In this document: positions 1-64,000 of the stretch, in pieces
How the letters are laid out: each line of letters opens with the position of its first letter
Numbering within the stretch: the first letter of the stretch is position 1
Assembly: GCF_056746865.1 (NCBI RefSeq)
Contig: NZ_CM163382.1
Length of the DNA stretch: 64,000 nt
Strand: one strand, 5' to 3'
The notes under the pieces: generated by a model
What the model was told of the DNA's origin: nothing
The model's database searches: none
The model's input: the letters and a program-made list of their open reading frames with translations, nothing else
Made by a program: the position numbers and the translations under genes

Positions 1-1411
1 CGGGACGCAATTATCTGCAAATTACACCGCCTTTTTGTTAGGGTTGGGGCGCAACCTCGGGAACTGGGGCGCAGTGTCGCTGGATGTAACGCATGCGCGC
101 AGTCAGTTAGCCGACGACAGTCGTCATGAGGGGGATTCCATTCGCTTCCTCTATGCGAAATCAATGAACACTTTCGGCACCAATTTTCAGTTAATGGGTT
201 ACCGCTATTCGACACAAGGTTTTTATACCCTTGATGATGTTGCGTATCGTCGAATGGAGGGGTACGAATATGATTACGATTATGACGGTGAGCATCGCGA
301 TGAACCGATAATCGTGAATTACCACAATTTACGCTTTAGCCGTAAAGACCGTTTGCAGTTAAATATTTCACAATCACTTAATGACTTTGGCTCGCTTTAT
401 ATTTCTGGTACCCATCAAAAATACTGGAATACTTCGGATTCAGATACGTGGTATCAGGTGGGGTATACCAGCAGCTGGGTTGGCATCAGTTATTCGCTCT
501 CATTTTCGTGGAATGAATCTGTAGGGATTCCCGATAACGAACGTATTGTCGGACTTAATGTTTCAGTGCCTTTCAATGTTTTGACCAAACGTCGCTACAC
601 CCGGGAAAATGCGCTCGACCGCGCTTATGCCTCCTTTAACGCCAACCGTAACAGCAACGGGCAAAATAGCTGGCTGGCAGGTGTAGGTGGGACCTTACTG
701 GAAGGCCACAACCTGAGTTATCACGTAAGCCAGGGCGATACCTCGAATAATGGGTATACGGGTAGCGCTACGGCAAACTGGCAGGCCACTTACGGTACGC
801 TGGGGGTCGGGTATAACTACGACCGCGATCAACATGACGTTAACTGGCAGCTGTCTGGCGGTGTGGTCGGGCATGAAAATGGTATAACGCTGAGCCAGCC
901 TTTAGGGGATACCAATGTTTTGATTAAAGCGCCTGGCGCAGGCGGTGTACGCATTGAAAATCAAACTGGCATTTTAACCGACTGGCGCGGCTATGCGGTG
1001 ATGCCGTATGCCACGGTTTATCGGTATAACCGTATCGCGCTTGATACCAATACGATGGGGAATTCCATCGATGTTGAAAAAAATATTAGCAGCGTTGTGC
1101 CGACGCAAGGCGCGTTGGTTCGTGCCAATTTTGATACCCGCATAGGCGTGCGGGCGCTCATTACCGTTACCCAGGGCGGAAAACCGGTGCCGTTTGGATC
1201 ACTGGTACGGGAAAACAGTACCGGAATAACCAGTATGGTGGGTGATGACGGGCAAGTTTATTTAAGCGGTGCGCCATTGTCTGGTGAATTACTGGTTCAG
1301 TGGGGAGACGGTGCAAACTCACGCTGCATTGCGCACTATGTATTGCCGAAGCAAAGCTTACAGCAAGCCGTCACTGTTATTTCGGCAGTTTGCACACATC
1401 CTGGCTCATAA
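1..1411 (+). CDS. sfmD: fimbrial outer-membrane usher, C-terminal part (5' end lies outside the window)
   Basis: Frame open from window start to stop at 1409-1411; usher-like C-terminal sequence; followed by sfmH, sfmF and convergent fimZ as in the E. coli sfm operon. Confidence 0.8.
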
Positions 1412-1423
1412 AGGAAATTATCA

Positions 1424-2431
1424 ATGAAGATAATCTGCAGATTATTATTGGCAATGGCATGTTTGTGTCTGGCAAACATATCCTGGGCTACTGTTTGTGC
1501 AAATAGTACTGGCGTAGCAGAAGATGAACACTATGATCTCTCAAATGTCTTTAATAGCACCAATAACCAGCCAGGCCAGATTGTTGTTTTACCGGAAAAA
1601 TCCGGCTGGGTAGGTGTGTCAGCAATTTGTCCACCCGGCACGCTGGTGAATTATACATACCGTAGTTATGTCACTAACTTTATTGTTCAGGAAACTATCG
1701 ATAATTATAAATATATGCAATTAAATGATTATCTATTAGGTGCGATGAGTCTGGTTGATAGCGTGATGGATATTCAATTCCCTCCGCAAAATTATATTCG
1801 TATGGGAACAGATCCTAACGTTTCGCAAAACCTTCCGTTCGGGGTGATGGATTCTCGTTTGATATTTCGTTTAAAGGTTATTCGTCCCTTTATTAACATG
1901 GTGGAGATCCCCAGACAGGTGATGTTTACCGTGTATGTGACATCAACGCCTAACGATCCGTTGGTTACACCTGTTTATACCATTAGTTTTGGTGGCCGGG
2001 TTGAAGTACCGCAAAACTGCGAATTAAATGCCGGGCAAATTGTTGAATTTGATTTTGGTGATATCGGCGCATCGTTATTTAGTGCGGCAGGGCCGGGGAA
2101 TCGACCAGCTGGTGTCATGCCGCAAACCAAGAGCATTGCGATCAAATGTACGAATGTTGCTGCGCAGGCTTATTTAACAATGCGTCTGGAAGCCAGTGCC
2201 GTTTCTGGTCAGGCGATGGTGTCGGACAATCAGGATTTAGGTTTTATTGTGGCCGATCAGAACGATACGCCGATCACGCCTAACGATCTCAATAGCGTTA
2301 TTCCTTTCCGTCTGGATGCAGCTGCGGCAGCCAATGTCACACTTCGCGCCTGGCCTATCAGTATTACCGGTCAAAAACCGACCGAAGGGCCGTTTAGCGC
2401 GCTGGGGTATTTACGCGTCGATTATCAATGA
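1424..2431 (+). CDS. sfmH: fimbrial adhesin-like subunit
   Basis: 335-aa ORF with N-terminal signal peptide, position after the usher gene. Confidence 0.8.
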   Translation: MKIICRLLLAMACLCLANISWATVCANSTGVAEDEHYDLSNVFNSTNNQPGQIVVLPEKSGWVGVSAICPPGTLVNYTYRSYVTNFIVQETIDNYKYMQLNDYLLGAMSLVDSVMDIQFPPQNYIRMGTDPNVSQNLPFGVMDSRLIFRLKVIRPFINMVEIPRQVMFTVYVTSTPNDPLVTPVYTISFGGRVEVPQNCELNAGQIVEFDFGDIGASLFSAAGPGNRPAGVMPQTKSIAIKCTNVAAQAYLTMRLEASAVSGQAMVSDNQDLGFIVADQNDTPITPNDLNSVIPFRLDAAAAANVTLRAWPISITGQKPTEGPFSALGYLRVDYQ

Positions 2432-2441
2432 GGTACGGAGA

Positions 2442-2957
2442 ATGAGAAGAGTGCTCTTTAGCTGTTTCTGCGGGCTACTGTGGAGTTCCAGTGGATGGGC
2501 AGTTGACCCTTTAGGAACGATTAATATCAATTTGCACGGTAACGTTGTTGATTTCTCCTGTACCGTAAACACAGCGGATATTGATAAGACGGTAGATTTA
2601 GGCAGATGGCCTACGACACAACTACTGACCGCTGGCGATACCACGGCACTCGTCCCTTTTAGCCTGCGGCTGGAGGGATGTCCTCCGGGTTCAGTCGCGA
2701 TTTTATTTACGGGAACGCCGGCATCCGATACCAATCTGCTGGCTCTGGATGATCCCGCAATGGCACAAACCGTCGCCATCGAATTACGTAATAGCGATCG
2801 CTCCCGGCTCGCACTGGGGGAGGCGAGCCCGACTGAGGAAGTAGATGCAAATGGCAATGTCACACTAAACTTTTTTGCCAATTATCGAGCGTTAGCCAGC
2901 GGTGTTCAGCCAGGTGTGGCGAAAGCGGATGCGATATTTATGATCAATTATAATTAA
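2442..2957 (+). CDS. sfmF: minor fimbrial subunit
   Basis: ATG at 2442 preceded by GGAG; 171-aa product with signal peptide; longer ORF 2247-2957 rejected as upstream extension. Confidence 0.8.
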   Translation: MRRVLFSCFCGLLWSSSGWAVDPLGTININLHGNVVDFSCTVNTADIDKTVDLGRWPTTQLLTAGDTTALVPFSLRLEGCPPGSVAILFTGTPASDTNLLALDDPAMAQTVAIELRNSDRSRLALGEASPTEEVDANGNVTLNFFANYRALASGVQPGVAKADAIFMINYN

Positions 2958-2959
2958 TA

Positions 2960-3592
2960 TTATATTAATTCATATAATTTGGCGTAGTCGATAAGCTCTA
3001 CAATTGAATGCAATCCTAGCTTGCCATAAATATTAGATTTATGCGCACTAACTGTTTTATTGCTAAGTAATAACTTATCGGCAATTTCTTTATTAGATAA
3101 TCCGCTGACCAGATAACGTAATATCGTCACTTCACGATTAGATAGCACAGTGATCGTTGAACTATTCGTGCTACATTTATTGCTTTTTATATAGTTGAGC
3201 GTTTCGCTGGGAAAAAAAGTGTATCCGGAGAGGATCATCTGAACGGCATGAAAAATATCATTCTGATCATTGCATTTACTGACAAAACCGTTAGCACCAG
3301 CTTGTATCGCTCTGCCAGCATAAAAGCATTCTGATTTCGATGATAAAAATAATACTTTCACTGTGCTCTGGATTTGTTTGATCCTTTTCAGGAAGGTAAA
3401 ACCGTCTGTTCCGGGCAAGTCTATATCCATAATGATTAAATCAACAGGACGGGTTCGGAGATAATCGATGGTTATGCGATAATCATCCGTTTTCAGGACA
3501 ATTTGCAATTCACTGTTTTTTTGCAACAGAACTTCAATAGACATTCTGATGATAGGATGAGTATCCATAATGATCACCGACGTTGGTTTCAT
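2960..3592 (-). CDS. fimZ: LuxR-family two-component response regulator
   Basis: Start taken at MKPTSVIIMD (receiver domain with DLIIMDIDLPGTDG) and C-terminal LuxR HTH; ORF track gives a longer upstream extension. Confidence 0.85.
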   Translation of the reverse strand: MKPTSVIIMDTHPIIRMSIEVLLQKNSELQIVLKTDDYRITIDYLRTRPVDLIIMDIDLPGTDGFTFLKRIKQIQSTVKVLFLSSKSECFYAGRAIQAGANGFVSKCNDQNDIFHAVQMILSGYTFFPSETLNYIKSNKCSTNSSTITVLSNREVTILRYLVSGLSNKEIADKLLLSNKTVSAHKSNIYGKLGLHSIVELIDYAKLYELI

Positions 3593-3834
3593 AGTTACCA
3601 GTCTCATAGGATCGGACAATTTTCCGTTAGGGCGGGAAATTGTACTTTGATACATGAAAATACGGGTTTTCTTGATTCAGACGCGCAGCGGTGTACGTTT
3701 GTTTGCCGCTATAGCGAAATAAATCAGAAAATCAGACGCGGTCGTTCACTTGTTCAGCAACCAGATCAAAAGCCATTGACTCAGCAAGGGTTGACCGTAT
3801 AATTCACGCGATTACACCGCATTGCGGTATCAAC

Positions 3835-3911
3835 GCGCCCTTAGCTCAGTTGGATAGAGCAACGACCTTCTAAGTCGTGGGCCGCAGGTTCGAATCCTGC
3901 AGGGCGCGCCA
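3835..3911 (+). tRNA. argU: tRNA-Arg (anticodon UCU)
   Basis: 77-nt cloverleaf GCGCCCTTAGCTCAGTTGGATAGAGC...TTCGAATCCTGCAGGGCGCGCCA with UCU anticodon; 3' 45 nt repeated at 50407-50451. Confidence 0.95.
3867..3911 (+). repeat. attL core (3' part of argU)
   Basis: 45-bp sequence cttctaagtcgtgggccgcaggttcgaatcctgcagggcgcgcca repeated at 50407-50451; integrase gene adjacent. Confidence 0.85.
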
Positions 3912-3926
3912 TTACAATTCAATCAG

Positions 3927-5090
3927 TTACGCCTTCTTTATATCCTCCATAATTCCAGAGTGGGACATATTTGGGACATTATCACCAAAAATGTCGTCTA
4001 TTTTCCTCGCATGCTCTGTCAAATGATTAGGCGCAAGGTGAGCATACCTACGAACCATTTCTATGGACTCCCATCCGCCCATTTCCTGAAGCACTGATAA
4101 TGGGACGCCTGACTGAATCAGCCAGCTTGCCCAGGTGTGTCTGAGGTCATGGAAACGGAAATCTTCAATTCCTGCACGACGACAAGCTGATAGCCATGAT
4201 GTCTTGCTGTCGATGCGCATCTTCCTGACCGCAGGCGTTGATGTTCCATCTGCTCGCTTAGCCGCCTTGGTATGTACAAACACCCATTTGTGATGCTTGC
4301 CTATTTGATCACGCAACACTTTACAGGCGGTATCGTTCAGCGCCACACCAATGGCGCGGTTTGATTTGCTCTCTTCTGGATTCACCCAGGCAACTCGTCG
4401 CTGCATGTCGATTTGTTGCCATTCCAGATTTATGATGTTCGACTTTCTCAGACCAGTTGCCAGCGCAAACTTGACGACAGATTTCAGTGGTTCGGGGCAC
4501 TCATCAATAAGGCGTTTTGCTTCCTCCTTTTCCAGCCATCTGACTCGCTTGTTTCTGACCGCTGGTATCTTGATGACAGGCGCTTTTTCCAGCCACTTCC
4601 AGTCGCGTTCTGCAGCACGGAGAATGGCCTTTATCATGGCAAGATGCTTTGCCTTTGTCTGAGTTGATACTGGCTTTGGTTCATAAACAGGCAGTTCTTT
4701 ACCTTTCCTGATGGCGGCCTGAACTTTCTGTTTCCATATTTCTTTCGTCTTTCTGTTATGCATTCTGCTTACAGCAGAGTAAATCTTTGCCTCCGAGATA
4801 TCTTTAAGCCTTATACCCTCAAAATGTTCAAGCCAGAACTCAATCCGGCTTTTATCTGAATCGAGAGATTTTTTATCAGCTTTTTCCTCAAGCCATCTTA
4901 GGCAGGCCTCTTCAAAAGTGACATCAGGTAAATCCCCTAGCTTTTCTACTCGCCAGAGTTCTGCTTTTCGCTTGTCGTGCAACTCCTGAGCTTGCCGCTT
5001 GTCCTTTGTGCCAAGAGATTCCTTAATTCGTTTCCCGCCCGGGAGCGAATACGAGGCATACCATATTTCATTTCTGCGGAAGAGTGACAT
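3927..5090 (-). CDS. intD: tyrosine recombinase / prophage integrase (argU-site type)
   Basis: 387-aa ORF with C-terminal catalytic region (HDLRHTWAS...RYAH) immediately next to tRNA attL. Confidence 0.9.
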
Positions 5091-5317
5091 TTTCTTTCCT
5101 CTGTTATGCCATCACCCGCGCTCACCTGGACAGTATGCAGCGGAGACTGAAGCGCCGCAATGCAGGCTTGCCGTGTTGTGAGGTAAGGAGATTTTGGCTT
5201 GGTTGGATCTTTACGTGTTGCCTGTAGGCGGCCTGTTCGTATCCAGTTGGTGGCGGTTGGTCTGGATATCTTAAGAAACTGACAGGCCTCATCGAGTGTG
5301 AGGCTGTATGATTCCAT
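4946..5317 (-). CDS. xis: excisionase / AlpA-like HTH DNA-binding protein
   Basis: HTH segment [26 protein letters not shown]; overlaps int start; exact start and extent uncertain. Confidence 0.5.
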
Positions 5318-5567
5318 GGTTACCTCTGCTTTTTGAACGCATGTCACGTAACTTCTTAATGTGTTCTGCCGTTTCGATCTCTTCTGCTATCCGATCTGCA
5401 TCAGCTTTATTCACAGGTTCAAAGTCATGATTAAAGCGGAACATGCTGGCGATACATGTTCTGCCTTTTCGGATGTAGTGAACTTTGTTGTGGGTAGAAC
5501 GCAGGATTTTGCAGGGAGTGCCGTGGTGGTCGACGTACCAGGTGTTAGGAAAAATGATTCTGAACAT
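5289..5567 (-). CDS. hypothetical early protein
   Basis: ORF in leftward early operon between xis and exo; boundaries uncertain. Confidence 0.35.
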   Translation of the reverse strand: MFRIIFPNTWYVDHHGTPCKILRSTHNKVHYIRKGRTCIASMFRFNHDFEPVNKADADRIAEEIETAEHIKKLRDMRSKSRGNHGIIQPHTR

Positions 5568-5614
5568 TTTTACACCTCAGTTGGACGATGTTGAAATTTG
5601 CTGCTTTGAGGCCA

Positions 5615-5833
5615 TCATAGTCCCCATTGTTTGTTCTTAAGTTCGATCTCCTCCTGGCAACTTGCACAAGTCCGACAACCCTGAACAGCCAGGCGTCTTC
5701 GCTCATCTATCGGATCGCCACACTCACAACAATGAGTTGCGGATACAGTCTGGTAGTTCAGACGACGCATTTTTATTGCTGTATTGCGCTGTAATTCTTC
5801 GATTTCTGATGCTGAATCAATGATGTCTGCCAT
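5615..5833 (-). CDS. TraR/DksA-family C4 zinc-finger protein
   Basis: 72-aa product with CxxC-x17-CxxC (CCECGD...CRTCASC) typical of phage TraR-like proteins. Confidence 0.7.
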   Translation of the reverse strand: MADIIDSASEIEELQRNTAIKMRRLNYQTVSATHCCECGDPIDERRRLAVQGCRTCASCQEEIELKNKQWGL

Positions 5834-5925
5834 CTTCCATTAATCCCTGAATTGTTGGTTAATACGCTTGAGGATGAATGCGAACAATAAAAAAGGAGCC
5901 TGTAGCTCCCTGATGATTTTGCTTT

Positions 5926-6147
5926 TCATGTTAACCGTTCCTTAAAGACGCCGTTTAACATGCCGATCGCCAGGCTTAAATGAGTCGGTGTGAATCCCAT
6001 CAGCGTTACCGTTTCACGGTGCTTCTTCAGTACGCTACGGCAAATGTCATCGACGTTTTTATCCGGAAACTGCTGTCTGGCTTTTTTGATTTCAGAATTA
6101 GCCTGACGGGCAATGCTGCGAAGGGCGTTTTCCTGCTGAGGTGTCAT
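5926..6147 (-). CDS. hypothetical early protein
   Basis: ORF in early-left operon; start chosen at internal Met (MTPQQENAL); ORF track extends to 6243. Confidence 0.4.
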   Translation of the reverse strand: MTPQQENALRSIARQANSEIKKARQQFPDKNVDDICRSVLKKHRETVTLMGFTPTHLSLAIGMLNGVFKERLT

Positions 6148-6223
6148 TGAACAAGTCCCATGTCGGCAAGCATAAGCACACAGAATATGAAGCCCGCTGC
6201 CAGAAAAATGCATTCCGTGGCTG

Positions 6224-6415
6224 TCATACCGGGTCTCTCTCATCTGCTTCTGCTTTCGCCACCATCATTTCCAGCTTTTGTGAAAGGGATGCGGCTAACG
6301 TATGAAATTCTTCGTCTGTTTCTACTGGTATTGGCACAAACCTGACTCCAATTTGAGCAAGGCTATGTGCCATCTCAATACTCGTTCTTAACTCAACAGG
6401 AGATGCTTTGTGCAT
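6224..6415 (-). CDS. hypothetical early protein
   Basis: 63-aa ORF directly downstream of exo on same strand. Confidence 0.4.
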   Translation of the reverse strand: MHKASPVELRTSIEMAHSLAQIGVRFVPIPVETDEEFHTLAASLSQKLEMMVAKAEADERDPV

Positions 6416-6566
6416 ACCGCCTCCCGTTTATTATTTATCTTCTCAGCCAGCCGCTGTGCTTTCAGGGGATTTCTGATAACAGAAAGGCCGGGAAATACCC
6501 AGCCTCGCTTTGTAATGGAGTAGACGAAAGTGATCGCGCCTACCCGGATATTATCGTGAGGATGCG

Positions 6567-7247
6567 TCATCGCCATTGCTCCCCAAATACAAAACCAATT
6601 TCAGCCAGTGCCTCGTCCATTTTTTCGATGAACTCCGGCACCATCTCGTCAAAACTCGCCATGTAATTTTCATCCCGCTCAACCACGACATAATGCAGGC
6701 CTTCACGCTTCATTCGTGGGTCATAGTTGGCAAAGTACCAGGCATCTTTTCGCGTCACCCACATGCTGTACTGCACCTGGGCCATGTAAGCCGACTTTAT
6801 GGCCTCGAAACCACCGAGCCGGAATTTCATGAAATCCCGGGAGGTAAACGGGCATTTCAGTTCAAGGCCGTTGCCGTCACTGCATAAACCATCGGGAGAG
6901 CAGGCGGTGCGCATACTTTCGTCGCGATAGATGATCGGGGATTCAGTAACATTCACGCCGGAAGTAAACTCAAACAGGGCTCTGGCGTCGTTCTCGTACT
7001 GTTTTCCCCAGGCCAGCGCCTTAGCATTAACTTCCGGAGCCACACCGGTGCAAACCTCAGCCAGCAGGGTGTGGAAGTAGGACATTTTCATGTCAGGCCA
7101 CTTCTTTCCTGAGCGGGGCTTTGCTATCACGTTGTGAACTTCTGAAGCGGTGATGACGCCGAGCCGTAATTTGTGCCATGCATCATCCCCCTGTTCGACA
7201 GCTCTCACGTCGATCCCGGTACGCTGCAGGATAATGTCCGGTGTCAT
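6567..7247 (-). CDS. exo: lambda-type exonuclease (Red alpha)
   Basis: 226-aa product recognised as near-identical to lambda Exo ([25 protein letters not shown]...). Confidence 0.95.
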
Positions 7248-8029
7248 GCTGCCACCTTCTGCTCAGTGGCTTTCTGTTTCAGGAATCCAAGAGCTTTCAC
7301 TGCTTCGGCCTGTGTCAGTTCTGACGATGCGCGAATGTCGCGGCGAAATATCTGGGAACAGAGCGGCAATAAGTCGTCATCCCATGTTTTATCCAGGGCG
7401 ATCAGCAGAGTGTTAATCTCCTGCATGGTTTCATCGTTAACCGGAGTGATGTCGCGTTCCGGCTGACGTTCTGCAGTGTATGCGGTATTTTCGACAATGC
7501 GCTCGGCTTCATCCTTGTCATAGATACCAGCAAATCCGAAGGCCAGACGGGCACACTGAATCATGGCTTTATGACGTAACATCCGTTTGGGATGCGACTG
7601 CCACGGTCCGGTGATTTCTCTGCCTTCGCGGGTTTTGAATGGTTCGCGGCGGCATTCATCCATCCACTCGGTAACGCAGATCGGATGATTGCGGTCCTTG
7701 CGGTAAATCCGGCATGTGCAGGATTCATTGTCCTGCTCAAAGTCCATACCATCAAACTGCTGGTTTTCATTGATGATGCGGGACCAGCCATCAACGCCCA
7801 CCACCGGAACGATGCCATTCTGCTTATCAGGAAAGGCGTAAATTTCTTTCGTCCATGGATTAAGGCCGTACTGGTTGGCAACGATCAGTAATGCGATGAA
7901 CTGCGCATCGCTGGCATCACCTTTAAATGCCGTCTGGCGAAGAGTGGTGATCAGTTCCTGTGGGTCGACAGAATCCATGCCGACACGTTCAGCCAGCTTC
8001 CCTGCCAGCGTTGCGAGTGCTGTACTCAT
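7244..8029 (-). CDS. bet: recombination protein Bet (Red beta)
   Basis: 261-aa product recognised as lambda Bet; 4-bp overlap with exo. Confidence 0.95.
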
Positions 8030-8034
8030 CCGTT

Positions 8035-8331
8035 TTATACCTCTGAATCAATATCAACCTGGTGGTGAGCAATGGTTTCAACCATGTACCGGATGTGTTC
8101 TGCCATGCGCTCCTGAAACTCAACATCGTCATCAAACGCACGGGTAATGGCTTTTTTGCTGGCCCCGTGGCGTTGCAAATGATCGATGCATAGCGATTCA
8201 AACAGGTGCTGGGGCAGGCCTTTTTCCATGTCGTCTGCCAGTTCTGCCTCTTTCTCTTCACGGGCGATCTGCTGGTAGTGACGCGCCCAGCTCTGAGCCT
8301 CAAGACGATCCTGAATGTAATAAGCGTTCAT
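8035..8331 (-). CDS. gam: RecBCD inhibitor Gam (98-aa short form)
   Basis: [21 protein letters not shown]... matches lambda GamS. Confidence 0.9.
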
Positions 8332-8406
8332 GGCTGAACTCCTGAAAATGGCTGTGAAAAAATCGCCCGCGGAATGCCAGGCTGATTCGGAAAACAGGAA
8401 AGGGGA

Positions 8407-8697
8407 TTAGTGATTCAGACCGTTGCCGCGTCCGTCGAGAAAAACTTCCACGAGCAAGTCACGGGTATAAGTGCGCTCAATGCCGCGATGCAGATAAAGT
8501 CGTCCGCGTAAATTAGCTGATGCAGTCCAGGTACCATCTTTGCGTTTGACCAGCATTCCTGGCATGACCGCACCGCGATTAACGGTCTGCGTTCCGTAAT
8601 GTTGATGAACCATAAAAACTCCTGCCCGTAAGCTGGGCTGCTGAACATATAAAGACTTCTGCGCGTATTCAGGCGGTGGATGGCCGCCGGTTGTCAT
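8407..8697 (-). CDS. hypothetical protein, first gene of leftward early operon
   Basis: 96-aa ORF directly downstream of the putative pL/OL region; an alternative 77-aa frame (8415-8648) overlaps. Confidence 0.35.
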   Translation of the reverse strand: MTTGGHPPPEYAQKSLYVQQPSLRAGVFMVHQHYGTQTVNRGAVMPGMLVKRKDGTWTASANLRGRLYLHRGIERTYTRDLLVEVFLDGRGNGLNH

Positions 8698-8879
8698 AAC
8701 TAAGCCGCCTCGTTGAAGCGACTAAGGTATGAAATGTTGAGTTGATTTCAGCTGGTCACACCGACGTTCACGCGTCCGTTTCATCCCTCGCACTCCCCGA
8801 AGCCTGCTGAAATTCAAGCTGCGGATCTAAGCGGTCATCGCAACGGTGAATCAGGTAGTTGCCGTATCGTTGTGTTGTT

Positions 8880-8960
8880 GCGATGAACTTATTTAAAACT
8901 ATAGTTGTTTTATCGTCAACAACAAAAGTTGTTTTATTGGTTGTTTTAGATATAACTGGT
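8880..8960 (-). promoter_or_regulatory. leftward early promoter/operator region (pL/OL analogue)
   Basis: Palindromes GTTGTTTTATCGTCAACAAC and AACAACAAAAGTTGTT overlapping a minus-strand TTGACG-17-TTAAAT promoter-like sequence. Confidence 0.55.
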
Positions 8961-9054
8961 TGTATTTAGGATGGATTTATTTTGTGACTTGAATCGCATA
9001 GCGATAACTGAAGCGAGGTTATGGTGGTTTTTTTAACGGTGTGTGTGATGAGGG

Positions 9055-9087
9055 GAGGGCAAAAGAAAACCCGGCACGGTGGCCGGG
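9055..9087 (-). terminator. rho-independent terminator closing the repressor operon
   Basis: Minus-strand stem CCCGGC-CACCGT-GCCGGG followed by TTTTCTTTT, 9 bp past the stop of the 310-aa gene. Confidence 0.7.
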
Positions 9088-9095
9088 TAGCATCA

Positions 9096-10028
9096 CTATT
9101 CGATTTTTTTAACCATGTAGTTACGTCGTGATGTTCCTAATCTTTCATTGTGAATCTCAGAAACGCTTACTACGAGCGATATTCGTTCACCAACTTTATA
9201 TTTACTTTGAATTTCTCCTAACATATCAATCGGATAAGAAGCCTTTATTTTTCCAAGCTCGCTTGCAATCTCCAATTTCCCGTACATGGATAAAATAGCA
9301 AGTTCGCCTGATATATGCTCATCCGGTAGCTGAATGACCTTCGTTAAAGCTAAGCGAGCATTCAGTTTTTTTATATCTTCTGAAGAAATTGACACTTGTC
9401 TGGTACCATCACTTAAAGGTCCAATCCAAGTAAGATCAAAGTTAAGACTATATTTTTCGCACTCATTTATGATGTTTTTTAGGTTAGCTGTTGATTGCGA
9501 ACCAATTTCGGCAATTTTAGCCGTGAATGTTTCTTCATCAATGGATGAGAGTAGTGCAAAAATCTCCTTAACAGCATGACTGGATACTGTTTCGATGAGC
9601 TCGCAAGAACCAGTAGAAAAAGTAACACCTAACTTCGTCGAACCTGGACGCAAGTCTGCCAATCTCATGTCTAATGATTTTTTAACATCAATCGGCACAC
9701 GACTAGAATCTTTCCCAGATCCAAGTCGGTAAACTGCTTTCTGTACAAGGGATGCGAGATTACCTGAAATTACAGATAGAATATCTAACGGAATAGACCC
9801 GAAATCGACCAAAACACCTTTTAATCTCAACTCCATGAAATCACGTAAAGGATGTTGGTTATCGATTGCACGTTGTCTCTCTCGGAGATCGCTCAGATGG
9901 GAGTCAAGTGATCTAAATATAATGTCATCAGCAAATGATCTCCCCTTATTTTGAGCAAGCAGATCCACATCGCGTTGAATGAACGCAATTCGCTCCTTGA
10001 GGGAGTTGAATGTTTTTTCTTCGCTCAT
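9096..10028 (-). CDS. hypothetical 310-aa protein, second gene of repressor-linked cargo operon
   Basis: AT-rich ORF, start overlaps upstream gene stop by 4 bp; no recognisable motif; occupies the rexAB-equivalent position. Confidence 0.7.
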   Translation of the reverse strand: MSEEKTFNSLKERIAFIQRDVDLLAQNKGRSFADDIIFRSLDSHLSDLRERQRAIDNQHPLRDFMELRLKGVLVDFGSIPLDILSVISGNLASLVQKAVYRLGSGKDSSRVPIDVKKSLDMRLADLRPGSTKLGVTFSTGSCELIETVSSHAVKEIFALLSSIDEETFTAKIAEIGSQSTANLKNIINECEKYSLNFDLTWIGPLSDGTRQVSISSEDIKKLNARLALTKVIQLPDEHISGELAILSMYGKLEIASELGKIKASYPIDMLGEIQSKYKVGERISLVVSVSEIHNERLGTSRRNYMVKKIE

Positions 10029-10498
10029 AACATTACCCTCACGAGGCCTTTAGGATTCTCCTTCCGATCAAAACCAAACCACCCTCTCCAGTAACTTCGC
10101 CTTTCACTATAATCGATTTCTGGATGATTTTCAGGCAGCAAAAGAACGTCAATGCTGTAGTTTTCTTTAATAAAATCTCTATTTAACAATGAGCTGACCA
10201 ATGGCATCAGCGTGTTTGGCAAAGAGTTTAGGGCCAAATAATCGACGACCACGAGTATATCTATGTCATCAGGTTCAGGTTTCTCTGTAGTGAATGAACC
10301 ATCGATCCACACTTCAGAGAAACATAGACACTGCTGATTAACAAGTTTAAATTGCTCAATAAGCTGTATAAAATTACAGTATAGCATACTTCTTCTAACG
10401 GATTTTGGGAAGGTGTCGACACAAAGAGACTTGATGCCATCACTATCCATATCATGAAATCCTGCTGTAAGAAGAGGTGGGAAGCTAGGCTTTTCCAT
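10025..10498 (-). CDS. nucleotidyltransferase-fold (minimal NTase-like) protein, first gene of cargo operon
   Basis: Motif WIDGSFTTEKPEPDDIDILVVVD fits the G-S...D-x-D signature of Pol-beta-type NTases; 82 bp downstream of cI on same strand. Confidence 0.65.
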   Translation of the reverse strand: MEKPSFPPLLTAGFHDMDSDGIKSLCVDTFPKSVRRSMLYCNFIQLIEQFKLVNQQCLCFSEVWIDGSFTTEKPEPDDIDILVVVDYLALNSLPNTLMPLVSSLLNRDFIKENYSIDVLLLPENHPEIDYSERRSYWRGWFGFDRKENPKGLVRVML

Positions 10499-10579
10499 CC
10501 TAAGTCCTTGTTTATGCCATATAGTGTTCTATTTAATATTCTTGAAAAGAGTGTGCCTTAAAAAGCTACAGGCTAATTA

Positions 10580-11269
10580 TTAACCATGCTTCCTGTACGT
10601 CTGCGGCATGCTCCCAATAACCTTACCGAAGATGAACACCCGGTTCATCTCGTCTTTCTCGATCGGGTCCCACGGTGAGTAGCTTTTGTTATCAGAGATG
10701 ACCAGCAGCTTATCCTTCATCATTTGCAGGCGCTTTACATGGGCTGTGTCGTCGTACAGAAACGCATAGATACCATCACCGTCGAAAGATTTAACTGTGA
10801 TATCAACGAACAGCAGATCACCTGGTTCGATCGTTCCTGACATGCTGTCACCACGCACGTTAATGATGCGGATATTTTCCGCCTTCCTACCATCGAACAT
10901 GTGACGAGCATCGTCAAACGAGTACTCAACCGAGCGTAGAACTTCTACAAACTCACGGTTGATGACTCCCGGCCCAGCACTGACTTCTATATCAAGAACG
11001 TCAATCTTGAAGTATTTGGAATGGCTGACAGTTGATTGTATTGGTTGCACTGTACTGTCTGACATATTTCCAACGCCAGAAGATAACCATTCTGCGCGCA
11101 CACCCAAAGCGTTCGCGATCTCCACGATTTTAGTTGTTTGATTAGCTTTCCCTGTTTCGATTTTCTGAATAGCAGCCTGGCTAACCCCGACCAAATCCCC
11201 AAGCGCCTTTTGTGTAAGGCCTCGCGCTAATCTGGCTTCTTTAAGTCTTTCTGAGAGTGTTGTTTTCAT
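10580..11269 (-). CDS. CI-type prophage repressor (HTH_XRE plus S24 LexA-like peptidase domain)
   Basis: Start at MKTTLSERLKEARLARGLTQKALG; C-terminal GDSMSGTIEPGDLLFVD...KRL autocleavage-domain pattern; divergent from cro-like gene. Confidence 0.85.
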   Translation of the reverse strand: MKTTLSERLKEARLARGLTQKALGDLVGVSQAAIQKIETGKANQTTKIVEIANALGVRAEWLSSGVGNMSDSTVQPIQSTVSHSKYFKIDVLDIEVSAGPGVINREFVEVLRSVEYSFDDARHMFDGRKAENIRIINVRGDSMSGTIEPGDLLFVDITVKSFDGDGIYAFLYDDTAHVKRLQMMKDKLLVISDNKSYSPWDPIEKDEMNRVFIFGKVIGSMPQTYRKHG

Positions 11270-11373
11270 AGTCCAAATGTACAACCAAGGTTTTATTCCA
11301 TCAAACGAAAATGGTTGTTGACTAAAAACAACCATAGTTTTAATCTTGATTCAAATTAACCACGGAGGTTGTT
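11270..11373. promoter_or_regulatory. OR-like operator/promoter region between repressor and cro-like gene
   Basis: Palindrome ATGGTTGTTGACTAAAAACAACCAT overlapping a rightward TTGACT -35; GGAGG RBS before cro-like ATG. Confidence 0.6.
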
Positions 11374-11604
11374 ATGAACCCAGCTATCAAAACAGCGATC
11401 AATATCGTTGGTTCACAAAAGAAACTGGGCGCTGCTTGCGAAGTTTCACAGCAGGCCGTCTATAAGTGGCTTCACAACAAAGCAAAGGTATCCCCTGAAC
11501 ATGTCGGCAGCATTGTTACGGCTACTGGTGGAGTAGTGAAGGCATACCAGATTCGCCCGGATCTTCCGAAGTTGTTTCCACACACCGAAAAGAACGCAGC
11601 TTAA
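11374..11604 (+). CDS. Cro/YdaS-like small DNA-binding regulator
   Basis: 76-aa product, divergently transcribed from repressor; resembles Rac YdaS-type cro analogues. Confidence 0.65.
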   Translation: MNPAIKTAINIVGSQKKLGAACEVSQQAVYKWLHNKAKVSPEHVGSIVTATGGVVKAYQIRPDLPKLFPHTEKNAA

Positions 11605-11673
11605 ATTTCCATTTCACGCTCTTTAACAATAAGCAATCAACTTAACAGTCAATTCAAACTAAAGGAGTCAATT

Positions 11674-12213
11674 ATGCAACCACTTCCATACCAACAGACT
11701 AGCGGATTTAGCCCGACTGCGGTGATAAATCGTTCTCAAACAAAACAGGTGCCAGGCCACGAAAAAATCCGTGATGCCGTCCGCGCCTGGTCGGCTGTAG
11801 ATAATCAGGATGTCGTTGCCACACTCATTGTGAATGAGTATCGGGAGCAGGGCGGCGGCACCATCGATTTCCCTGATGATGTCAGCCGTGCACGCCAGAA
11901 GCTGTTCCGCTTCCTCGATAACAAATTCGATTCTGAAAAATACCGAAATAACGTGCGTGAACTGACCCCGGCAATTCTGGCGGTACTACCGCTGGAATAT
12001 CGCGGTTACCTGGTTGAGCAGGATAGCTTCATGGCTAGGTTGGCTGAAATGGAAAAGGAACTCAGTGAGGCAAAACAGGCTGTCATTCTCAACGCACCAC
12101 GCCACCAGAAACTGAAGGAAATTAGTGAAGGTATTGTATCGATGTTTCGTGTGGACCCAGATCTGGCTGGTCCATTGATGGCGATGGTTACTACCATGCT
12201 GGGGGCGATATGA
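11674..12213 (+). CDS. YdaT-like protein (CII position)
   Basis: 179-aa ORF after cro-like gene; sequence pattern reminiscent of Rac YdaT family. Confidence 0.45.
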   Translation: MQPLPYQQTSGFSPTAVINRSQTKQVPGHEKIRDAVRAWSAVDNQDVVATLIVNEYREQGGGTIDFPDDVSRARQKLFRFLDNKFDSEKYRNNVRELTPAILAVLPLEYRGYLVEQDSFMARLAEMEKELSEAKQAVILNAPRHQKLKEISEGIVSMFRVDPDLAGPLMAMVTTMLGAI

Positions 12214-12300
12214 CAGGTTCAGAAATGGCGAAAGCCGGTCTGCTGGAACAGAACCGACTTTCAGGTGCAAATCGTAACACACTCATTGCGGGAGGAATTA

Positions 12301-13229
12301 TGGCAAACACTGCTGAGATATTCAATTTTCCAGTGCCGGATGCGGCACAAAAGGAGCCGCGCGTGGCAGATCTCGATGATGGTTATACGCGCATTGCAAA
12401 TGAGTTGCTGGAAGCTGTGATGCTGGCCGGATTAACACAGCACCAGCTTCTGGTCTTCCTGGCTGTCATGCGCAAAACATATGGCTTTAATAAAAAACTG
12501 GATTGGGTGAGCAACGAGCAACTTTCCGAATTGACCGGGATATTGCCGCACAAGTGTTCTGCTGCAAAAAGCGTTCTGGTAAAGCGTGGGATTCTTATTC
12601 AGAGCGGGCGGAATATCGGCATTAATAATGTGGTCAGTGAATGGTCAACATTACCCGAATCAGGTAAGAAAAATAAAGTTTACCTGAAAGAGGTAAATTT
12701 ACCTGAATCAGGTAAGAAAAGTTTACCCAAATCAGGTAAAGGCGTTTACCCGAATCAGGTAAACACAAAAGACAAACTAACAAAAGACAATATAAAACCT
12801 TTTTCGTCCGAGAATTCTGGCGAATCCTCTGACCAGCCAGAAAACGATCTTCCTGTGGTGAAACCGGATGCTGCAATTCAGAGCGGCAGCAAGTGGGGGA
12901 CAGCAGAAGACCTGACCGCCGCAGAGTGGATGTTTGACATGGTGAAGACTATCGCACCATCAGCCAGAAAACCGAATTTTGCTGGGTGGGCTAACGATAT
13001 CCGCCTGATGCGTGAACGTGACGGACGTAACCACCGCGACATGTGCGTGCTGTTCCGCTGGGCCTGCCAGGACAACTTCTGGTCCGGTAACGTGCTGAGT
13101 CCGGCCAAACTCCGCGACAAGTGGACCCAGCTCGAAATCAACCGGAACAAGCAACAGGCTGGCGTGACAGTCGGCAAACCAAAACTCGACCTGACAAACA
13201 CTGACTGGATTTACGGGGTGGATCTATGA
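12301..13229 (+). CDS. O: replication initiator O (divergent N-terminal DNA-binding domain, lambda-like C-terminal domain)
   Basis: Start at MANTAEIFNF preceded by GGGAGG; C-terminal half recognised as lambda O; contains iterons. Confidence 0.85.
12651..12763. repeat. ori iterons (5 copies of an 18-bp TTACC-N8-GGTAA repeat) inside O
   Basis: ttacccgaatcaggtaag, ttacctgaaagaggtaaa, ttacctgaatcaggtaag, ttacccaaatcaggtaaa, ttacccgaatcaggtaaa, followed by an A-rich stretch. Confidence 0.8.
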
Positions 13230-13927
13230 AAAACATCGCCGCACAGATGGTTAACTTTGACCGTGAGCAGATGCGTCGGATCGCCAACAACATGCCGGAA
13301 CAGTATGACGAAAAGCCACAGGTACAGCAGGTAGCGCAGATCATCAACGGTGTGTTCAGCCAGTTACTGGCAACTTTCCCGGCGAGCCTGGCTAATCGTG
13401 AGCAGAACGAACTGAACGAAATCCGCCGCCAGTGGGTTCTGGCTTTCCGGGAAAACGGGATCACCACGATGGAACAGGTTAACGCAGGAATGCGCGTAGC
13501 CCGTCGGCAGAATCGACCATTCCTGCCATCCCCCGGACAGTTTGTAGCCTGGTGCCGGGAAGAAGCATCCGTTATTGCCGGACTACCAAACACCAGCGAG
13601 CTGGTTGATATGGTTTACGAGTATTGCCGGAAGCGTGGCCTGTATCCGGATGCAGAGTCTTATCCGTGGAAATCAAACGCGCACTACTGGCTGGTTACCA
13701 ACCTGTATCAGAACATGCGGGCCAATGCGCTTACTGATGCGGAATTACGGCGCAAGGCTGCCGATGAACTGACTTGTATGACCGCGCGAATTAACCGTGG
13801 TGAGGCGATACCTGAACCAGTAAAACAACTTCCTGTCATGGGCGGTAGACCTCTAAATCGTGCACAGGCTCTGGCGAAGATCGCAGAAATCAAAGCGAAG
13901 TTCGGACTGAAAGGAGCAACTGTATGA
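13226..13927 (+). CDS. P: replication protein P (DnaB helicase loader)
   Basis: 233-aa product recognised as near-identical to lambda P. Confidence 0.95.
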   Translation: MKNIAAQMVNFDREQMRRIANNMPEQYDEKPQVQQVAQIINGVFSQLLATFPASLANREQNELNEIRRQWVLAFRENGITTMEQVNAGMRVARRQNRPFLPSPGQFVAWCREEASVIAGLPNTSELVDMVYEYCRKRGLYPDAESYPWKSNAHYWLVTNLYQNMRANALTDAELRRKAADELTCMTARINRGEAIPEPVKQLPVMGGRPLNRAQALAKIAEIKAKFGLKGATV

Positions 13928-14226
13928 CGGGCAAAGAGGCAATTATTCATTACCTGGGGACGCATAAGAGCTTCTGTGCGCAGGACGTTGCTGCGGTAAC
14001 AGGCGCAACAGTAACCAGTATAAATCAGGCTGCGGCTAAAATGGCACGGGCAGGAATCTTGGTCGTTGATGGTAAGGTCTGGCGAACGGTGTATTACCGG
14101 TTCGCTACCAGGGAAGAACGGGAAGGAAAGGTGAGCACGAATCTGATTTTCAAGGAGTGTCGCCAGAGTGCCGCGATGAAACGAGTGTTGGCAGTGTATG
14201 GAGATATGAACTTAAACTTGCTGTGA
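13924..14226 (+). CDS. ren: Ren exclusion protein
   Basis: MTGKEAIIHYLGTH... matches lambda Ren. Confidence 0.85.
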   Translation: MTGKEAIIHYLGTHKSFCAQDVAAVTGATVTSINQAAAKMARAGILVVDGKVWRTVYYRFATREEREGKVSTNLIFKECRQSAAMKRVLAVYGDMNLNLL

Positions 14227-14474
14227 CGGTTTTCATCGGTAACACACCATGTAATCTAGCAGTCAGCTTAGAAATAGGAGCGGCAGTTAAAGATTTTTCA
14301 GTTAGTAGAAAATTACTGTTATTGCAGGGATCTAATCACCGGAGAGTCGTTCCATTTGTCTTATGATTACCTGAAGTCCGTTAGTTCGTTGGTAATCACC
14401 GTTTTTGTTAGAGAAGTAAGCATCGCTGACAAAATATTCTCAACGATGCCTGCTTTATTGCTACTACAAATTAA

Positions 14475-15977
14475 TTAAATTGCATCTGCAAACTCTGGGG
14501 TTTTTCGCTCAGGTATAATTGATGAGTTGCTGTTGTCACTTTTTTTATTTTCATGATTACGAATAGCCAATGACTCATTAAAGTCTTTTGCGACTGCTGT
14601 CTCAATAAATTCAATTTCTGAATCAGAGTGTTTTTTAACAGCTTCTTTGATCTCATCCAGAGTAACATAGAAAAACTCTTTTCTACGATTTACAAGATTG
14701 ACTCTCTTTTTATCGAAGACATCATGTAGTTTTTTTTCTAATGATGGAGCGTCCTCCGAATAAATCATGGCATGTACATCAAAAATAAAAGGAACAGATG
14801 CATCACCGAGCTCATTTACACGGTCTTGCGGATCAAGACGTCGTGTCATGCCTATTTTATAAACATTCTCCCCAAAAGAACCTATGTTCGAAATAATATA
14901 AACATGACCTTGTTTGGTTTGTTGTGCCATGGATAATGCTCTTTGATGCTTTGATTCAGCCTGCGACAAACTCTGTTCTAGTTCGGCAATGCGATTTTCG
15001 AGGCGCTGCTTCATGTCACCAGTAACTTTTTCCATTTCCTTTCTTGCAGCTTCAATTGCTTTTTTATAACGGCGCTCTTCTGCCTCTGCGTCTTGCATGG
15101 CCTTTTCTATTTCTCGTTGTGCACGCTCCTCCTCTCTCATTTGTGCCCTTATTTCTGCCTGTTCTTCTTTTTCTTTCTGTTTTTGCTCACGATATTCATG
15201 GGTAAGCCACAATTCCTCAAGTTTTTTATTGAGGTATTTAGTGTTTATATATATGTGATTTTGCTCGTTTAGTTTATTTATGGCCTCAAATGCCTTTGTG
15301 ATGCGTTCTTCCATTTTAGTGATGTTTTTCCACGTGCAATTGCTAATTGCAGCATCACATTCATTATTAAATGCTCTAGTAGTTAGCCTGATATTTCTGT
15401 CTGTCATTTTTTTACCCTCTGCTCGAGAGCCTTCAACAGTCCATTGGGTTGTACAATATACTGCGCCAGAGTGGGTTTTATCCCGCAGCATTAATTTCTG
15501 TTCATCCCTGATGGATTTTATTTTGTTTTTAAATTGCTCTGAATCTTCAAAATTAAAATGAGGTTCGTAAAATCCTAGTTCGGCTAGCTCAACATCTTCT
15601 GAATAAATAGAAATTTGCCTTACTAGTTTATCATATATTTCTTTCTTCTCTTTATAAGTTCTTCTTAGCTCTTGGATTTGTTTATTGATACCATCCATTT
15701 TTTCAATGGTGTTTGTTAGTTCATTATTGGCATTTTCTTTTACTTTTAGGGATTCTTCTTTTATTATGGAGCATTCTTGCTCTGTTTTCTCAATAAGCTT
15801 CTTACATTCTTCTTCTACATTAAAATAATCTGCAAAGCGAGATTTGTATTCTTCATTTTTTTGATTGCTATCACTTAATTCTAATTGTATTTTTTTGATG
15901 CGTTTGATTGCAGCTATATAAAGAACAAGAACAACCAATAAAAATATGATTGCAAGTAATAGAGGAGTTTGAGTCAT
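14475..15977 (-). CDS. membrane-anchored coiled-coil protein with C-terminal T5orf172/GIY-YIG-like domain (candidate defence/exclusion gene)
   Basis: N-terminal hydrophobic helix, long K/E-rich coiled coil, C-terminal GHVYIISN...YKIGMTRRLDPQDRVNEL...VPF motif; very AT-rich; opposite strand to surrounding early genes. Confidence 0.75.
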   Translation of the reverse strand: MTQTPLLLAIIFLLVVLVLYIAAIKRIKKIQLELSDSNQKNEEYKSRFADYFNVEEECKKLIEKTEQECSIIKEESLKVKENANNELTNTIEKMDGINKQIQELRRTYKEKKEIYDKLVRQISIYSEDVELAELGFYEPHFNFEDSEQFKNKIKSIRDEQKLMLRDKTHSGAVYCTTQWTVEGSRAEGKKMTDRNIRLTTRAFNNECDAAISNCTWKNITKMEERITKAFEAINKLNEQNHIYINTKYLNKKLEELWLTHEYREQKQKEKEEQAEIRAQMREEERAQREIEKAMQDAEAEERRYKKAIEAARKEMEKVTGDMKQRLENRIAELEQSLSQAESKHQRALSMAQQTKQGHVYIISNIGSFGENVYKIGMTRRLDPQDRVNELGDASVPFIFDVHAMIYSEDAPSLEKKLHDVFDKKRVNLVNRRKEFFYVTLDEIKEAVKKHSDSEIEFIETAVAKDFNESLAIRNHENKKSDNSNSSIIPERKTPEFADAI

Positions 15978-16286
15978 TCGTGCTATTCCTTACGGACAAT
16001 TTAAGACGTTTTGTATTAAATCCTGTTCAATGTGTATGCGGGTGATTGCTACCGCTTACAATCTTCATAATTATCAGTTAGATAGACTCGCTAGTAAATA
16101 ATTTCATTTTTTGCAATATTCTTATTGAATATTTCAATTTATGAAATGAACTCTTTATCCTTTCAAGGTGAAAGGTTTCTTCTTCGGAAATATTTGCTCT
16201 CGTGTGACGTATAAAGACCTTTGATTTTCAAAAATCAGTAGGGAATAATATAGTTACTGTCGGCCTGAACACCCGGTGGTGGGGTT

Positions 16287-16370
16287 GCGCTAAACGGGGA
16301 CGTTTATGCGCACACACAATCCAAACTCTCATCTCCATTCACAGATGCAGAAATGCACCTACGATTTTTT
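16287..16370 (+). repeat. 84-bp direct repeat, copy 1
   Basis: gcgctaaacggggacgtttatgcgcaca...cgatttttt, about 93 percent identical to 18221-18304; begins with a hairpin and ends with a T-run. Confidence 0.85.
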
Positions 16371-16789
16371 ACATTCGGTGTTTTACTTCGACAGCCAGAA
16401 TTGGGAGTCTCTATTCGTCTGGCGGCTAAAGGTGATATGGAAATCGTTATGTTTTGGCCTGAGGTAGTTGTAACTGTTGTAGCAGCTATGGATGTGATCA
16501 TCATGGTGTCCATTTACTGGGGTTGACGACATGATTTATCCGGCGCTATATTCTGTGCGTTGCCGCAAAATCGGCACACGGGATTGGCGTCCCGGGATAC
16601 TACTCAACGCATACCGCGTTAAGCGGTTTTTTTGTGCGCTAAGCACGGCTATGCCCAAATTATGGTGGGCTGTGTGAGGGCTTCTTCGGAAGCGCCGGGT
16701 TTGAGTAGCCGGTTACGCCAACCTTACACAGTTCACCACCAGTCGATTGGCGTCGTTGGTGGTGATGGTTAACCTGATGAGGTGATACT

Positions 16790-17398
16790 ATGACTACTCA
16801 ATTAGCATTCCACAAAACGACGTTTACCCCGATTTGCCACAATAACAGAATTTGGCTTACTGCCACTGAAGTTGGTTTAGCACTGGAATATGCGGACGAT
16901 AAAGCAGTTCAGCGCATTTACTCTCGGCACTCAGATGAATTCACAGATATGATGACAAGGGTGGTCAAAGTGACCACCCCTCGTGGAATGCAGGAGTCTC
17001 GAGTATTTAGCCTTCGCGGAGCCCATTTGATCGCCATGTTTGCTCGTACTCCTGTGGCCAAAGAATTCCGCCGCTGGGTTCTGGATATTCTCGATCGAGA
17101 AGTTCAACAATCCCCAATCACAAAACAATTCACTGATAACGAACTTTGCACACTCGCCTGGTTATGGCGAGCAAGTGATACGATGTTAACCGCCTGCCAG
17201 AACGTTACGCCCCTTCTTCAGGTCGCAGAGCATCGCGAAGCAGGTAGATTCACTTCAATCGAACAAGAATATCCTCGGATACTCAACAGGGCGCGAGAAA
17301 TCCTTGCCAGAGAAACGGCGCATGTAAAATTCCAACCGTGGCAGGATGATAAGTGGAGTCGTGTGTTACCATATTTCCGTCAGAATCTGTTGCAATAA
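16790..17398 (+). CDS. Bro-N/antirepressor-like protein
   Basis: N-terminal pattern ...RIWLTATEVGLALEY...RWVLDIL resembles Bro-N/Ant-type phage domains. Confidence 0.55.
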   Translation: MTTQLAFHKTTFTPICHNNRIWLTATEVGLALEYADDKAVQRIYSRHSDEFTDMMTRVVKVTTPRGMQESRVFSLRGAHLIAMFARTPVAKEFRRWVLDILDREVQQSPITKQFTDNELCTLAWLWRASDTMLTACQNVTPLLQVAEHREAGRFTSIEQEYPRILNRAREILARETAHVKFQPWQDDKWSRVLPYFRQNLLQ

Positions 17399-17633
17399 AG
17401 TCACTAGTTAGAAATACTGCCAGCATTCTGCGATGACGGAAGTGCTGGCATTTTTTTTGGTAATGTGCGAGTCCATTTCATAAAATACGGGTACTGGAAC
17501 TGGACGATATAATCTAAAAGATACCATTATCAGTAGCATTAAAATCGCTATGTGCCGATACGGATATAAATTATATTGATTGTTCACATACCTTATTGGA
17601 TATTACTGAGGGGTGTTTATATAAGGTGTAACG

Positions 17634-18143
17634 ATGATGTGGAACTTTGACAGTGCCGACTTAAGTGCAATAGCAGCAGGCATTTCTGCGTTTGGCACAT
17701 TAGCCGCAGCGGGGTCGGCGCTTGCAAGTTGGTGCACGTCAAAAAAAGCGCTGCAGCTACAAAATAGAGTTTACCTTTATGAGTCTTTAAAGGCTTGCGC
17801 TGAGAGAGCCAATTCATCAGCTAAAGATAAGCGCGGATCTGAATGGAGCGTTAATGATGCAGCGGATATCATCAGGTGCCTAGTACGGGCGATGGAGCTC
17901 ATCAAGCAGGATAGCCAGCAGAAAGAAGGTAATCAGGCATTAATGTTGAAACAGTACTTTGTTAATCTGCTAATAATGGAACTGTACGAGGAAGTTCATA
18001 ACGGTGATGCGGCTGATTCTGTTTTTAAAAGTACGGAACCTACACAAGTACTTGATAACTTATGGAGCAAATGGCAGGAGGCTATAGCTTTTTTTGATAT
18101 TTGGAATTACCCAGTTGCGACTGAGGAAGACTTGGCAGACTAA
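17634..18143 (+). CDS. hypothetical protein with N-terminal hydrophobic segment
   Basis: 169-aa ORF within the repeat-flanked module. Confidence 0.5.
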   Translation: MMWNFDSADLSAIAAGISAFGTLAAAGSALASWCTSKKALQLQNRVYLYESLKACAERANSSAKDKRGSEWSVNDAADIIRCLVRAMELIKQDSQQKEGNQALMLKQYFVNLLIMELYEEVHNGDAADSVFKSTEPTQVLDNLWSKWQEAIAFFDIWNYPVATEEDLAD

Positions 18144-18220
18144 TTTTCAGCACATTTGATTTCCAATAATCAACCAGCCATAATCATGCCATTGGAGCTT
18201 GAACAACTCCGGTGACTTCT

Positions 18221-18304
18221 GCGCTAAACGGGGACGTTTATGCGCACATACAATCCAAACTCTCTTCTCCCTTCACAGATGCAGAGATGCACCTGCGATT
18301 TTTT
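18221..18304 (+). repeat. 84-bp direct repeat, copy 2
   Basis: Second copy of the repeat at 16287-16370, immediately upstream of ybcN. Confidence 0.85.
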
Positions 18305-18337
18305 GCATCCAGCGTTTGACCTCTGCGGAGGTGAAGC

Positions 18338-18793
18338 GTGAACCTCCCACAAGACGGCATCAAATTGCATCGTGGTAACTTCACCGCTATCGGCCAGCAG
18401 ATCCAGCCTTATCTGGAGGAAGGCAAATGCTTTCGCATGGTGCTTAAACCGTGGCGTGAGAAACGCAGTCTTTCCCAGAATGCACTCAGCCACATGTGGT
18501 ACAGCGAAATCAGTGAATACCTCATCAGCAGGGGTAAAACGTTCGCCACTCCAGCTTGGGTAAAAGATGCTCTCAAACACACATATCTCGGTTATGAAAC
18601 CAAAGACCTGGTTGATGTCGTAACCGGTGAGATCACCACTATCCAGTCGTTACGCCATACCTCCGATCTTGATACCGGAGAGATGTATATCTTCCTGTGT
18701 AAGGTTGAAGCCTGGGCGGTGAATATTGGCTGCCACCTGACTATTCCGCAGAGCTGCGAGTTCCAGCTGCTGCGCGACAAGCAGGAGGCGTAA
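18338..18793 (+). CDS. ybcN: YbcN-family nin-region protein
   Basis: GTG start after GGAGG; 151-aa product recognised as DLP12 YbcN. Confidence 0.85.
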
Positions 18794-18963
18794 TGGCTAC
18801 ACCGCTTATTCGTGTCATGAACGGACACATCTACAGAGTACCAAATCGTCGTAAGCGTAAACCTGAGCTGAAGCCATCCGAAATACCAACACTGCTCGGA
18901 TATACCGCCAGCTTGGTTGATAAAAAATGGTTGCGACTGGCAGCAAGGAGGAATCATGGCTGA
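18793..18963 (+). CDS. ninE: NinE-family protein
   Basis: 56-aa [19 protein letters not shown]..., below the ORF-track cutoff; start overlaps ybcN stop. Confidence 0.7.
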   Translation: MATPLIRVMNGHIYRVPNRRKRKPELKPSEIPTLLGYTASLVDKKWLRLAARRNHG

Positions 18964-19246
18964 TTTGAGAAAAGCAGCGCGTGGTCGGGAATGCCAGGTA
19001 AGAATCCCTGGCGTATGTAATGGCAATTCTGAGACGTCTGTACTGGCACATATCCGGCTGGCTGGATTGTGCGGTACCGGTATCAAACCGCCAGACCTGA
19101 TTGCCACCATTGCATGTTCTGCCTGCCACGACGAAATCGACCGCCGCACGCATTTTGTTGACGCTGGATATGCAAAAGAATGCGCGCTGGAAGGTATGGC
19201 GAGAACGCAGGTTATCTGGCTGAAAGAGAGGGTAATTAAGGCGTGA
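18956..19246 (+). CDS. ybcO: YbcO-family nin-region protein
   Basis: Start at [14 protein letters not shown]; Cys-rich product recognised as DLP12 YbcO. Confidence 0.8.
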
Positions 19247-19605
19247 ATACTTACCACATCACACTACCCTGGCCTCCGAGCAATAATCGCTATTACCGCC
19301 ATAATCGCGGGCGCACGCACGTCAGCGCAGAGGGGCAGGCATACCGCGATAACGTCGCCCGAATCATTAAAAACGCAATGCTGGATATCGGCCTGGCTAT
19401 GCCTGTGAAAATCCGCATTGAGTGCCACATGCCGGATCGCCGTCGCCGTGACCTGGATAATCTGCAAAAAGCCGCTTTTGACGCACTCACTAAAGCAGGT
19501 TTCTGGCTGGATGATGCTCAGGTCGTTGATTACCGCGTTGTGAAGATGCCTGTTACCAAAGGTGGGAGGCTGGAACTGACCATCACCGAAATGGGGAATG
19601 AATGA
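19243..19605 (+). CDS. rusA: Holliday-junction resolvase RusA
   Basis: 120-aa product recognised as RusA. Confidence 0.95.
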
Positions 19606-19742
19606 TGTTTGAGTTTAATATGGCAGAACTTCTTCGCCACCGCTGGGGGCGTCTGCGCTTATATCGTTTCCCCGGCTCTGTTTTGACCGATTACCGAATA
19701 CTGAAGAATTACGCCAAAACACTGACAGGAGCAGGAGTATGA
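19602..19742 (+). CDS. ylcG: YlcG-family small protein
   Basis: 46-aa [21 protein letters not shown]... overlapping rusA stop. Confidence 0.6.
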
Positions 19743-19827
19743 AGTCAGAGATAACAATCAACTAATACTGTTTTGTTGATTTTTGCTTGTAATTGGCGTT
19801 CTGGTCTGAGTTTTGTGGAGTAAGTTG

Positions 19828-20211
19828 ATGCGTGATATTCAGATGGTTCTTGAGCGTTGGGGAGCGTGGGCGGCTAATAATCATGAAGATGTGACCTGGT
19901 CGTCCATTGCCGCCGGTTTTAAGGGATTAATTCCTTCAAAAGTAAAATCTCGCCCGCAATGTTGTGACGATGACGCGATGATCATTTGCGGGTGCATGGC
20001 CCGTCTGAAAAAGAACAACAGCGATTTGCACGATTTATTAGTAGATTATTATGTAGTCGGTATGACATTCATGTCACTGGCAGGTAAGCATTGCTGCTCT
20101 GATGGTTATATCGGGAAAAGGTTACAAAAGGCTGAGGGCATAATTGAAGGGATGTTAATGGCATTAGATATCCGGTTAGAGATGGATATCGTTGTTAATA
20201 ACTCTAATTAA
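19828..20211 (+). CDS. quuD: late-gene antiterminator Q
   Basis: Start at [18 protein letters not shown]; recognised as DLP12-type Q; followed by hairpin-rich qut/terminator region. Confidence 0.85.
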
Positions 20212-20227
20212 TATGCCAATTGTTTAC

Positions 20228-20263
20228 TAAAAATTATTAAAAATGGGGCGTTGAGACGCCCCC
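20228..20263 (-). terminator. candidate rho-independent terminator (minus strand)
   Basis: Stem GGGGCGT-loop-ACGCCCC with a T-rich tract on the minus strand. Confidence 0.35.
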
Positions 20264-20350
20264 AAAAATAAAGGGTAATATATAACAGAAGGTTTATATA
20301 GTTAGAAGCAAGGTTGTGCTTCTAAAGGAAGTGGCTTGAGGGAGCCACTT

Positions 20351-20390
20351 ATATGTTGGGGAGGCAACGCCTCCCGCAACATATCTTTTT
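20351..20390 (+). terminator. tR'-like terminator downstream of Q/pR' (possibly bidirectional with the porin gene)
   Basis: Near-perfect palindrome ATATGTTGGGGAGGCAACGCCTCCCGCAACATAT followed by CTTTTT. Confidence 0.55.
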
Positions 20391-20400
20391 CGTAATCAGA

Positions 20401-21483
20401 TTAGAACTGGTAAACCAGACCTACAGCAACGATGTCATCAGTATCAATACCAGCTGTTTTGGTAAACTTACTATCGTCAATTAAGTTGATTTTGTAATCA
20501 ACAAAAGTGGACATGTTTTTATTAAAGTAGTAAGTAGCACCGACATCGACATACTTGACTAAGTCTCGGTCACCATGAACACCAAGGTCTTTACCTTTTG
20601 ACTGAAGGTAAGCAACAGATGGGCGCAGACCGAAGTCAAACTGATATTGTGCTACTGCTTCAAAGTTTTGTGCTTTGTTTGCAATATGGTTATTACCAAA
20701 AACGGTCATATTCTGAGTTTCAGAATATGTGGTAGCCAGATAGATATTGTTCGCATCATATTTCAGGCCTGCAGCCCATACTTCCGCATTTTTGCCGGAG
20801 GCATTGAATTTGCTCTTACCATAGGCGACCTGACCGTCAGTGCGATCTGATTTAGCATAGGTTGCACCCACGCCGAATCCTTCATACTCATAAGTAGTGG
20901 AGAAACCGAAACCATCACCATTGGCTTCAGTTACGTCAGTGCGGTCATTTTTACCCTGATACTGAGCAGCAAAGTTCAGGCCATCGACCAGACCAAAGAA
21001 GTCGTTGTTACGATAAGTTGCAACACCAGTAGTGCGACCAGTCATGAACACATCTGTTTGGGTCCAGGTATCACCACCGAATTCTGGCAGGACGTCAGTC
21101 CACGCACCGATGTCGTATGCTACACCGTAGTTACGGCCGTAATCGATTGAGCCGTAATCACCAAATTTCAGGCCTGCAAATGCAAGACGGGTTTTGTCTT
21201 TGGAAGAACCTTGAGATTCAGCGCGGTTGCCTTTGAATTCATATTCCCACTGACCGAAACCAGTCAGTTGATCGTTGATTTGGGTTTCACCTTTGAAGCC
21301 AAGACGGGCATAAGTAGTATCACCATCATCTGCATCATTAGAGGAGAAGTAGTGCTTAGCATTAACTTTCCCGTACAGATCCAGCTTGTTACTGTCTTTA
21401 TTATAAATTTCAGCTGCCTGAGCAGACATCGCCATCAGTACTGATGCAGCTACAGCAGAAATTGCCACTGTTAATTTTTTCAT
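20401..21483 (-). CDS. nmpC: general outer-membrane porin (NmpC/OmpD-like), prophage cargo
   Basis: 360-aa product with signal peptide and C-terminal ...VGLVYQF porin ending; located between Q and lysis genes on opposite strand. Confidence 0.85.
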
Positions 21484-22056
21484 CGTGAGCCCTTTTTTTT
21501 GAACTATTATTAAAAAATGATGTCACTGCGCGATAAATATTCATCTAATCAATGTGATTATTTCAAGATGTAAGTTTTGGTTTCTCGTTTAATTTGTGAA
21601 GTAGATCTCTATTTTTATCTGAACTTTTTTCTATCGAATCCTATTCATGGCTCTTGGCTGAATAAAAATAAATCTATTAGCCAATTTATATTAATGGCTG
21701 TTATTTATAAGTGCTCTATAATTTGAAGGTTCAATTTAAATTGGCTAAAAATAACGCTGGAAATTATTTGTTGGTTATTTGTTGAGATTTGCTTATGTAT
21801 TTGTAGTGGTGTTTTCAATACTCGGTAGCATTCTCGCAAATATCATTTAGTGGTTTACGTACGTAAAAAATTGGTTATGCTGTTAAGAGTGGTTACTTCG
21901 TCACACAGCTTAAACCCGCCGTCGAGCGGGTTTTTCCATTTTTTGAGTCTCGATATTAGCTGATAACCCAATACCTGAGTTATTCACTGACTCCGAGTCT
22001 GTTACGTTTCGTAGTATTCCCTCAATTTACACCCGCTTTGTCTGCGAGGTGGGGTT

Positions 22057-22272
22057 ATGAAATCCATGGATAAGTTAACAACGGGTGTCGCCTATGGCAC
22101 CTCAGCAGGTAGTGCCGGGTACTGGTTTTTACAGCTGCTCGATAAAGTCACGCCCTCACAGTGGGCAGCAATAGGTGTGCTGGGTAGCCTGGTATTTGGC
22201 CTGCTGACGTACCTGACAAACCTTTATTTCAAGATTAAAGAAGATAAGCGCAAGGCTGCGAGAGGTGAATAA
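22057..22272 (+). CDS. essD: pinholin (phage 21 S-type)
   Basis: 71-aa two-TM product recognised as S21/EssD. Confidence 0.85.
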
Positions 22273-22769
22273 TGCCTCCATCATTACGAAAAGCTGTTGC
22301 TGCTGCTATTGGTGGCGGGGCTATTGCTATAGCATCTGTGTTAATCACTGGCCCAAGTGGTAACGATGGTCTGGAAGGTGTGAGACATAATCCTTACAAA
22401 GACATAGTTGGTGTATGGACTGTATGTTACGGGCATACAGGAAAAGACATCATTCCCGGTAAAACGTATACCGAAGCAGAGTGCAAAGCCCTCCTGAATA
22501 AAGACCTTGCCACTGTCGCCAGACAAATTAACCGGTACATCAAAGTCGATATACCGGAAACAACGCGCGGCGCTCTTTACTCGTTCGTCTACAACGTGGG
22601 TGCTGGCAATTTCAGAACATCGACGCTTCTTCGCAAAATAAACCAGGGTGATATTAAAGGCGCATGTGATCAGCTACGGCGCTGGACATACGCTGGCGGT
22701 AATCAATGGAAAGGACTGATGACTCGCCGTGAGATTGAGCGTGAAGTCTGTTTGTGGGGGAAACAATGA
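22272..22769 (+). CDS. rrrD: SAR endolysin (lysozyme)
   Basis: 165-aa product with N-terminal signal-anchor-release segment; recognised as R21/RrrD. Confidence 0.9.
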
Positions 22770-23233
22770 GCAGAGTAACCGCGATTATCTCCGCTCTGGT
22801 TATCTGCATCATCGTCTGCCTGTCATGGGCTGTTAATCATTACCGTGATAATGCAATCGCCTACAAAGAACAGCGCGATAACAAGGCCAGTGAACTGGAG
22901 AAGGCGAACGCCACCATTACTGACATGCAGCAGCGCCAGCGTGATGCTGATGCACTCGATGATAAATACACGAAGGAGTTAGCTGATGCGAAAGCTGAAA
23001 ATGATGCTCTTCGGCGCAAGCTTGATAATGGTGGTCGGGTGCTCGTCAAAGGAAAATGCCCTGTGCCATCCTCAGCCGAAACCTCCAGCGCCTCCGGCAT
23101 GGGCAATGATGCCACCGTCGAACTCTCTCCAGTTGCTGGACGAAACGTTCTCGGTATCCGGGACGGAATTATCCGCGACCAAACAGCATTGAGAACGCTT
23201 CAGGAATACATCAGGACGCAATGCCTTCGATGA
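22766..23233 (+). CDS. rzpD: spanin inner-membrane subunit Rz
   Basis: Start at [18 protein letters not shown]-terminal TM then coiled coil. Confidence 0.8.
22986..23192 (+). CDS. rzoD: spanin outer-membrane lipoprotein Rz1, embedded in Rz in +1 frame
   Basis: ORF inside Rz with lipobox-like VVGC and Pro-rich segment [11 protein letters not shown]. Confidence 0.65.
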
Positions 23234-23724
23234 TAGCGATAATTTTACTCATCATCCTTCACATCTGGCTCTGTAGACAGGGTGGTGCTCACTTCTGGAG
23301 TGAATCCAGATTAAACATCTCATTGCTGATGCTTGATATTGAGCATTTTGCGCGCGGTAAGGGGCTGCGTTGAGATAAGAGCCAGTCATTACAAATACCA
23401 GGATTTAGCCTCGCATTCGCGGGGCTTTTTATTGCCATTACAAAAGCCACTTCCTACAGAGTGGCTTTGATAATGGCTTATACCCTACACGGGATAACTT
23501 AACTGATATCCCTTTTAAAGGATAAAGGTATTCAAGCCTGACACATCATGCGCTGTATCGTCGCCGTATTCCCGTATTAACAGAGACCGTAGCCCGACGG
23601 GGAACTCCTTCTGCGCGAGTGTGCGGGAATAATCAATAACGATGCACACCGGGGTTACCGGGTACACATATTTCATCATGCCAGCGAGTCCGGTTCTGGC
23701 ACGGAAGAAACCGGACGTTATGAT

Positions 23725-24135
23725 TTAGTGCGGAAATATTTGTGTAGTGTTCTGAATGTTCTCAGTAAAGAGTAATGAATTATCAAAGGTATAGTAATAC
23801 CTTTTGTTTTCGTGGATATTTGTAATCCATCTGAAAACCCCTGCTGTAGCAAGATTTTTCCTGTATTCGTAAAATGATAACTCTCCTGATTTGAATCCTT
23901 TTAAGGTGGCTTCTATAAGGCATTTATTTTTTGAAAATCTTACATTTACAACCTTACTCTGTCCTTTTATTAAAACCGTATTATCGTTTTCAAGAACAAG
24001 ATGAATATTCTCTGTGGCTAAATAGTAAATGTAATGTGAGACATTGTGACGTTTTAGTTCAGAATAAAACCAGTGATAGTTTAAATTATTTCGCACTTTA
24101 TCGAATATTTGTTTAAAAATGGCAACCTGAGCCAT
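23725..24135 (-). CDS. ybcV: YbcV-family protein
   Basis: Start at [14 protein letters not shown]; recognised as DLP12 YbcV. Confidence 0.75.
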
Positions 24136-24192
24136 TGTAGTACCTTCCATGTGATATGAAGGTACCTAGTCTGCACGATTATCTAAATTGCT

Positions 24193-24426
24193 TCAATCTG
24201 GTCTGACCTGCTTTCTGAGCAATTCAGTAATGTCACTCTTTTCTTTGTTTGCTTCAGGCGAAACTCTTTTTTCTGAGCACAGTCTTCGGCGGCAGGCTTC
24301 AATGACCCAGGCTGAGAAATTCCCGGACCCTTTTTGATCAAGAGCAATGTTAATTTGTTCAATCATTTGGTTAGGAAAGCGGATGTTGCGGGTTGTTGTT
24401 CTGCGGGTTCTGTTCTTCGTTGACAT
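24193..24426 (-). CDS. small basic protein, possible ribbon-helix-helix DNA-binding protein
   Basis: 77-aa ORF with Arg-rich N-terminus. Confidence 0.4.
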   Translation of the reverse strand: MSTKNRTRRTTTRNIRFPNQMIEQINIALDQKGSGNFSAWVIEACRRRLCSEKRVSPEANKEKSDITELLRKQVRPD

Positions 24427-24589
24427 GAGGTTGTCCCGTATTCAGTGTCGCTGATTTGTATTGTCTGAAGTTGTTTTTACGTTAAGTTGATGCAGATCAA
24501 TTAATATGATACCTGCGTCATAATTGATTATTTGACGTGGTTTGATGGCGTAGATGCACGTTGTGACATGCAGATGATAATTATTATCA

Positions 24590-24810
24590 TTTTGCGGGTC
24601 CTTTCCGGCGATCCGACAGGTTACGGGGCGGCGACCTCGCGGGTTTTCGCTATTTATGAAAATTTTCCGGTTTAAGGCGTTTCCGTTCTTCTTCGTCGTA
24701 ACTTAATGTTTTTATTTAAAATACCCCCTGAAAAGAAAGGAAACGACAGGTGCTGAAAACGAACTTTTGGGCCTCTGTCGTTTCCTTTCTCTGTTTTTGG
24801 CCGTGGAATG
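24590..24810 (+). other. cos site (cosQ-cosN-cosB); 12-nt cohesive end GGGCGGCGACCT at 24626-24637
   Basis: Sequence ...ttacg|GGGCGGCGACCTCGCGGGTTTTCGCTATTTATGAAAATTTTCCGG... recognised as the lambda cohesive-end region immediately upstream of Nu1. Confidence 0.9.
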
Positions 24811-24814
24811 AACA

Positions 24815-25334
24815 ATGGAAGTCAACAAAAAGCAGCTGGCTGACATTTTCGGTGCGAGTATCCGTACCATTCAGAACTGGCAGGAACAGGGAATGCCCGT
24901 TCTGCGAGGCGGTGGCAAGGGTAATGAGGTGCTTTATGACTCTGCCGCCGTTATAAGATGGTATGCCGAAAGGGATGCTGAAATTGAGAACGAAAAGCTG
25001 CGCCGGGAAGTTGAAGAACTGCGGCAGGCCAGCGAGACAGATCTCCAGCCAGGGACTATTGAGTACGAACGCCATCGACTTACGCGTGCGCAGGCCGACG
25101 CACAGGAGCTGAAAAATGCCAGAGACTCCGCTGAAGTGGTGGAAACCGCATTCTGTACTTTCGTGCTGTCGCGGATCGCAGGTGAAATTGCCAGTATTCT
25201 CGACGGGATCCCCCTGTCGGTGCAGCGGCGTTTTCCGGAACTGGAAAACCGACATGTTGATTTCCTGAAACGGGATATCATCAAAGCCATGAACAAAGCA
25301 GCCGCGCTGGATGAACTGATACCGGGGTTGCTGA

Positions 25335-25360
<26 letters not shown>
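24815..25360 (+). CDS. Nu1: terminase small subunit
   Basis: 181-aa product recognised as lambda Nu1. Confidence 0.95.
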
Positions 25361-29041
<3,681 letters not shown>

Positions 29042-29061
<20 letters not shown>

Positions 29062-30373
29062 TCTCCCGCATATTGCCAGCATGGCCTTTAATGAGCCGCT
29101 GATGCTTGAACCCGCCTATGCGCGGGTTTTCTTTTGTGCGCTTGCAGGCCAGCTTGGGATCAGCCGCCTGACGGATGCAGTATCCGGCGACAGCCTGACT
29201 GCCGGAGAGGCACCCGCGGCGCTGGCGTTATCCGGTGATGATGACGGACCACGACAGGCCCGCAGTTATCAGGTCATGAACGGCATCGCCGTGCTGCCGG
29301 TGTCCGGTACGCTGGTCAGCCGGACGCGGGCGCTGCAGCCGTATTCGGGAATGACCGGTTACAATGGCATTATCGCCCGTCTGCAACAGGCTGCCAGCGA
29401 TCCGATGGTGGACGGCATTCTGCTCGATATGGACACACCGGGCGGGATGGTGGCGGGAGCATTTGACTGTGCTGACATCATCGCCCGTGTGCGAGACATA
29501 AAACCGGTATGGGCGCTGGCCAACGACATGAACTGCAGTGCAGGTCAGCTGCTTGCCAGCGCCGCCTCCCGGCGTCTGGTCACGCAGACTGCCCGGACAG
29601 GCTCCATCGGCGTCATGATGGCTCACAGTAATTACGGTGCTGCCCTGGAGAAACAGGGCGTGGAAATCACGCTGATTTACAGCGGCAGCCATAAGGTGGA
29701 TGGCAATCCCTACAGCCATCTTCCGGATGACGTCCGGGAGACACTGCAGTCCCGGATGGACGCAACCCGCCAGATGTTTGCGCAGAAGGTGTCGGCATAT
29801 ACCGGCCTGTCTGTGCAGGCTGTGCTGGATACCGAGGCTGCAGTGTACAGCGGTCAGGAGGCCATTGATGCCGGACTGGCTGATGAACTTGTTAACAGCA
29901 CCGATGCGATCACCGTCATGCGTGATGCACTGGATGCACGTAAATCCCGTCTCTCAGGAGGGCGAATGACCAAAGAGACTCAATCAACAACTGTTTCAGC
30001 CACTGCTTCGCAGGCTGACATCACCACCGTGGAGCCTGCGAAGGAGGGCGAAAACGCCAGCGCGGCGCAGCCGGATGTGAACGCACAGATCACCGCAGCG
30101 GTTGCGGCAGAAAACAGCCGCATTATGGGGATCCTCAACTGTGAGGAGGCTCACGGACGCGAAGAACAGGCGCGCGTTCTGGCAGAAACCCCCGGAATGA
30201 CCGTGGAAACGGCCCGCCGCATTCTGGCCGCAGCACCACAGAGTGCACAGGCGCGCAGTGACACTGCGCTGGATCGTCTGATGCAGGGTGCACCGGCACC
30301 GCTGGCTGCAGGTAACCTGGCATCTGATACCAATAAAGAATTACTTAATACACCTGAAGCTTTACCGGTATAA
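29042..30373 (+). CDS. C: head maturation protease C (scaffold Nu3 nested in frame in 3' part)
   Basis: GTG start at 29042 gives VTAELRNLPHIASMAFNEP... matching lambda gpC; ORF track start 28928 is an upstream extension. Confidence 0.9.
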
Positions 30374-30382
30374 GAGGCAGTT

Positions 30383-30715
30383 ATGGCGACAAAAGAAGAG
30401 TTTAACCATTACCAGCCGCTGGGTAACAGTGATCCGGCTCATACAGCAATTGCGCCTGGCGGATTGAGTGCGAAAACGCCTGCAATGACCCCACTGATGC
30501 TGGATGGCACTACCCGTAAGCTGGTTGTGTGGGATGGCACCACCGACGGTGCAGCCGTTGGCATTCTGGCGGTTGCTGCTGACCAGACCAGCACCACACT
30601 GACGTTCTACAAGTCCGGCTCGTTCCGTTATGAGGATGTGCTCTGGCCGGAGGCTGCCAGCGACGAGACGAAAAAACGGACCGCGTTTGCCGGAACGGCA
30701 ATCAGCATCGTTTAA
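30383..30715 (+). CDS. D: head decoration protein D
   Basis: 110-aa product recognised as lambda gpD. Confidence 0.95.
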
Positions 30716-30770
30716 TCTTCCCCTTCATCAACAAAGGCCGCCTGTGCGGCTTTTTTTATGGAAATAATTT

Positions 30771-31796
30771 ATGTCTGTATATACAACTGCAGAATTACTG
30801 GCATCGACCCAGCATCACTTTAAGTTCGATCCGCTGTTTCTGCGCCTGTTTTTCCGTGAAACCTATCCTTTCACCACGGAGAAAGTCTATCTCTCACAAA
30901 TTCCGGGACTGGTAAACATGGCGCTGTACGTTTCGCCGATTGTTTCCGGTGAGGTTATCCGATCCCGTGGCGGCTCCACCTCTGAATTTACGCCGGGTTA
31001 TGTCAAACCCAAGCATGAGGTGAATCCGCAGATGACCCTGCGTCGCCTGCCGGATGAAGAACCGCAGAACCTGGCTGACCCGGCTTACCGTCGTCGCCGT
31101 ATTATTCGGCAGAATATGCTGGATGAAAATCTGGCGATTGCCCAGGTCGAAGAGATGCAGGCAGTTTCTGCCGTGCTTAAGGGCAAATACACCATGACCG
31201 GTGAAGCCTTCGATCCGGTTGAGGTGGATATGGGCCGCAGTGAGGCGAATAACATCACGCAGTCCGGCGGCACGGAGTGGAGCAAGCGTGACAAGTCCAC
31301 GTATGATCCGACCGACGATATCGAAGCCTACGCGCTGAACGCCAGCGGAGTGGTGAATATCATCGTGTTTGATCCGAAAGGCTGGGCGCTGTTCCGTTCC
31401 TTCAAAGCCGTCAGGGAGAAGCTGGATACTCGTCGCGGCTCTCATTCCGAGCTGGAGACAGCGGTGAAAGACCTGGGCAAAGCGGTGTCCTACAAGGGGA
31501 TGTATGGCGATGTGGCCATCGTCGTGTATTCCGGACAGTACGTGGAAAACGGCGTCAAAAAGAACTTCCTGCCGGACAACACGATGGTGCTGGGGAACAC
31601 TCAGGCACGCGGTCTGCGCACCTATGGCTGCATTCAGGATGCGGACGCACAGCGCGAAGGCATTAACTCCTCTGCCCGTTACCCGAAAAACTGGGTGACC
31701 ACCGGCGATCCGGCGCGTGAGTTCACCATGATTCAGTCAGCACCGCTGATGCTGCTGGCTGACCCTGATGAGTTCGTGTCCGTACAACTGGCGTAA
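30771..31796 (+). CDS. E: major capsid protein E
   Basis: 341-aa product recognised as lambda gpE. Confidence 0.95.
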   Translation: MSVYTTAELLASTQHHFKFDPLFLRLFFRETYPFTTEKVYLSQIPGLVNMALYVSPIVSGEVIRSRGGSTSEFTPGYVKPKHEVNPQMTLRRLPDEEPQNLADPAYRRRRIIRQNMLDENLAIAQVEEMQAVSAVLKGKYTMTGEAFDPVEVDMGRSEANNITQSGGTEWSKRDKSTYDPTDDIEAYALNASGVVNIIVFDPKGWALFRSFKAVREKLDTRRGSHSELETAVKDLGKAVSYKGMYGDVAIVVYSGQYVENGVKKNFLPDNTMVLGNTQARGLRTYGCIQDADAQREGINSSARYPKNWVTTGDPAREFTMIQSAPLMLLADPDEFVSVQLA

Positions 31797-31837
31797 TCGT
31801 GGCCCTTCGGGGCCATTTTCTCTATGTGGAGGAGTCC

Positions 31838-32233
31838 ATGACGAAAGGTGAACTGATTGTCCGTCTCCGGTCGCTGGGTGAGCAACTGAACCGTGATGTC
31901 AGCCTGACGGGGACGAAAGAAGAACTGGCGCTCCGTGTGGCAGAGCTGGAAGAGGAGCTTGATGACACGGATGACGCTGCCGGTCAGGATACCCCTCTCA
32001 GACCGGAAAATGCGCTGACCGGACATGAAAATGAGGTGGTATCAGCGCAGCCGGATACCATGATTGATACGGCTGCTCTGGTCACGGTCGTGGCACTGGT
32101 GACGCTGCATACTGATGCACTTCACGCCACGCGGGATGAACCTGTGGCATTTGTGCTGCCGGGAACGGCGTTTCGTGTCTCTGCCGGTGTGGCAGCCGAA
32201 ATGACAGAACGTGGCCTGGCCAGAATGCAATAA
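31838..32233 (+). CDS. FI: DNA-packaging protein FI
   Basis: Start at MTKGELIVRLRSLGEQ; recognised as lambda FI. Confidence 0.9.
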   Translation: MTKGELIVRLRSLGEQLNRDVSLTGTKEELALRVAELEEELDDTDDAAGQDTPLRPENALTGHENEVVSAQPDTMIDTAALVTVVALVTLHTDALHATRDEPVAFVLPGTAFRVSAGVAAEMTERGLARMQ

Positions 32234-32244
32234 CGGGAGGCGCT

Positions 32245-32598
32245 GTGGCTGATTTCGATAACCTGTTCGATGCTGCCATTGCCCGCGCCGATGAAACGAT
32301 ACGCGGGTACATGGGAACGTCAGCCACCATGACATCCGGTGAGCAGTCCGGCGCAGTAATACGTGGTGTTTTTGATGACCCTGAAAATATCAGCTATGCC
32401 GGACAGGGCGTACGCGTTGAAGGCTCCAGCCCGTCCCTGTTTGTCCGGACTGATGATGTGCGGCAGCTGCGGCGCGGCGACACGCTGACCATCGGTGAGG
32501 AAAACTTCTGGATAGACCGGATTTCGCCGGATGATGGTGGAAGCTGTCATCTCTGGCTTGGGCGGGGCGTACCGCCTGCCGTTAACCGTCGCCGCTGA
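32245..32598 (+). CDS. FII: head completion protein FII
   Basis: 117-aa product recognised as lambda FII. Confidence 0.95.
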   Translation: MADFDNLFDAAIARADETIRGYMGTSATMTSGEQSGAVIRGVFDDPENISYAGQGVRVEGSSPSLFVRTDDVRQLRRGDTLTIGEENFWIDRISPDDGGSCHLWLGRGVPPAVNRRR

Positions 32599-32609
32599 AA
32601 GGGGGATGT

Positions 32610-33188
32610 ATGGCCATAAAAGGTCTTGAGCAGGCCGTTGAAAACCTCAGCCGTATCAGCAAAACGGCGGTGCCTGGTGCCGCCGCAATGGCCATTAACC
32701 GCGTTGCTTCATCCGCGATATCGCAGTCGGCGTCACAGGTTGCCCGTGAGACAATGGTACGCCGGAAACTGGTAAAGGAAAGGGCCAGGCTGAAAAGGGC
32801 CACGGTCAAAAATCCGCAGGCCAGAATCAGGGTTAACCGGGGGGATTTGCCCGTAATAAAGCTGGGTAACGCGCGGATTGTCCTGTCCCGACGCAGGCGT
32901 CGTAAAAAGGGGCAGCGTTCAGCCCTGAAAGGTGGCGGCAGCGTGCTTGTGGTGGGAAACCGTCGTATTCCCGGCGCGTTTATTCAGCAACTGAAAAATG
33001 GCCGGTGGCATGTCATGCAGCGTGTGGCCGGGAAAAACCGTTACCCCATTGATGTGGTGAAAATCCCGATGGCGGTGCCGCTTACCACGGCGTTTAAACA
33101 GAATATTGAACGGATACGGCGTGAACGTCTTCCGAAAGAGCTGGGCTATGCGCTGCAGCATCAACTGAGAATGGTAATAAAGCGATGA
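32610..33188 (+). CDS. Z: tail completion protein Z
   Basis: 192-aa product recognised as lambda gpZ. Confidence 0.95.
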   Translation: MAIKGLEQAVENLSRISKTAVPGAAAMAINRVASSAISQSASQVARETMVRRKLVKERARLKRATVKNPQARIRVNRGDLPVIKLGNARIVLSRRRRRKKGQRSALKGGGSVLVVGNRRIPGAFIQQLKNGRWHVMQRVAGKNRYPIDVVKIPMAVPLTTAFKQNIERIRRERLPKELGYALQHQLRMVIKR

Positions 33189-33580
33189 AACATACTGAAC
33201 TCCGTGCAGCCGTACTGGATGCACTGGAGAAGCATGACACCGGGGCGACGCTTTTTGATGGTCGCCCCGCTGTTTTTGATGAGGCGGATTTTCCGGCAAT
33301 TGCCGTTTATCTCATCGGCGCTGAATACACAGGCGAAGAGCTGGACAGTGATACCTGGCAGGCGGAGCTGCATATTGAAGTTTTCCTGCCTGCTCAGGTG
33401 CCGGATTCAGAGCTGGATTCGTGGATGGAGTCCCGGATTTATCCGGTGATGAGCGATGTCCCGGCACTGTCAGATTTGATCACCAGTATGGTGGCCAGTG
33501 GCTATGACTACCGGCGCGACGATGATGCGGGCCTGTGGAGTTCAGCCGATCTGACTTATGTCATTACCTATGAAATGTGA
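33185..33580 (+). CDS. U: tail terminator protein U
   Basis: 131-aa product recognised as lambda gpU. Confidence 0.95.
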
Positions 33581-33587
33581 GGACGAT

Positions 33588-34328
33588 ATGCCTGTACCAA
33601 ATCCAGTAATGCCGGTGAAAGGGGCCGGGACCACACTGTGGGTTTATAAGGGGAGCGGTGACCCTTATGCGAACCCGCTTTCAGACGTTGACTGGTCGCG
33701 TCTGGCAAAAGTTAAAGACCTGACGCCCGGCGAACTGACCGCTGAGTCCTATGACGACAGCTATCTCGATGATGAAGATGCAGACTGGACTGCGACCGGG
33801 CAGGGGCAGAAATCTGCCGGAGATACCAGCTTCACGCTGGCTTGGATGCCCGGAGAGCAGGGGCAGCAGGCGCTGCTGGCGTGGTTTAATGAAGGTGATA
33901 CCCGTGCCTATAAAATCCGCTTCCCGAACGGCACGGTCGATGTGTTCCGTGGCTGGGTCAGCAGTATCGGTAAGGCGGTGACGGCGAAGGAAGTGATTAC
34001 CCGCACGGTGAAGGTCACCAATGTGGGACGTCCGTCGATGGCAGAAGATCGCAGCACGGTGACGGCGGCCACCGGCATGACGGTAACGCCAGCCAGTGCT
34101 TCCGTAGTGAAAGGGCAGAGCACCACGCTGACCGTGGCCTTCCAGCCGGAAGGGGCAACCGACAAGAGCTTCCGTGCGGTGTCTTCGGATAAAACAAAAG
34201 CCACCGTGTCGGTCAGTGGTATGACCATCACCGTGAACGGCGTTGCTGCAGGCAAGGTCAACATTCCGGTTGTATCTGGTAATGGTGAGTTTGCTGCGGT
34301 TGCAGAAATCACCGTCACCGCCAGTTAA
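33588..34328 (+). CDS. V: major tail tube protein V
   Basis: Start at [15 protein letters not shown]; recognised as lambda gpV. Confidence 0.95.
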
Positions 34329-34343
34329 TCCGGAGAGTCAGCG

Positions 34344-34766
34344 ATGTTCCTGAAAACAGAATCATTTGAACATAACGGTGTGACCGTCACGCTTTCTGAA
34401 CTGTCAGCCCTGCAGCGTATTGAGCATCTCGCCCTGATGAAACGGCAGGCAGAACAGGCGGAGTCAGACAGCAACCGGAAGTTTACTGTGGAAGACGCCA
34501 TCAGAACCGGCGCGTTTCTGGTGGCGATGTCCCTGTGGCATAACCATCCGCAGAAGACAAAGCTGCCTTCCATGAATGAAGCCGTTAAACAGATTGAGCA
34601 GGAAGTGCTTACCACCTGGCCCACAGAGGCAATTTCTCATGCTGAAAACGTGGTGTACCGGCTGTCCGGTATGTCTGAGTTTGTGGTGAATGATGCTCCT
34701 GAACAGGCAGAGGACGCCGGGCCTGCAGAGCCTGTTTCTGCGGGAAAGTGTTCGACGGTGAGCTGA
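34344..34766 (+). CDS. G: tail assembly chaperone G
   Basis: 140-aa product recognised as lambda gpG; slippery GGGAAAG at 34742-34748. Confidence 0.95.
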   Translation: MFLKTESFEHNGVTVTLSELSALQRIEHLALMKRQAEQAESDSNRKFTVEDAIRTGAFLVAMSLWHNHPQKTKLPSMNEAVKQIEQEVLTTWPTEAISHAENVVYRLSGMSEFVVNDAPEQAEDAGPAEPVSAGKCSTVS

Positions 34767-35182
34767 GTTTTGCCCTGAAACTGGCGCGTGAGATGGGGCG
34801 ACCCGACTGGCGCGCCATGCTTGCCGGGATGTCATCCACGGAGTATGCCGACTGGCACCGCTTTTACAGTACCCATTATTTTCATGATGTTCTGCTGGAT
34901 ATGCACTTTTCCGGGCTGACGTACACCGTGCTCAGCCTGTTTTTCAGCGATCCGGAGATGCATCCGCTGGATTTCAGTCTGCTGAACCGGCGCGAGGCTG
35001 ACGAAGAGCCTGAAGATGATGTGCTGATGCAGAAAGCGGCAGGGCTTGCCGGAGGCGTTCGTTTTGGCCTGGACGGGAATGAAGTTATCCCCGCTTCCCC
35101 GGATGTGGCGGACATGACGGAGGATGACGTAATGCTGATGACAGTATCAGAAGGGATCGCAGGAGGAGTCCGGTATGGCTGA
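34748..35182 (+). CDS. T: tail assembly protein T (made as G-T fusion by -1 frameshift)
   Basis: -1 frame ORF overlapping 3' end of G, recognised as lambda gpT. Confidence 0.85.
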   Translation: MFDGELSFALKLAREMGRPDWRAMLAGMSSTEYADWHRFYSTHYFHDVLLDMHFSGLTYTVLSLFFSDPEMHPLDFSLLNRREADEEPEDDVLMQKAAGLAGGVRFGLDGNEVIPASPDVADMTEDDVMLMTVSEGIAGGVRYG

Positions 35183-37730
35183 ACCGGTAGGCGATCTGGT
35201 CGTTGATTTAAGTCTGGATGCGGCCAGATTTGACGAGCAGATGGCCAGAGTCAGGCGTCATTTTTCCGGTACGGAAAGTGATGCGAAAAAAACAGCGGCA
35301 GTCGTTGAACAGTCGATGAACCGGCAGGCGCTGGCTGCACAGAAAGCGGGAATTTCCGTCGGGCAGTATAAAGCCGCCATGCGTATGCTGCCTGCGCAGT
35401 TCACTGACGTGGCCACGCAGCTTGCAGGCGGGCAAAGTCCGTGGCTGATCCTGCTGCAACAGGGGGGGCAGGTGAAGGACTCCTTCGGCGGGATGATCCC
35501 CATGTTCCGGGGGCTTGCCGGTGCGATCACCCTGCCGATGGTGGGGGCCACCTCGCTGGCGGTGGCGACCGGAGCGCTGGCGTATGCCTGGTATCAGGGC
35601 AACTCAACCCTGTCCGATTTCAACAAAACGCTGGTCCTTTCCGGCAATCAGGCGGGACTGACGGCAGATCGTATGCTGGTCCTGTCCAGAGCCGGGCAGG
35701 CGGCAGGGCTGACGTTTAACCAGACCAGCGAGTCACTCAGCGCACTGGTTAAGGCGGGGGTAAGCGGTGAGGCTCAGATTGCGTCCATCAGCCAGAGTGT
35801 GGCGCGTTTCTCCTCTGCATCCGGCGTGGAGGTGGACAAGGTCGCTGAAGCCTTCGGGAAGCTGACCACAGACCCGACGTCGGGGCTGACGGCGATGGCA
35901 CGCCAGTTCCATAACGTGACGGCGGAGCAGATTGCGTATGTTGCTCAGTTGCAGCGTTCCGGCGATGAAGCCGGGGCATTGCAGGCGGCGAACGAGGCCG
36001 CAACGAAAGGGTTTGATGACCAGACCCGACGCCTGAAAGAGAACATGGGCACGCTGGAAACCTGGGCAGACAGGACAGCACGGGCATTCAAATCCATGTG
36101 GGATGCGGTGCTGGATATTGGTCGTCCTGATACCGCTCAGGAGATGCTGATTAAGGCAGAGGCTGCGTTTAAGAAAGCAGACGACATCTGGAATCTGCGC
36201 AAGGATGATTATTTTGTTAACGATGAAGCGCGGGCACGTTACTGGGATGATCGTGAAAAGGCCCGTCTTGCGCTTGAAGCCGCCCGAAAGAAGGCTGAGC
36301 AGCAGAGTCAACAGGACAAAAATGCGCAGCAGCAGAGCGATACCGAAGCGTCACGGCTGAAATATACCGAAGAGGCGCAGAAGGCTTACGAACGGCTGCA
36401 GACGCCGCTGGAGAAATATACCGCCCGTCAGGAAGAACTGAACAAGGCACTGAAGGACGGGAAAATTCTGCAGGCAGATTACAACACGCTGATGGCGGCG
36501 GCGAAAAAGGACTATGAAGCGACGCTGAAAAAGCCGAAAGGCGTGAAGGTGTCTGCGGGCGATCGTCAGGAAGACAGTGCTCATGCTGCCCTGCTGACGC
36601 TTCAGGCAGAACTCCGGACGCTGGAGAAGCATGCCGGAGCGAATGAGAAAATCAGCCAGCAGCGCCGGGATTTGTGGAAGGCAGAAAGTCAGTTCGCGGT
36701 ACTGGAGGAGGCGGCACAACGTCGCCAGCTGTCCGCACAGGAGAAATCCCTGCTGGCGCATAAAGACGAGACGCTGGAGTACAAACGCCAGCTGGCTGTA
36801 CTTGGCGACAAGGTCACCTATCAGGAGCACCTGAACGCGCTGGCGCAGCAGGCGGATAAGTTCGCACAGCAACAACGGGCAAAACGGGCCGCCATTGATG
36901 CAAAAAAACGGGGGCTGACTGACCGGCAGGCAGCGCGGGAAGCCACGGAACAGCGCCTGAAGGAACAGTATGGCGATAATCCGCTGGCGCTGAATAACGT
37001 CATGTCAGAGCAGAAAAAGACCTGGGCGGCTGAAGACCAGCTTCGCGGGAGCTGGATGGCAGGCCTGAAGTCCGGCTGGAGTGAGTGGGAAGAGAGCGCC
37101 ACGGACAGTATGTCGCAGGTTAAAAGTGCTGCCACGCAGACCTTTGATGGTATTGCACAGAATATGGCGGCGATGCTGACCGGCAGTGAGCAGAACTGGC
37201 GCAGCTTCACCCGTTCCGTGCTGTCCATGATGACAGAAATTCTGCTTAAGCAGGCAATGGTGGGGATTGTCGGGAGTATCGGCAGCGCCATTGGCGGGGC
37301 TGTTGGTGGCGGCGCGTCCGCGTCAGGCGGTACAGCCATTCAGGCCGCTGCGGCGAAATTCCATTTTGCAACCGGAGGATTTACGGGAACCGGCGGCAAA
37401 TATGAGCCAGCGGGGATTGTTCACCGCGGTGAATTTGTCTTCACGAAGGAGGCAACCAGCCGGATTGGCGTGGGGAATCTCTACCGGCTGATGCGCGGCT
37501 ATGCCACCGGTGGTTATGTCGGTACACCGGGCAGCATGGCGGACAGCCGGTCGCAGGCGTCCGGGAAGTTTGAGCAGAATAACCATGTGGTGATTAACAA
37601 CGACGGCACGAACGGTCAGATAGGGCCACAGGCGCTGAAGGCGGTTTATGACGTAGCCCGTAAGGCGGCAATGGATGTTGTGACCGGGCAGATGCGTGAT
37701 GGTGGTCTGTTCTCCGGAGGTGGACGATGA
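35175..37730 (+). CDS. H: tail tape-measure protein H
   Basis: 851-aa product recognised as lambda gpH. Confidence 0.95.
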   Translation: MAEPVGDLVVDLSLDAARFDEQMARVRRHFSGTESDAKKTAAVVEQSMNRQALAAQKAGISVGQYKAAMRMLPAQFTDVATQLAGGQSPWLILLQQGGQVKDSFGGMIPMFRGLAGAITLPMVGATSLAVATGALAYAWYQGNSTLSDFNKTLVLSGNQAGLTADRMLVLSRAGQAAGLTFNQTSESLSALVKAGVSGEAQIASISQSVARFSSASGVEVDKVAEAFGKLTTDPTSGLTAMARQFHNVTAEQIAYVAQLQRSGDEAGALQAANEAATKGFDDQTRRLKENMGTLETWADRTARAFKSMWDAVLDIGRPDTAQEMLIKAEAAFKKADDIWNLRKDDYFVNDEARARYWDDREKARLALEAARKKAEQQSQQDKNAQQQSDTEASRLKYTEEAQKAYERLQTPLEKYTARQEELNKALKDGKILQADYNTLMAAAKKDYEATLKKPKGVKVSAGDRQEDSAHAALLTLQAELRTLEKHAGANEKISQQRRDLWKAESQFAVLEEAAQRRQLSAQEKSLLAHKDETLEYKRQLAVLGDKVTYQEHLNALAQQADKFAQQQRAKRAAIDAKKRGLTDRQAAREATEQRLKEQYGDNPLALNNVMSEQKKTWAAEDQLRGSWMAGLKSGWSEWEESATDSMSQVKSAATQTFDGIAQNMAAMLTGSEQNWRSFTRSVLSMMTEILLKQAMVGIVGSIGSAIGGAVGGGASASGGTAIQAAAAKFHFATGGFTGTGGKYEPAGIVHRGEFVFTKEATSRIGVGNLYRLMRGYATGGYVGTPGSMADSRSQASGKFEQNNHVVINNDGTNGQIGPQALKAVYDVARKAAMDVVTGQMRDGGLFSGGGR

Positions 37731-38056
37731 AAACCTTCCGCTGGAAAGTGAAACCGGGTATGGATGTGGCTTCGACTCCTTCCGTCAGGGAGGTGCGCTT
37801 TGGTGATGGTTACTCCCAGCGCGCGCCTGCCGGGCTGAATGCCAACCTGAAAACGTACAGCGTGACGCTTTCTGTCCCCCGTTGGGAGGCCACGGCGCTG
37901 GAATCGTTTCTGGCAGAGCACGGAGGCTGGAAAGCCTTTCTGTGGACGCCGCCTTATGACTGGCGGCAGATAAAGGTGATCTGCGCAAAATGGACGTCGC
38001 GGGTCAGTATGCTGCGTGTTGAGTTCAGCGCAGAGTTTAAACAGGTGGTGAACTGA
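37727..38056 (+). CDS. M: tail tip protein M
   Basis: 109-aa product recognised as lambda gpM. Confidence 0.95.
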   Translation: MKTFRWKVKPGMDVASTPSVREVRFGDGYSQRAPAGLNANLKTYSVTLSVPRWEATALESFLAEHGGWKAFLWTPPYDWRQIKVICAKWTSRVSMLRVEFSAEFKQVVN

Positions 38057-38754
38057 TGCAGGATATCCGGCAGGAAACACTGAATGAATGCACCCGTGCG
38101 GAGCAGTCGGCCAGCGTGGTGCTCTGGGAAATCGATCTGACAGAGGTCGGTGGTGAACGTTATTTTTTCTGTAATGAGCAGAACGAAAAAGGTGAGCCGG
38201 TTACCTGGCAGGGGCGGCAGTATCTGGCGTATCCCATTCAGGGGAGTGGTTTTGAACTGAATGGCAAAGGCACCAGTACGCGCCCCACGCTGGCAGTCTC
38301 TAACCTGTACGGTATGGTCACCGGGATGGCGGAAGATCTGCAGAGTCTGGTCGGCGGAACGGTGGTCAGGCGTAAGGTTTACGCCCGTTTTCTGGATGCG
38401 GTGAACTTCGTCAACGGAAACAGTGACGCCGATCCGGAGCAGGAGGTGATCAGCCGCTGGCGCATCGAGCAGTGCAGCGAACTGAGCGCGGTCAGTGCCT
38501 CCTTTGTGTTGTCCACACCAACGGAAACGGATGGTGCTGTTTTTCCGGGGCGCATCATGCTGGCCAACACCTGCACCTGGACCTATCGCGGTGATGAGTG
38601 CGGTTATAACGGTCCGGCTGTCGCGGATGAATATGACCAGCCGACGTCCGATATCACGAAGGATAAATGCAGCAAATGCCTGAGCGGCTGTAAGTTTCGC
38701 AATAACGTCGGCAACTTTGGCGGCTTCCTTTCCATTAACAAACTTTCGCAGTAA
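38056..38754 (+). CDS. L: tail tip protein L
   Basis: 232-aa product recognised as lambda gpL. Confidence 0.95.
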   Translation: MQDIRQETLNECTRAEQSASVVLWEIDLTEVGGERYFFCNEQNEKGEPVTWQGRQYLAYPIQGSGFELNGKGTSTRPTLAVSNLYGMVTGMAEDLQSLVGGTVVRRKVYARFLDAVNFVNGNSDADPEQEVISRWRIEQCSELSAVSASFVLSTPTETDGAVFPGRIMLANTCTWTYRGDECGYNGPAVADEYDQPTSDITKDKCSKCLSGCKFRNNVGNFGGFLSINKLSQ

Positions 38755-38759
38755 ATCCC

Positions 38760-39503
38760 ATGACACAGACAGAATCAGCGATTCTGGCGCACGCCCGGCG
38801 ATGTGCGCCAGCGGAGTCGTGCGGCTTCGTGGTAAGCACGCCGGAGGGGGAAAGATATTTTCCCTGCGTGAATATCTCCGGTGAGCCGGAGGCGTATTTC
38901 CGTATGTCGCCGGAAGACTGGCTGCAGGCAGAAATGCAGGGTGAGATTGTGGCGCTGGTCCACAGCCACCCCGGTGGTCTGCCCTGGCTGAGTGAGGCCG
39001 ACCGGCGGCTGCAGGTGCAGAGTGATTTGCCGTGGTGGCTGGTCTGCCGGGGGACGATTCATAAGTTCCGCTGTGTGCCGCATCTCACCGGGCGGCGCTT
39101 TGAGCACGGTGTGACGGACTGTTACACACTGTTCCGGGATGCTTATCATCTGGCGGGGATTGAGATGCCGGACTTTTATCGTGAGGATGACTGGTGGCGT
39201 AACGGCCAGAATCTCTATCTGGATAATCTGGAGGCGACGGGGCTGTATCAGGTGCCGTTGTCAGCGGCACAGCCGGGCGATGTGCTGCTGTGCTGTTTTG
39301 GTTCATCAGTGCCGAATCACGCCGCAATTTACTGCGGCGACGGCGAGCTGCTGCACCATATTCCTGAACAACTGAGCAAACGAGAGAGGTACACCGACAA
39401 ATGGCAGCGACGCACACACTCCCTCTGGCGTCACCGGGCATGGCGCGCATCTGCCTTTACGGGGATTTACAACGATTTGGTCGCCGCATCGACCTTCGTG
39501 TGA
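38760..39503 (+). CDS. K: tail tip assembly protein K
   Basis: Product recognised as lambda gpK (MTQTESAILAHARRCAPAESCGF...). Confidence 0.9.
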   Translation: MTQTESAILAHARRCAPAESCGFVVSTPEGERYFPCVNISGEPEAYFRMSPEDWLQAEMQGEIVALVHSHPGGLPWLSEADRRLQVQSDLPWWLVCRGTIHKFRCVPHLTGRRFEHGVTDCYTLFRDAYHLAGIEMPDFYREDDWWRNGQNLYLDNLEATGLYQVPLSAAQPGDVLLCCFGSSVPNHAAIYCGDGELLHHIPEQLSKRERYTDKWQRRTHSLWRHRAWRASAFTGIYNDLVAASTFV

Positions 39504-40072
39504 AAACGGGGGCTGAAGCCATCCGGGCACTGGCCACACAGCTCCCGGCGTTTCGTCAGAAACTGAGCGACGGCTGGTATCAGGTACGGATTGCCGGGCG
39601 GGACGTCAGCACGTCCGGGTTAACGGCGCAGTTACATGAGACTCTGCCTGATGGCGCTGTGATTCATATTGTTCCCAGAGTCGCCGGGGCCAAGTCAGGT
39701 GGCGTATTCCAGATTGTCCTGGGGGCTGCCGCCATTGCCGGATCATTCTTTACCGCCGGAGCCACCCTTGCAGCATGGGGGGCAGCCATTGGGGCCGGTG
39801 GTATGACCGGCATCCTGTTTTCTCTCGGTGCCAGTATGGTGCTCGGTGGTGTGGCGCAGATGCTGGCACCGAAAGCCAGAACTCCCCGTACACAGACAAC
39901 GGATAACGGTAAGCAGAACACCTATTTCTCCTCACTGGATAACATGGTTGCCCAGGGCAATGTTCTGCCGGTTCTGTACGGTGAAATGCGCGTGGGGTCG
40001 CGGGTGGTCTCTCAGGAGATCAGCACGGCAGACGAAGGGGATGGTGGTCAGGTTGTGGTGATTGGTCGCTGA
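39401..40072 (+). CDS. I: tail tip assembly protein I
   Basis: 223-aa product recognised as lambda gpI; overlaps K 3' end. Confidence 0.95.
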   Translation: MAATHTLPLASPGMARICLYGDLQRFGRRIDLRVKTGAEAIRALATQLPAFRQKLSDGWYQVRIAGRDVSTSGLTAQLHETLPDGAVIHIVPRVAGAKSGGVFQIVLGAAAIAGSFFTAGATLAAWGAAIGAGGMTGILFSLGASMVLGGVAQMLAPKARTPRTQTTDNGKQNTYFSSLDNMVAQGNVLPVLYGEMRVGSRVVSQEISTADEGDGGQVVVIGR

Positions 40073-40131
40073 TGAAAAACGTTTATGTGAAACCGCCTCC
40101 GGGCGGTTTTGTCGTTTATGGAGCGTGAGGA

Positions 40132-43100
40132 ATGGGTAAAGGCAGCAGTAAGGGGCATACTCCGCGCGAAGCGAAGGACAACCTGAAGTCCACGCAGTTG
40201 CTGAGTGTGATCGATGCCATCAGCGAAGGGCCGGTTGAAGGTCCGGTGGATGGATTAAAAAGCGTGCTGCTGAACAGTACGCCAGTGCTGGACAGTGAGG
40301 GGAATACCAATATCTCCGGCGTCACGGTGGTGTTCCGGGCCGGTGAGCAGGAGCAGACACCGCCGGAGGGATTTGAATCCTCCGGCTCCGAGACGGTGCT
40401 GGGTACGGAAGTGAAATACGACACGCCGATCACCCGGACCATCACGTCGGCAAACATTGACCGACTGCGTTTTACCTTCGGCGTGCAGGCACTGGTGGAA
40501 ACCACCTCAAAGGGGGACAGGAATCCGTCGGAAGTCCGCCTGCTGGTTCAGATCCAGCGTAATGGTGGCTGGGTGACGGAAAAAGACATCACCATTAAGG
40601 GCAAAACCACCTCGCAGTATCTGGCCTCGGTGGTGGTGGGTAACCTGCCGCCGCGCCCGTTCAATATCCGGATGCGCAGGATGACGCCGGACAGCACCAC
40701 AGACCAGCTGCAGAACAAAACGCTCTGGTCGTCATACACCGAAATCATCGATGTGAAACAGGGCTACCCGAACACGGCACTGGTCGGCGTGCAGGTGGAT
40801 TCGGAGCAGTTCGGCAGCCAGCAGGTGAGCCGTAATTATCATCTGCGCGGGCGCATTCTGCAGGTGCCGTCGAACTATAACCCGCAGACGCGGCAATACA
40901 GCGGTATCTGGGACGGAACGTTTAAACCGGCATACAGCAACAACATGGCCTGGTGTCTGTGGGATATGCTGACCCATCCGCGCTACGGCATGGGGAAACG
41001 TCTTGGTGCGGCGGATGTGGATAAATGGGCGCTGTATGTCATCGGCCAGTACTGCGACCAGTCAGTGCCGGACGGCTTTGGCGGCACGGAGCCGCGCATC
41101 ACCTGTAATGCGTACCTGACCACACAGCGCAAGGCGTGGGATGTGCTCAGTGATTTCTGCTCGGCGATGCGCTGTATGCCGGTATGGAACGGGCAGACGC
41201 TGACGTTCGTGCAGGACCGACCATCAGATAAGGTGTGGACCTATAACCGCAGTAATGTGGTGATGCCGGATGATGGCGCGCCGTTCCGCTACAGCTTCAG
41301 CGCCCTGAAGGACCGCCATAATGCCGTTGAGGTGAACTGGATTGACCCGAATAACGGCTGGGAGACGGCGACAGAGCTTGTGGAGGACACGCAGGCCATT
41401 GCCCGTTACGGTCGTAACGTCACGAAGATGGATGCCTTTGGCTGTACCAGCCGGGGGCAGGCACATCGCGCCGGGCTGTGGCTGATTAAAACAGAACTGC
41501 TGGAAACGCAGACCGTGGACTTCAGCGTGGGCGCAGAAGGGCTTCGCCATGTGCCGGGCGATGTCATTGAAATCTGTGATGATGACTATGCCGGTATCAG
41601 CATCGGCGGGCGCGTGCTGGCGGTAAACAGCCAGACCCGGACGCTGACGCTCGACCGTGAAATCACGCTGCCATCCTCCGGTACCACGCTGATAAGCCTG
41701 GTTGACGGAAGTGGCAATCCGGTCAGCGTGGAGGTTCAGTCCGTCACCGACGGCGTGAAGGTGAAAGTGAGCCGTGTTCCTGACGGCGTTGCTGAATACA
41801 GCGTGTGGGGGCTGAAGCTGCCGACGCTGCGCCAGCGCCTGTTCCGCTGCGTGAGTATCCGTGAGAACGACGACGGCACGTATGCCATCACCGCCGTGCA
41901 GCATGTACCGGAAAAAGAAGCCATCGTGGATAACGGGGCGCACTTTGACGGCGACCAGAGCGGCACGGTGAATGGTGTCACGCCGCCAGCGGTGCAGCAC
42001 CTGACTGCCGAAGTCACCGCAGACAGCGGGGAATATCAGGTGCTGGCGCGCTGGGACACGCCGAAGGTGGTGAAGGGTGTGAGCTTTATGCTTCGCCTGA
42101 CCGTAACAGCGGATGACGGCAGTGAGCGGCTGGTCAGCACGGCCCGGACGATGGAAACCACTTACCGCTTCACACAACTGGCGCTGGGGAACTACAGGCT
42201 GACAGTCCGGGCAGTAAATGCGTGGGGGCAGCAGGGCGATCCGGCGTCGGTATCGTTCCGGATTGCCGCACCGGCAGCGCCGTCGCGGATTGAGCTGACG
42301 CCGGGCTATTTTCAGATAACCGCCACGCCGCATCTTGCGGTTTATGATCCGACGGTACAGTTTGAGTTCTGGTTCTCGGAAAAGCGGATTGCGGATATCA
42401 GGCAGGTTGAAACCACAGCACGCTATCTTGGCACGGCGCTGTACTGGATAGCCGCCAGTATCAATATCAAACCGGGCCATGATTATTACTTTTATATCCG
42501 CAGTGTGAACACCGTTGGCAAATCGGCATTCGTGGAGGCTGTCGGTCAGCCGAGTGATGATGCATCAGGCTATCTGGATTTTTTCAAAGGAGAAATCGGG
42601 AAAACACATCTGGCCCAGGAGCTGTGGACGCAGATTGATAACGGTCAGCTTGCGCCTGACCTGGCTGAAATCAGGACGTCCATTACGGATGTCAGCAATG
42701 AAATCACACAGACCGTCAATAAGAAACTGGAAGACCAGAGTGCAGCGATCCAGCAGATACAGAAAGTTCAGGTTGATACAAATAATAACCTGAACAGCAT
42801 GTGGGCTGTGAAGCTGCAGCAGATGCAGGACGGACGCCTTTATATTGCGGGTATCGGTGCCGGTATTGAGAACACCCCTGACGGCATGCAGAGTCAGGTG
42901 CTGCTGGCGGCAGACAGGATTGCGATGATTAATCCTGCGAATGGCAACACAAAACCGATGTTTGTTGGTCAGGGCGATCAGATATTCATGAACGACGTGT
43001 TCCTGAAACGCCTGACGGCCCCCACCATTACCAGCGGTGGAAATCCACCGGCATTTTCCCTGACACCGGACGGAAAGCTGACCGCTAAAAATGCGGATAT

Positions 43101-43629
43101 CAGTGGCAGTGTGAATGCGAACGCCGGGACGCTCAACAATGTCACGGTAAATGAAAACTGTACGATTAAGGGCATGCTGGAGGCGACTCAGGTCAGAGGT
43201 GACTTCGTTAAAGCTGTATCCAAATCATTCCCGAAACAGGCTGGTACGTGGGGTAATACGGAAACACCAAACGGGACGGTTACAGTCACCATCAGCGATG
43301 ATCATAACTTTGACCGTCAAATCATTATTCCGCCCATTATCTTTAACGGAATAGCGTATAGCGATCCGGGAAGTGGTAATAACCCGGGAGGTACAAGATA
43401 CACGGGTTATGGTTTTGAAGTTCGCAAAAACGGTGTATTAATCGCATCCAGAGAAACTAAAGGGGCCATTCCCGGTAGCTACAGTGCGGTTATTGATATG
43501 CCGAGTGGCAGGGGAAGCGTCACTCTGGAGTTTAAGATTTTCCAGAAAGGCAATCAGGGCGCAGGTAACATCACAGACTGTACGGTGATTGTGACCAAAA
43601 AAGCTGCTTCCGGTATCAGTATCCGTTGA
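40132..43629 (+). CDS. J: central tail fibre / host-specificity protein J
   Basis: 1165-aa product recognised as lambda gpJ-like over most of its length; C-terminal about 150 aa appears divergent. Confidence 0.9.
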
Positions 43630-43689
43630 AATATTTATAACCCCAATACGGGCGCCAGAAATGGCGCCTTTTTTATTTGTGGAGTGAGT

Positions 43690-52331: not shown

Positions 52332-55304
52332 TTACCAGTGCACTCCAATGGTGAGAAACGCGTTGTTGCGCTCTCCGTTACGTTGATTAATCGCCTTAAA
52401 GGTATGTTGATATTCGACGCCGAGACTGACTTTGTGCGGCCAGGCGTCGTAGTGCGTCTCGCCGGTCCAGATATTCCAGCGGACCCCGACACCGCCAAGC
52501 TGCGCGCCCTGAGTGCCTTTATCACGATAACCGTTGTCCTGAACGTGAGCGTAAGGCTCAATAGTCTGCCCGTTCGCCACCTTCTGATGCCAGCTGACGC
52601 GATAATCTGCCGTCCACGCCTGAATATCCTGACGGACATATTGCGCCGCATCGAGGTACAGGTTTTGGGCAAACCAGCCTGAACCGTTCGGGTGCCATTC
52701 GTCGCTGTATTTGCCGCCATTAAAGAATGAGGCGCTGGCGCGCAGCATGGTATCGGATGCGCCATTTTGCCCGTTCAGCGGCAACTGCTGTTCGACGGCG
52801 AGGAAAAAGATCTGATCGCGCAGCGGCTTCCAGCGCAGACCGGTGCCGGACATCGGATTTTTCACCGGCATCATCACCCCGTTTTCTCCGGTATCGGCAA
52901 AGACGCGGCTATAAACTGAGAGCAGGTCGCCTTCCAGCAGCATATTGCGTCCGATGCGGTACTCGGCTTCCAGTTGCCCATAGCTACGATAGCTTTTCCC
53001 TGGCGCTGCGCCGCCGACATTATTGTTAGCGGTACTCATTGCGCCGGAACGCAAGCCGATAGAAGAATCGAAACTGAACGTCCAGCGGCGACCGACCTCC
53101 TCATGCAGACGGCGGAAATTGAAGCGTTGCTGATTTTGCTCTGGGGTCAGTGGGGTTATCAGCGCCTGATTATCAATGTCATCAATCACCAGCCGGGCGT
53201 AGTGCTGCGTCGCAGGCATGTCATCCAGACGCTGGTTCACGTAGGCCAGTTGTCGGATAAGTGCCGGATCGTCCGGTAGCCCTTTATGCGCCTGTTCGAG
53301 CATTTCCCGCGACTGTGCGATATCACCGCTATCCCACAAGGCGTAACCAAGCGCTGCCTGGGTGTTGCTATTATTCGGTTCCAGTTCCAGCGCGGCGCGC
53401 AAATCACTCACCGCCGCCGGGACATTATGACGTTGGCGATAAATTGTCGCCCGCGCAACGTAAGCGTTGGCAGAAGGCGCAATATTGATTGAGCGCGTGA
53501 GATCGTTCAGTGCGAGTTCCGGCTGACCAGGAATGTAACGTTGCGCATGCAGCCACCAGTAGAGGGCATTGTTTCCCAGCCCACGTTGTTCTGCCTGCTG
53601 AAGCCAGCGATCGCGAGCCGCACCATTTCCTGCCGCCTGGGCGGTATTGGCAGCAGCAAGCAGATCCTCATTGCTCATGTCGTGAAGACTGATTTTCTGC
53701 CAGGCCGCCAGTGCGGTGGCGTAGTCCTCAACCTGATACGCCTGATAGGCTACCGCACGATGTTGCCAGGCGTTCGGTTGTCGTTGTTCGGCCTGAAGCC
53801 ATGCATACAACGCCACACCGGGTAGCGTGTCCCGATAACACTTTGCCAGACGGTTCCAGGCGGCAGCATCGTAGGAAGGCGACATATCGCCCAGCAAGCG
53901 AACTATTGCCGGGCAATTATCTGCAATACCCGGCAACTGACTTTGCCACTGACGTTGCTCCGCCAGCGGTAAGGGTTTCGATAAAATCGCCACCTTCGCC
54001 GGAGTTGCCAGGTAAGGATGACTTTCCAGCAGAGACGCCAGTCGCGCCATTAACGTCTGGCTGACACGCGCATCGCCCTGGAAAGGATAGCGTTGCAGCA
54101 ATAAATCGGCAGCTTCGCGTGACTGCTCGTTCTGCATCAGTTGCCAGGTCAGTTGATCCAGGCGGGTAAGATTTGCCGGTTCTTGCTGATACAGCAATCG
54201 TGCCAGACGCAGAGCTTCAGCCTTGTTACGGGTCGCCACGCTAACGGTATAACGCTCCTCAAGCATTTCATTGGCGGGGAGGGTGGCGAGCAGTTTTTGC
54301 GCTGCGTCGTACTGACCTTCTTTTAACAGCACCGGTAGCGTCGCGCCAACAACATACTGGCGGTTATCGGCAAACTGTACCGTATAATTCGCCAACGCCA
54401 GAACGGGGTTGGCGCTGTATTTAGATAACAGATAGAGCCAACTTTTCTCTTGTGCATCCGTGGTAAACAGCGGCTTATTTTCAATGAGATAACGCTGGAG
54501 GCGTGCTTTTTCGTCACGATAAGCCAGCGCGGTCGCGTAAGTAATATATGACTGCGGATCGGTGAAGATCCCCTGTGATTGCAGCGCCAGGATCCGATCG
54601 TCCAGCTGCCCGGCAAGAAGCACATCAAACCACTGGCGGCGTTCTGCCGCGCTTAATGTGTTCTGCTGGCGTGCTTCATTGTATAGCGTATCTGCCTGGG
54701 ACCATTGCTTCAGGTAGATTGCCCGTTGCAGCAGATCGGTTCGCAGCGTTTTTCCTTCCGGCGATGCAGCAAACGTCGCATCGTTCAGTTGCGCTCTGGC
54801 GACAGGTAATTGTGCCAGCCGCAGGGCATTCTGCCCAACTTCACTGCGACAACGCAGGGTCGGCGCAGCATCGCACGCTTTTTGCTGGGCAAGCAGTTCT
54901 TCAACAGTCGTAACGCTTTTCACTTCAACTGGAATAGCCGCCAGACTGCGCTCAAGTCGGGCATCTCCTGGGTGACGTTTCAGTTGATCCTCAAGCAACA
55001 GCCGCGCCCGGTCATCATGACCAAAATGGCGATAGGCTTCCGCAAGGTATAAAGTTAGCGGAATATTATCCGGCACCTGCTGGTGTATATATTCAAATTC
55101 GCGGATGGCGGTTGCTTCGTCGTTATTTTTCTGTGCCTTCAGCGCCTTGTCGAGACGGGGATAAATAACAAAATGGCGATAATCGCTCAGCCCCAGCTCT
55201 TCTGCGCTGGTGCCGATATTGTCTGCGAGTGCGCTGGTACTCAATAAAGACGTCAGCAGTAAACCAGACCATCCGATGACGCGATTAAGGTTATTCTCCT
55301 TCAT
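52332..55304 (-). CDS. nfrA: phage N4 adsorption outer-membrane protein A (TPR-rich)
   Basis: Start at MKENNLNRVIGWSGLLLTSLLS; about 990 aa; recognised as NfrA. Confidence 0.9.
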   Translation of the reverse strand: MKENNLNRVIGWSGLLLTSLLSTSALADNIGTSAEELGLSDYRHFVIYPRLDKALKAQKNNDEATAIREFEYIHQQVPDNIPLTLYLAEAYRHFGHDDRARLLLEDQLKRHPGDARLERSLAAIPVEVKSVTTVEELLAQQKACDAAPTLRCRSEVGQNALRLAQLPVARAQLNDATFAASPEGKTLRTDLLQRAIYLKQWSQADTLYNEARQQNTLSAAERRQWFDVLLAGQLDDRILALQSQGIFTDPQSYITYATALAYRDEKARLQRYLIENKPLFTTDAQEKSWLYLLSKYSANPVLALANYTVQFADNRQYVVGATLPVLLKEGQYDAAQKLLATLPANEMLEERYTVSVATRNKAEALRLARLLYQQEPANLTRLDQLTWQLMQNEQSREAADLLLQRYPFQGDARVSQTLMARLASLLESHPYLATPAKVAILSKPLPLAEQRQWQSQLPGIADNCPAIVRLLGDMSPSYDAAAWNRLAKCYRDTLPGVALYAWLQAEQRQPNAWQHRAVAYQAYQVEDYATALAAWQKISLHDMSNEDLLAAANTAQAAGNGAARDRWLQQAEQRGLGNNALYWWLHAQRYIPGQPELALNDLTRSINIAPSANAYVARATIYRQRHNVPAAVSDLRAALELEPNNSNTQAALGYALWDSGDIAQSREMLEQAHKGLPDDPALIRQLAYVNQRLDDMPATQHYARLVIDDIDNQALITPLTPEQNQQRFNFRRLHEEVGRRWTFSFDSSIGLRSGAMSTANNNVGGAAPGKSYRSYGQLEAEYRIGRNMLLEGDLLSVYSRVFADTGENGVMMPVKNPMSGTGLRWKPLRDQIFFLAVEQQLPLNGQNGASDTMLRASASFFNGGKYSDEWHPNGSGWFAQNLYLDAAQYVRQDIQAWTADYRVSWHQKVANGQTIEPYAHVQDNGYRDKGTQGAQLGGVGVRWNIWTGETHYDAWPHKVSLGVEYQHTFKAINQRNGERNNAFLTIGVHW

Positions 55305-57528
55305 TTTCGGACTCCAGTTGCGCAACCTGTTCTGTGTTTAAACCTGCTTTGAGTAATAGTGATTGCATCGAAACTTGTAATTCGCGTTGAATTGTCAGGA
55401 CGCGATCCAACGTTTCCTGGCTGATAACGCCTTCGGTGACCAAAAACTTGCCGAGCGGCAGAGAACTGCGTTCATGGCGCAATAACAACACGTTAATTGC
55501 TGAACGATTAATATGACCGAGCGTGGTCAGTATTTCGGCGAACAGGAACTGATGCGGCACATATTGCCGCCAGATTTCACCGGCCTGCTGTTCCGTGAGC
55601 CACTGATGCTGAACCGCATTGTACAACATTGCCCGCGGATCGTGACCGCGTCGGCGCGCATACCAGTGGCGTAACCCCGTGACAATTTGTCCCCGCAGAA
55701 CAATGACGTAACGCACTTTGCGTCCGACTTTACGCGTCAGGGCCGCCAGCGAAACCGGGTCAATACCATCTTCACTGCCGACAATTAACTCATCATTTTC
55801 CAGACGCAGCGGCAGCACTGCATAATGCAGCGCCACGGAGGCCGGCATTTCGGCAATCAGTGATGAAGGGATCTGCCAGGCGTCGATCGACTCCCACGCC
55901 ACGCCGTTTTGCTCTGCCAGCGCCTGTGCCAGCTGTTCGGCGCTAATCAGCCCCTGCATCAGCATTGAACCGCCCAGGCGTAGACCTTCGACGCGATTAC
56001 GCAGTGCTGTATCGAGTTGTTCTTCAGTGATGACCTGATTTTCCAGCAGGATTTGACCTAACGGACGCAACGAGCGGGTATCGCCAGTCACGCTGGGGAA
56101 GTCATGCGTTGTTTTATCCCACGCGACACGACGTGGATCGCCGTGTTGAAGTACCTGTTTTAACGCGCGCCAGTTGGCCATGAAGTTAATCAGGTTGCCC
56201 CAGAAAAGACGCAGGACAGATAGCAGCCCCTGCGTCAGGCCGTAGTAGCCAGTAACGAAAATCACCCGCTGCACGATGCGGTTAATCATCAAGCCAAAGT
56301 TTAGCCACAGCAGAGTCATTAACCATGCGCTGCCGCTGAAAATAGAAAGGAAATGCCAGGCATCGGGCCACAAACTTTCATACGCCAGCAACAGCAAAAG
56401 CTGGATCATCACCAGCATCGCGAGGAAGCTGACAAAGTTACTGATTGCCCCTTTGCGGTCGCGCCAGAGAAAGTAGTTCAGCGTCAGACTGGAGGTCCAT
56501 TTGTGGGTTTTAAAGCCCTGGAAAACAATGCCGATGATCCAGCGAGATTTTTGTCGAACCGCAGTCGAAAAGGTATCGGGGAAATATTCGCGCACGCAGA
56601 TCATGTTTGACGTCCGCGCGTGCTGTAAAAATTTACGCTGCTCGCGTTCTTTGGCTTCGTCCACCACCGGAAAACGGACAAAAATTTCCGTCATACCTTT
56701 TTCTTTCAGGCGGAAACCAATGTCGTAATCTTCAGTAAGACTCTGCACGTCGAAAGCAATACCATCACCGTCAGCTAACAGTGCGGTCACGGCGCGGCGG
56801 CTGAAACAAGTACCGACGCCTGCGCTGGGCACCTGTCCGGCGAGGGCTTCACGCACCGGAACATCTATGCCATGCAGTTCTGAAAACTCATCAATGTAAG
56901 TCATGCTGGTGAAGTGCGTCCATTCGCGTTCGAATGGGTATACCGGGATCTGAATCAGATCTTTACGCTCGACCAGATAGTTGAACAGACGCAATTCCAT
57001 CGGTGAAATTACGTCTTCGGCGTCATGCAGAATAAAACCAGCAAAAGCGAAATTGGCGCTACGCTCAAACTGGGTGATGGCGTCCAGCACGTTGTTCAGG
57101 CAGTCGGCTTTGCTGGTGGGGCCAGGACGCGCGCAGACTACCTTATGCACGTTTGGGAAGCGAGCGCACACTTCGTCAACATCACGCTGAGTATCGGGGT
57201 CGTTGGGGTAGGTGCCAACAAAGATATGATAGTTTTCATAGTCGAGCGTGGTCGCCGCCAGCTCGGCCATATTGCCGATGACGCCCGTTTCATTCCACGC
57301 CGGAACCATAATCGCTAACGGTTTTTCATCTGGTTTATACAGTTCGCGGTAACTCATTCGCGGGTAGCGGCGATAAACACTCAACTTGCGTTTAATGCGG
57401 CGTACCCAGTAGACGACATCAATAAAAAAATCGTCCAGCCCGCTGATGAACATGATGACCGCTAACGTTATCGCGATTACTTTTAAGCCGTAGAGCCAGG
57501 TAGCAAAAACATCAAGAAGCCAGTCCAC
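55291..57528 (-). CDS. nfrB: phage N4 adsorption inner-membrane glycosyltransferase-like protein B
   Basis: 745-aa product recognised as NfrB. Confidence 0.9.
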   Translation of the reverse strand: MDWLLDVFATWLYGLKVIAITLAVIMFISGLDDFFIDVVYWVRRIKRKLSVYRRYPRMSYRELYKPDEKPLAIMVPAWNETGVIGNMAELAATTLDYENYHIFVGTYPNDPDTQRDVDEVCARFPNVHKVVCARPGPTSKADCLNNVLDAITQFERSANFAFAGFILHDAEDVISPMELRLFNYLVERKDLIQIPVYPFEREWTHFTSMTYIDEFSELHGIDVPVREALAGQVPSAGVGTCFSRRAVTALLADGDGIAFDVQSLTEDYDIGFRLKEKGMTEIFVRFPVVDEAKEREQRKFLQHARTSNMICVREYFPDTFSTAVRQKSRWIIGIVFQGFKTHKWTSSLTLNYFLWRDRKGAISNFVSFLAMLVMIQLLLLLAYESLWPDAWHFLSIFSGSAWLMTLLWLNFGLMINRIVQRVIFVTGYYGLTQGLLSVLRLFWGNLINFMANWRALKQVLQHGDPRRVAWDKTTHDFPSVTGDTRSLRPLGQILLENQVITEEQLDTALRNRVEGLRLGGSMLMQGLISAEQLAQALAEQNGVAWESIDAWQIPSSLIAEMPASVALHYAVLPLRLENDELIVGSEDGIDPVSLAALTRKVGRKVRYVIVLRGQIVTGLRHWYARRRGHDPRAMLYNAVQHQWLTEQQAGEIWRQYVPHQFLFAEILTTLGHINRSAINVLLLRHERSSLPLGKFLVTEGVISQETLDRVLTIQRELQVSMQSLLLKAGLNTEQVAQLESENEGE

Positions 57529-57864
57529 ACAAAAACCTTACATTAACGCTGGTTATGTTTAGGGTGGCGTATATTAAGGTTTTTTATGAATTGTGACAGC
57601 TTTTTACCATTAATAGGTATGACTATTGCGGCACGTTATTTTTACACTGGTTATAAAAGTTGCCGTTTGCGTAGAATGTAGACAAAAGCGTGGTGTCAAG
57701 GAGGGGCGGTAAACGTCATAGTGAAGAGGAGTGGTGGCACCGATCAGGTCATCATGTAGTGTAAGCGTCTGGAGGAGGTGAGCAGGGGAGATCATTTTCC
57801 CCGTGCTGAACAAAAAGACGGCGTTGCTGTGGGTACAGGAAGGCTAACTTCATTTCTCTTTAGA

Positions 57865-58401
57865 TTATTTAAGTTTAATATTCAACCAGGAAATAAAGAA
57901 CGTTAAAATAACAAAGGAAAAAACAATCAAAGAGACATTCCTGAAAAATACGTGCTCATAAAAAAGATAAAAAACGTACAAAATTGGGCACGCAACTTTC
58001 AGGACGTTTATATGTTTAGAATTCTCTTTATCTTTAAAGTTAAAATTACATAAAAATATAAAGAAATATGAAAGCATGGCTGAAAACATCATTGATAAGG
58101 CGCGATATGGCAGTCCTGAATTAAAGGTTTCGACTCCTAATAATATTGTCGATAGCGTTGCAATTATAATTGCCACTTTTTTACTAGAGGTGAAAGTAAC
58201 GACAAAAAATATCAATGATATAAATAAGAAAGAAAAAAATATGTAAATATTTGTTGATATATGTACTTTATGAGGAACTGTAAAATAGGTATAACTGATT
58301 GTAATTATGATGGTAATTATTCTGTATAGCATGCATGCTAACAGGCCAATCAGTAGTTTGTTCGCAAATTTATAAGGGGATTCGCTATTGGTTGATTGCA
58401 T
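57865..58401 (-). CDS. hypothetical polytopic membrane protein (AT-rich islet)
   Basis: 178-aa very hydrophobic ORF in low-GC DNA. Confidence 0.5.
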   Translation of the reverse strand: MQSTNSESPYKFANKLLIGLLACMLYRIITIIITISYTYFTVPHKVHISTNIYIFFSFLFISLIFFVVTFTSSKKVAIIIATLSTILLGVETFNSGLPYRALSMMFSAMLSYFFIFLCNFNFKDKENSKHINVLKVACPILYVFYLFYEHVFFRNVSLIVFSFVILTFFISWLNIKLK

Positions 58402-58465
58402 GGTTATTATGCTCTTGAATTGTGTATTTTATTGGAATGTTTCTTGGTTAACTAAAACAATGCAT

Positions 58466-58894
58466 TTAATAGGTGGTGGTGTAAATATCAATGTCATACT
58501 CATTATCACAGACTACTATTACTCTACGAGTTATGTCAAAAAATAACGTTAAATCATAGGTTCCCTGTTCTCTGAAAATACTCTGCGCAAATGACGTGAA
58601 ATTATTCCCATTTATAACTATTTTTACTTTACCTTCATAGATAAGCCAGCAACGAAAACATTCAGCTGTACCAGATAATGTCACTATCTGACTGATTAGA
58701 AGATTTATATTTACCGGATGAGGTAAAAAAAGTCTGTCGTTGAGGCAATCAATATTATGTGTTTGATGAAACTCTTTTCTCATTAATGAAGAGTTATCAT
58801 ATAGCAGGGTTATACTAAACGAGTCAATTCCGTCAAGCTTTTGCATAAATTTGTTTGCTTTATAAATAAGCAACTTTGCTTGTGTTTTTGTCAT
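58466..58894 (-). CDS. hypothetical protein, possible orphan immunity protein
   Basis: 142-aa ORF in AT-rich array next to H-repeat/Rhs remnants. Confidence 0.4.
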   Translation of the reverse strand: MTKTQAKLLIYKANKFMQKLDGIDSFSITLLYDNSSLMRKEFHQTHNIDCLNDRLFLPHPVNINLLISQIVTLSGTAECFRCWLIYEGKVKIVINGNNFTSFAQSIFREQGTYDLTLFFDITRRVIVVCDNEYDIDIYTTTY

Positions 58895-58921
58895 GATGGT
58901 GATCTTTTATGCAAGGGGGAA

Positions 58922-59368
58922 TTATTGGAATTCAAATGTTTTATATTCCTCTGTAATCATCTTTAAACTTAACATAGCCATGTCTCGGGTATCTTCATCA
59001 TCAGATTGTAGAGAAATATTTAATCCTTTAATTAAGGTGTTATCGGGAAAAGCCATTGCCAATAATGTACACCAACATCGGACACTTTTTATTGTCAGAG
59101 GATTTTCCAGTATGTTGGCGATATTTGAAGCTATAATGTTTTTATCACACTTGTACAAAAAATCTTCGACCAACTGATATACACCGAAGCCATCACCTTC
59201 CCCAAACGATTGTAAAAATAACGGTATGGCTTCTTCAGCAGGATTTGCAGAAAAATAAAGCCTTACATTGTTATATTTATTGATAAGTTCCTGAGTGATG
59301 TCATAATCATTTGGCATAGGTTGGTTTAGAGCAAGGAATGCTAATGCTTCTTTTTTAGTCATATTCAT
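58922..59368 (-). CDS. hypothetical protein, possible orphan immunity protein
   Basis: 148-aa ORF in AT-rich array next to H-repeat/Rhs remnants. Confidence 0.4.
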   Translation of the reverse strand: MNMTKKEALAFLALNQPMPNDYDITQELINKYNNVRLYFSANPAEEAIPLFLQSFGEGDGFGVYQLVEDFLYKCDKNIIASNIANILENPLTIKSVRCWCTLLAMAFPDNTLIKGLNISLQSDDEDTRDMAMLSLKMITEEYKTFEFQ

Positions 59369-60179
59369 AATGGTTAATATTGCTTGCTGGAAGAATTAAG
59401 GTAAAAATGGTTCATAGACAGAATTAAATAGGAAGTCTTGTTTCCAGATAACTTTATCATGAAAAAGAGATTTGGCTTGATGCGTATAAAGATTATGAGG
59501 ATAAATAGTTTCTCCACCATAAATGATGTTCTTTCCCGTTACACCGGAGAATTCATTGGCTATAATCTGTCGTTTAAGCCAGTGAATGACTTTACATAAG
59601 CATATTAATTTATCCTTAGAATCAGTTGTGTTAATTTCAGTAAGTTGTAAAATCTTTTCCCCATTATACTCAACTAAATGCCCCGGCTTTATTTCAATTC
59701 AACCACAATAACGATCAATGCTACTAAACTTTATTCTTCTATTGTTAGGTTTAATGCTGGGCATAAGATAAATTCGATGTGCTACGGCAGGGATCTTTTC
59801 TGTTAAGACATTTAATTGCTTAGAGTATTCATCTTGTAGTGTAAACCAAATTGAATGTAATTTGTATTTTGAGGCTACAATCGCGAGCCAATTAGACAGT
59901 TCCTCGTTCGTGCAAAAAACATTTATCCTGGCAGTTGCCATTCGTAATCCTTTTTATATAAGATTGTGTGAATGTCACCGAAACAACTTGATATGAATAA
60001 AATAGCTAAAGCGAAATGGATGACGTGTTACTAAAAAACCATTCTGAAAAGGAAGCCTGAATAAACGCGATGACGAAACTTCCACTCTCCATGTTTCATC
60101 AGAAAAATAACTAAATTCGATGTGGTTTTCATATAATCTCATTTCACGTAAGGTTCCGCTACCATAAGGGACCGCAATC

Positions 60180-61470
60180 AGGGAAAGATTACGAAAGCCC
60201 GCTCCCAGCAAGGACTGACGCCAGATAGTTTCTGTCCATGGCTGCTTTTCGCATCTTACGTCTTAACCCTGCCTTGAATACCTTATCATTCGTCAAAATA
60301 TTAATAGCGATGTGCCGTATCCCTGAAAATAATTCTGCGGCGTTTCCTCTTCTTATTTTGCAGTCGTCTTCATTCATTACCACGTCCAGACGCCAGTGCA
60401 GCTTATTCTCCACGTGCCAGCGGTTTCGGATTGCTGTGGCGAACTTCTCTGCGGTTAAATCAGCAGAACTGATATAATATCTGACCGTCATTTCTGGCTC
60501 TTTCTTTTGTTCTGCTATTATTGACCGAAAGGAGACTGCCACGCATAATTTCTTCAGACCTTTCCATTCAAACGTGAAATCAATAAGTTCATCAGGGACA
60601 TCGCAAACAATGTGAAGACGGATTTCTTCTCTGCCGTGACTCTTTTCACTAATTGCGTAACTGTCATGCTCTGGATTATTTAATTCTTTCAGTGGGAATT
60701 TTTCCTCAAAGGCTTTATTAAGCCGCCCCTGATTTCCTTTTACAGCGAATAAATAATCACCGCCCTGTTTTTGTATCTTCTCTGCAATATCTTTCTGGCA
60801 ACCCATCGCATCAGTTGTGATGATTTTTCCTTTAATATCCAGCATGTTAAGAAGTTCAGGGATAGCTGTAATCTCATTTGATTTCTCATCCGTCCTGATC
60901 TGTCCGATGACCAGACTGTGCATTGTTGAGAACGCACTAATGACATGAATCGCTCCCTTGCGGCGACTCTTGTCATAAGAATGCCGGAGTGTTTTTCCAT
61001 CAATTGCGATGACGTCTTTATCATCTGAAGAATGGCAGTCACGCATCCAGTTAATAAAGCACTCGTGAAATTTTGCAGGACTGATACAGGATACAACTCT
61101 GGCAATAGTATCGTGAACAGGAATACCATTATCAAAATCACCATATTGCTTCAAAAAATCGAGATGTGTTTCCCCAAAATCCTCTATATCTTCCCAGCCT
61201 TCTGCACCCGAAATAACGGCACAAATAGTCAACAGTAGAATATCCGATAATTTATGTTCCACTTTCCAGGCTTGTCTGTAATCGGGGATAATAGAAATAT
61301 GTTCCATCAATTTTTTAAGTTCCATTTTGTTCTCCTTAATTATGTAAGGAGTATTTGATCATGTATAAGCAATAAAAAACAGCTTCAGGTAATGAGGAAT
61401 ATCTCAATTTGTAAACATAAAATGCGAATTATTTAGTACAAAAAGTGTACTTCTGATGATCTTTCCCTGG
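60180..61470 (-). mobile_element. H-repeat (Rhs-associated ISAs1-family) element, copy 1
   Basis: About 1.29 kb repeated at 62331-63620 with high identity; contains intact 378-aa transposase ORF. Confidence 0.8.
60189..61325 (-). CDS. H-repeat-associated ISAs1-family transposase
   Basis: 378-aa product recognised as YhhI/YdcC/YbfD-type H-rpt protein. Confidence 0.85.
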
Positions 61471-61673
61471 GAGGTGATACTGACCGTCTGCCCGAATTCG
61501 TCATAGAGGAAAAACGTCGCGCCGCCCTCCGGGTCAATTTCACACACCGGAAGCCGGTCTTCACTGAAGCGGATAATGGTGGTATGCCCCAGCGAATCAG
61601 TCATCTCCAGCTCATGGCAGAAATCATTCCATACAAAGTGGTAGTCGTAGTACCCGCCGTCGCCCAACAGCAA
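61404..61673 (-). pseudogene. Rhs repeat fragment
   Basis: 89-aa ORF with YD-repeat-like segments (FFLYDEFGQTVSI; IIRFSEDRLPVCEIDPEGG). Confidence 0.45.
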
Positions 61674-61690
61674 TCAATCATCGAATCAAA

Positions 61691-62152
61691 TTAACTTGAC
61701 AAGGTTTTTATTTTTTCGTGTTCGAAAAATAAATGTAGCATAGCGTCATTAATATTACCGCCTATAATACAAAAATAGTTATCAAAACCACCATAAAGAG
61801 CACCATCATCTGAAATAAAATATGTCATATGCTCAGAAAAACCAACACCAACAGGACATAAACGCTTATTGACCAATGGTTCATAGACTTCAGTTATCCA
61901 TTTAGAGTCTATCCAACCAGCAGCTTTTATTGGATCAAAATCGGATTTATCATACTCATTAGGATCTGAATAAGATTCATGCCGTACTATCAACCCTCCA
62001 AACTCTGATAAAAAATCACAAATAATTTCATTAACAAAATATTTCTTAATGGATAAACACTTTATATATTTATCTATGTTTTCTTTTCTGCCATAGTGCC
62101 ATCCATTTTGCAACAGGACACTCATCACTTGTTTATTCGTTATATGATTCAT
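61691..62152 (-). CDS. hypothetical protein, possible SUKH/Smi1-like immunity protein
   Basis: 153-aa AT-rich ORF between H-rpt copies next to an Rhs fragment; family assignment tentative. Confidence 0.4.
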   Translation of the reverse strand: MNHITNKQVMSVLLQNGWHYGRKENIDKYIKCLSIKKYFVNEIICDFLSEFGGLIVRHESYSDPNEYDKSDFDPIKAAGWIDSKWITEVYEPLVNKRLCPVGVGFSEHMTYFISDDGALYGGFDNYFCIIGGNINDAMLHLFFEHEKIKTLSS

Positions 62153-62339
62153 AATTACCCCGTTAATACATTAATTCCTAAATATTTGAAAATTTCCTGA
62201 CAGTTTCTACAGTTCGGAAAAGCACTTCCATCACCAGTATGAACTGTAGCCATTTCCAAATCATGCAACGATGAATTATCTTTGAGAGCTTTATTCACCG
62301 CATCTATTTCAGCACAATTATTAACAGCCCAAGGCAAGA

Positions 62340-63476
62340 TTACGAAAGCCCGCACCCCGCAAGGACTGCCGCCAGGTAGTTTCTGTCCATGGCTGCTTTT
62401 CGCATCTTACGTCTTAACCCTGCCTTGAATACCTTATCATTCGTTAAAATATTAATAGCGATGTGCCGTATCCCTGAAAATAATTCTGCGGCGTTTCCTC
62501 TTCTTATTTTGCAGTCGTCTTCATTCATTACCACGTCCAGACGCCAGTGCAGCTTATTCTCCACGTGCCAGTGGTTTCGGATTGCTGTGGCGAACTTCTC
62601 TGCGGTTAAATCAGCAGAACTGATATAATATCTGACCGTCATTTCTGGCTCTTTCTTTTGTTCTGCTATTATTGACCGAAAGGAGACTGCCACGCATAAT
62701 TTCTTCAGACCTTTCCATTCAAACGTGAAATCAATAAGTTCATCAGGGACATCGCAAACAATGTGAAGACGGATTTCTTCTCTGCCGTGACTCTTTTCAC
62801 TCATTGCGTAACTGTTATGCTCTGGATTATTTAATTCTTTCAGTGGGAATTTTTCCTCGAAGGCTTTATTTAGCCGCCCCTGGTTTCTTTTTACAGCGAA
62901 TAAATAATCACCGCCCTGTTTTTGTATCTTCTCTGCAATATCTTTCTGGCAACCCATCGTATCAGTTGTGATGATTTTTCCTTTAATATCCAGCATGTTA
63001 AGAAGTTATGGGATAGCTGTAATCTCATTAGATTTCTCATCCGTCTTGATCTGTCCGATGACCAGACTGTGCATTGTTGAGAACGCACTAATGACATGAA
63101 TCGCTCCCCTGCGGCGACTCTTGTCATAATAGTGCCGGAGCGTTTTTCCATCAATTGCGATGACGTCTTTATCATCTGAAGTATGGCAATCTCGCATCCA
63201 GTTAATAAAGCACTCGTGAAATTTTGCAGGACTGATACAGGATACAACTCTGGCAATGGTATCGTGGACAGGCATACCATTTTCAAAATCACCATATTGC
63301 TTCAAAAAATCGATATGTGTTTCACCAAAATCCTCTATATCTTCCCAACCTTCTGCACCCGAAATAACGGCACAAATAGTCAACAGTAGAATATCCGATA
63401 ATTTATGTTCCACTTTCCAGGCTTGTCTGTAATCGGGGGTAATAGAAATATGTTCCATCAATTTTTTAAGTTCCAT
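62340..63476 (-). pseudogene. H-repeat transposase, copy 2, interrupted by an in-frame stop
   Basis: Two ORFs (63006-63476 and 62340-62996) together colinear with the intact copy; stop where copy 1 reads ELLN. Confidence 0.8.
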
Positions 63477-63715
63477 TTTTTTCTCCTTAATTATGTAAGG
63501 AGTATTTGATCATGTATAAGCAATAAAAAACAGCTTCAGGTAATGAGGAATATCTCAATTTTTAAACATAAAATGCGAATTATTTAGTACAAAAAAGCAG
63601 CGTTACGTGATCTTTCCCTGACAGCAAACTGAATACAGAAACATATTGGTTGGAAATGCTATTTGACAGCAGATCCCGGTGGGCCTGCCACCATCTCTTC
63701 ACAAGCTTATGCTTA

Positions 63716-64000: not shown

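Follow-up and report, generated by a model that had tools for sequence, protein, structure and literature searches.

What do the small early genes between xis and exo of this prophage encode, and does one of them produce a protein that acts on the host RNA polymerase? We have addressed this question in a window of 64,000 nt (contig NZ_CM163382.1 of assembly GCF_056746865.1), to which all positions below refer. The DNA is part of an E. coli chromosome, in which a lambdoid prophage lies at the tRNA-Arg gene argU: tRNA-Arg(tct), at 3835–3911, adjoins an intD-type integrase gene (3927–5090) and fimZ. Taking the evidence below together, we are highly confident of two statements jointly, that a lambdoid prophage at argU has its exo-xis block in this interval, and that the 72-aa zinc-finger protein encoded there is orthologous to lambda Orf73, a TraR-type modulator of RNA polymerase.

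The original prediction placed four small ORFs in the interval, and all four are present on the minus strand, with products of 92, 72, 105, and 63 aa (Table 1). These four are real, but the interval actually holds six ORFs, every one intact; the two that had been missed are orf60a, which lies mostly beyond the end then given to the interval, and an ORF of 29 codons. From the pL side, the order is a candidate pL (~8.9 kb), a kil-like gene, gam, bet, exo, orf60a, orf63, orf61, the 29-codon ORF, the TraR-like gene, the DUF4222 gene, xis, and int. The two flanking genes had been named correctly: the xis ORF matches the entire phrog_2907 excisionase profile (E 5.9e-46), with a score slightly under the cut-off for TIGR01764 (27.7 bits, cut-off 28.8), and exo is identified by its lambda counterpart (Table 1). 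The xis gene shares 145 nt with the integrase gene and 29 nt with the end of the DUF4222 gene. The long xis/int overlap recurs in a Salmonella prophage. At the xis locus, PGAP annotates merely a 66-nt pseudogene fragment.

Small ORFs are frequent by chance (6.5 kb hold 91 ORFs with a length of 25 aa or more), and therefore the reality of these genes has to rest on Pfam, PHROGs, identity to lambda, pN/pS, and mosaic junctions. All four ORFs originally noted match PHROGs, and three of them lie above a Pfam gathering cut-off (PF13973, PF01258, and PF07131). At syntenic positions, protein identity to phage lambda amounts to 86–98%, and in related prophages the mosaic replacement junctions fall exactly on the gene boundaries of orf63. 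For pN/pS against lambda, enough differences to interpret exist in the TraR-like gene and exo only; the value of 0.25 for the former indicates that the zinc-finger gene is under purifying selection. In addition, the block is widespread, as 3417 of 5426 complete E. coli genomes match it, identical DNA occurs in many of the complete genomes, and RefSeq annotation is already present. The order orf60a-orf63-orf61-orf73 between exo and xis is present here and in 31 of the 80 related loci from IMG/VR; the remaining loci show variants of it. The close relatives in IMG/VR are 96–100% identical, which makes them unusable for substitution analysis and leaves them informative on mosaicism.

Table 1 Features of the xis-exo interval and its surroundings, with the evidence for each
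Feature	Position	Strand	Product	Evidence or remark
xis (excisionase-type HTH gene)	4946-5317	-	123 aa from ATG 5317	PF12728 HTH_17 E 1.5e-8; phrog_2907
DUF4222 gene	5289-5567	-	92 aa	PF13973 E 1.9e-19, 69.4 bits (cut-off 27)
TraR-family gene, lambda orf73 orthologue	5615-5833	-	72 aa	PF01258, PHROG 54, lambda identity, AlphaFold model
29-codon ORF (MKSKIIRELQAPFLLFAFILKRINQQFRD)	5840-5929	-		counterpart of 31-aa lambda ORF
Terminator-like hairpin then U-run, putative	5893-5911	-		inside 29-codon ORF; consensus scan; fold -10.7 kcal/mol, z -2.3
orf61, long form	5926-6243	-	105 aa from M1	phrog_303 E 2.7e-43
orf63 (DUF1382)	6224-6415	-	63 aa	PF07131 E 3e-31; 94% identity to lambda Orf63
orf60a (DUF1317)	6388-6576	-	60-62 aa	PF07026 E 5.9e-38; 95% identity to lambda
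Strong terminator-like hairpin	6484-6506	-		inside orf60a; consensus scan; fold -19.3 kcal/mol, z -3.95; 0/200 shuffles as good
exo	6567-7247	-		upstream block boundary; 97.8% identity to lambda Exo; PF09588 E 2.5e-30
Candidate leftward early promoter pL	8891-8919	-		TTGACG, 17 nt, TTAAAT

The 72-aa product had been described as a C4 zinc-finger protein of the phage TraR type, and its hallmarks agree with this. It shares 86–87% identity with lambda Orf73 over the full length. The profile search does find similarity to TraR/DksA: PF01258 (zf-dskA_traR) matches at E 2.8e-9 with 37.3 bits (cut-off 24.9), and PHROG 54, 'DksA-like zinc-finger protein', at E 3.6e-26, while NCBIfam TIGR02419 (C4_traR_proteo) gives 53.9 bits, under its 59.7-bit cut-off. 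F-plasmid TraR (PDB 5w1s) is matched over its full length (E 7.7e-5), and the identical RefSeq protein WP_000763385.1 is labelled 'TraR/DksA family transcriptional regulator' by PGAP. The zinc finger reads C35-x2-C38-x17-C56-x2-C59, and all four cysteines are invariant in 49 diverse homologues; C36 and C53 are extra cysteines. The DxxDxA motif (D3, D6, and A8) is aligned with D3, D6, and A8 of TraR, and these residues are kept in 43, 48, and 47 of the 49 homologues, respectively. R46 (48/49) and R47 (47/49) are the equivalents of TraR R48/R49, which contact the rim helices and beta-prime Si3 according to the literature, and E64 (45/49) is the acidic residue of the C-terminal helix.

The AlphaFold model (pLDDT 88.2) consists of a helix at 2–23, a zinc knuckle, and helices at 44–49 and 57–70, with a single N-terminal helix in place of the DksA coiled coil. 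Its top Foldseek match in the PDB is TraR in complex with RNA polymerase (6n57_M, E 4.9e-4, TM 0.59, 68 columns); 2kgo, 5w1s, and DksA 7khi come next, so that YbiI and DksA are among the next matches. The rmsd to the top PDB matches is 3.4–3.8 Å because helix angles differ, as published for the models of lambda Orf73. One may ask whether the protein is a generic zinc-ribbon binder of nucleic acids, unconnected to RNA polymerase regulation, considering that C4 zinc ribbons are widespread and that the weak Foldseek matches include ribosomal and other zinc proteins. However, those matches have E values above 0.7 and TraR, YbiI, and DksA top the list; the conserved DxxDxA, R46/R47, and E64 all lie beyond the zinc knuckle; and the protein is 86% identical to an experimentally shown RNA polymerase binder. 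We regard a generic binder as extremely improbable. Overall, the motifs of a TraR-type protein are established here in the sequence, and its fold at the level of a predicted model.

That phage TraR homologues bind RNA polymerase and reprogram host transcription, as the original prediction had it, is published for lambda Orf73 (PMC9239242). The lambda protein competes with DksA for RNA polymerase and inhibits rRNA and ribosomal-protein promoters, with an IC50 of ~50 nM at rrnB P1 and inhibition at rpsT P2 too; D3N or D6N abolishes its activity, and it slows host growth and, upon induction with mitomycin C, raises the phage yield 3- to 4-fold (PMC9239242). RNA polymerase binding, promoter inhibition, and the ~4-fold yield gain have thus been shown for the 86%-identical lambda protein only, and by analogy we infer them for the present allele. 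On this analogy, the TraR-like product would act without DNA binding and without ppGpp. Its N-terminal helix would enter the secondary channel of the host RNA polymerase, with D3 and D6 near the active site, the zinc-ribbon domain (R46/R47) would lie on the beta-prime rim helices and Si3, and the C-terminal helix would touch the beta lobe and Si1. The kinetics of the open complex would be altered, by which short-lived promoters, i.e., those of rRNA and ribosomal proteins, would be inhibited, and host resources would go to phage production.

Compared with lambda Orf73, 10 of 71 aligned residues are substituted, and they cluster in the C-terminal helix, which in TraR contacts beta Si1 according to the literature. 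The authors of the lambda study suspect the extra cysteines of Orf73 as the cause of its failure to activate promoters (PMC9239242). The present protein shares the two extra cysteines, and therefore 'reprogramming' may mean inhibition only.

On the other hand, the direction of the effect on the phage is disputed, and one group has orf73 lowering the phage yield, as a pro-lysogenic gene. The TraR-like protein could bind RNA polymerase and yet be selected for a pro-lysogenic or cell-cycle role instead of burst size, by damping host growth and blocking the initiation of host replication. In reviews of deletion studies from the Gdansk group, both orf73 and ea22 count as pro-lysogenic genes, earlier work put orf73 in the 'bin' cluster, which blocks host replication initiation, and a pro-lysogenic role is compatible with the identical biochemical activity. 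In contrast, an in-frame deletion of lambda orf73 and the D3A/D6A point mutants cut the yield 3- to 4-fold after induction, and dnaA mRNA is hardly changed (PMC9239242). The sequence separates neither role from the other, and we consider the pro-lysogenic or cell-cycle role possible, if somewhat unlikely.

As for the expression of an Orf73-type modulator of RNA polymerase from this locus, lambda synteny and the candidate promoter suggest that the block is the far end of a leftward early operon, which would be transcribed upon inactivation of the prophage repressor or upon infection. The candidate pL is flanked by operator-like repeats, of which the 9-mers GTTGTTGAC, AAAACAACC, and TAGTTTTAA are common to 11314–11343 (pR region), adjoining cI-like and cro-like genes. 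Two terminator-like hairpins lie upstream of the TraR-like gene. The stronger one corresponds approximately to lambda 31265–31287, roughly the site of the terminator tL3, and it may be the equivalent of tL3. No N antiterminator gene is found between the candidate pL and gam, and because of this a put-like antiterminator RNA was sought in the pL leader; the candidate was rejected, with a fold no better than shuffled sequences (z -0.40) and no Rfam match there.

The absence of an N gene after the candidate pL could also mean that a cryptic prophage is decaying here and that the block survives as an unexpressed remnant of it, with non-functional ORFs. Related copies are indeed disrupted, with frameshift variants of Orf61 being common and lambda orf61 truncated; IS21 is inserted in exo of one genome with an identical block, and xis has been flagged as a fragment by PGAP. 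However, all six ORFs are intact here, the pN/pS of the zinc-finger gene is 0.25 and the xis ORF fits the full excisionase profile. Moreover, the viable phages Turner, ev243, and PhiR68_2 have near-identical blocks (98.6–98.8%), and the block together with the pL-proximal DNA is found at 97–99% identity in phages isolated as viable particles. A non-functional remnant is thus very unlikely in our judgement.

The other ORFs had been called unassigned, which holds for their molecular mechanism but not for their identity: orf61 and orf63 are named and studied genes, and one member of the DUF4222 family, RgdR, has been characterised. The NMR structure of lambda Orf63 (8DSB) matches residues 2–62 of the orf63 product at E 1.1e-32. 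A ribosome-binding site GGGAGG precedes orf63 at 6422–6427, and it is precisely this gene that is swapped out in related prophages. The neighbouring orf60a is a further member of the block, and it overlaps the stop codon of exo. For orf61 there are three candidate starts, M1 at 6243, M11 at 6213 (the PHROG 303 start), and M33 at 6147 (RefSeq/PGAP), the last of which opens the conserved core of 73 aa. The long orf61 has an A6 run at 6082–6087 where lambda has A7, lambda orf61 being the truncated version; a tblastn match to lambda is split over two frames, and lambda Orf61 has been described as truncated in comparison with that of Stx phages (PMC8614690). Distant Orf61 homologues were discarded as a guide to the start, as most of the 'divergent' matches proved to be the same E. 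coli gene in a frameshifted or mosaic version. The NCBI label 'cell division protein ZapA' on some orf61 copies was set aside as well, since the Pfam match behind it lies below the threshold (E 0.021), and so was programmed frameshifting at the A-run, for which lambda would need a +1 shift and which has no supporting signal.

The ATG of the 29-codon ORF overlaps the orf61 stop as ATGA. Searches of Pfam, PHROGs, and NCBIfam assign this ORF to no family. Its counterpart in lambda (L001 2921–3016) agrees with it at 28 of the 29 residues, and, according to a review, ribosome profiling of lambda has added peptides of 7 and 31 aa to the exo-xis block (PMC8614690). Together with the DUF4222 gene, orf60a, orf63, and orf61 probably provide accessory modulators of the lysis-lysogeny balance.

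The DUF4222 gene occupies the position of ea22, ea8.5, and orf55 in lambda. RgdR itself matches PF13973 (E 2.1e-23), and to judge from this common profile the DUF4222 protein is a distant relative of that prophage regulator. RgdR regulates LEE/Ler and motility, and its activation of type III secretion needs an RGD motif (PMC3378721). There is no RGD motif anywhere in the DUF4222 protein, and in a pairwise alignment residues 20–22 of RgdR pair with N7-T8-W9. A search against PDB sequences gives no match even at E 10. The model of the protein shows a small Tudor/SH3-like beta-barrel (~residues 10–52) followed by a long C-terminal helix (54–81), and the predicted barrel has its greatest likeness to RNA-polymerase-binding domains. 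It is imaginable, although unlikely, that the DUF4222 protein, and by extension the RgdR family, is a second small exo-xis protein targeting RNA polymerase, whose barrel would dock on the beta lobe in the manner of the C-terminal domains of UvrD/PcrA and the interaction domains of CarD/Mfd, with the long helix as an effector arm. If true, this would offer a mechanism for the unexplained 'co-factor' activity of RgdR, would put two RNA polymerase modulators side by side in one prophage, and would be relevant to the tuning of virulence genes by prophages in EHEC. PADLOC gives no defence-system match for the TraR-like or the DUF4222 protein.

Overall, the finding is correct and already known, that is, a zinc-finger gene with a characterised orthologue in a textbook lambdoid region. 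The value of the analysis lies in annotation, as the six ORFs are now named and a common argU prophage type is seen to have DUF4222 in the place of lambda's ea22. The sole potentially new part is the hint of a structural likeness between DUF4222/RgdR and RNA-polymerase-docking Tudor domains.

Among known systems, the closest is lambda Orf73 (Orf2310), with which the 72-aa protein shares the six cysteines, DxxDxA, and the ExxRL motif, as well as the gene position downstream of orf61 and a small peptide ORF. It differs in being one residue shorter, in its substitutions lying mostly in the last 12 residues, and in its downstream neighbour, which is DUF4222 here and ea22 in lambda. At the nucleotide level, the TraR-like gene is 89% identical to lambda while its neighbours are 95–97% identical, and this greater divergence suggests a mosaic junction near the 3' end of the gene. 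F-plasmid TraR (PDB 5W1S, 6N57) agrees in size, in the three-part architecture, and in all functional hallmarks, and is the best structural match, though its identity is only ~30%, it has four cysteines, and it is encoded by a conjugative plasmid instead of a phage; it can activate some promoters, an ability that is weak or absent in lambda Orf73. DksA has in common the zinc-finger Pfam family, the secondary-channel binding site, and the aspartate pair at the active site. It is, however, ~150 aa long, with the aspartates at the tip of a coiled coil, reaches full activity only with ppGpp, and is a chromosomal housekeeping gene product.

Compared with the lambdoid exo-xis region (orf60a-orf63-orf61-orf73-ea22), four of the five conserved genes are kept here in order, with protein identities of 94–98%, plus the small peptide ORF, while ea22, ea8.5, and orf55 are missing and orf73 is followed by the DUF4222 gene and then xis. 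Lambda Ea22, Ea8.5, and Orf55 have no tblastn match in the 80 related loci either. In addition, orf61 is of the long form as in Stx phages, and instead of lambda-type xis and int genes the prophage has those of the argU/DLP12 type. Finally, RgdR (ECs1581), which is encoded by a prophage of EHEC O157:H7 and activates LEE type III secretion there, resembles the DUF4222 protein in its DUF4222 domain, similar size, and prophage-borne gene; the two share 24% identity, and the RgdR gene sits in a P4/PICI-like element beside a primase gene, whereas the DUF4222 gene here belongs to the exo-xis block.

The zinc-finger gene in the block of small early genes between exo and xis encodes a 72-aa protein, and Pfam, PHROG, the alignment with F-plasmid TraR, the motifs and the fold agree with the original prediction of a TraR/DksA-like C4 zinc finger. 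The product is over the cut-off for Pfam zf-dskA_traR (E 2.8e-9), matches PHROG 54 'DksA-like zinc-finger protein' (E 3.6e-26) and aligns over its full length with F-plasmid TraR (PDB 5w1s, E 7.7e-5); for NCBIfam TIGR02419 it narrowly misses the cut-off (53.9 against 59.7 bits). It is 86-87% identical to the product of a 73-aa ORF at lambda 30392-30613, which is the published orf73 and carries no annotation in the RefSeq lambda record. All family hallmarks, taken from descriptions of TraR and lambda Orf73, have been found: DxxDxA (D3, D6, A8), CxxC-17-CxxC (C35, C38, C56, C59), R46/R47, equivalent to TraR R48/R49, and the acidic E64 in the C-terminal helix. A scan of 1.84 billion cluster representatives gave 613 relatives at E <=1e-3. 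When 49 diverse full-length members of the family are aligned, the four cysteines prove invariant (49/49), and D6, A8, R46, R47 and E64 are each kept in 45-48. The protein has two extra cysteines, as does lambda Orf73; in the alignment C53 is common (26/49) and C36 rare (5/49). The AlphaFold model from this alignment (pLDDT 88.2) comprises a long N-terminal helix, a zinc knuckle and a C-terminal helix. Its top PDB match is TraR on E. coli RNA polymerase (6n57_M, E 4.9e-4, TM 0.59), followed by YbiI, TraR 5w1s and DksA.

Purified lambda Orf73 and DksA compete for RNA polymerase. Orf73 inhibits rrnB P1 (IC50 ~50 nM) and likewise rpsT P2 without ppGpp, and loses its activity upon D3N or D6N substitution; promoter activation is weak if any (PMC9239242). 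The protein is expressed from pL at an early stage of the lytic cycle; it makes host cells grow more slowly and, upon induction, raises the yield of phage 3- to 4-fold (PMC9239242). The motifs and fold are present in the window protein, and from its 86% identity to lambda Orf73 we infer that it would bind RNA polymerase and regulate transcription, most likely acting as Orf73 does, i.e., by polymerase binding and promoter inhibition. This supports the predicted reprogramming of host transcription. Ten substitutions relative to lambda Orf73 are clustered in the C-terminal helix, and since this helix touches beta Si1 in TraR, quantitative differences from Orf73 are possible.

Four small ORFs had been counted between xis and exo; their coordinates are exact and the ORFs are confirmed, but orf60a and the 29-codon ORF had been missed, which brings the total to six. 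Because ORFs this short often arise by chance here (6.5 kb contains 91 of 25 aa or more), that these are real genes is argued from evidence other than length. Pfam gathering cut-offs are passed by three of the four listed ORFs and PHROG families are matched by all four, and syntenic phage lambda counterparts exist for all (protein identity 86-98%). Between the zinc-finger gene and its lambda counterpart there are 23 nucleotide differences, 12 synonymous and 11 non-synonymous (pN/pS 0.25). Successive genes overlap, by ATGA at exo/orf60a and orf61/29-codon ORF, by 28 nt at orf60a/orf63 and by 20 nt at orf63/orf61, in the manner typical of translational coupling. In related IMG/VR prophages, segment 6227-6413, precisely orf63, is exchanged for a Dam-type methyltransferase gene, and 5967-6420 for a DndB-like gene. 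As the swap junctions lie at gene boundaries, the block is a hotspot of accessory-gene exchange, and such exact gene-wise swaps indicate that evolution treats these genes as discrete cassettes.

The first replacement is a Dam-type N6-adenine methyltransferase gene in the orf63 slot (prophage locus L030, 2553-3110; ~20 of 80 related loci), the second a 354-aa DndB-like (DGQHR) gene in the orf63+orf61 slot (L039, 2283-3347; ~8 of 80). In NZ_CP030768.1 (locus L003, 4279-7094), a genome whose exo-xis block is identical, an IS21 element splits exo; this prophage copy is decaying, yet its small genes are still intact.

Features of the prophage locus in the E. coli chromosome
Feature	Position	Strand	Remarks
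fimZ	2960-3655
tRNA-Arg(tct)	3835-3911
int	3927-5090	-	tyrosine integrase, 387 aa; last in leftward order, after fimZ and tRNA-Arg by coordinate
xis	4946-5317	-	after DUF4222 gene
DUF4222 gene	5289-5567	-	after zinc-finger gene
zinc-finger gene	5615-5833	-	after 29-codon ORF
29-codon ORF	5840-5929	-	after orf61
hairpin	5893-5911	-	in 29-codon ORF; weaker, -10.7 kcal/mol
orf61	5926-6243	-	after orf63
orf63	6224-6415	-	after orf60a
orf60a	6388-6576	-	after exo
hairpin	6484-6506	-	in orf60a; strong, -19.3 kcal/mol, z -3.95
exo	6567-7247	-	after bet
bet	7244-8029	-	after gam
gam	8035-8331	-	after kil-like
kil-like	8407-8697	-	first in leftward order
mini-ORF	8722-8817	-	with arginine-rich stretch
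candidate pL	8891-8919	-	TTGACG, 17 nt, TTAAAT
terminator	9069-9088		strong; after PDC-M63A/PDC-M63B
PDC-M63A + PDC-M63B	9096-10498	-	DUF6932 + 310-aa partner
PD-Lambda-1-type gene	14475-15977	-	500 aa; DUF4041 + T5orf172/MUG113
isrK; C4 antisense RNA	16561-16633; 16658-16743	+	Rfam; adjoining

All the genes under discussion are on the minus strand. At the identical locus in RefSeq the integrase is named intD, beside fimZ and tRNA-Arg. The xis/int overlap is 145 nt (23 nt in lambda), with a similar overlap in a Salmonella relative; PGAP gives xis as a mere 66-nt pseudogene fragment, even though its match to the excisionase PHROG covers the full profile. Immediately downstream of the cI-like repressor, at the rexAB position of lambda, is a candidate defence system of two genes, PDC-M63A/PDC-M63B, and a match to the PD-Lambda-1 defence family (E 1.9e-198) comes just after the replication genes. 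The prophage also carries the Hfq-binding sRNA isrK.

The exo-xis genes would be expressed from the candidate pL; 9-mers around it also occur in the pR region, beside the cI-like and cro-like genes. No N gene has been found between candidate pL and kil/gam, and the leader downstream of this promoter folds no better than chance. Since the same promoter-proximal DNA is present in phages isolated as viable particles, the arrangement without an N gene works somehow. The sole mini-ORF between candidate pL and the kil-like gene (8700-8920, minus strand) contains the stretch MKRTRERR, resembling the motif by which N proteins bind RNA. Two terminator-like hairpins precede the zinc-finger gene, both within coding sequence, the stronger at what we take to be the place of lambda tL3.

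The orf63 product is 94% identical to lambda Orf63, which has an NMR structure (8DSB) and is reported as pro-lytic. The window carries the long form of orf61, while the lambda version is truncated by one extra A (A6 at 6082-6087, minus strand, against A7), a truncation already published (PMC8614690). Database homologues carry several independent frameshifts near the same run, showing that orf61 is recurrently disrupted. Its conserved core begins at M33 (6147), the RefSeq start and a candidate start. The 29-codon ORF has a 31-aa counterpart in lambda, where ribosome profiling, according to a review, detected extra 7-aa and 31-aa peptides in this block (PMC8614690).

In lambda, ea22, ea8.5 and orf55 stand at the position of the DUF4222 gene. 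Its family is restricted to enterobacterial prophages; the gene neighbours a TraR-like gene in a Salmonella prophage, whereas a Citrobacter prophage lacks this arrangement. The one characterised member of the family, RgdR (ECs1581) of EHEC O157:H7, acts through Ler to switch on LEE type III secretion and also represses motility (PMC3378721). RgdR matches PF13973 (E 2.1e-23) and shares 24% identity with the window protein, which is without the RGD motif. Foldseek with the DUF4222 protein gave no significant match. Small barrels are ubiquitous, and a role of DUF4222/RgdR proteins as Tudor-like cofactors of RNA polymerase is a hypothesis only, and an improbable one.

Overall, many complete E. coli genomes share the sequence of 5289-6415 at 100% identity, with a match in 3417 of 5426, and RefSeq labels its products as DUF4222 domain-containing protein, TraR/DksA family transcriptional regulator, hypothetical protein and DUF1382 family protein; hence, though correct, the finding is already known, as is the exo-xis block with a TraR homologue. 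Compared with the lambda reference, the window lacks ea22, has DUF4222 and keeps orf61 intact.

Follow-up and report, generated by a model that had tools for sequence, protein, structure and literature searches.

Gene order and prophage setting of the locus

The locus opens the leftward early operon of a lambdoid prophage that sits at argU, the DLP12 site, and is related to phage Perceval. It is 100% identical to E. coli 118UI, whose prophage adjoins tRNA-Arg and has an intD integrase. The features found in the window, by which we mean the whole analysed stretch of 64,000 nucleotides, are collected in Table 1; downstream of cII follow O, P and nin genes, and several early genes of the prophage have no known function. 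Between gam and the gene at 9096-10028, the ORFs of at least 60 aa are, just as the initial annotation had it, a 96-aa frame (8407-8697, minus strand) and an overlapping 77-aa frame (8415-8648, minus strand).

The family of N-less prophages to which the locus belongs is very common in E. coli. A 769-nt module is present, at a coverage of at least 80%, in 2022 of 5426 complete genomes, or about 40%. Among isolated phages, the PhiR series, IdasGreatGrand and 4A7 belong to the family, and Perceval itself is an active, plaque-forming prophage of LF82 (PMC9928086).

Table 1. Positions of genes, promoter elements, RNA features and terminators in the window.
Feature	Position	Strand	Description or evidence
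int	3927-5090
Strong intrinsic terminator	5893-5911	(-)	8-bp stem followed by TTTTTATTGTT; intergenic between orf61-like and traR-like genes in RefSeq, upstream of xis and int
exo	6567-7247
bet	7244-8029
gam	8331-8035	(-)	Pfam Gam, 3e-65
Terminator-like hairpin with T6, kil-gam spacer	8365-8382	(-)	Consensus scan; -13.9 kcal/mol, z-score -1.35
kil, 68-aa cell-division inhibitor of the KilR/phi80-Kil family	8407-8613, including stop codon	(-)	PHROG_294, NF008465, homologues, RefSeq
kil translation-initiation region	8614-8671	(-)	SD AGGAG at 8623-8619, small GCCC/GGGC hairpin just upstream; lies inside the N-terminal extension of the 96-aa ORF
Post-tL1 RNA element	8672-8734	(-)	TTTCATACC, hairpin A (8723-8703), TTATG (AUG 8697-8695, start of the 96-aa ORF), hairpin B GGCGG-CCATCCA-CCGCC (8688-8672)
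Family-specific leader core	8735-8848	(-)	114 nt, G-rich; predicted hairpins 8825-8796 and 8773-8760; contains a 31-codon pseudo-ORF
Block 2 (AATCAACTCAACA)	8735-8747	(-)	12 of 13 bases match 11635-11647 (+) in the cro-cII spacer
Block 1 (CGCAGCTTGAATTTC)	8809-8823	(-)	14 of 15 bases match 11595-11609 (+) in the cro-cII spacer
5'-terminal long-range stem of the pL transcript	8836-8885	(-)	CATCGCAAC (8885-8877) pairs with GTTGCGATG (8844-8836)
OL operators and pL	8891-8971	(-)	-35 TTGACG 8919-8914, -10 TTAAAT 8896-8891, +1 at about 8884
Two rex-position genes	9096-10028 and 10025-10498		The latter is DUF6932
S24/HTH repressor	10580-11335
YdaS-type cro	11374-11604
cro-cII spacer	11595-11647	(+)	Block 1, consensus boxA CGCTCTTTAACAA (11617-11629), block 2
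YdaT-type cII	11674-12213
Q antiterminator	19813-20211		PF06530, 1e-53

The first leftward gene encodes a Kil protein of the Rac/phi80 type

The 96-aa frame, previously described as an unknown gene, is an over-long call of kil, the real gene being 8613-8407. Residues 29-96 match PHROG_294 "Kil" (E 1.4e-37) and align with profile positions 1-70 of the NCBIfam KilR model NF008465 (9e-16), the latter with a score of 57.6, which is below the curated cut-off of 92 bits. The 68-aa product is 84% identical to HK225 Kil over 68/68 residues, 39% identical to phi80 Kil and 34% identical to Rac KilR (E 2e-11), and the alignments with HK225 Kil and with KilR start at residue 1. Kil homologues span 68-73 aa, a range that contains the product of the short frame and excludes that of the long one, and their starts are aligned. 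A strong SD sequence, AGGAG, lies 5 nt 5' of the kil ATG at 8613, and RefSeq places a CDS of the same 68-aa coordinates here (WP_000233582.1, "phage encoded cell division inhibitor protein"). In kil, a comparison of 69 distinct relatives gives variable columns of 0/3/24 over the three codon positions.

The first leftward gene is a known kind of Kil, and one already named in RefSeq. It shares with Rac KilR and phi80 Kil full-length homology over 68 aa, the same size and a position ahead of the recombination genes in the leftward early operon, and differs from the KilR subfamily in scoring below its NCBIfam cut-off. Lambda Kil is unrelated in sequence, and the product described here is, as judged by these comparisons, a presumed functional analogue of lambda Kil and not a homologue. 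Inhibition of FtsZ and cell division has been demonstrated for Rac KilR (PMC12482147, PMC5793797) and, by homology, is expected of the 68-aa Kil. In Rac, kilR is kept silent by NusG and Rho (PMC5793797).

Neither the 96-aa nor the 77-aa product has a BLASTP or Pfam match to lambda Kil or lambda cIII, and by the same searches both are unlike lambda N, phi80 N and HK022 Nun, which agrees with the initial annotation. Its recommended comparison of the 96-aa protein with N and Nun yields no similarity and leads to Kil instead. The 77-aa ORF was rejected as a gene; it matches no family and lies off frame to kil, which has clear codon periodicity.

The sequence upstream of kil is not coding

The first 28 codons of the 96-aa ORF, and a 31-codon ORF (8817-8722) that lies upstream in the same frame with one TAG between them, are not coding. 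The TAG is polymorphic: about 60% of variants have CAG and about 40%, including the window, have TAG. It is because CAG replaces TAG that a 139-aa "Kil" is annotated in Perceval. Over 8826-8614 the variable columns fall on the codon positions as 14/6/9, so that there is no codon periodicity of the kind seen in kil. Natural variants upstream of Met29 carry a 5-nt TCAAC duplication, a +1 insertion, a -1 deletion or a 37-nt duplication, all with kil intact. One of them is the plaque-forming phage PhiR30_1, where a +1 insertion puts the upstream ORF out of frame and kil is likewise intact.

The 31-codon ORF would encode an arginine-rich peptide with the string KRTRERR and was considered as a mini-N. 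It was rejected, as its start (ATG/GTG polymorphic, GTG in most variants), its stop and its frame all vary, and the string itself arises from a CG-rich hairpin (ACG CGT GAA CGT CGG). The possibility raised earlier that a small unlisted ORF might prove to be an N homologue is not borne out by this ORF, which is not conserved as coding sequence, and an arginine-rich N-terminal motif in a conserved protein was not found.

The prophage lacks recognisable N, Nun and put

In the textbook view, lambdoid early development is switched by N-dependent antitermination, and the put RNAs of HK022 and HK639 are, to our knowledge, the only well-studied exception to it. The statement that the prophage has no recognisable N stands: between pL and gam there is neither an N homologue nor a conserved ORF able to encode one. 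The best matches to lambda N and phi80 N had E 0.2 or worse (BLASTP and phmmer --max on six-frame ORFs of at least 30 aa), the best match to Nun had E 4.3 over all six-frame ORFs with no meaningful BLASTP match, and no ORF matched the N families of Pfam, PHROGs or NCBIfam. With phmmer --max on all six-frame ORFs, no homology to N or Nun was found in the whole 64-kb window. Such negative homology is weak evidence, since N proteins are diverse and PHROGs does not label phi80 N as N; the stronger argument against N is that the 271-nt leader holds no conserved ORF. A small basic protein as the first gene after pL is not present, as the 271 nt from +1 to kil contain only ORFs that are unconserved as coding sequence. 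Nut sites in both early transcripts were not found either, boxA being present on the right only and no hairpin being shared. N is missing from the annotation of fully annotated active relatives such as Perceval, for which Q is listed. PHROGs classes all genes upstream of tL1 in the relatives, phi80 N included, as "unknown function".

To search for put, a covariance model (R1) was built from HK022 putL and HK639 putL with the published two-stem structure. As a positive control, the model recovered HK022 putR with 27 bits (E 5e-6). In the window its best match reached 7.8 bits and lay inside bet, or 6.8 bits over 8300-13500 with filters off, and nothing was found in the Perceval, PhiR30_1, phi80 and HK225 loci. 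A put motif search returned chance matches only, a BLAST search with put was negative, and Rfam, at E up to 10 on 8000-12500, gave only chance matches elsewhere. The put-like RNA that the initial annotation had proposed looking for in the leader is, by a model with a positive control, absent.

N-less lambdoid phages have been noted before, with put as the guessed substitute (PMC12315714), a guess that on the present comparisons fails for the Perceval-related family. Put acts through the zinc-binding domain of the RNA polymerase beta' subunit (PMC9378689). HK022 and HK639 resemble the prophage described here in being N-less lambdoid phages with a conserved non-coding RNA directly after pL, and HK639 also shares the segment of hairpin B further downstream. 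They differ in that their put RNAs match nothing here in sequence or structure, and HK639 keeps terminators after its first genes whereas the Perceval-related family is without tL1.

The pL transcript begins with an untranslated leader of about 271 nt

The hexamers of pL were assigned by inspection of the sequence. Positions 8893-8911 hold a 19-nt operator with 95% complementarity to 11325-11343 of the OR region, and further operator copies lie at 8921-8937 and 8957-8969. These shared repeats place OL and pL at 8971-8891 and the transcribed, untranslated leader at 8884-8614, and not at 8698-9060 as had been proposed; the remark that those 360 nt are ORF-free at 60 aa carries no statistical weight. 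The hairpin at 9088-9069 is the terminator of the cI-side operon.

Homology between immunity types begins at about +2 of the pL transcript. The 5'-terminal stem of the transcript has a fold z-score of -2.5, shows one-sided, wobble-compatible changes only and contains the -10-like hexamer AACGAT (8871-8866). It is missing in the other-promoter variants L033 and L082 and is therefore dispensable. The leader has no acceptable match to boxA, its Rho-site composition is weak (C/G at most 1.67, with a G-rich core), and a terminator consensus scan and folding revealed no hairpin with a U-run between +1 and kil.

A conserved RNA element precedes kil where tL1 is missing

Similarity to relatives begins at TTTCATACC (8734), and what lies further 5' is the 114-nt core confined to the family. 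The element at 8734-8672 has homologues in phi80, HK225 (95% identity over 63 nt), HK639, KO-TP1, ENT1, CobraSix and S9-5, phages whose hosts include Klebsiella, Enterobacter and Salmonella. In phi80 the homologue lies immediately 3' of the annotated tL1A, downstream of N, and HK639 has a terminator annotated over part of it. The order in the relatives is an upstream gene, a GC hairpin with a T-run, CATAC(C) (CATACA in HK639), hairpin A, (A/T)TTATGA and hairpin B (GGCGG-CYATCCA-CCGCY), followed by GCAGARGTCTT, a small hairpin, an SD sequence and the next gene, which is often kil. The GC hairpin with T-run, CATAC(C) and hairpin A were found in the six relatives with the exact motif and likewise in CobraSix and S9-5.

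Hairpin A is preserved as a structure. Its stem sequence differs in each phage, with compensatory double changes in six of nine pairs; 97.8% of cells pair, none of 500 shuffles reaches the covariation score, and slid controls collapse. The element as a whole folds with a z-score of -4.5 against shuffled sequence. The ORF that starts at the conserved AUG runs for 20-43 codons in the relatives and specifies unrelated peptides, and the frame of hairpin B is shifted in CobraSix. Because this peptide is unconserved and GCAGAAGTCTT is read in three frames, the conserved object is an RNA and not a protein; the 28 chance-open codons of the over-long frame are part of it. A literature search for the conserved leader sequences found no paper containing them, and the structured element of hairpins A and B defined here has no entry in Rfam.

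The adjoining 58 nt up to kil (8614-8671), in which the relatives keep GCAGAAGTCTT in three different reading frames, vary least among the non-coding stretches (pi 0.0096; kil third positions, 0.061), with four of 58 columns variable and no third-position excess. Together, the element and these constrained nucleotides probably serve post-transcriptional control, of translation or stability, of the toxic kil message. The Rac prophage provides a parallel in KilS, a functional small RNA that a lambdoid prophage makes from its kil leader, namely the kilR 5' UTR (PMC8175672). KilS differs in having no sequence similarity to the kil leader here, with a local alignment score of 18 against a shuffled mean of 18.3, and the upstream region of kilR shows none either.

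The left operon of phi80 and HK225, with the order pL-nutL-N-tL1-element-kil, is similar in the first bases of the transcript, the post-tL1 element and the kil family. It differs in nutL (boxA and boxB), N or other upstream ORFs, and the tL1 stem, all of which are absent from the prophage. N and the tL1 stem are both missing, and as far as the alignments tell, the 114-nt core stands in their place.

We found no homologue of this core outside the family. It occurs in single copy per genome: a model (R2) that scores 146 bits on the core itself and 149 bits on Perceval detected no second copy in the window, in the complete Perceval genome or at 12 further loci, and neither did BLAST. The core is present in 2209 of the 5426 complete E. 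coli genomes and annotated in none of them. Its diversity is pi 0.026, compared with 0.061 at kil third positions, and none of its 33 predicted pairs covaries, the family being too uniform. Natural variants carry a +1 insertion or 5-nt duplications, block 2 being the site of the TCAAC copy-number polymorphism. Folding of the core is ordinary (z +0.6); the z-score was dropped as a test for put-like RNA, since the genuine put RNAs are themselves unremarkable (-0.8 and -0.9). The core could be a regulator of Kil or a tolerated remnant, and it is fairly unlikely to be a new antiterminator RNA.

A consensus boxA in the right operon, and terminator-like signals on both sides

The only perfect GCTCTTTAACAA in the 64 kb lies at 11618-11629 on the plus strand, in the spacer between cro and cII. 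Blocks 1 and 2 stand on either side of it and are found again, with wider spacing, in the pL leader; around it is a C>G bubble with a C/G ratio of up to 3.0 over 11575-11692. No boxB-like hairpin or stable fold was found in the spacer, whose composition suggests a Rho site combined with an rrn-type boxA. The similarity to rrn-type antitermination by boxA and Nus factors lies in a perfect consensus boxA within an untranslated, C-rich, rightward early transcript; the difference is that the candidate boxA is found on the right side only and in about half of the family. At CRISPR arrays, boxA and Nus factors are reported to be sufficient to block Rho (PMC7665894). Among 80 related loci, about half have the boxA spacer, namely those with the same cro-cII sequence, and Perceval-type members have instead a GC hairpin in a spacer of 24 nt. 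Because the boxA spacer is restricted to about half of the family, boxA is not the general answer.

Besides the two leftward signals in Table 1, a terminator-like site lies at 16613-16627 in the right operon, together with an opposite-strand 500-aa gene, between ren and Q. N-encoding phages, 2B8 among them, likewise have the kil-gam spacer with its terminator-like hairpin ahead of gam.

Proposed early transcription without N

N is truly absent, and tL1 with it, and our preferred reading of how transcription proceeds beyond the first genes, based on gene order and conserved signals, is terminator loss combined with host factors. The pL transcript would run through the untranslated leader of about 271 nt into kil and on into gam, bet and exo, and with tL1 gone, polymerase from pL could reach these genes with no need of a dedicated antiterminator. 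Once transcription has started, the conserved element and the 58 nt before kil would come into play, probably by affecting how the kil message is translated or how stable it is. In the right operon, the consensus boxA in the C-rich, G-poor cro-cII spacer may recruit the host Nus complex and resist Rho as in rrn operons. As an overall explanation, kil behind a leader without N and tL1, with terminator loss on the left and host Nus factors at boxA on the right, has in our estimate about an even chance of being correct.

N-independence is favoured over a hidden replacement because tL1 is absent along with N, and this absence weakens the argument that the left side needs a replacement for N. Positive evidence for a protein or an RNA that replaces N, as the initial annotation had suggested, was not found. 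A precedent exists in the N-independent mutants of lambda (the nin5 deletion and byp), which grow without N through removal or bypass of terminators and not through a new antiterminator. The likeness is an N-free state reached by terminator loss, as the missing tL1 suggests here. The differences are that nin5 and byp are laboratory mutants concerning the right operon, whereas the state described here is natural, fixed in a common family and located in the left operon, with terminator-like sites remaining. These persisting signals (8382-8365, 5911-5893 and, in the right operon, 16613-16627) speak against N-independence. For xis and int to be expressed, read-through from pL or other promoters would still be required, and the constraint on the leader core is left unexplained by terminator loss.

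One alternative is that the core at 8848-8735 is a new cis-acting antiterminator RNA, put-like in action and unrelated in sequence, that modifies polymerase started at pL and lets it read through the kil-gam and 5911-5893 terminators. The core lies directly downstream of pL, as putL does, homology across immunity types starts at the start of transcription, it varies less than half as much as neutral sites do, and it is kept in the many genomes counted above, never annotated, with real terminators downstream. Nor does its single copy disqualify it, since in HK639 the put-like RNA is annotated on the left only, and a hexamer of the form NANNAT (AACGAT, about +14 to +19) has a counterpart in the pause element put forward for putL (PMC9378689). 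We nevertheless regard a new antiterminator RNA as rather improbable, as the core matches neither the put model nor an Rfam family, not one of its predicted pairs covaries, and it tolerates a +1 insertion and 5-nt duplications; moreover, loss of tL1 would be needless in a phage that bears an antiterminator, and HK639 keeps its terminators.

Another candidate is an unrecognised protein antiterminator that is encoded elsewhere in the prophage, or comes from the host or another prophage, and acts at sites such as blocks 1 and 2. These are collinear in both early transcripts (15 and 13 nt, one mismatch each) in the manner of lambda nutL and nutR, N-like proteins do escape the family databases, and there are early genes of no known function to choose from. 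Yet the canonical first-gene position has no conserved ORF, no boxB-like hairpin is common to both sites, no ORF with an arginine-rich N terminus is found in the early regions, and members of other immunity keep blocks 1 and 2 on the left with no right counterpart within 4 kb, so that we consider such a protein quite unlikely. Finally, it is very improbable that the long ORF is real and that the 96-aa protein, or a 126-139-aa fusion of the arginine-rich peptide to Kil in CAG variants such as Perceval, acts as an N-like RNA-binding antiterminator: KRTRERR does resemble the lambda N motif RRRERR (5/9 identities, E 1.7), GGAG lies 8 nt 5' of the start of its ORF, the frame is open in the CAG variants and AUG 8697 is in frame with kil in most variants, but the TAG variants, the frame-breaking insertions, deletion and duplications beside an intact kil, the lack of codon periodicity, a hairpin that is enough to explain the motif, the short unrelated peptides and shifted frame of the relatives, and the 68-73 aa of the Kil homologues all oppose it.

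A natural, active and very common family without N, Nun, put and the first N-dependent terminator implies that the timing of early functions, among them a toxic division inhibitor and the Red genes, is organised differently. A more far-reaching proposal, which we consider doubtful but worth stating, is that the lambdoid prophage family with the widest distribution in E. coli, present in about 40% of complete genomes, uses no N-type protein and depends either on a new, put-unrelated RNA in the core or on host factors alone (boxA and Nus on the right, loss of tL1 on the left), and that hairpins A and B constitute an undescribed regulatory RNA of lambdoid phages of Escherichia, Salmonella, Klebsiella and Enterobacter. 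The findings bear on the induction of such prophages, on the silencing of kil in lysogens and on how far the lambda model reaches among the prophages that actually populate E. coli genomes. A practical gain is the correction of over-long or mis-framed "Kil" annotations; in PhiR30_1, the protein annotated as "Kil" is the product of an out-of-frame pseudo-ORF and not of kil.

A conserved RNA element upstream of kil

The pL leader carries a structured RNA element (window 8672-8734 (-)) made up of a covarying hairpin A, an invariant UUAUGA and an invariant hairpin B. In lambdoid phages of four genera this element, which has no Rfam entry, lies directly downstream of the tL1-type terminator, and the gene on its 3' side is usually kil. 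Annotation of kil itself is inconsistent across the family in public records: in Perceval it appears as a 139-aa CDS with an ATC start codon (PERCE_41, L002 3258-3677), and in PhiR30_1 the label "Kil" has been put on an upstream pseudo-ORF (L003 3318-3524) while the intact true kil (L003 3490-3696) carries no annotation.

Near the start of the pL transcript, at about +14 to +19, stands a -10-like NANNAT hexamer, AACGAT (window 8866-8871 (-)), which falls within the loop closed by the 5' stem. Its form matches the sigma-dependent pause element proposed for putL (PMC9378689). Chance alone is expected to produce such a hexamer fairly frequently.

The cro-cII spacer

The spacer between cro and cII (window 11595-11647 (+)) contains a perfect rrn-type boxA (CGCTCTTTAACAA) in C-rich, G-poor surroundings and no boxB hairpin. 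This boxA is flanked by two blocks, both of which are repeated in the pL leader (8823-8809 and 8747-8735). Perceval-type members have a hairpin, GCCGC-CTAATCT-GCGGC, between cro and cII (L002 about 285-305 (-)), which is nearly identical to the tL1 stem of phi80, KO-TP1 and CobraSix (GCCGC-CTAACCA-GCGGC) but, unlike that terminator, has no T-run. In HK639, whose annotation includes no putR, an "M3-like RNA" is annotated directly after cII (L090 2611-2670). In the window, cII overlaps O, which leaves no space for an equivalent RNA.

Accessory genes

Two genes occupy the rexAB position downstream of cI (window 9096-10498 (-)), with a terminator at their end (9088-9069). The product of one is 157 aa long, belongs to DUF6932 and shows weak matches of nucleotidyltransferase type; that of the other has 310 aa and falls in PHROG_6603, a family annotated as "unknown function". 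The gene content of this slot differs among family members, and the two genes could form a defence or toxin pair expressed in the lysogen.

Within the rightward early operon, the interval from ren to the nin genes contains a gene of opposite orientation (window 14475-15977 (-)), whose 500-aa product carries DUF4041 and T5orf172. Beyond this gene come, in this order, a promoter-like site, a terminator-like site and a Bro-N/P22 antirepressor-like gene.

Coordinates of the hairpin A/B element in comparison loci (L-numbers) and of features following the DUF4041 + T5orf172 gene
Feature	Locus	Coordinates
Hairpin A/B element	L006 (phi80)	about 6417-6476
Hairpin A/B element	L089	2501-2563
Hairpin A/B element	L088	about 2490-2552
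Hairpin A/B element	L093	1501-1600
Hairpin A/B element	L094	1501-1562
Hairpin A/B element	L095	1501-1559
Hairpin A/B element	L096	1501-1578
Promoter-like site	window	16523-16552
Terminator-like site	window	16613-16627
Bro-N/P22 antirepressor-like gene	window	16790-17398

Follow-up and report, generated by a model that had tools for sequence, protein, structure and literature searches.

Candidate 434-like repressor operators in the immunity region of a lambda-like Escherichia coli prophage

Which DNA sites set the immunity of the lambda-like prophage in this stretch of DNA, and how are their half-sites paired? A preliminary description had proposed that the OL-like and OR-like control regions share an AACAAC/GTTGTT inverted-repeat half-site, that three palindromes built on it are repressor operators, and that these define the immunity specificity of the phage and differ from the operators of lambda. 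All three palindromes are present in the window, by which we mean the whole 64-kb stretch that was analysed: GTTGTTTTATCGTCAACAAC at 8904-8923 (GTTGTT-N8-AACAAC, 0 mismatches), AACAACAAAAGTTGTT at 8918-8933, and ATGGTTGTTGACTAAAAACAACCAT at 11311-11335, the last having 9-nt arms and a 7-nt spacer and overlapping the rightward -35 box (TTGACT at 11318-11323). The literature searched, including that on the PhiR phages and the rexAB-site hotspot, contained no earlier paper on this immunity type and no published binding, footprint or reporter work.

Results and Discussion

The CI and Cro proteins

The two regulatory genes diverge across the operator-bearing intergenic DNA, and their homologues are annotated alike.

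10580-11269, minus strand: cI repressor, 229 aa; Pfam HTH_3 (5e-13; N-terminal, 434-like) and Peptidase_S24 (1.2e-18; C-terminal)
11374-11604, plus strand: cro, 76 aa, YdaS/P22_Cro type; Pfam YdaS_toxin (4e-17)

The true cI start is the MKTT start at 11269, and RefSeq annotates a 690-nt CDS. In phmmer searches against the PDB, CI matched 1sq8 (dh434, a designed 434 derivative; E = 1.7e-9), the 434 repressor 1per (4.5e-9), 1r63 (1.8e-8) and 434 Cro (2.7e-7), and the alignment of residues 5-68 with the DNA-binding domain (R1-69) of the 434 repressor had no gaps. UmuD was also among the PDB matches, and the C-terminal S24 (LexA-like) domain is predicted to undergo RecA-stimulated self-cleavage. 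In crystal structures of 434 repressor the base-contacting residues of helix 3 are Gln28, which contacts adenine 1, Gln29 and Gln33. Their counterparts in CI are Q31, A32 and K36, of which the first alone is retained, and since two of the three contact glutamines have been replaced, we regard CI as a relative with its own specificity and without 434 immunity. The Cro protein matched P22_Cro (8e-5) and matched HTH_3 only below the cut-off of that family (2.4e-4), and is thus not of the 434-Cro type; in alignment, the recognition helices of Cro (VSQQAVYKWL) and CI (VSQAAIQKIE) are alike. The product labelled 'cII' falls in the Pfam YdaT family.

The same protein architecture was found in Klebsiella phage ST101-KPC2phi6.1, Salmonella phage UPF_BP1, Stx1 phage 06-3462 and the Escherichia phages 4C10, 4A7, Perceval and PhiR30_1, in which the N-terminal domains of CI are 54-74% identical, Cro is YdaS-type, and three OR and two OL dyads of 6-N4-6 form are present throughout. 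No operator data on these relatives were found in the literature searched.

A recurring 16-bp dyad in both control regions

The unit that recurs in the OL and OR control regions is a 16-mer, (A/T)A(C/A)AAC-N4-GTT(G/T)T(T/A). Allowing up to two mismatches, the dyad AACAAC-N4-GTTGTT has nine matches in 64 kb, five of which lie in the 200 bp that make up the two control regions and four in the remaining 63.8 kb. Dinucleotide-preserving shuffles of the two control regions gave a mean of 0.074 dyads and a maximum of three, so that none of 20,000 reached the observed five. The top five distinct matches to a position weight matrix (PWM) in the window all fell in the control regions, with a score of at least 13.4 for each of the five core operators; the fourth OR-side site described below (11358-11373) was left out of the PWM training. 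The hexamer GTTGTT is weakly enriched over the window (52 observed vs 39.6 expected) and its copies cluster, with four in the OL segment and three in the cI-cro intergenic region; a fifth copy near OL, at 8874, lies in the immunity-independent flank. That the half-site is common to the OL-like and OR-like regions is supported by comparative evidence.

The OL segment and its probable promoter

8885-8975, no strand: immunity-specific OL segment, a stretch exchanged whole in phage PhiR30_1
8891-8919, minus strand: inferred PL, read from sequence; -35 TTGACG (8919 to 8914), 17-bp spacer, -10 TTAAAT (8896 to 8891)
8894-8909, no strand: OL1 candidate operator TAAAAC-TATA-GTTGTT; 2 mismatches to the dyad, PWM rank 3 in 64 kb
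8918-8933, no strand: OL2 candidate operator AACAAC-AAAA-GTTGTT; perfect dyad, 0 mismatches, top PWM score
8940-8964, plus strand: two orphan right-type half-sites from the half-site scan, GTTGTT (8940-8945) and GTTGTA (8959-8964), with no partner at N4

OL1 is placed within the inferred PL spacer and extends 3 bp into the -10 box, while OL2, 24 bp from OL1, overlaps the -35 box by 2 bp. The inferred PL points leftward to kil, gam, bet and exo and is colinear with PR, the pattern GTTGTTGAC..AAAACAAC.ATAGTTTTAA being common to both; its counterpart in the Klebsiella phage is TTGACT-17-TTAAAT. Both operators were invariant in the sample of ten same-immunity loci, and the Klebsiella phage keeps the half-sites of OL1 with a change of centre from TATA to CATA and carries OL2 as AACAAC-AATA-GTTGTT. 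OL2 is also an exact ACAA-N6-TTGT, the sole exact match in the window, with OL1, OR1, OR2 and OR3 each one base off. The orphan half-sites may represent a weak OL3, belong to the A/T-rich stretch that precedes PL, or have no role, and position 8943 within them is polymorphic (G to T) among same-immunity loci. A third OL operator was sought by PWM and mismatch scans of 8934-8985 and rejected, the best 16-mer there scoring 3.6 against the 13.4 or more of the core operators. As a matter of composition, the control regions are A/T-rich, at 25-33% GC.

OR, its probable promoters and a possible fourth site

11276-11304, minus strand: inferred PRM, read from sequence; -35 TTGATG (11304 to 11299), 17-bp spacer, -10 TACATT (11281 to 11276)
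11280-11295, no strand: OR3 candidate TACAAC-CAAG-GTTTTA, from mismatch and PWM scans; overlaps the -10 box and spacer of the inferred PRM
11304-11319, no strand: OR2 candidate AACGAA-AATG-GTTGTT, from mismatch and PWM scans; one strong and one weak half-site (left, AACGAA)
11318-11346, plus strand: inferred PR, read from sequence; -35 TTGACT (11318-11323), 17-bp spacer, -10 TAATCT (11341-11346)
11327-11342, no strand: OR1 candidate AACAAC-CATA-GTTTTA, from mismatch and PWM scans; between the -35 and -10 boxes of PR
11358-11373, no strand: possible fourth operator AACCAC-GGAG-GTTGTT; 1 mismatch, PWM rank 5, score 14.5

The cI-cro intergenic region is 104 bp long, and its three OR units are spaced 24 and 23 bp apart. 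OR3 was invariant in the population sample and reads TACAAC-CATG-GTTTTA in the Klebsiella phage and TACAAC-CAAG-GTTTTG in UPF_BP1. OR2, which abuts the PRM -35 box and overlaps that of PR by 2 bp, is identical in the Klebsiella phage and has AACAAC-CAAA-GTGTTT as its UPF_BP1 equivalent. OR1 showed one population variant, in its centre (11336), and is TACAAC-TAAG-GTTTTA in the Klebsiella phage. We placed PR, PL and PRM by hand from their TTGAC(T/G) -35 boxes, from conservation in the Klebsiella phage (where the counterparts are TTGACT-17-TATTCT for PR and, for PRM, TTGCCG-17-TAAATT followed after 6 nt by ATG) and by analogy; all three fell below the thresholds of a default sigma-70 promoter scan because their -10 hexamers are weak. 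The predicted PRM start would coincide with the A of the cI ATG (11269), which would give a leaderless cI mRNA.

The fourth site covers the cro Shine-Dalgarno sequence, 31 bp from OR1, and would span roughly +5 to +20 in the transcript from PR. The Klebsiella phage and UPF_BP1 have comparable dyads, as do 4C10 and PhiR30_1 with a motif of their own (AATACC-AATA-GGAATT); among the relatives compared, the Stx1 phage had none. Its left half varies among same-immunity loci (11361). GGAGGTTGT precedes lambda cro as well, so that part of the match may simply be ribosome-binding-site context.

The 25-bp palindrome at 11311-11335 might instead form a hairpin in RNA or DNA, such as a terminator or attenuator located between cI and cro, and contain no protein-binding sites. 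A terminator-like scan flags it on both strands, and its RNA folds at -10.5 and -8.5 kcal/mol (z-scores -3.8 and -3.2). However, the palindrome includes the PR -35 box and precedes the inferred start of PR, which would leave it outside the PR transcript, and on the other strand it would stop RNA polymerase on its way into cI. The stem has not been preserved (-5.3 kcal/mol, z = -1.4 in the Klebsiella version), the same half-sites occur at OL and OR3 without such a hairpin, and Rfam at a permissive threshold gave no match over 8300-12300. On the fold comparison and the position upstream of the PR start we rejected a hairpin function, which we consider very unlikely.

Pairing of the half-sites

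The operator of phage 434 is 14 bp long, with outer segments of 5 + 5 bp and 4 inner, non-contacted bp (PMC1636474). The core ACAAC-N4-GTTGT of each dyad in the window matches this 5 + 4 + 5 layout, and OR in the lambda imm434 record shows ACAAGAAAAACTGT, ACAAGATACATTGT and ACAAGAAAGTTTGT, in the same orientation and geometry. Read as 16-mers, the OR arrays all come out whole, with no half-site left over at an end, and across six phage types each site has an internal spacer of 4.

The preliminary description had grouped the half-sites differently, and of its three palindromes AACAACAAAAGTTGTT alone coincides with a candidate operator; those with N8 and N7 spacers each span the junction of two adjacent 16-mers and are formed by the right half of one operator and the left half of the next, and OL1, OR3 and the weak half of OR2 were absent from its list. 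Were the long palindromes themselves the operators, with one dimer each on GTTGTT-N8-AACAAC (8904-8923) and ATGGTTGTT-N7-AACAACCAT (11311-11335), then AACAAC-N4-GTTGTT would be a third kind of site. Such an assignment draws on the fact that both are perfect inverted repeats and that the OR palindrome sits on the PR -35 box and has arms conserved in the population sample, and half-site conservation by itself does not separate the two registers. Several observations nevertheless favor the 16-mers. The long palindromes have a spacer of 8 in OL, of 7 in OR and, in the Stx1 and 4C10-type relatives, of 9, so that inter-operator spacers take values of 7, 8 or 9 while N4 is constant. Measured between centres, their arms are separated by some 13-14 bp, and they face outward, whereas the half-sites bound by the homologous 434 repressor in its 5 + 4 + 5 sites are arranged the other way round; the long register also leaves orphan half-sites at both array ends and one site per control region. 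The Klebsiella phage has lost the ATGG/CCAT extension of the OR palindrome yet keeps OR1 as an intact 16-mer, and the N7 and N8 geometries occur once each in the control regions as against 7 and 6 matches window-wide. We therefore prefer the 16-mer register on the basis of spacer constancy, the array ends and homology to 434, and consider it unlikely that the long palindromes are the binding units.

We place the probability at roughly 80% that the AACAAC/GTTGTT motifs are the repressor sites of an ordinary lambda-like prophage switch, paired as 434-like sites of 16 bp.

Conservation and a natural exchange of candidate operators

Across the ten same-immunity loci, variable columns numbered 0 of 60 in half-sites, 1 of 20 in centres and 22 of 120 at other positions (Fisher p = 1.3e-4), and in comparison with the Klebsiella phage the differences fell on 1 of the 60 half-site bases, 6 of the 20 centre bases and 11 of the 35 remaining ones (p = 1.1e-5); the ten loci are closely related and were chosen as the most divergent OL matches, so that the Fisher p-values serve as a guide and not as a strict test.

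In PhiR30_1 and 4C10 the flanks, cargo site and cI C-terminal domain are retained, the CI N-terminal domain and Cro are different, and dyads of the AATAGC-N4-GCTATT type are present in the OL segment and OR alike. The borders of the OL segment are common to the window and PhiR30_1 (GTTGTTGCGAT on the left and TTTTGTGACTTG on the right), with flanks about 97% identical, and the PhiR30_1 interior carries AATAGC-TATT-GCTATT and AATACT-TATC-GCTATT instead. Neither motif, ACAAC type or AATAGC type, occurs in the other phage. The block of cI N-terminal domain, OR and cro was present in 1523 of 5426 complete E. coli genomes (~28%) and the OL segment in 1520. The candidate operators thus co-segregate with the repressor DNA-binding domain, as defines an immunity region.

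These results also bear on whether the motif is merely a product of chance in A/T-rich, low-complexity intergenic DNA. The base composition of the control regions and the weak window-wide enrichment of GTTGTT would suit such an origin, but the composition-matched shuffles, the retention of half-sites while adjacent DNA drifts, and the exchange of the motif together with the CI N-terminal domain in PhiR30_1 effectively refute it, and we regard it as hardly credible.

Co-variation of recognition helices and half-sites

Comparison of sequences indicates that, in four immunity types of this family and with 434 taken as the outgroup, recognition helices change together with half-sites. The CI helix SQAAIQK, with SQQAVYK or SQAAVQK in Cro, accompanies the ACAAC half-site in the window and in the Klebsiella and Salmonella phages; SQPAIQK and SQPAVHK accompany TATAAC in the Stx1 phage; and AQPTIWR and AQPTVWR accompany AATAGC in 4C10 and PhiR30_1. 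With the same half-site and CI helix as the window prophage, the Klebsiella and Salmonella phages may be homoimmune with it. Together with the exchange in PhiR30_1, this comparative evidence agrees with the earlier proposal that the half-site tracks immunity specificity and is unlike the lambda operators, and AACAAC/GTTGTT is likely to be the operator half-site of CI and also of Cro.

The operators could be real and yet serve chiefly Cro or some other phage protein, the YdaT-family 'cII' for instance, with CI recognising something else. The Cro helix co-varies with the half-site as well as that of CI does, and sequence data cannot assign the sites to one protein. On the other side, the CI helix co-varies identically, the 434-like domain of CI suits the 5 + 4 + 5 geometry, and a PWM scan and the relatives revealed no alternative conserved dyad in OL or OR. 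To our knowledge, CI and Cro share operators in every characterised lambdoid switch. We consider it quite unlikely that CI recognises other sites.

A broader reading, which we offer tentatively and with a little less than even confidence, is that this unstudied immunity type of about 28% of complete E. coli genomes is one of a graded series of at least four specificities (ACAAC, TATAAC and AATAGC, with the ACAAG of 434 as outgroup). The 434-like CI and the structurally different YdaS-type Cro, with their near-identical helices, would change in lock-step with the half-site, amounting to a readable specificity code for the 434-type helix-turn-helix, and the layout would be non-canonical in having only two OL sites and in a fourth operator, covering the ribosome-binding site of cro, which likewise co-varies with immunity type. 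The co-variation series is in any case a small natural data set on specificity change in 434-type domains.

Relation to 434, lambda and Rac

Phage 434 provides the closest solved relative of the CI N-terminal domain and shares the dyad orientation, with ACAA at the outer end, and an OR in which three sites follow one another every 23 bp or so. Both systems vary in their central 4 bp, and here the centres drift as fast as the spacers. The fifth base is G/T in 434 and C here (ACAAC), and flanking A/T here extends the conserved unit to 16 bp. The Cro of 434 is a paralogue of its repressor domain, whereas that of the window prophage is of the YdaS/P22_Cro type; the PR -35 box lies between OR3 and OR2 in 434 but between OR2 and OR1 here, as in lambda; and 434 has three OL sites where two clear ones are seen here.

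With lambda the prophage shares divergent cI and cro genes, a CI with an S24 domain, a tripartite OR with 24 and 23 bp spacing, and a layout in which OR2 lies over the PR -35 box, OR1 in the spacer/-10 region and OR3 over PRM. The cI transcript is apparently leaderless in both, the rexAB position beyond cI has a terminator and accessory genes, and exo-bet-gam-kil are in the PL operon. Lambda operators are 17-bp sites of the TATCACCGC type, unrelated in sequence and length to the 16-mers here. The prophage further differs from lambda in its 434-like XRE/HTH_3 N-terminal domain of CI, in having no N gene between PL and kil, in its YdaT-family 'cII' and in its two full OL sites.

The racR-ydaS-ydaT module of Rac has in common with the window the YdaS (Cro) and YdaT ('cII') Pfam families and divergent repressor and cro-like genes, but RacR lacks the S24 domain that the CI repressor carries here. 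The motif comparison with Rac that had been suggested was negative, as the racR-ydaS intergenic region holds no AACAAC dyad and uses TTAGGC-type repeats.

A proposed mechanism

In the mechanism that we propose from these sequences, a dimer of CI, with its 434-type helix-turn-helix N-terminal domain and its LexA-like self-cleaving S24 C-terminal domain, would bind the 16-bp dyads. Occupation of OR1 and OR2, which flank and overlap the PR -35 box and spacer, would turn off cro and the rightward genes, while CI at OR2, next to the PRM -35 box, could activate its own leaderless transcript. OR3, over the PRM -10 box, would serve negative autoregulation and be the target of Cro, and OL1 and OL2 would cover PL in the manner in which the OR sites cover PR. 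Cro, on another scaffold with a near-identical recognition helix, would read the same half-sites, and further repression may come from the fourth dyad, which covers the ribosome-binding site of cro.

These findings leave the textbook view of the lambdoid switch as it is. What they provide is a testable operator map, with five to six sites, their register and their promoters, for one of the commonest prophage immunity types of E. coli, which may be useful for predicting homoimmune prophages, for correcting the annotation of cI start codons and for building orthogonal repressor/operator parts.

Transcripts at the left end of the region

The RNA of the PL leader (8698-8886, minus strand) folded no better than shuffles (z = -1.3), and blastn for a second leader copy of the put/nut type downstream of PR gave short, non-significant matches only. 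On the cI side, the transcript from PRM would be ended before OL by the following feature.

9069-9088, minus strand: terminator-like hairpin with a 7-bp stem, 6 GC pairs and then a T-run, ending the cI-cargo (PRM) transcript

Organization of the early region

On comparative sequence grounds, the prophage control system studied here is an ordinary lambdoid switch with candidate 434-type operators of a new specificity, and the literature searched yielded no experimental characterisation of this immunity type. The lambda-like early region occupies 6.5-14 kb of the window, and the interval studied spans its leftward (OL-like) to its rightward (OR-like) control region.

Features of the early region
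6567-7247, minus strand: exo, leftward gene
7244-8029, minus strand: bet, leftward gene
8035-8331, minus strand: gam, leftward gene
8407-8697, minus strand: kil-like gene, leftward
about 8885-8980: A/T-rich control segment, OL-like
9069-9088: terminator-like hairpin
9096-10498, minus strand: pair of accessory genes flanked by the OL terminator and cI
10580-11269, minus strand: cI, with HTH_3 and Peptidase_S24 domains
cI-cro intergenic region, 104 bp: OR-like
11374-11604: cro, YdaS family
11674-12213: YdaT-family 'cII', downstream of cro
downstream of cro, with 'cII': O- and P-like replication genes

Candidate operators and their register

A preliminary description of this DNA had drawn three palindromes with AACAAC/GTTGTT half-sites, and these strings were confirmed at 8904-8923, 8918-8933 and 11311-11335, as was the -35 hexamer TTGACT at 11318-11323. 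The GTTGTT hexamer by itself shows mild enrichment across the window; the dyad clusters strongly. With up to two mismatches allowed, AACAAC-N4-GTTGTT occurs nine times in 64 kb, five of these inside the two control regions (200 bp in total), a count reached by none of 20,000 dinucleotide-preserving shuffles of both regions (mean 0.074, maximum 3). With all half-sites laid out using a simple position matrix, the control regions resolve as 16-mers with the pattern (A/T)A(C/A)AAC-N4-GTT(G/T)T(T/A), spaced start to start by 24 bp in OL and by 24 and then 23 bp in OR.

Candidate operators
OL1, 8894-8909: TAAAAC-TATA-GTTGTT
OL2, 8918-8933: AACAAC-AAAA-GTTGTT
OR3, 11280-11295: TACAAC-CAAG-GTTTTA
OR2, 11304-11319: AACGAA-AATG-GTTGTT
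OR1, 11327-11342: AACAAC-CATA-GTTTTA

Together with a sixth dyad at 11358-11373, which was left out when the matrix was built, these are the best-scoring distinct 16-mers in the whole window. The matrix scan turned up no full OL3; at 8940 and 8959 there are orphan right-type half-sites only, and one of these is polymorphic. A further GTTGTT (8874-8879), just left of the studied interval, lies in a flank shared with Escherichia phage PhiR30_1 (..GTTGTGTTGTTGCGAT), so it is not immunity-specific and probably does not serve as an operator half-site.

In the 16-mer reading, the 20-bp palindrome of the preliminary description consists of the right half of OL1 and the left half of OL2, and its 25-bp palindrome of the right half of OR2 and the left half of OR1. 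The spacer within a site is 4 throughout the window sites and five other phage types; that between sites is 7, 8 or 9. The first half-site of every OR array is left-type and the last is right-type, so the 16-mer reading leaves no orphans there, whereas the long palindromes leave two per array and orient their half-sites opposite to those of phage 434, about 13-14 bp apart. Klebsiella phage ST101-KPC2phi6.1 lacks the added ATGG/CCAT complementarity of the 25-bp palindrome, and its OR1 is an intact 16-mer, TACAAC-TAAG-GTTTTA. The earlier interpretation of these elements as immunity-specific operators unlike those of lambda holds in substance, but on the grounds of spacer constancy, the array ends, 434 homology and the Klebsiella phage the register of two of its three palindromes is wrong. 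That the 25-bp palindrome acts instead as a hairpin or terminator is unlikely, as it includes the -35 of the rightward promoter PR, the stem has not been kept in the Klebsiella phage (RNA folding energy -10.5 versus -5.3 kcal/mol), and Rfam gives no match.

Comparison with 434 and Rac

The closest solved relative of the CI N-terminal domain is the DNA-binding domain of the 434 repressor (1per, E 4.5e-9), and the two align without gaps. A 434 site has 14 bp, with outer arms of 5 + 5 around an inner, non-contacted 4 bp (PMC1636474). In the lambda imm434 record, OR carries ACAAGAAAAACTGT, ACAAGATACATTGT and ACAAGAAAGTTTGT, and OL three more; their geometry and orientation are exactly those of the window's ACAAC-N4-GTTGT, and OL2 of the window is an exact ACAA-N6-TTGT. 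Gln29 and Gln33 of 434 align with Ala and Lys in the window CI; the chemistry of 434 alone would thus not account for how ACAAC is read. The comparison with Rac proposed in the preliminary description was negative: Rac shares only the YdaS and YdaT families and has TTAGGC-type repeats in its intergenic region.

Conservation of the half-sites

Among ten loci of the same immunity (six phages and four E. coli chromosomes picked as the most divergent OL matches), variable positions numbered 0/60 in the half-sites of the five candidate operators, 1/20 in their centres and 22/120 in the rest of the control regions (Fisher p = 1.3e-4). Two of the variable positions, 8912 and 8913, fall in the spacer between OL1 and OL2, and another, 8943, is part of the third GTTGTT. 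The Klebsiella phage, whose cI has about 75% nucleotide identity to that of the window, differs at 1/60 half-site positions, 6/20 centre positions and 11/35 elsewhere (p = 1.1e-5). Drift of the centres as fast as that of the spacers is what an uncontacted, 434-like centre predicts. A chance origin of the motif was excluded by the shuffles, the conservation of the half-sites and the exchange of the motif between phages.

The sixth dyad, AACCAC-GGAG-GTTGTT, covers the cro Shine-Dalgarno sequence and sits 31 bp from OR1. Its left half is polymorphic; counterparts are present in the Klebsiella phage and in Salmonella phage UPF_BP1, that of Escherichia phages 4C10 and PhiR30_1 carries their own motif (AATACC-AATA-GGAATT), and Stx1 phage 06-3462 has none. 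We put the odds that it is functional at roughly even. A spacing of 31 bp also separates the second and third 434 OL sites of lambda imm434 (1240-1307), the first two being 23 bp apart, and the 31 bp common to both systems may represent a shared cooperative spacing of three helical turns.

Immunity specificity

From kil across the accessory genes and on into the C-terminal half of cI, PhiR30_1 has about 97% identity to the window; its CI N-terminal domain and its Cro are both different. Precisely 8885 to about 8975 has been exchanged between common flanks, the new DNA carrying AATAGC-TATT-GCTATT and AATACT-TATC-GCTATT, and the OR of PhiR30_1 has AACATG-TTTT-GCTATT and AATACG-CATT-GCTATT; neither phage's motif was found in the control regions of the other. 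This natural swap, together with recognition helices that track the half-sites across the family, argues for the earlier proposal that the motif defines immunity. All of the relatives tabulated other than 434 have three OR and two OL dyads each.

Recognition helices and half-sites
Window and Klebsiella ST101-KPC2phi6.1: CI VSQAAIQK; Cro VSQQAVYK; half-site ACAAC
Salmonella UPF_BP1: CI VSQAAIQK; Cro VSQAAVQK; half-site ACAAC
Stx1 phage 06-3462: CI VSQPAIQK; Cro VSQPAVHK; half-site TATAAC
4C10 and PhiR30_1: CI VAQPTIWR; Cro VAQPTVWR; half-site AATAGC
434: CI TTQQSIEQ; Cro VKQQSIQL; half-site ACAAG/T

Among 5426 complete E. coli genomes, 1523 carry the block made up of the cI N-terminal domain, OR and cro (11030-11610), 1329 of them at >=99% identity, and 1520 carry the OL segment (8860-9000). 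A single genome has up to four copies of the block. The immunity type is notable mainly for this commonness and for its tidy co-variation series.

The mosaic is finer than the classical imm region: different immunity types have in common the S24 domain at the C-terminus of CI, the cargo site and the leader of the leftward promoter PL, and exchange just two separate blocks, the OL segment of about 90 bp and the cI N-terminal domain with OR and cro. One swap junction (about 11031) lies in the cI hinge, near ..SHSKYFKIDVLD.

Putative promoters and proposed regulation

Putative promoters
PR: -35 TTGACT 11318-11323, 17-bp spacer, -10 TAATCT 11341-11346
PL, minus strand: -35 TTGACG 8919 to 8914, 17-bp spacer, -10 TTAAAT 8896 to 8891
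PRM, minus strand: -35 TTGATG 11304 to 11299, 17-bp spacer, -10 TACATT 11281 to 11276

A default promoter scan of the window called none of the three, because their -10 boxes are weak, so we regard these assignments as putative. All three are retained in place in the Klebsiella phage. PR and PL would be colinear copies of one design, GTTGTTGAC..AAAACAAC.ATAGTTTTAA, in which OR1 and OL1 occupy the promoter spacer, touching the -10, and OR2 and OL2 each share two bases with the -35. Operators are placed likewise in lambda, and CI bound to these sites would thus occlude RNA polymerase. OR2 adjoins the PRM -35, a position suited to activation, and OR3 overlaps its -10, where binding would repress. 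The PRM start is predicted on the A of the cI ATG, which would make the cI mRNA leaderless, as in lambda.

Other features of the locus

The longest cI reading frame (251 aa) begins at an ATG (CAT 11333-11335) formed by the right arm of the 25-bp palindrome and would cross OR1 to OR3; this 756-nt form is the one annotated in the PhiR34_1, PhiR5_1 and Turner records. RefSeq and 434 homology support a 690-nt gene starting MKTT at 11269.

The accessory genes occupy the position of lambda rexAB and encode a 310-aa protein without a Pfam match and a 157-aa DUF6932 protein, a pair that matches the PADLOC candidate defence system PDC-M63 (M63B 4e-42, M63A 7e-43). Other loci of this immunity, in phages and chromosomes, have the slot either empty or filled with different cargo, for example HipA/HipD, GevT/GevA (ASCH and a hypothetical protein), a lipoprotein, DUF6414, or a PP2C phosphatase with a Ser/Thr kinase. 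The slot is a hotspot for cargo and defence genes.

The PL leader (8698-8886, minus strand; 190 nt), which extends to the kil-like gene, contains no N-like gene and is conserved across different immunity types. It opens with a 10-bp stem (8877-8886 paired to 8835-8844); its overall folding is no better than that of shuffles (z = -1.3), and it has no Rfam match. An exact GCTCTTTAACAA at 11618-11629 (CGCTCTTTAACAA from 11617), the sole exact copy in the window, lies 13 bp past the cro stop codon; we take it to be the boxA consensus of rrn and lambdoid nut sites, and no obvious boxB hairpin follows it. The lytic-side regulators, the cro and 'cII' products (11374-12213), belong to the Pfam families 'YdaS_toxin' and 'YdaT_toxin', names that look misleading here because their genes take the places of cro and cII in a lambdoid switch that looks functional.

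Follow-up and report, generated by a model that had tools for sequence, protein, structure and literature searches.

A mobile gene pair beside a prophage repressor gene belongs to the catalogued defence candidate PDC-M63 and encodes a predicted nucleotidyltransferase

Introduction

In MNT-HEPN modules the nucleotidyltransferase (NTase) gene comes first and is translationally coupled to the gene of its partner, which is also the layout of the gene pair described here. AbiE/MenAT modules have the antitoxin gene first, the reverse of the order in this pair, and their NTases, AbiEii and MenT, are toxins that modify tRNA. In Hailong, composed of the NTase HalB and the channel HalA, a DNA ligand made by the NTase can guard the effector (review PMC13276650).

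A further two-gene type, PDC-M63, is catalogued in PADLOC, and a literature search found it named in a single work. The only test found in a literature search for experiments on PDC-M63 was negative: deletion of PDC-M63AB from its native host, E. coli NILS69, left EOP and liquid-culture outcome unchanged upon challenge with 10 virulent dsDNA phages that infect this strain (bioRxiv 10.1101/2024.12.20.629700). DefensePredictor (PMC13092281) lists WP_001288169.1, which is exactly the second protein of the pair described here, as a 'Predicted novel defense gene' in Table S5, with log-odds of about 5.8, and this accession is absent from Table S6 of tested systems in the same work.

We analysed two adjacent genes, A and B, that lie behind the cI-like repressor gene of a prophage within a window of 64,000 nucleotides (contig NZ_CM163382.1). 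Protein A matches the PADLOC model PDC-M63A (PDLC04744, E 7.4e-43, residues 1-156 of 157) and protein B matches PDC-M63B over its full length (PDLC04749, E 4e-42) together with five further PDC-M63B HMMs; the pair thus already carries a catalogue name. The pair agrees with PDC-M63 in its HMM families and in having two adjacent genes in this order, and no difference was seen. The pair is a member of PDC-M63, a catalogued computational candidate without validated phenotype or known mechanism. The original prediction held that it could not be assigned to a named family, which is corrected by the PADLOC names and by the Pfam name of A, DUF6932. No other named PADLOC system was matched, apart from weak similarity to PDC-M32A/M02B (E about 0.005-0.01), and the literature search found no paper mentioning DUF6932.

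Results

Locus organisation

ORF and fold analyses confirmed the gene order, the ORF coordinates, the ATGA overlap and the terminator as originally described. The features of the locus are as follows:

9059..9088, minus strand: rho-independent terminator closing the cI-A-B unit (hairpin plus U-tract); phage backbone, tImm-equivalent
9088..10577, minus strand: cargo cassette (A, B and leader), 1490 bp, 38.9% GC, delimited by BLAST breakpoints
9096..10028, minus strand: gene B, 310 aa, soluble protein of an uncharacterised family (PDC-M63B; WP_001288169.1)
10025..10498, minus strand: gene A, 157 aa, DUF6932, predicted minimal Pol-beta-fold NTase (PDC-M63A; WP_000414677.1)
10499..10579, minus strand: cI-gene A spacer, 81 bp, with SD (AAGGA) and a leader conserved with the cassette (sequence scan)
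10580..11269, minus strand: cI-like prophage repressor (HTH_3 and Peptidase_S24); PHROG 4 'transcriptional repressor', E 8.7e-73; RefSeq 'S24 family peptidase', WP_000858975.1
11311..11335, no strand: operator-like (OR) perfect palindrome ATGGTTGTT-N7-AACAACCAT, between the divergent cI and cro genes

Genes A and B share a 4-bp overlap (ATGA). They are real genes and not chance ORFs, since both have full-length homologues and PHROG family matches (2e-69 for A, 5e-177 for B). The nearest non-identical full-length homologues were found at E values of about 1e-83 (A) and 1e-159 (B), and the most distant full-length homologues among the matches listed at about 6e-18 and 6e-75, respectively. The terminator starts 7 bases past the stop of gene B and reads, on the minus strand from 9088 to 9059, ACCCGGC-CACCGT-GCCGGGT followed by TTTCTTTTG; its fold has an energy of -18.3 kcal/mol (z = -3.4), and 0 of 200 shuffled sequences were as stable.

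The RefSeq start of the cI-like ORF is at 11269 (229 aa), and an alternative, longer ORF of 251 aa starts at 11335. The palindrome at 11311-11335 gave one exact match in the window, with weak statistics because 0.45 matches with 3 mismatches are expected by chance; its position between the divergent cI and cro genes suggests that it is an OR-type operator. Repeats of ACAAC/GTTGTT, as in this palindrome, occur at about 8890-8990, with kil, gam, bet and exo beyond, which makes a pL/OL-like region past the terminator plausible. An Rfam scan of 8000-12000 detected no family, and a put-like RNA downstream of pL was considered and rejected, its fold having a z of only -1.5. The same prophage also encodes PD-Lambda-1, at 14475-15977.

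Scanning of the 81 bp that separate cI from gene A found no terminator-like site, and no sigma-70 promoter candidate there passed the scan. The leader (GCATAAA..AAGGA.TTAGG) is kept among enterobacterial cassettes in other contexts and travels with the cassette. A sigma-70 promoter of the cassette's own within this conserved leader was rejected; the leader resembles an SD region. Because the spacer holds neither a terminator nor a good promoter, we infer that cI, A and B are probably co-transcribed in the lysogen, by read-through from the repressor promoter. In non-prophage contexts the pair must possess a promoter of its own.

A variable slot with a mobile cassette

BLAST comparison with related phages, the references being PhiR34_1, whose slot is empty (120 bp), and PhiR47_2, which carries GevTA there, showed that backbone homology breaks off at two points: within the stem of the terminator (9087) and at the stop of cI (10578). 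From these breakpoints, the terminator belongs to the backbone and the 1490 bp between them are cargo. Consistent with a backbone origin, the 34-bp terminator element was found alone, without the cassette, in about 200 additional complete E. coli genomes.

The cassette is AT-richer than its flanks, as had been noted from the sequence (38.9% GC versus about 51%). The GC content of 38.9% in 9088-10577 compares with 47% in cI, 51-52% in the recombination and replication genes of the flanks and 48.4% in the window, and GC3 is 0.39 in A and 0.32 in B versus 0.51-0.62 in the neighbouring genes. The base composition of the cassette is foreign to its flanks.

Between flanks of 95-99% identity, the slot is empty or contains either GevT/GevA or the PDC-M63 pair. 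PhiR34_1 and Turner have an empty slot of 120 bp; GevT/GevA, which match PADLOC PDC-M11A/B, fill it in PhiR47_2 and IdasGreatGrand, and the PDC-M63 pair does so in the present prophage and PhiR30_1. GevTA/PDC-M11 is likewise a two-gene cargo that occupies the interval from this cI stop to this terminator, in phages whose flanks are at least 95% identical, but its proteins (357 aa and 125 aa) are unrelated to A and B. PhiR30_1 has the cassette and the C-terminal half of cI in common with the present prophage and diverges from window position 11031 onward, so that the same cargo there goes with another cI N-terminus and another operator region.

In mEpX1 and the Erwinia phage vB_EhrS_59, the interval from cI to N is occupied by a homologous pair. 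In four further enterobacterial prophages, and also in prophage L003/L004 (JGI/Logan), the pair is found downstream of unrelated repressor types. The full cassette is present in 96 of 5426 complete E. coli genomes, always with at least 99% identity, and also in phage genomes already deposited in GenBank; given these occurrences and the existing PADLOC and Pfam names, the pair is not a new candidate. A genome-wide locus scan yielded 4 loci only. The slot is allelic and the cassette is mobile: the pair is horizontally mobile accessory cargo in a variable slot that extends from the repressor gene to the immunity terminator.

The breakpoints at the cI stop and the terminator, together with the cI-N position in mEpX1 and vB_EhrS_59, uphold the proposal that this is a rexAB-equivalent cargo slot. 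Like lambda RexA/RexB, the pair lies 3' of cI in the immunity region, is closed by a terminator and is plausibly transcribed in lysogens. The proteins themselves differ, in line with the earlier remark that neither resembles RexA or RexB: no Rex model was matched in PADLOC at E<=0.1, and the locus has no four-TM RexB-like protein.

Protein A

Protein A contains WIDGSFTTEKPEPDDIDILVVVD and was assigned by Pfam to DUF6932 (4.8e-26), with weak matches to Polbeta and DNA_pol_B_palm. NCBIfam gave no meaningful match; against PDB sequences, the single sequence found nothing significant and the profile had no match at E<=10. In 43 homologues of A, down to 36% identity, the residues G67, S68, D78 and D80 never vary, and conservation of D117 is at least 90%. 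A C-terminal basic/aromatic motif, SYWRGWFGFDR.E.PKG, is strongly conserved in the same 43 proteins.

The AlphaFold model of A is confident (pLDDT 95.9). Its nearest structures include the MNT partners of HEPN-MNT modules (1no5, 8xeh_E, 7ae2_B and 5yep_A) and hydroxyl-adenylylating ANT enzymes, and A displays the NTase signature hG[GS]-x9-13-DxD, plus a third acidic residue, on an alpha/beta core. The conserved catalytic residues, the confident model and the nearest structures thus support the NTase fold with a G-S...D-x-D motif that had been read from the sequence, and A looks like an active minimal NTase as modelled, though one of a distant, separate family.

Protein B

Protein B matches PHROG 6603, of unknown function. 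The original prediction recognised no motif in this 310-aa protein, and our searches agree: nothing exceeded the Pfam threshold for B or any of 95 homologues, NCBIfam gave nothing meaningful for B or 10 distant homologues, and neither the single sequence nor the profile of B found anything significant among PDB sequences. The family is nevertheless large. An HMMER scan of 1.84 billion representatives retrieved 273 clusters at 50% identity, from bacteria and some archaea, and the complete members among the matches listed have about 300-360 aa. Foldseek returned 642 AFDB50 matches to the model of B at E<=0.001. The best 50 of these 642 are proteins of about 275-350 aa, unnamed save for one domain label, from Proteobacteria, Bacteroidota, Firmicutes, Actinobacteria, Planctomycetes and a few archaea.

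The model of B is of moderate quality (pLDDT 73.5, with values below 50 at residues 103-118 and 141-149). It starts with a helical hairpin at the N-terminus, followed by a mixed domain in the centre and an OB-like barrel at about residues 229-309; only these C-terminal ~80 aa resemble an OB-type barrel, with moderate confidence. Serine 130 is the sole invariant residue (95 of 95 diverse homologues of B), and the preceding G129 is 99% conserved. The two residues sit at a hairpin turn between strands 120-124 and 132-138. G77, P80, L81, G176 and W201 are conserved in at least 92% of the 95 homologues.

B is soluble, with a pI of 6.6. No TM segment was detected in either protein of the pair (maximum 19-residue hydropathy 1.26 and 1.54), and Pfam and hydropathy analyses found no recognisable toxin, nuclease or membrane domain in B. 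Two candidate functions were discarded: a HEPN reading of R39-x4-H44, because these residues are not conserved in the B family, and a membrane effector, because there is no TM segment.

Gene order across contexts

A DUF6932 gene was found directly 5' of a B-family gene in 12 of 12 distinct contexts with a complete upstream region. The contexts checked were five lambdoid prophages, three isolated phages, two DUF927-primase satellite-like elements, two non-enteric chromosomal island-like loci, a Pseudoalteromonas Tn3/mer neighbourhood and one metagenomic contig; L011, cut inside the upstream gene, and L012, too short for a full A, were left out of the pairing count. The order, A and then B, is strict. 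The junction is mostly a 4-bp overlap, with an 8-bp overlap in one context; in another, the gene call decides whether it is a 4-bp overlap or a short gap.

The neighbours of the pair include SocA_Panacea and P22 antirepressor genes. One context has the pair adjoining a Gp49/HTH TA pair and an MmeI-type enzyme, another has it adjoining AAA_15/AAA_21 genes, and the Pseudoalteromonas pair is near Tn3/mer and a GmrSD_C gene.

Comparison with NTase-based systems

The type VII TA modules (HEPN-MNT, HepT/MntA) share with A the minimal Pol-beta fold and the hG[GS]...DxD motif, and MNT antitoxins are among its nearest structures. By analogy, transfer of an NMP to a protein hydroxyl would suit the invariant serine of B. 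Unlike HEPN toxins, however, B lacks the conserved Rx4-6H RNase motif that defines membership.

AbiE/MenAT also are two-gene modules with a Pol-beta-fold NTase on mobile elements, but A is not DUF1814 and matched no AbiE model, B is not of the AbiEi/COG5340 type, and the gene upstream of A is cI, or one that depends on the context, instead of an AbiEi-type antitoxin gene. CBASS comprises a full-length CD-NTase (about 300 aa or more) and a cyclic-nucleotide-binding effector, whereas A has 157 aa; no CBASS model in PADLOC matched A or B. Hailong resembles the pair in combining an NTase with a single partner, here one with a possible nucleic-acid-binding domain. It differs in that B has no TM segment, unlike the transmembrane HalA effector, and no sequence relationship was seen in a search of PDB sequences with the A profile, which gave no match at E<=10.

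Discussion

The reading that we favour, as a tentative one, is that PDC-M63AB is a type VII TA-like module of abortive infection or exclusion, co-transcribed with the repressor, in which A nucleotidylylates B. In the lysogen, A and B would be read through from the repressor promoter. A, as an MNT-like NTase, would attach an NMP to a hydroxyl group on the translationally coupled B, for which Ser130 on the hairpin loop would be the best candidate acceptor. Nucleotidylylated B would be held inactive until infection upsets the balance, and the freed B would then act as the effector, through its conserved central domain and the OB-like barrel at its C-terminus, a possible binder of nucleic acid. 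Several observations favour such a mechanism: the structures closest to A and the intact catalytic residues of this protein, the strictness with which the two genes are paired and ordered, and the invariant serine of B. Weighing against it are the lack of a recognisable toxic domain in B, the negative NILS69 test and the moderate strength of the OB call.

We consider it rather unlikely that the pair is not anti-phage at all and serves instead as an addiction module stabilising its element, or in the phage life cycle or counter-defence, its defence-like neighbourhoods being general cargo hotspots. Deletion in the native host had no phenotype, the alternative slot allele GevTA is annotated as a TA system, and the cassette resides on prophages, satellite-like elements and transposon neighbourhoods, all of which would fit such a role. 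However, two independent predictors (PADLOC and DefensePredictor) flag the pair as defence, it occurs in chromosomal defence-island-like contexts of non-enteric bacteria, its slot is the classical rexAB exclusion slot, and the negative test was limited to 10 virulent phages and one strain. The original proposal of an anti-phage candidate thus keeps its candidate status, through PADLOC, DefensePredictor and the defence-island and mobile contexts, while the only test found of the activity itself was negative.

A bolder version, which we regard as unlikely, would make PDC-M63 a genuine undescribed immune module, in which A either marks the Ser130 loop of, or makes a ligand for, an unrecognised family of ~310-aa OB-like effectors or sensors that prophages deploy from the repressor operon.

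It is still harder to credit that the roles are reversed, with A as a toxic NTase that nucleotidylylates tRNA or another host or phage target and B as the antitoxin, sensor or substrate-recruiting subunit, its OB-like barrel binding RNA or ssDNA. A has conserved catalytic residues, its SYWRGWFGFDR.E.PKG motif could hold a nucleic-acid end, B has the OB-like barrel, and tRNA-modifying NTase toxins exist in AbiEii and MenT. Against this, A falls outside DUF1814 and is detected by no AbiE model, it is minimal (157 aa) with antitoxin-type MNTs and ANT enzymes as its nearest structures, and its gene comes first, where AbiE/MenAT have the antitoxin. Least probable of all, and to our mind a long shot, is a signal-making NTase that, constitutively or inducibly, produces a short oligonucleotide or nucleotide ligand gating B through its OB-like barrel in a Hailong-like manner, a reading favoured by the presence of an OB-like partner beside the NTase and by the ligand-guarded effector of Hailong.

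At present, the locus is a clean, well-bounded and tractable instance of a catalogued, unvalidated candidate, and its main value is triage, not discovery. Its partner family, B, remains uncharacterised, and the locus merits experiment; a natural near-isogenic series exists, in which the same flanks enclose PDC-M63, GevTA or no cargo. If the pair is active, a mechanistically uncharacterised and widespread effector family would join the NTase-regulated (type VII-TA-like) immune modules, and the prophage would provide the second natural case, after rexAB, of lysogen-expressed exclusion within the cI operon.

Allelic cargo between cI and the terminator

The slot between cI and the terminator is allelic, and its flanks are near-identical among the phages compared. 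Three states were observed.

Contents of the cI-to-terminator slot
Empty, 120 bp: PhiR34_1 and Turner
GevT/GevA, the PADLOC candidate entries PDC-M11A/B: PhiR47_2 (L002 2595-4023) and IdasGreatGrand
PDC-M63AB: the window (9088-10577) and PhiR30_1

A literature search found no paper on GevTA. The window and PhiR30_1 (L001; window 10578-11031 compared) have in common not only the cassette but also the C-terminal half of cI. Homology to PhiR30_1 ends at window 11031, so that the DNA-binding domain of cI and the operator set linked to this same cargo differ between the two phages; the junction implies a recombination point within cI.

The PDC-M63AB genes

A conserved leader of ∼25 nt, (T)AGCATAAA..AAGGA.TTAGG-ATG, lies upstream of gene A, the DUF6932 minimal nucleotidyltransferase gene (window 10499-10535 and the cassettes at L005, L008, L016 and L017), and moves together with the enterobacterial cassettes. 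Directly upstream of it, L008 and L016 carry a CCGCA-GARA-TGCGG hairpin. Where the A-B pair is not behind cI, this hairpin may serve to insulate it as a terminator, or may have a regulatory role.

In the partner protein encoded by gene B, weak but consistent PADLOC matches (E 0.005-0.01) link residues 62-148 (window about 9585-9845) with the N-terminal part of three PDC-M32A HMMs, and this segment could be a domain common to B and that other candidate defence protein. The only context without a complete gene A is the JGI contig Ga0376003_1087 (L012 2623-5242). There, an inverted AAA_21 gene lies 320 bp from the B-family gene, leaving too little space for a full A gene, and the same AAA gene begins again downstream of B; the likely explanation is an inversion or an artefact of metagenome assembly.

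Other features of the prophage

Beyond the terminator, the following features were located.
about 8890-8990: pL-like region with ACAAC/GTTGTT repeats
8407-8613: kil

No N-like ORF was found between the two (window 8613-9055), folding of the 8700-8890 transcript was no better than that of shuffled sequences (z = -1.5), and Rfam gave no match in window 8000-12000.

The integration site was read from the annotation of E. coli 118UI (L020 3781-5036), to which window about 3835-5090 would correspond. On this analogy, the prophage would occupy the DLP12 site, adjoining a tRNA-Arg gene, with an integrase of the intD type and the fimbrial genes sfm/fimZ alongside; after Q it would carry an OmpC-type porin gene.

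A further PADLOC match was located between ren and the nin region.
14475-15977, minus strand: 500-aa ORF matching PD-Lambda-1 (E 2e-198)

In RefSeq the product of this ORF is annotated with DUF4041, a domain that also occurs in SNIPE, a membrane nuclease (bioRxiv 10.1101/2025.11.03.685801). The ORF appears to give the prophage that carries PDC-M63AB a second defence moron.

Follow-up and report, generated by a model that had tools for sequence, protein, structure and literature searches.

A probable lambdoid replication origin with TTACC/GGTAA iterons in the O gene of an E. coli argU-site prophage

The window, a 64-kb stretch of E. coli chromosome, carries a lambdoid prophage adjoining tRNA-Arg(tct) at the argU/DLP12 site, and a region within the O gene of this prophage is very probably its replication origin, similar in build to ori-lambda and endowed with a specificity of its own. 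At such an origin, O dimers would bind an array of dyad iterons, an A-rich element beside them would unwind, and P and DnaB would be loaded. We describe below the observed anatomy of the region, its homology, the selection on its half-sites and their co-variation with the N-terminal domain of O; binding, unwinding, helicase loading and firing would, by analogy, follow the lambda precedent. An origin placed within O and a modular pairing of N-domain and iterons have been textbook knowledge since about 1980, and the origin described here represents a distinct, common and under-annotated specificity class that is ordinary in kind. It is framed by the following genes and sites.

12300-13229, + strand: O-family initiator gene (Pfam Phage_rep_O, PF04492, E 1.6e-34; lambda/434 O alignment)
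12300-12650, + strand: type-specific N-terminal origin-binding domain of O, a predicted winged helix (identity to lambda, P22 and GZ7; AF2 model)
12810-13226, + strand: lambda-type C-terminal domain of O, P-interacting by homology (434/lambda O alignment)
13226-13927, + strand: gene for lambda P, the helicase loader (Pfam Phage_lambda_P, PF06992, E 2e-61), overlapping the O stop codon
12297-12325, - strand: tentative leftward promoter-like site, TTGAAT-17-TGnCATAAT (consensus scan)

The database annotation, in RefSeq and in phages, starts O at ATG 12210 (339 aa), overlapping the stop codon of the ydaT-like gene; homology to lambda O and the GGAGGA Shine-Dalgarno that precedes it point to ATG 12300 (309 aa) as the homologous start. 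The PF04492 match spans residues 51-145 of O, and the iterons encode residues 118-154 counted from ATG 12300, as compared with residues 117-144 in lambda. Both O (309/339 aa) and P (233 aa) are intact, and 13226-13927 is annotated as P in homologous phages. The two halves of O have different affinities: the C-domain is about 97% identical to that of lambda, four of the last 139 residues differing from 434/lambda O and near-identity beginning at about residue 183 of the ORF, and P is likewise that of lambda, whereas the N-domain is only about 49% identical to that of lambda (48.7% over 115 aa; 49.5% over the core), as against 65.7% to P22 gp18 and 83.8% to Klebsiella phage GZ7. The promoter-like site at the 5' end of O may tentatively be placed in the position of lambda pO, the oop promoter, the pO/oop position for this comparison having been taken from the 434, 21 and phi80 records; an Rfam scan of the O region returned nothing, including no match to an oop-like family.

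At the argU/DLP12 site (3835-5090) the prophage carries an integrase of the intD type. The genes upstream of O encode an S24 repressor and analogues of Cro and CII. The Cro analogue is a 76-aa protein of the YdaS family and the CII analogue a 179-aa protein of the YdaT family (11374-12213, + strand); Pfam calls these families 'toxins', and they are found here in the cro/cII slots. The Cro-like and CII genes of phi80, which are of similar size, may be related to them. Left of the cI-like repressor, a gene pair on the - strand (9096-10498), whose products are a hypothetical protein of 310 aa and a DUF6932 protein of 157 aa, occupies the position of lambda rexAB and matches the PADLOC candidate PDC-M63B/PDC-M63A (E 4e-42 and 7e-43). 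Just downstream of ren, a 500-aa DUF4041 + T5orf172/MUG113 protein (14475-15977, - strand) gives a full-length match to the PADLOC defence model PD-Lambda-1 (E 2e-198). Further along the + strand, a Bro-N/P22_AR_C antirepressor gene (16790-17398) is immediately preceded by Rfam isrK (16561-16633) and a C4 antisense RNA (16658-16743), and 16561-17398 as a whole looks like a P1/P7-style antisense-controlled antirepressor module within a lambdoid prophage.

A repeat finder and a pattern search both return five exact copies of TTACC-N7-GGTAA within 112 bp of the O gene, directly followed by an A-rich element.

12651-12667: iteron 1, TTACCCGAATCAGGTAA; an extra copy 29 bp upstream of iteron 2, without counterpart among lambda's four
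12680-12696: iteron 2, TTACCTGAAAGAGGTAA; position equivalent of lambda ITN1
12699-12715: iteron 3, TTACCTGAATCAGGTAA; position equivalent of lambda ITN2
12723-12739: iteron 4, TTACCCAAATCAGGTAA; position equivalent of lambda ITN3
12746-12762: iteron 5, TTACCCGAATCAGGTAA; position equivalent of lambda ITN4, immediately next to the AT-rich element
12763-12806 (44 bp), + strand: A-rich, strand-asymmetric element, ACACAAAAGACAAACTAACAAAAGACAATATAAAACC..., the presumed DNA-unwinding region

The iterons follow one another at start-to-start distances of 29, 19, 24 and 23 bp. Each has a 17-bp core with a 7-nt spacer, which extends to 19 bp as TTTACC-N7-GGTAAA in most copies if the flanking T/A is counted, as it is for lambda. 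With one mismatch allowed, the pattern search over the whole window adds only one site to the five, and shuffled sequence yields a mean of 1.2 one-mismatch matches per 64 kb, with 0 of 100 shuffles reaching 6; five exact copies in so short a stretch rule out a chance origin. The A-rich element has a GC content of 0.25 and an AT-skew of +0.73 (12760-12799) and marks where high DNA identity to lambda starts on the left: the megablast match to lambda-type phages sets in at about 12750-12763 and, from the last iteron and AT-rich element rightward, has 94-96% identity. The original prediction of a lambdoid origin embedded in its initiator gene is supported, at the level of sequence, by an array that sits in the O linker at lambda's position, by a conserved AT-rich element and by a C-domain and P that are lambda's. 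It had described five 18-bp repeats of the form TTACC-N8-GGTAA followed by an A-rich stretch; the five exact repeats, their dyad symmetry and the A-rich stretch stand, and the spacer and core are corrected to N7 and 17 bp. A dyad array inside a Phage_rep_O gene, an AT-rich element, a downstream P gene and co-variation of the array with the N-domain together reproduce the architecture of ori-lambda.

Repeats inside a coding sequence might in principle be a repeated peptide of the flexible O linker, kept by protein selection and leaving the DNA dyads as a by-product, and the array does encode a low-complexity, K/S/G/P-rich linker in which LPESGK occurs twice. However, translation runs through the repeat in two different frames of O, which yield unrelated peptides, LPESGK/LPKSGK in one and VYLKEVN/VYPNQVN in the other. 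We compared the window with 8 divergent relatives (N-domain DNA identity 76-82%), which represent roughly 4 lineages and are non-independent, so that the conservation statistics overstate the sample size, although the contrast is still large: half-site positions diverge by 1.0%, spacers by 15%, inter-iteron linkers by 29% and flanking sequence by 39%. Spacers and linkers are peptide-coding as well, and yet they diverge by 15-29%. Third-codon positions show 0% divergence within the half-sites (14 positions, 8 loci), compared with 47% in the N-domain core of the flanking gene. The analysis of frames and codon positions refutes the peptide-repeat reading, to which we attach almost no probability. 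Because the iterons are read in two frames and their half-site bases are nearly invariant, down to the third codon position, selection is, as judged from these alignments, on the DNA of the repeats and not on the peptide.

Within the type, conservation extends to the layout of the array, as five iterons with identical spacing are found in 80 of 80 IMG/VR relatives, a scan that gave close relatives only (at least 84% identity) and that we used for within-type conservation and not for breadth. Among the 8 divergent relatives, the half-sites of iterons 2-5 are invariant in all 8; half-site variation is confined to iteron 1 (GGTAA to GGTAC), which also has the most numerous spacer changes. This pattern fits an auxiliary role for iteron 1, comparable to that of the extra upstream iterons of Stx phages, which bind O weakly (PMC7466680).

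The half-site class of the iterons co-varies with the N-domain of O, and half-sites are invariant within a type. An AF2 model of the N-domain, of moderate confidence (pLDDT 77), has a winged helix-turn-helix fold with a beta-hairpin wing, in which residues 83-95 from ATG 12300 (PHKCSAAKSVLVK) form the predicted recognition helix. Its best folds in the PDB are MarR/CRP-type winged-helix proteins, at weak E-values (5e-3 and above), and a sequence search found no solved structure of O. When 15 N-domains are aligned, the half-site is seen to change with a few residues at the turn and start of the predicted recognition helix across 14 O-family genes, a correlation that rests on about 8 specificity classes, of which the following illustrate the pairing of helix motif and half-site.

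LPHKC / APTKC (PHKC/PTKC): half-site TTACC, in the window type and P22
HHTH: half-site TTAGC, in SEN34, phiES15 and HK97
PVKRC (VKRC): half-site TCCCT, in lambda
PRQKV (RQKV): half-site GTCAC, in mEp043

The N-domain of SEN34 is 58% identical to the window type and 43% identical to HK97, and yet it carries the HHTH motif and TTAGC half-site of HK97. We infer that this helix-start motif is the specificity determinant.

Palindromes of this kind could also act as hairpins or cruciforms, in mRNA or single-stranded DNA, which would regulate the translation or stability of O and would not be protein sites. The single-strand DNA fold of the region reaches -23.7 kcal/mol (z = -5.1 relative to shuffles), and the stems are conserved while the loops vary. 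However, there are no compensatory stem changes within the type, where the half-site sequence itself is fixed, and between types an array changes as a unit, in step with the helix motif of the initiator; this concerted change therefore speaks for a common trans-acting reader. The equivalent sites of lambda, moreover, have been footprinted by O (PMC7466680). We consider the hairpin reading very improbable and interpret the iterons as binding sites for O.

In lambda, O binds each iteron, and the iterons together with the AT-rich region constitute the origin, at which an O-some forms, the AT-rich region unwinds and the O C-domain recruits P with DnaB (PMC7466680, PMC6022878, PMC8022706). By analogy, we envision that O initiator dimers would bind the dyad iterons of the window with one winged-helix N-domain per half-site, and that the core O-some would be built on iterons 2-5, iteron 1 serving as an auxiliary site. 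Wrapping of the DNA in this complex would make the A-rich element beside it unstable, after which lambda P, with host DnaB attached, would be brought in by way of the lambda-type C-domain of O.

The sites could be genuine O-binding sites and still be an inactive relic in this prophage, or serve mainly for titration of O or autoregulation and not for the firing of replication. Many E. coli prophages are defective, and decayed versions of the locus are known: in E. coli CUVET20-PYO2 a natural loss of 23 bp between iterons 4 and 5 shifts the reading frame of O, and an IMG/VR locus (L074) has an IS1 insertion right after the AT-rich element. The weak binding of O to the extra iterons of Stx phages (PMC7466680) is also compatible with such a role. 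Against this, O and P of the window are intact and all five iterons are perfect, and 15 sequenced phage genomes (INPHARED) carry the module at about 98% identity. In these phages the O gene is 97.5-98.1% identical across its whole length, and several of them are recorded with laboratory E. coli hosts; the 15 include Perceval, 4A7, Lambda_4C10, 1W, 3W, Turner and the PhiR series, which have the same origin type. A relic or titration array thus appears unlikely to us, and we favour an origin that supports replication.

The N-domain and iterons behave as a module that is joined to at least three right-hand partners, the junction lying just after the AT-rich element in every case.

Partner 1: lambda-type C-domain and lambda P, in the window and the 15 sequenced phages
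Partner 2: a different C-domain and a divergent P-like protein, in locus L087
Partner 3: a third C-domain and a DnaC-like ATPase, in Klebsiella phages GZ7 and 6 LV-2017 and in E. coli AW1.7

GZ7 and 6 LV-2017 have the iteron number, spacing and half-sites of the window, and differ from it in their C-domain and DnaC-like loader. Phage D2 has a split hybrid O gene, in which a window-type N-terminus switches to lambda iterons.

At a segment coverage of at least 80%, 2295 of 5426 complete E. coli genomes (42%) contain the N-domain + iteron segment, at up to five places per genome, and 1323 of the 5426 (24%) contain the equivalent lambda segment. The records of Perceval, GZ7, 6 LV-2017, D2 and RefSeq 118UI carry no origin annotation and label the gene "replication protein (O)", and a literature search for the literal iteron strings gave no match. 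It is a real possibility, if one we lean slightly against, that the TTACC-N7-GGTAA/PHKC pairing is an experimentally uncharacterised specificity group and at the same time the commonest O/ori type of E. coli prophages. In that case, O produced by a single induced prophage would set off replication at all cognate origins of the cell, those of defective prophages included, and a simple code would link recognition-helix motif and half-site throughout the O family, making cross-talk and incompatibility predictable from sequence. The assignment changes no concept, and its value, for a type that outnumbers the textbook lambda type among complete E. coli genomes, lies mainly in annotation: it supplies an exact coordinate of the origin for analyses of induction and coverage, and predicts the replication-compatibility class of prophages that share a poly-lysogen, as in O157 strains with 3-4 copies. 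It also offers a natural data set on the retargeting of a winged-helix initiator, in which one helix-start motif is set against one half-site base (TTACC versus TTAGC).

Alignment with the origins of lambda, phi80 and 21, which the original prediction had proposed as a check, places an array like that of lambda at this site, with half-sites that differ from those of lambda, 434, 21 and phi80. In a DNA alignment to the annotated 434/lambda origin, iterons 2-5 match ITN1-4 column for column, and the AT-rich region of lambda aligns with the element of the window as ACACAAAAGACA...ACAAAAGA.AATA.AAA. The spacing is 20/24/23 bp in lambda and 19/24/23 bp here, about two helical turns, with one more iteron here 29 bp upstream; the count is thus five, as compared with four in lambda and six in the Stx phages 933W and P27. 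Lambda, 434 and 21 share with the window an origin in the O linker, dyad iterons of 17-19 bp and a conserved AT-rich ACACAAAAGAC... element. Their half-sites, however, are TCCCT/AGGGA (TCCCT-N7-AGGGA), and the lambda-group iteron consensus ATCCCTCAAAACGAGGGAT is absent from the window, where the five repeats carry TTACC/GGTAA. Because of these half-sites and an N-domain only 48.7% identical, the origin would, on sequence grounds, fall outside the lambda replication-specificity group of lambda, 434, 21 and the Stx phages.

The same plan recurs with other half-sites. A dyad-iteron array occupies this site in 14 of 15 O-family genes surveyed, giving 13 distinct arrays, with the identical arrays of phi80 and HK225 counted as one and Erwinia phage Midgardsormr38 left out of the array table, the de novo iteron finder having settled there on a C/G palindrome in place of an iteron array. 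The iterons are TTCCC-N6-GGGAA with a 21-bp period in phi80 (gene 15), TTAGC-N7-GCTAA in HK97, phiES15 and SEN34, GTCAC-N7-GTGAC in mEp043, and ATCCC-N8-GGGAT in seven copies in Gifsy-1; phi80, HK97, mEp043 and Gifsy-1 all have, as here, a dyad-iteron array in an O-family gene and then an AT-rich element. A core spacing of 20/24/23 bp is common to lambda, 21, HK97, mEp043 and P22. Immediately after the last iteron comes (A)CACAAAAGA(C), as such or in a close variant, in all of the distinct arrays but that of phi80/HK225 (12 of 13). The CACAAAAGA motif is found, independently of the iteron sequence, in phages of E. coli, Salmonella, Klebsiella, Cronobacter, Hafnia and Mannheimia and, more loosely, of Pseudomonas.

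Phage 82 reportedly has an O N-domain/ori specificity of its own and recombines with lambda within O, and the mosaic O gene of the window agrees with recombination of that kind. The origin may be of the classical phage 82 type, a live possibility because the nin region of the prophage (ybcN-ninE-ybcO-rusA-ylcG; 18168-19732) is 96.5% identical to the phage 82 record X92588; the Q gene differs, being of the quuD type here. For the phage 82 origin, sequence collections yielded this nin/Q record alone, and a literature search returned citations in reference lists only.

Among classical phages, P22 provides the nearest relative. Its gene 18 has the closest N-domain (65.7%), nearly the same half-sites, TTACC/GGTAA, and the same AT-rich element, and its rep_origin is annotated at the same position in the gene. 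P22 differs in having four dyads with a core of 15-16 bp, 1-2 bp shorter, as opposed to five of 17 bp here, and in a different C-domain that is paired with the DnaB-type helicase gp12, where the window has P. The N-domain and iterons had been predicted to define a replication specificity distinct from that of lambda; both do differ from lambda and co-vary with one another, and it is P22 gene 18, not lambda, that is their closest classical relative.

Follow-up and report, generated by a model that had tools for sequence, protein, structure and literature searches.

Defence proteins acting where phage DNA enters

When a prophage gene is considered as a possible anti-phage factor, the closest point of reference for the locus described below is PD-λ-1 of E. 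coli ECOR26, a 1503-nt gene (product RCP76574.1) that was validated as a single-gene defence system expressed from its native promoter (Vassallo et al. 2022, Supplementary Table 2, PMC9519451). In that study, all systems were cloned under their native promoters on a low-copy plasmid and adsorption was unaffected by any of them; the functional PD-λ-1 clone comprised the gene with flanks of 282 bp and 62 bp, and HHpred placed DUF4041 at residues 197-252, T5orf172 at 357-448 and MUG113 at 373-449. The protein was later renamed SNIPE in a preprint of the Laub laboratory (Saxton et al. 2025, 10.1101/2025.11.03.685801), where it was shown by experiment to reside in the inner membrane, with a periplasmic N-terminus and with DUF4041 and the nuclease domain in the cytoplasm. 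In the same work, TurboID-ManZ was found to proximity-label SNIPE in infected and uninfected cells alike, the λ tape-measure protein gpH was labelled during infection, and the susceptibility of λ relatives followed their ManYZ dependence and tape-measure clade. DUF4041 binds DNA and contacts the tape-measure protein; DUF4041 mutations strengthened defence against phage Bas14 in a manner that depended on the Bas14 tape-measure protein (Saxton et al. 2025). A 2026 review gives the same summary of SNIPE (PMC12904381). The interest of this system lies in self and non-self being told apart by location, namely, by DNA entering at the membrane, and not by sequence or modification.

Several other systems resemble SNIPE in part. 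Zorya and Kiwa likewise operate at the inner membrane, on injecting phage DNA or close to it, but they are multi-gene systems that sense membrane or cell-wall perturbation and have no sequence relationship to SNIPE, which consists of one protein and binds directly to the injection machinery. HK97 gp15 is likewise a prophage-encoded inner-membrane protein that depends on the incoming tape-measure protein and on host inner-membrane proteins; however, it carries no nuclease and prevents injection, whereas SNIPE admits the DNA and then cuts it. The nuclease domain is shared with the PADLOC candidate PDC-S57 (E=1.7e-18 over residues 354-468) and with the stand-alone T5orf172/GIY-YIG protein L22 of phiP27 (57% identity over residues 320-476), but PDC-S57 and the stand-alone T5orf172/GIY-YIG proteins possess neither a transmembrane (TM) anchor nor DUF4041, so that the spatial targeting logic is absent from them. 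Finally, distant DUF4041-T5orf172 homologues (ES18 gp19, CDMH1 gp42, EJ-1 ORF3, PLE3 gp32, Poushou gp33, Klebsiella ST13-OXA48phi12.3) share with SNIPE the DUF4041 domain, the linker helix and the GIY-YIG-type nuclease, as well as moron or lysogeny-module positions, but overall they are 29-52% identical to it, and their N-terminal regions show no relationship (15% identity), having presumably been adapted to different routes of injection, as suggested in the preprint (Saxton et al. 2025).

Identity and architecture of the prophage gene

The window analysed here is a stretch of 64,000 nucleotides from contig NZ_CM163382.1 (assembly GCF_056746865.1), which holds an apparently intact DLP12-like/lambdoid prophage of ~46.5 kb (~3,910-50,457). 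A sequence-only reading had pointed to a 500-aa minus-strand ORF in this prophage, AT-rich and with an AT-rich upstream region of its own, and the composition bears this out: the gene (Table 1) has 35.1% GC and the 300 bp upstream of it 33.7%, as compared to 48.4% for the window, 49.4% for the prophage and ~50-51% for ren, O/P and ybcN.

Table 1. Features of the SNIPE locus and of its carrier prophage, in window positions
Feature	Position	Strand	Basis or remark
tRNA-Arg(TCT)	3835-3911		adjoins prophage
Integrase	3927-5090		
ren, left flank of slot	13924..14226	+	phrog_142 Ren-like exclusion protein, E=5.5e-42; Ren in PhiR26_1
AT-rich SNIPE cassette (hairpin, gene, promoter region)	14413..16285	.	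14227-16285 has 35.5% GC
Stem-loop, possible terminator	14414..14455	-	starts ~20 nt after stop; -21.6 kcal/mol, z=-4.1 (RNA fold)
SNIPE / PD-λ-1 CDS	14475..15977	-	ATG-start ORF, 500 aa + stop
T5orf172/MUG113 (GIY-YIG-type) nuclease domain	14631..14909	-	residues 357-449; Pfam
Catalytic glutamate E414 codon	14736..14738	-	present in window protein, invariant in homologue alignment
DUF4041 Pfam core (PF13250)	15222..15386	-	residues 198-252; Pfam E=1.2e-19
N-terminal TM helix codons, then KRIKK	15906..15962	-	residues 6-24; hydropathy, helix in AF2 models
Ribosome-binding site AAGGA	15987..15991	-	9 nt before ATG, read from sequence
Candidate sigma-70 promoter-like site TTTACT-17 nt-GATAAT	16070..16098	-	consensus scan 9/12, ~90 nt upstream of ATG
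89-bp copy 1 of orf33 5' region, right cassette boundary	16286..16374	+	93% identical to 18220-18308
Rha/anti-repressor-like gene	16790-17398		between SNIPE and nin genes
orf169, 169 aa, function unknown	17634-18143	+	phrog_1779 full-length; 44.5% GC
ybcN/ninB-like gene	18338-18793		first of downstream nin-type genes
Prophage tape-measure protein	35175..37730	+	97% identical to λ gpH, A304 kept

The identity of this gene is indicated by several lines of evidence. The PADLOC PD-Lambda-1 profile PDLC03976 (491 positions) matches residues 1-485, that is, at full length, with E=1.9e-198, and a second PADLOC profile, PDLC03977, and phrog_1847 match the window protein with E=7e-195 and E=7e-196, respectively. 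The DNA at 14200-16800 is 99.9% identical to that of Escherichia phage PhiR26_1 (PV340555.1), whose depositors labelled the matching gene 'PD-lambda-1', and the two products are 100% identical over 500 aa. All nine residues named in the preprint (E223, N250, L253, W257, E264, K305, I308, T319 and E414) are found at the same numbering in the window protein. Hence, the gene is identical to PD-λ-1/SNIPE, and we put at about 0.93 the probability of the reading as a whole, namely, a direct defence against phages that consists of one protein, is borne as a moron by a DLP12/λ-like prophage and acts in the manner set out below; the link to the characterised protein runs through the PhiR26_1 product, the nine named residues, the ECOR26 source and the 1503-nt length. 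The ECOR26 gene and the present one agree in the protein, its 500-aa length, its domain coordinates and its slot between ren and a Rha-like gene, and only the background differs, PhiR26_1 being a mosaic relative of the window prophage, ~97% identical, with another immunity segment and tail-fibre region.

The gene is thus already known: it is named, present in PADLOC and annotated in GenBank/RefSeq, and its mechanism has been dissected by experiment. The proposal that it is an independently expressed moron acting as a single-gene anti-phage factor was borne out by the published validation under the native promoter (PMC9519451), so that the sequence-only description and functional guess were essentially right, but the existing name and characterisation had gone unrecognised. 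At least 1000 public contigs carry the exact protein sequence, labelled 'DUF4041 domain-containing protein'; recent RefSeq annotation uses 'DUF4041 / SNIPE associated domain-containing protein'. The gene is present in 130 of the 5,426 complete E. coli genomes, in every case on the chromosome. The window copy adds a further instance of the prophage slot and the cassette in which the gene naturally occurs, and it matters as annotation only, the discrimination by location having been published for this exact protein.

The architecture of the product also agrees with the expected one. The predicted N-terminal hydrophobic helix is present as residues 6-24, LLLAIIFLLVVLVLYIAAI, with a Kyte-Doolittle 19-residue mean of 3.37, and a hydropathy scan revealed no further hydrophobic segment in the protein; the KRIKK stretch that follows the helix fits the positive-inside rule. 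A coiled coil of several hundred residues had been expected as well, and long charged helices are indeed found in the predicted model, but they do not form a continuous stretch: two such helices, ~25-133 and ~246-353, flank a globular domain (~146-245; pLDDT 85-95 in the alignment-based model) that encloses the DUF4041 core. Both domains that the earlier reading had proposed for checking, the DUF4041-like and the T5orf172/GIY-YIG-like one, were recovered by Pfam, the latter as T5orf172 (PF10544, residues 357-449, E=6.9e-17) and as MUG113 (PF13455, residues 373-449, E=7e-19). We take PF10544 and PF13455 to be members of the GIY-YIG clan, and RefSeq labels fragments and homologues of the protein 'GIY-YIG nuclease family protein'. 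These coordinates are almost exactly those that Vassallo et al. obtained for PD-λ-1 with HHpred. Pfam detected no ATPase domain in the protein. An identity as an SMC or Lamassu LmuB-like protein was rejected: LmuB matched with E=0.032 and an archaeal SMC-related profile with 18.6 bits against a cut-off of 300, and there were no Pfam ATPase heads.

Action on entering DNA and the homologue family

In the mechanism that we favour for this protein, SNIPE is located beside the mannose permease ManYZ, the inner-membrane DNA route of λ-type phages; at injection, DUF4041 touches both the DNA and the tape-measure protein, while the entering genome is cut by the GIY-YIG-type nuclease at the C-terminus. 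The membrane tether keeps the nuclease off the host chromosome, and DNA already in the cell, including that of the induced carrier prophage, is left untouched. In this lysogen, we infer, SNIPE has a promoter of its own that is active under repression of pR, and the cell would be protected chiefly from those heteroimmune λ-type siphoviruses whose injection machinery is of the gpH type found in the carrier. Within the present analysis, this view is based on the architecture, the 100% identity, the conservation of catalytic residues, and the cassette structure and context; the literature on the same protein contributes the topology, the loss of function with E414A, the degradation of 32P-labelled λ DNA, the proximity to ManYZ and the tape-measure protein, and the unaffected adsorption and prophage induction.

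Two other modes of action, both raised by the sequence-only reading, have to be weighed against this one. SNIPE could be an abortive-infection toxin, its nuclease being released or activated on infection and killing the cell by degrading the host DNA. The nuclease is able to attack the chromosome, as SNIPE deprived of its TM helix is toxic and binds and cuts the nucleoid (Saxton et al. 2025); it follows from this toxicity, however, that membrane tethering is what prevents self-attack, and bringing host DNA to the membrane caused no extra toxicity. Furthermore, λ genome foci are ~30-fold fewer in SNIPE-expressing cells, with correspondingly less lysis, and the preprint classes PD-λ-1/SNIPE as a direct defence which the cells survive, not as abortive infection (10.1101/2025.11.03.685801). 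We therefore regard this alternative as very improbable. The second alternative, classical superinfection exclusion, would imply a physical block of DNA injection with the nuclease being dispensable or secondary, and it draws on the features shared with HK97 gp15, namely, a prophage-encoded inner-membrane protein that depends on the tape-measure protein and on a host inner-membrane complex. This suggestion was close as far as the effect is concerned, because it is at the entry of the genome that SNIPE intervenes. Its mechanism, however, is the cutting of entering DNA: 32P-labelled λ DNA entered the cells normally and equally with and without SNIPE and was then degraded to a smear in an E414-dependent manner, and E414A abolished both defence and cleavage, defence being lost also upon deletion of DUF4041 (10.1101/2025.11.03.685801). 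Since E414 and the nuclease motifs are, in addition, the best conserved part of the family, a mere injection block appears hardly credible. Returning to direct cleavage by SNIPE, an induced λ prophage replicated and lysed the cells normally despite the presence of the protein (Saxton et al. 2025), so that SNIPE attacks only DNA in transit.

The conservation pattern was obtained from an alignment of 15 sequences, the window query and 14 distant homologues, in which the mean identity to the query was 67% for the nuclease, 36% for DUF4041 and 15% for the N-terminal region. Residues G357, V359, Y360, K374, I375, G376, R379, R380, E414, N427 and N430 are invariant, which covers the GxVY, YKIG, RR and N motifs and the glutamate, and an N-terminal hydrophobic or TM helix is present in 9 of the 15 proteins. 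These figures independently repeat the trends reported in the preprint (10.1101/2025.11.03.685801). A tblastn search found homologues in 41 records of phages and 199 of plasmids, with Klebsiella (phage-plasmids), Salmonella (ES18 gp19), Clostridium, Lactobacillus, Streptococcus, Corynebacterium, Mycobacterium and Marinitoga among the hosts; in Gram-positive prophages, the homologue often lies beside the integrase or cI/ImmA regulators.

This family also bears on a third alternative, namely, that the gene is a selfish GIY-YIG/T5orf172 homing endonuclease or a component of phage replication or partition. T5orf172 domains do occur in phage genomes, and some homologues are named 'chromosome segregation ATPase', 'ParA' or 'replication'. 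However, the ATPase-type names reflect spurious coiled-coil matches (SMC-related and LmuB, E ~6e-4 to 0.03), and a protein with both a TM anchor and DUF4041 is not built like a homing endonuclease. The opposite strand and the lysogen-type cassette, with Gram-positive homologues located next to integrase or cI, speak against this possibility as well, and defence has been shown by experiment (PMC9519451; 10.1101/2025.11.03.685801), which makes it the least probable of the readings considered.

One member of the family has a neighbourhood of its own kind: ES18 gp19 (2659-4188 of the ES18 locus), described as a 'possible moron' with its own putative terminator, is found among tail genes, with a single gene between it and the tape-measure gene or directly ahead of the latter's neighbour, which is a curious location given that the characterised member of this family binds tape-measure proteins.

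Cassette, cargo slot and carrier prophage

The SNIPE gene is preceded by a ribosome-binding site and a candidate promoter and followed by a stem-loop (Table 1); the latter has no clean T-run and was not called by the terminator scan. The 282-bp and 62-bp flanks of the published functional clone would be compatible with the promoter-like site, the ribosome-binding site and the hairpin. The block 14413-16374 is shared with E. coli TBU0218 at 97.5% identity but is flanked there by different genes: towards ren there is an additional HD-domain gene on the opposite strand, and at the other end the block is followed immediately by orf33-ybcN. Thus, SNIPE travels as a cassette of ~1.9 kb.

The gene had been placed between ren and the nin genes. 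Both flanks are correct, but a Rha-like gene and orf169 also intervene before the nin genes. The whole arrangement of SNIPE, the Rha-like gene and orf169 is common to 83 genomes (ren-to-ybcN query). For the right boundary of the cassette, 16286-16374, matches are found upstream of the nin genes in many lambdoid phages, orf33 of phage 82 being one of them. This 89-bp sequence, the 5' part of the small orf33 leader ORF upstream of ybcN/ninB, is repeated directly at 18220-18308, so that the Rha-like gene and orf169 lie between two copies, as compared to a single copy and no Rha/orf169 module in TBU0218; this difference suggests that the module was inserted or exchanged by recombination at the conserved 89-bp sequence. 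Elsewhere, orf169 and the Rha/anti-repressor-like gene travel together in many E. coli prophages; orf169 has an alanine/glycine-rich hydrophobic N-terminal segment and yielded no match in Pfam or PADLOC.

In other genomes, the same flanks enclose emrE/ybcK (K-12 DLP12 type), a HEPN protein, a DUF4145 protein with Pol III theta, an alpha/beta hydrolase, or nothing at all, and in TBU0218 the cargo of the slot (14227-18337 in the window) is a 515-aa opposite-strand HD-domain protein beside SNIPE. The ren-ybcN slot looks like a cargo or defence hotspot of E. coli prophages. It is possible, although on balance we lean against it, that the ren-orf33/ybcN junction of DLP12/λ-type prophages serves as a hotspot for the exchange of cassettes that carry lysogen-expressed defence genes, the 89-bp orf33 leader being the recombination handle, and that the main natural role of SNIPE, being carried on a gpH-type phage, would be the exclusion of kin that share its injection route. 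Were the hotspot real, its other occupants could include uncharacterised defence genes, such as those for the 515-aa HD protein, the HEPN and DUF4145 proteins, and the membrane-like orf169 product. The leads that are left thus concern the neighbourhood, that is, the variable ren-orf33 slot and its uncharacterised occupants, and not the SNIPE gene.

In several strains, the gene or its module is damaged: it is interrupted by IS5 in LP-26-E1-261 and B1.H1.1 and by IS1 in Evo1, an IS3 lies nearby in MB06173, and in P276M SNIPE is cut to 338 aa within a decayed DLP12-like remnant. Apparently, the gene has been lost repeatedly.

The carrier prophage is 96.5-98% identical to PhiR26_1 in most blocks and ~83% in one, and is unrelated to it at ~9089-10579 (immunity region) and ~44024-49027 (tail-fibre region). 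The A304V substitution in gpH lets a 'generalist' λ bypass ManYZ (Saxton et al. [quoted passage not shown] Because induced prophages are spared, SNIPE would impose no cost on its carrier while heteroimmune kin using the same entry route would be excluded. Resistance of this lysogen to λ-type siphoviruses with ManYZ-dependent injection is probable.

Other morons of this prophage are bor, lom and ompT, the ORF at 49030-49983 near the right end corresponding to the omptin (ompT-like) gene of PhiR26_1. A second AT-rich patch is seen at ~20000-21500 of the window (37-39% GC at ~20000-20800) and would correspond, by collinearity, to the opposite-strand OmpD/NmpC-like porin gene of PhiR26_1, a further moron.
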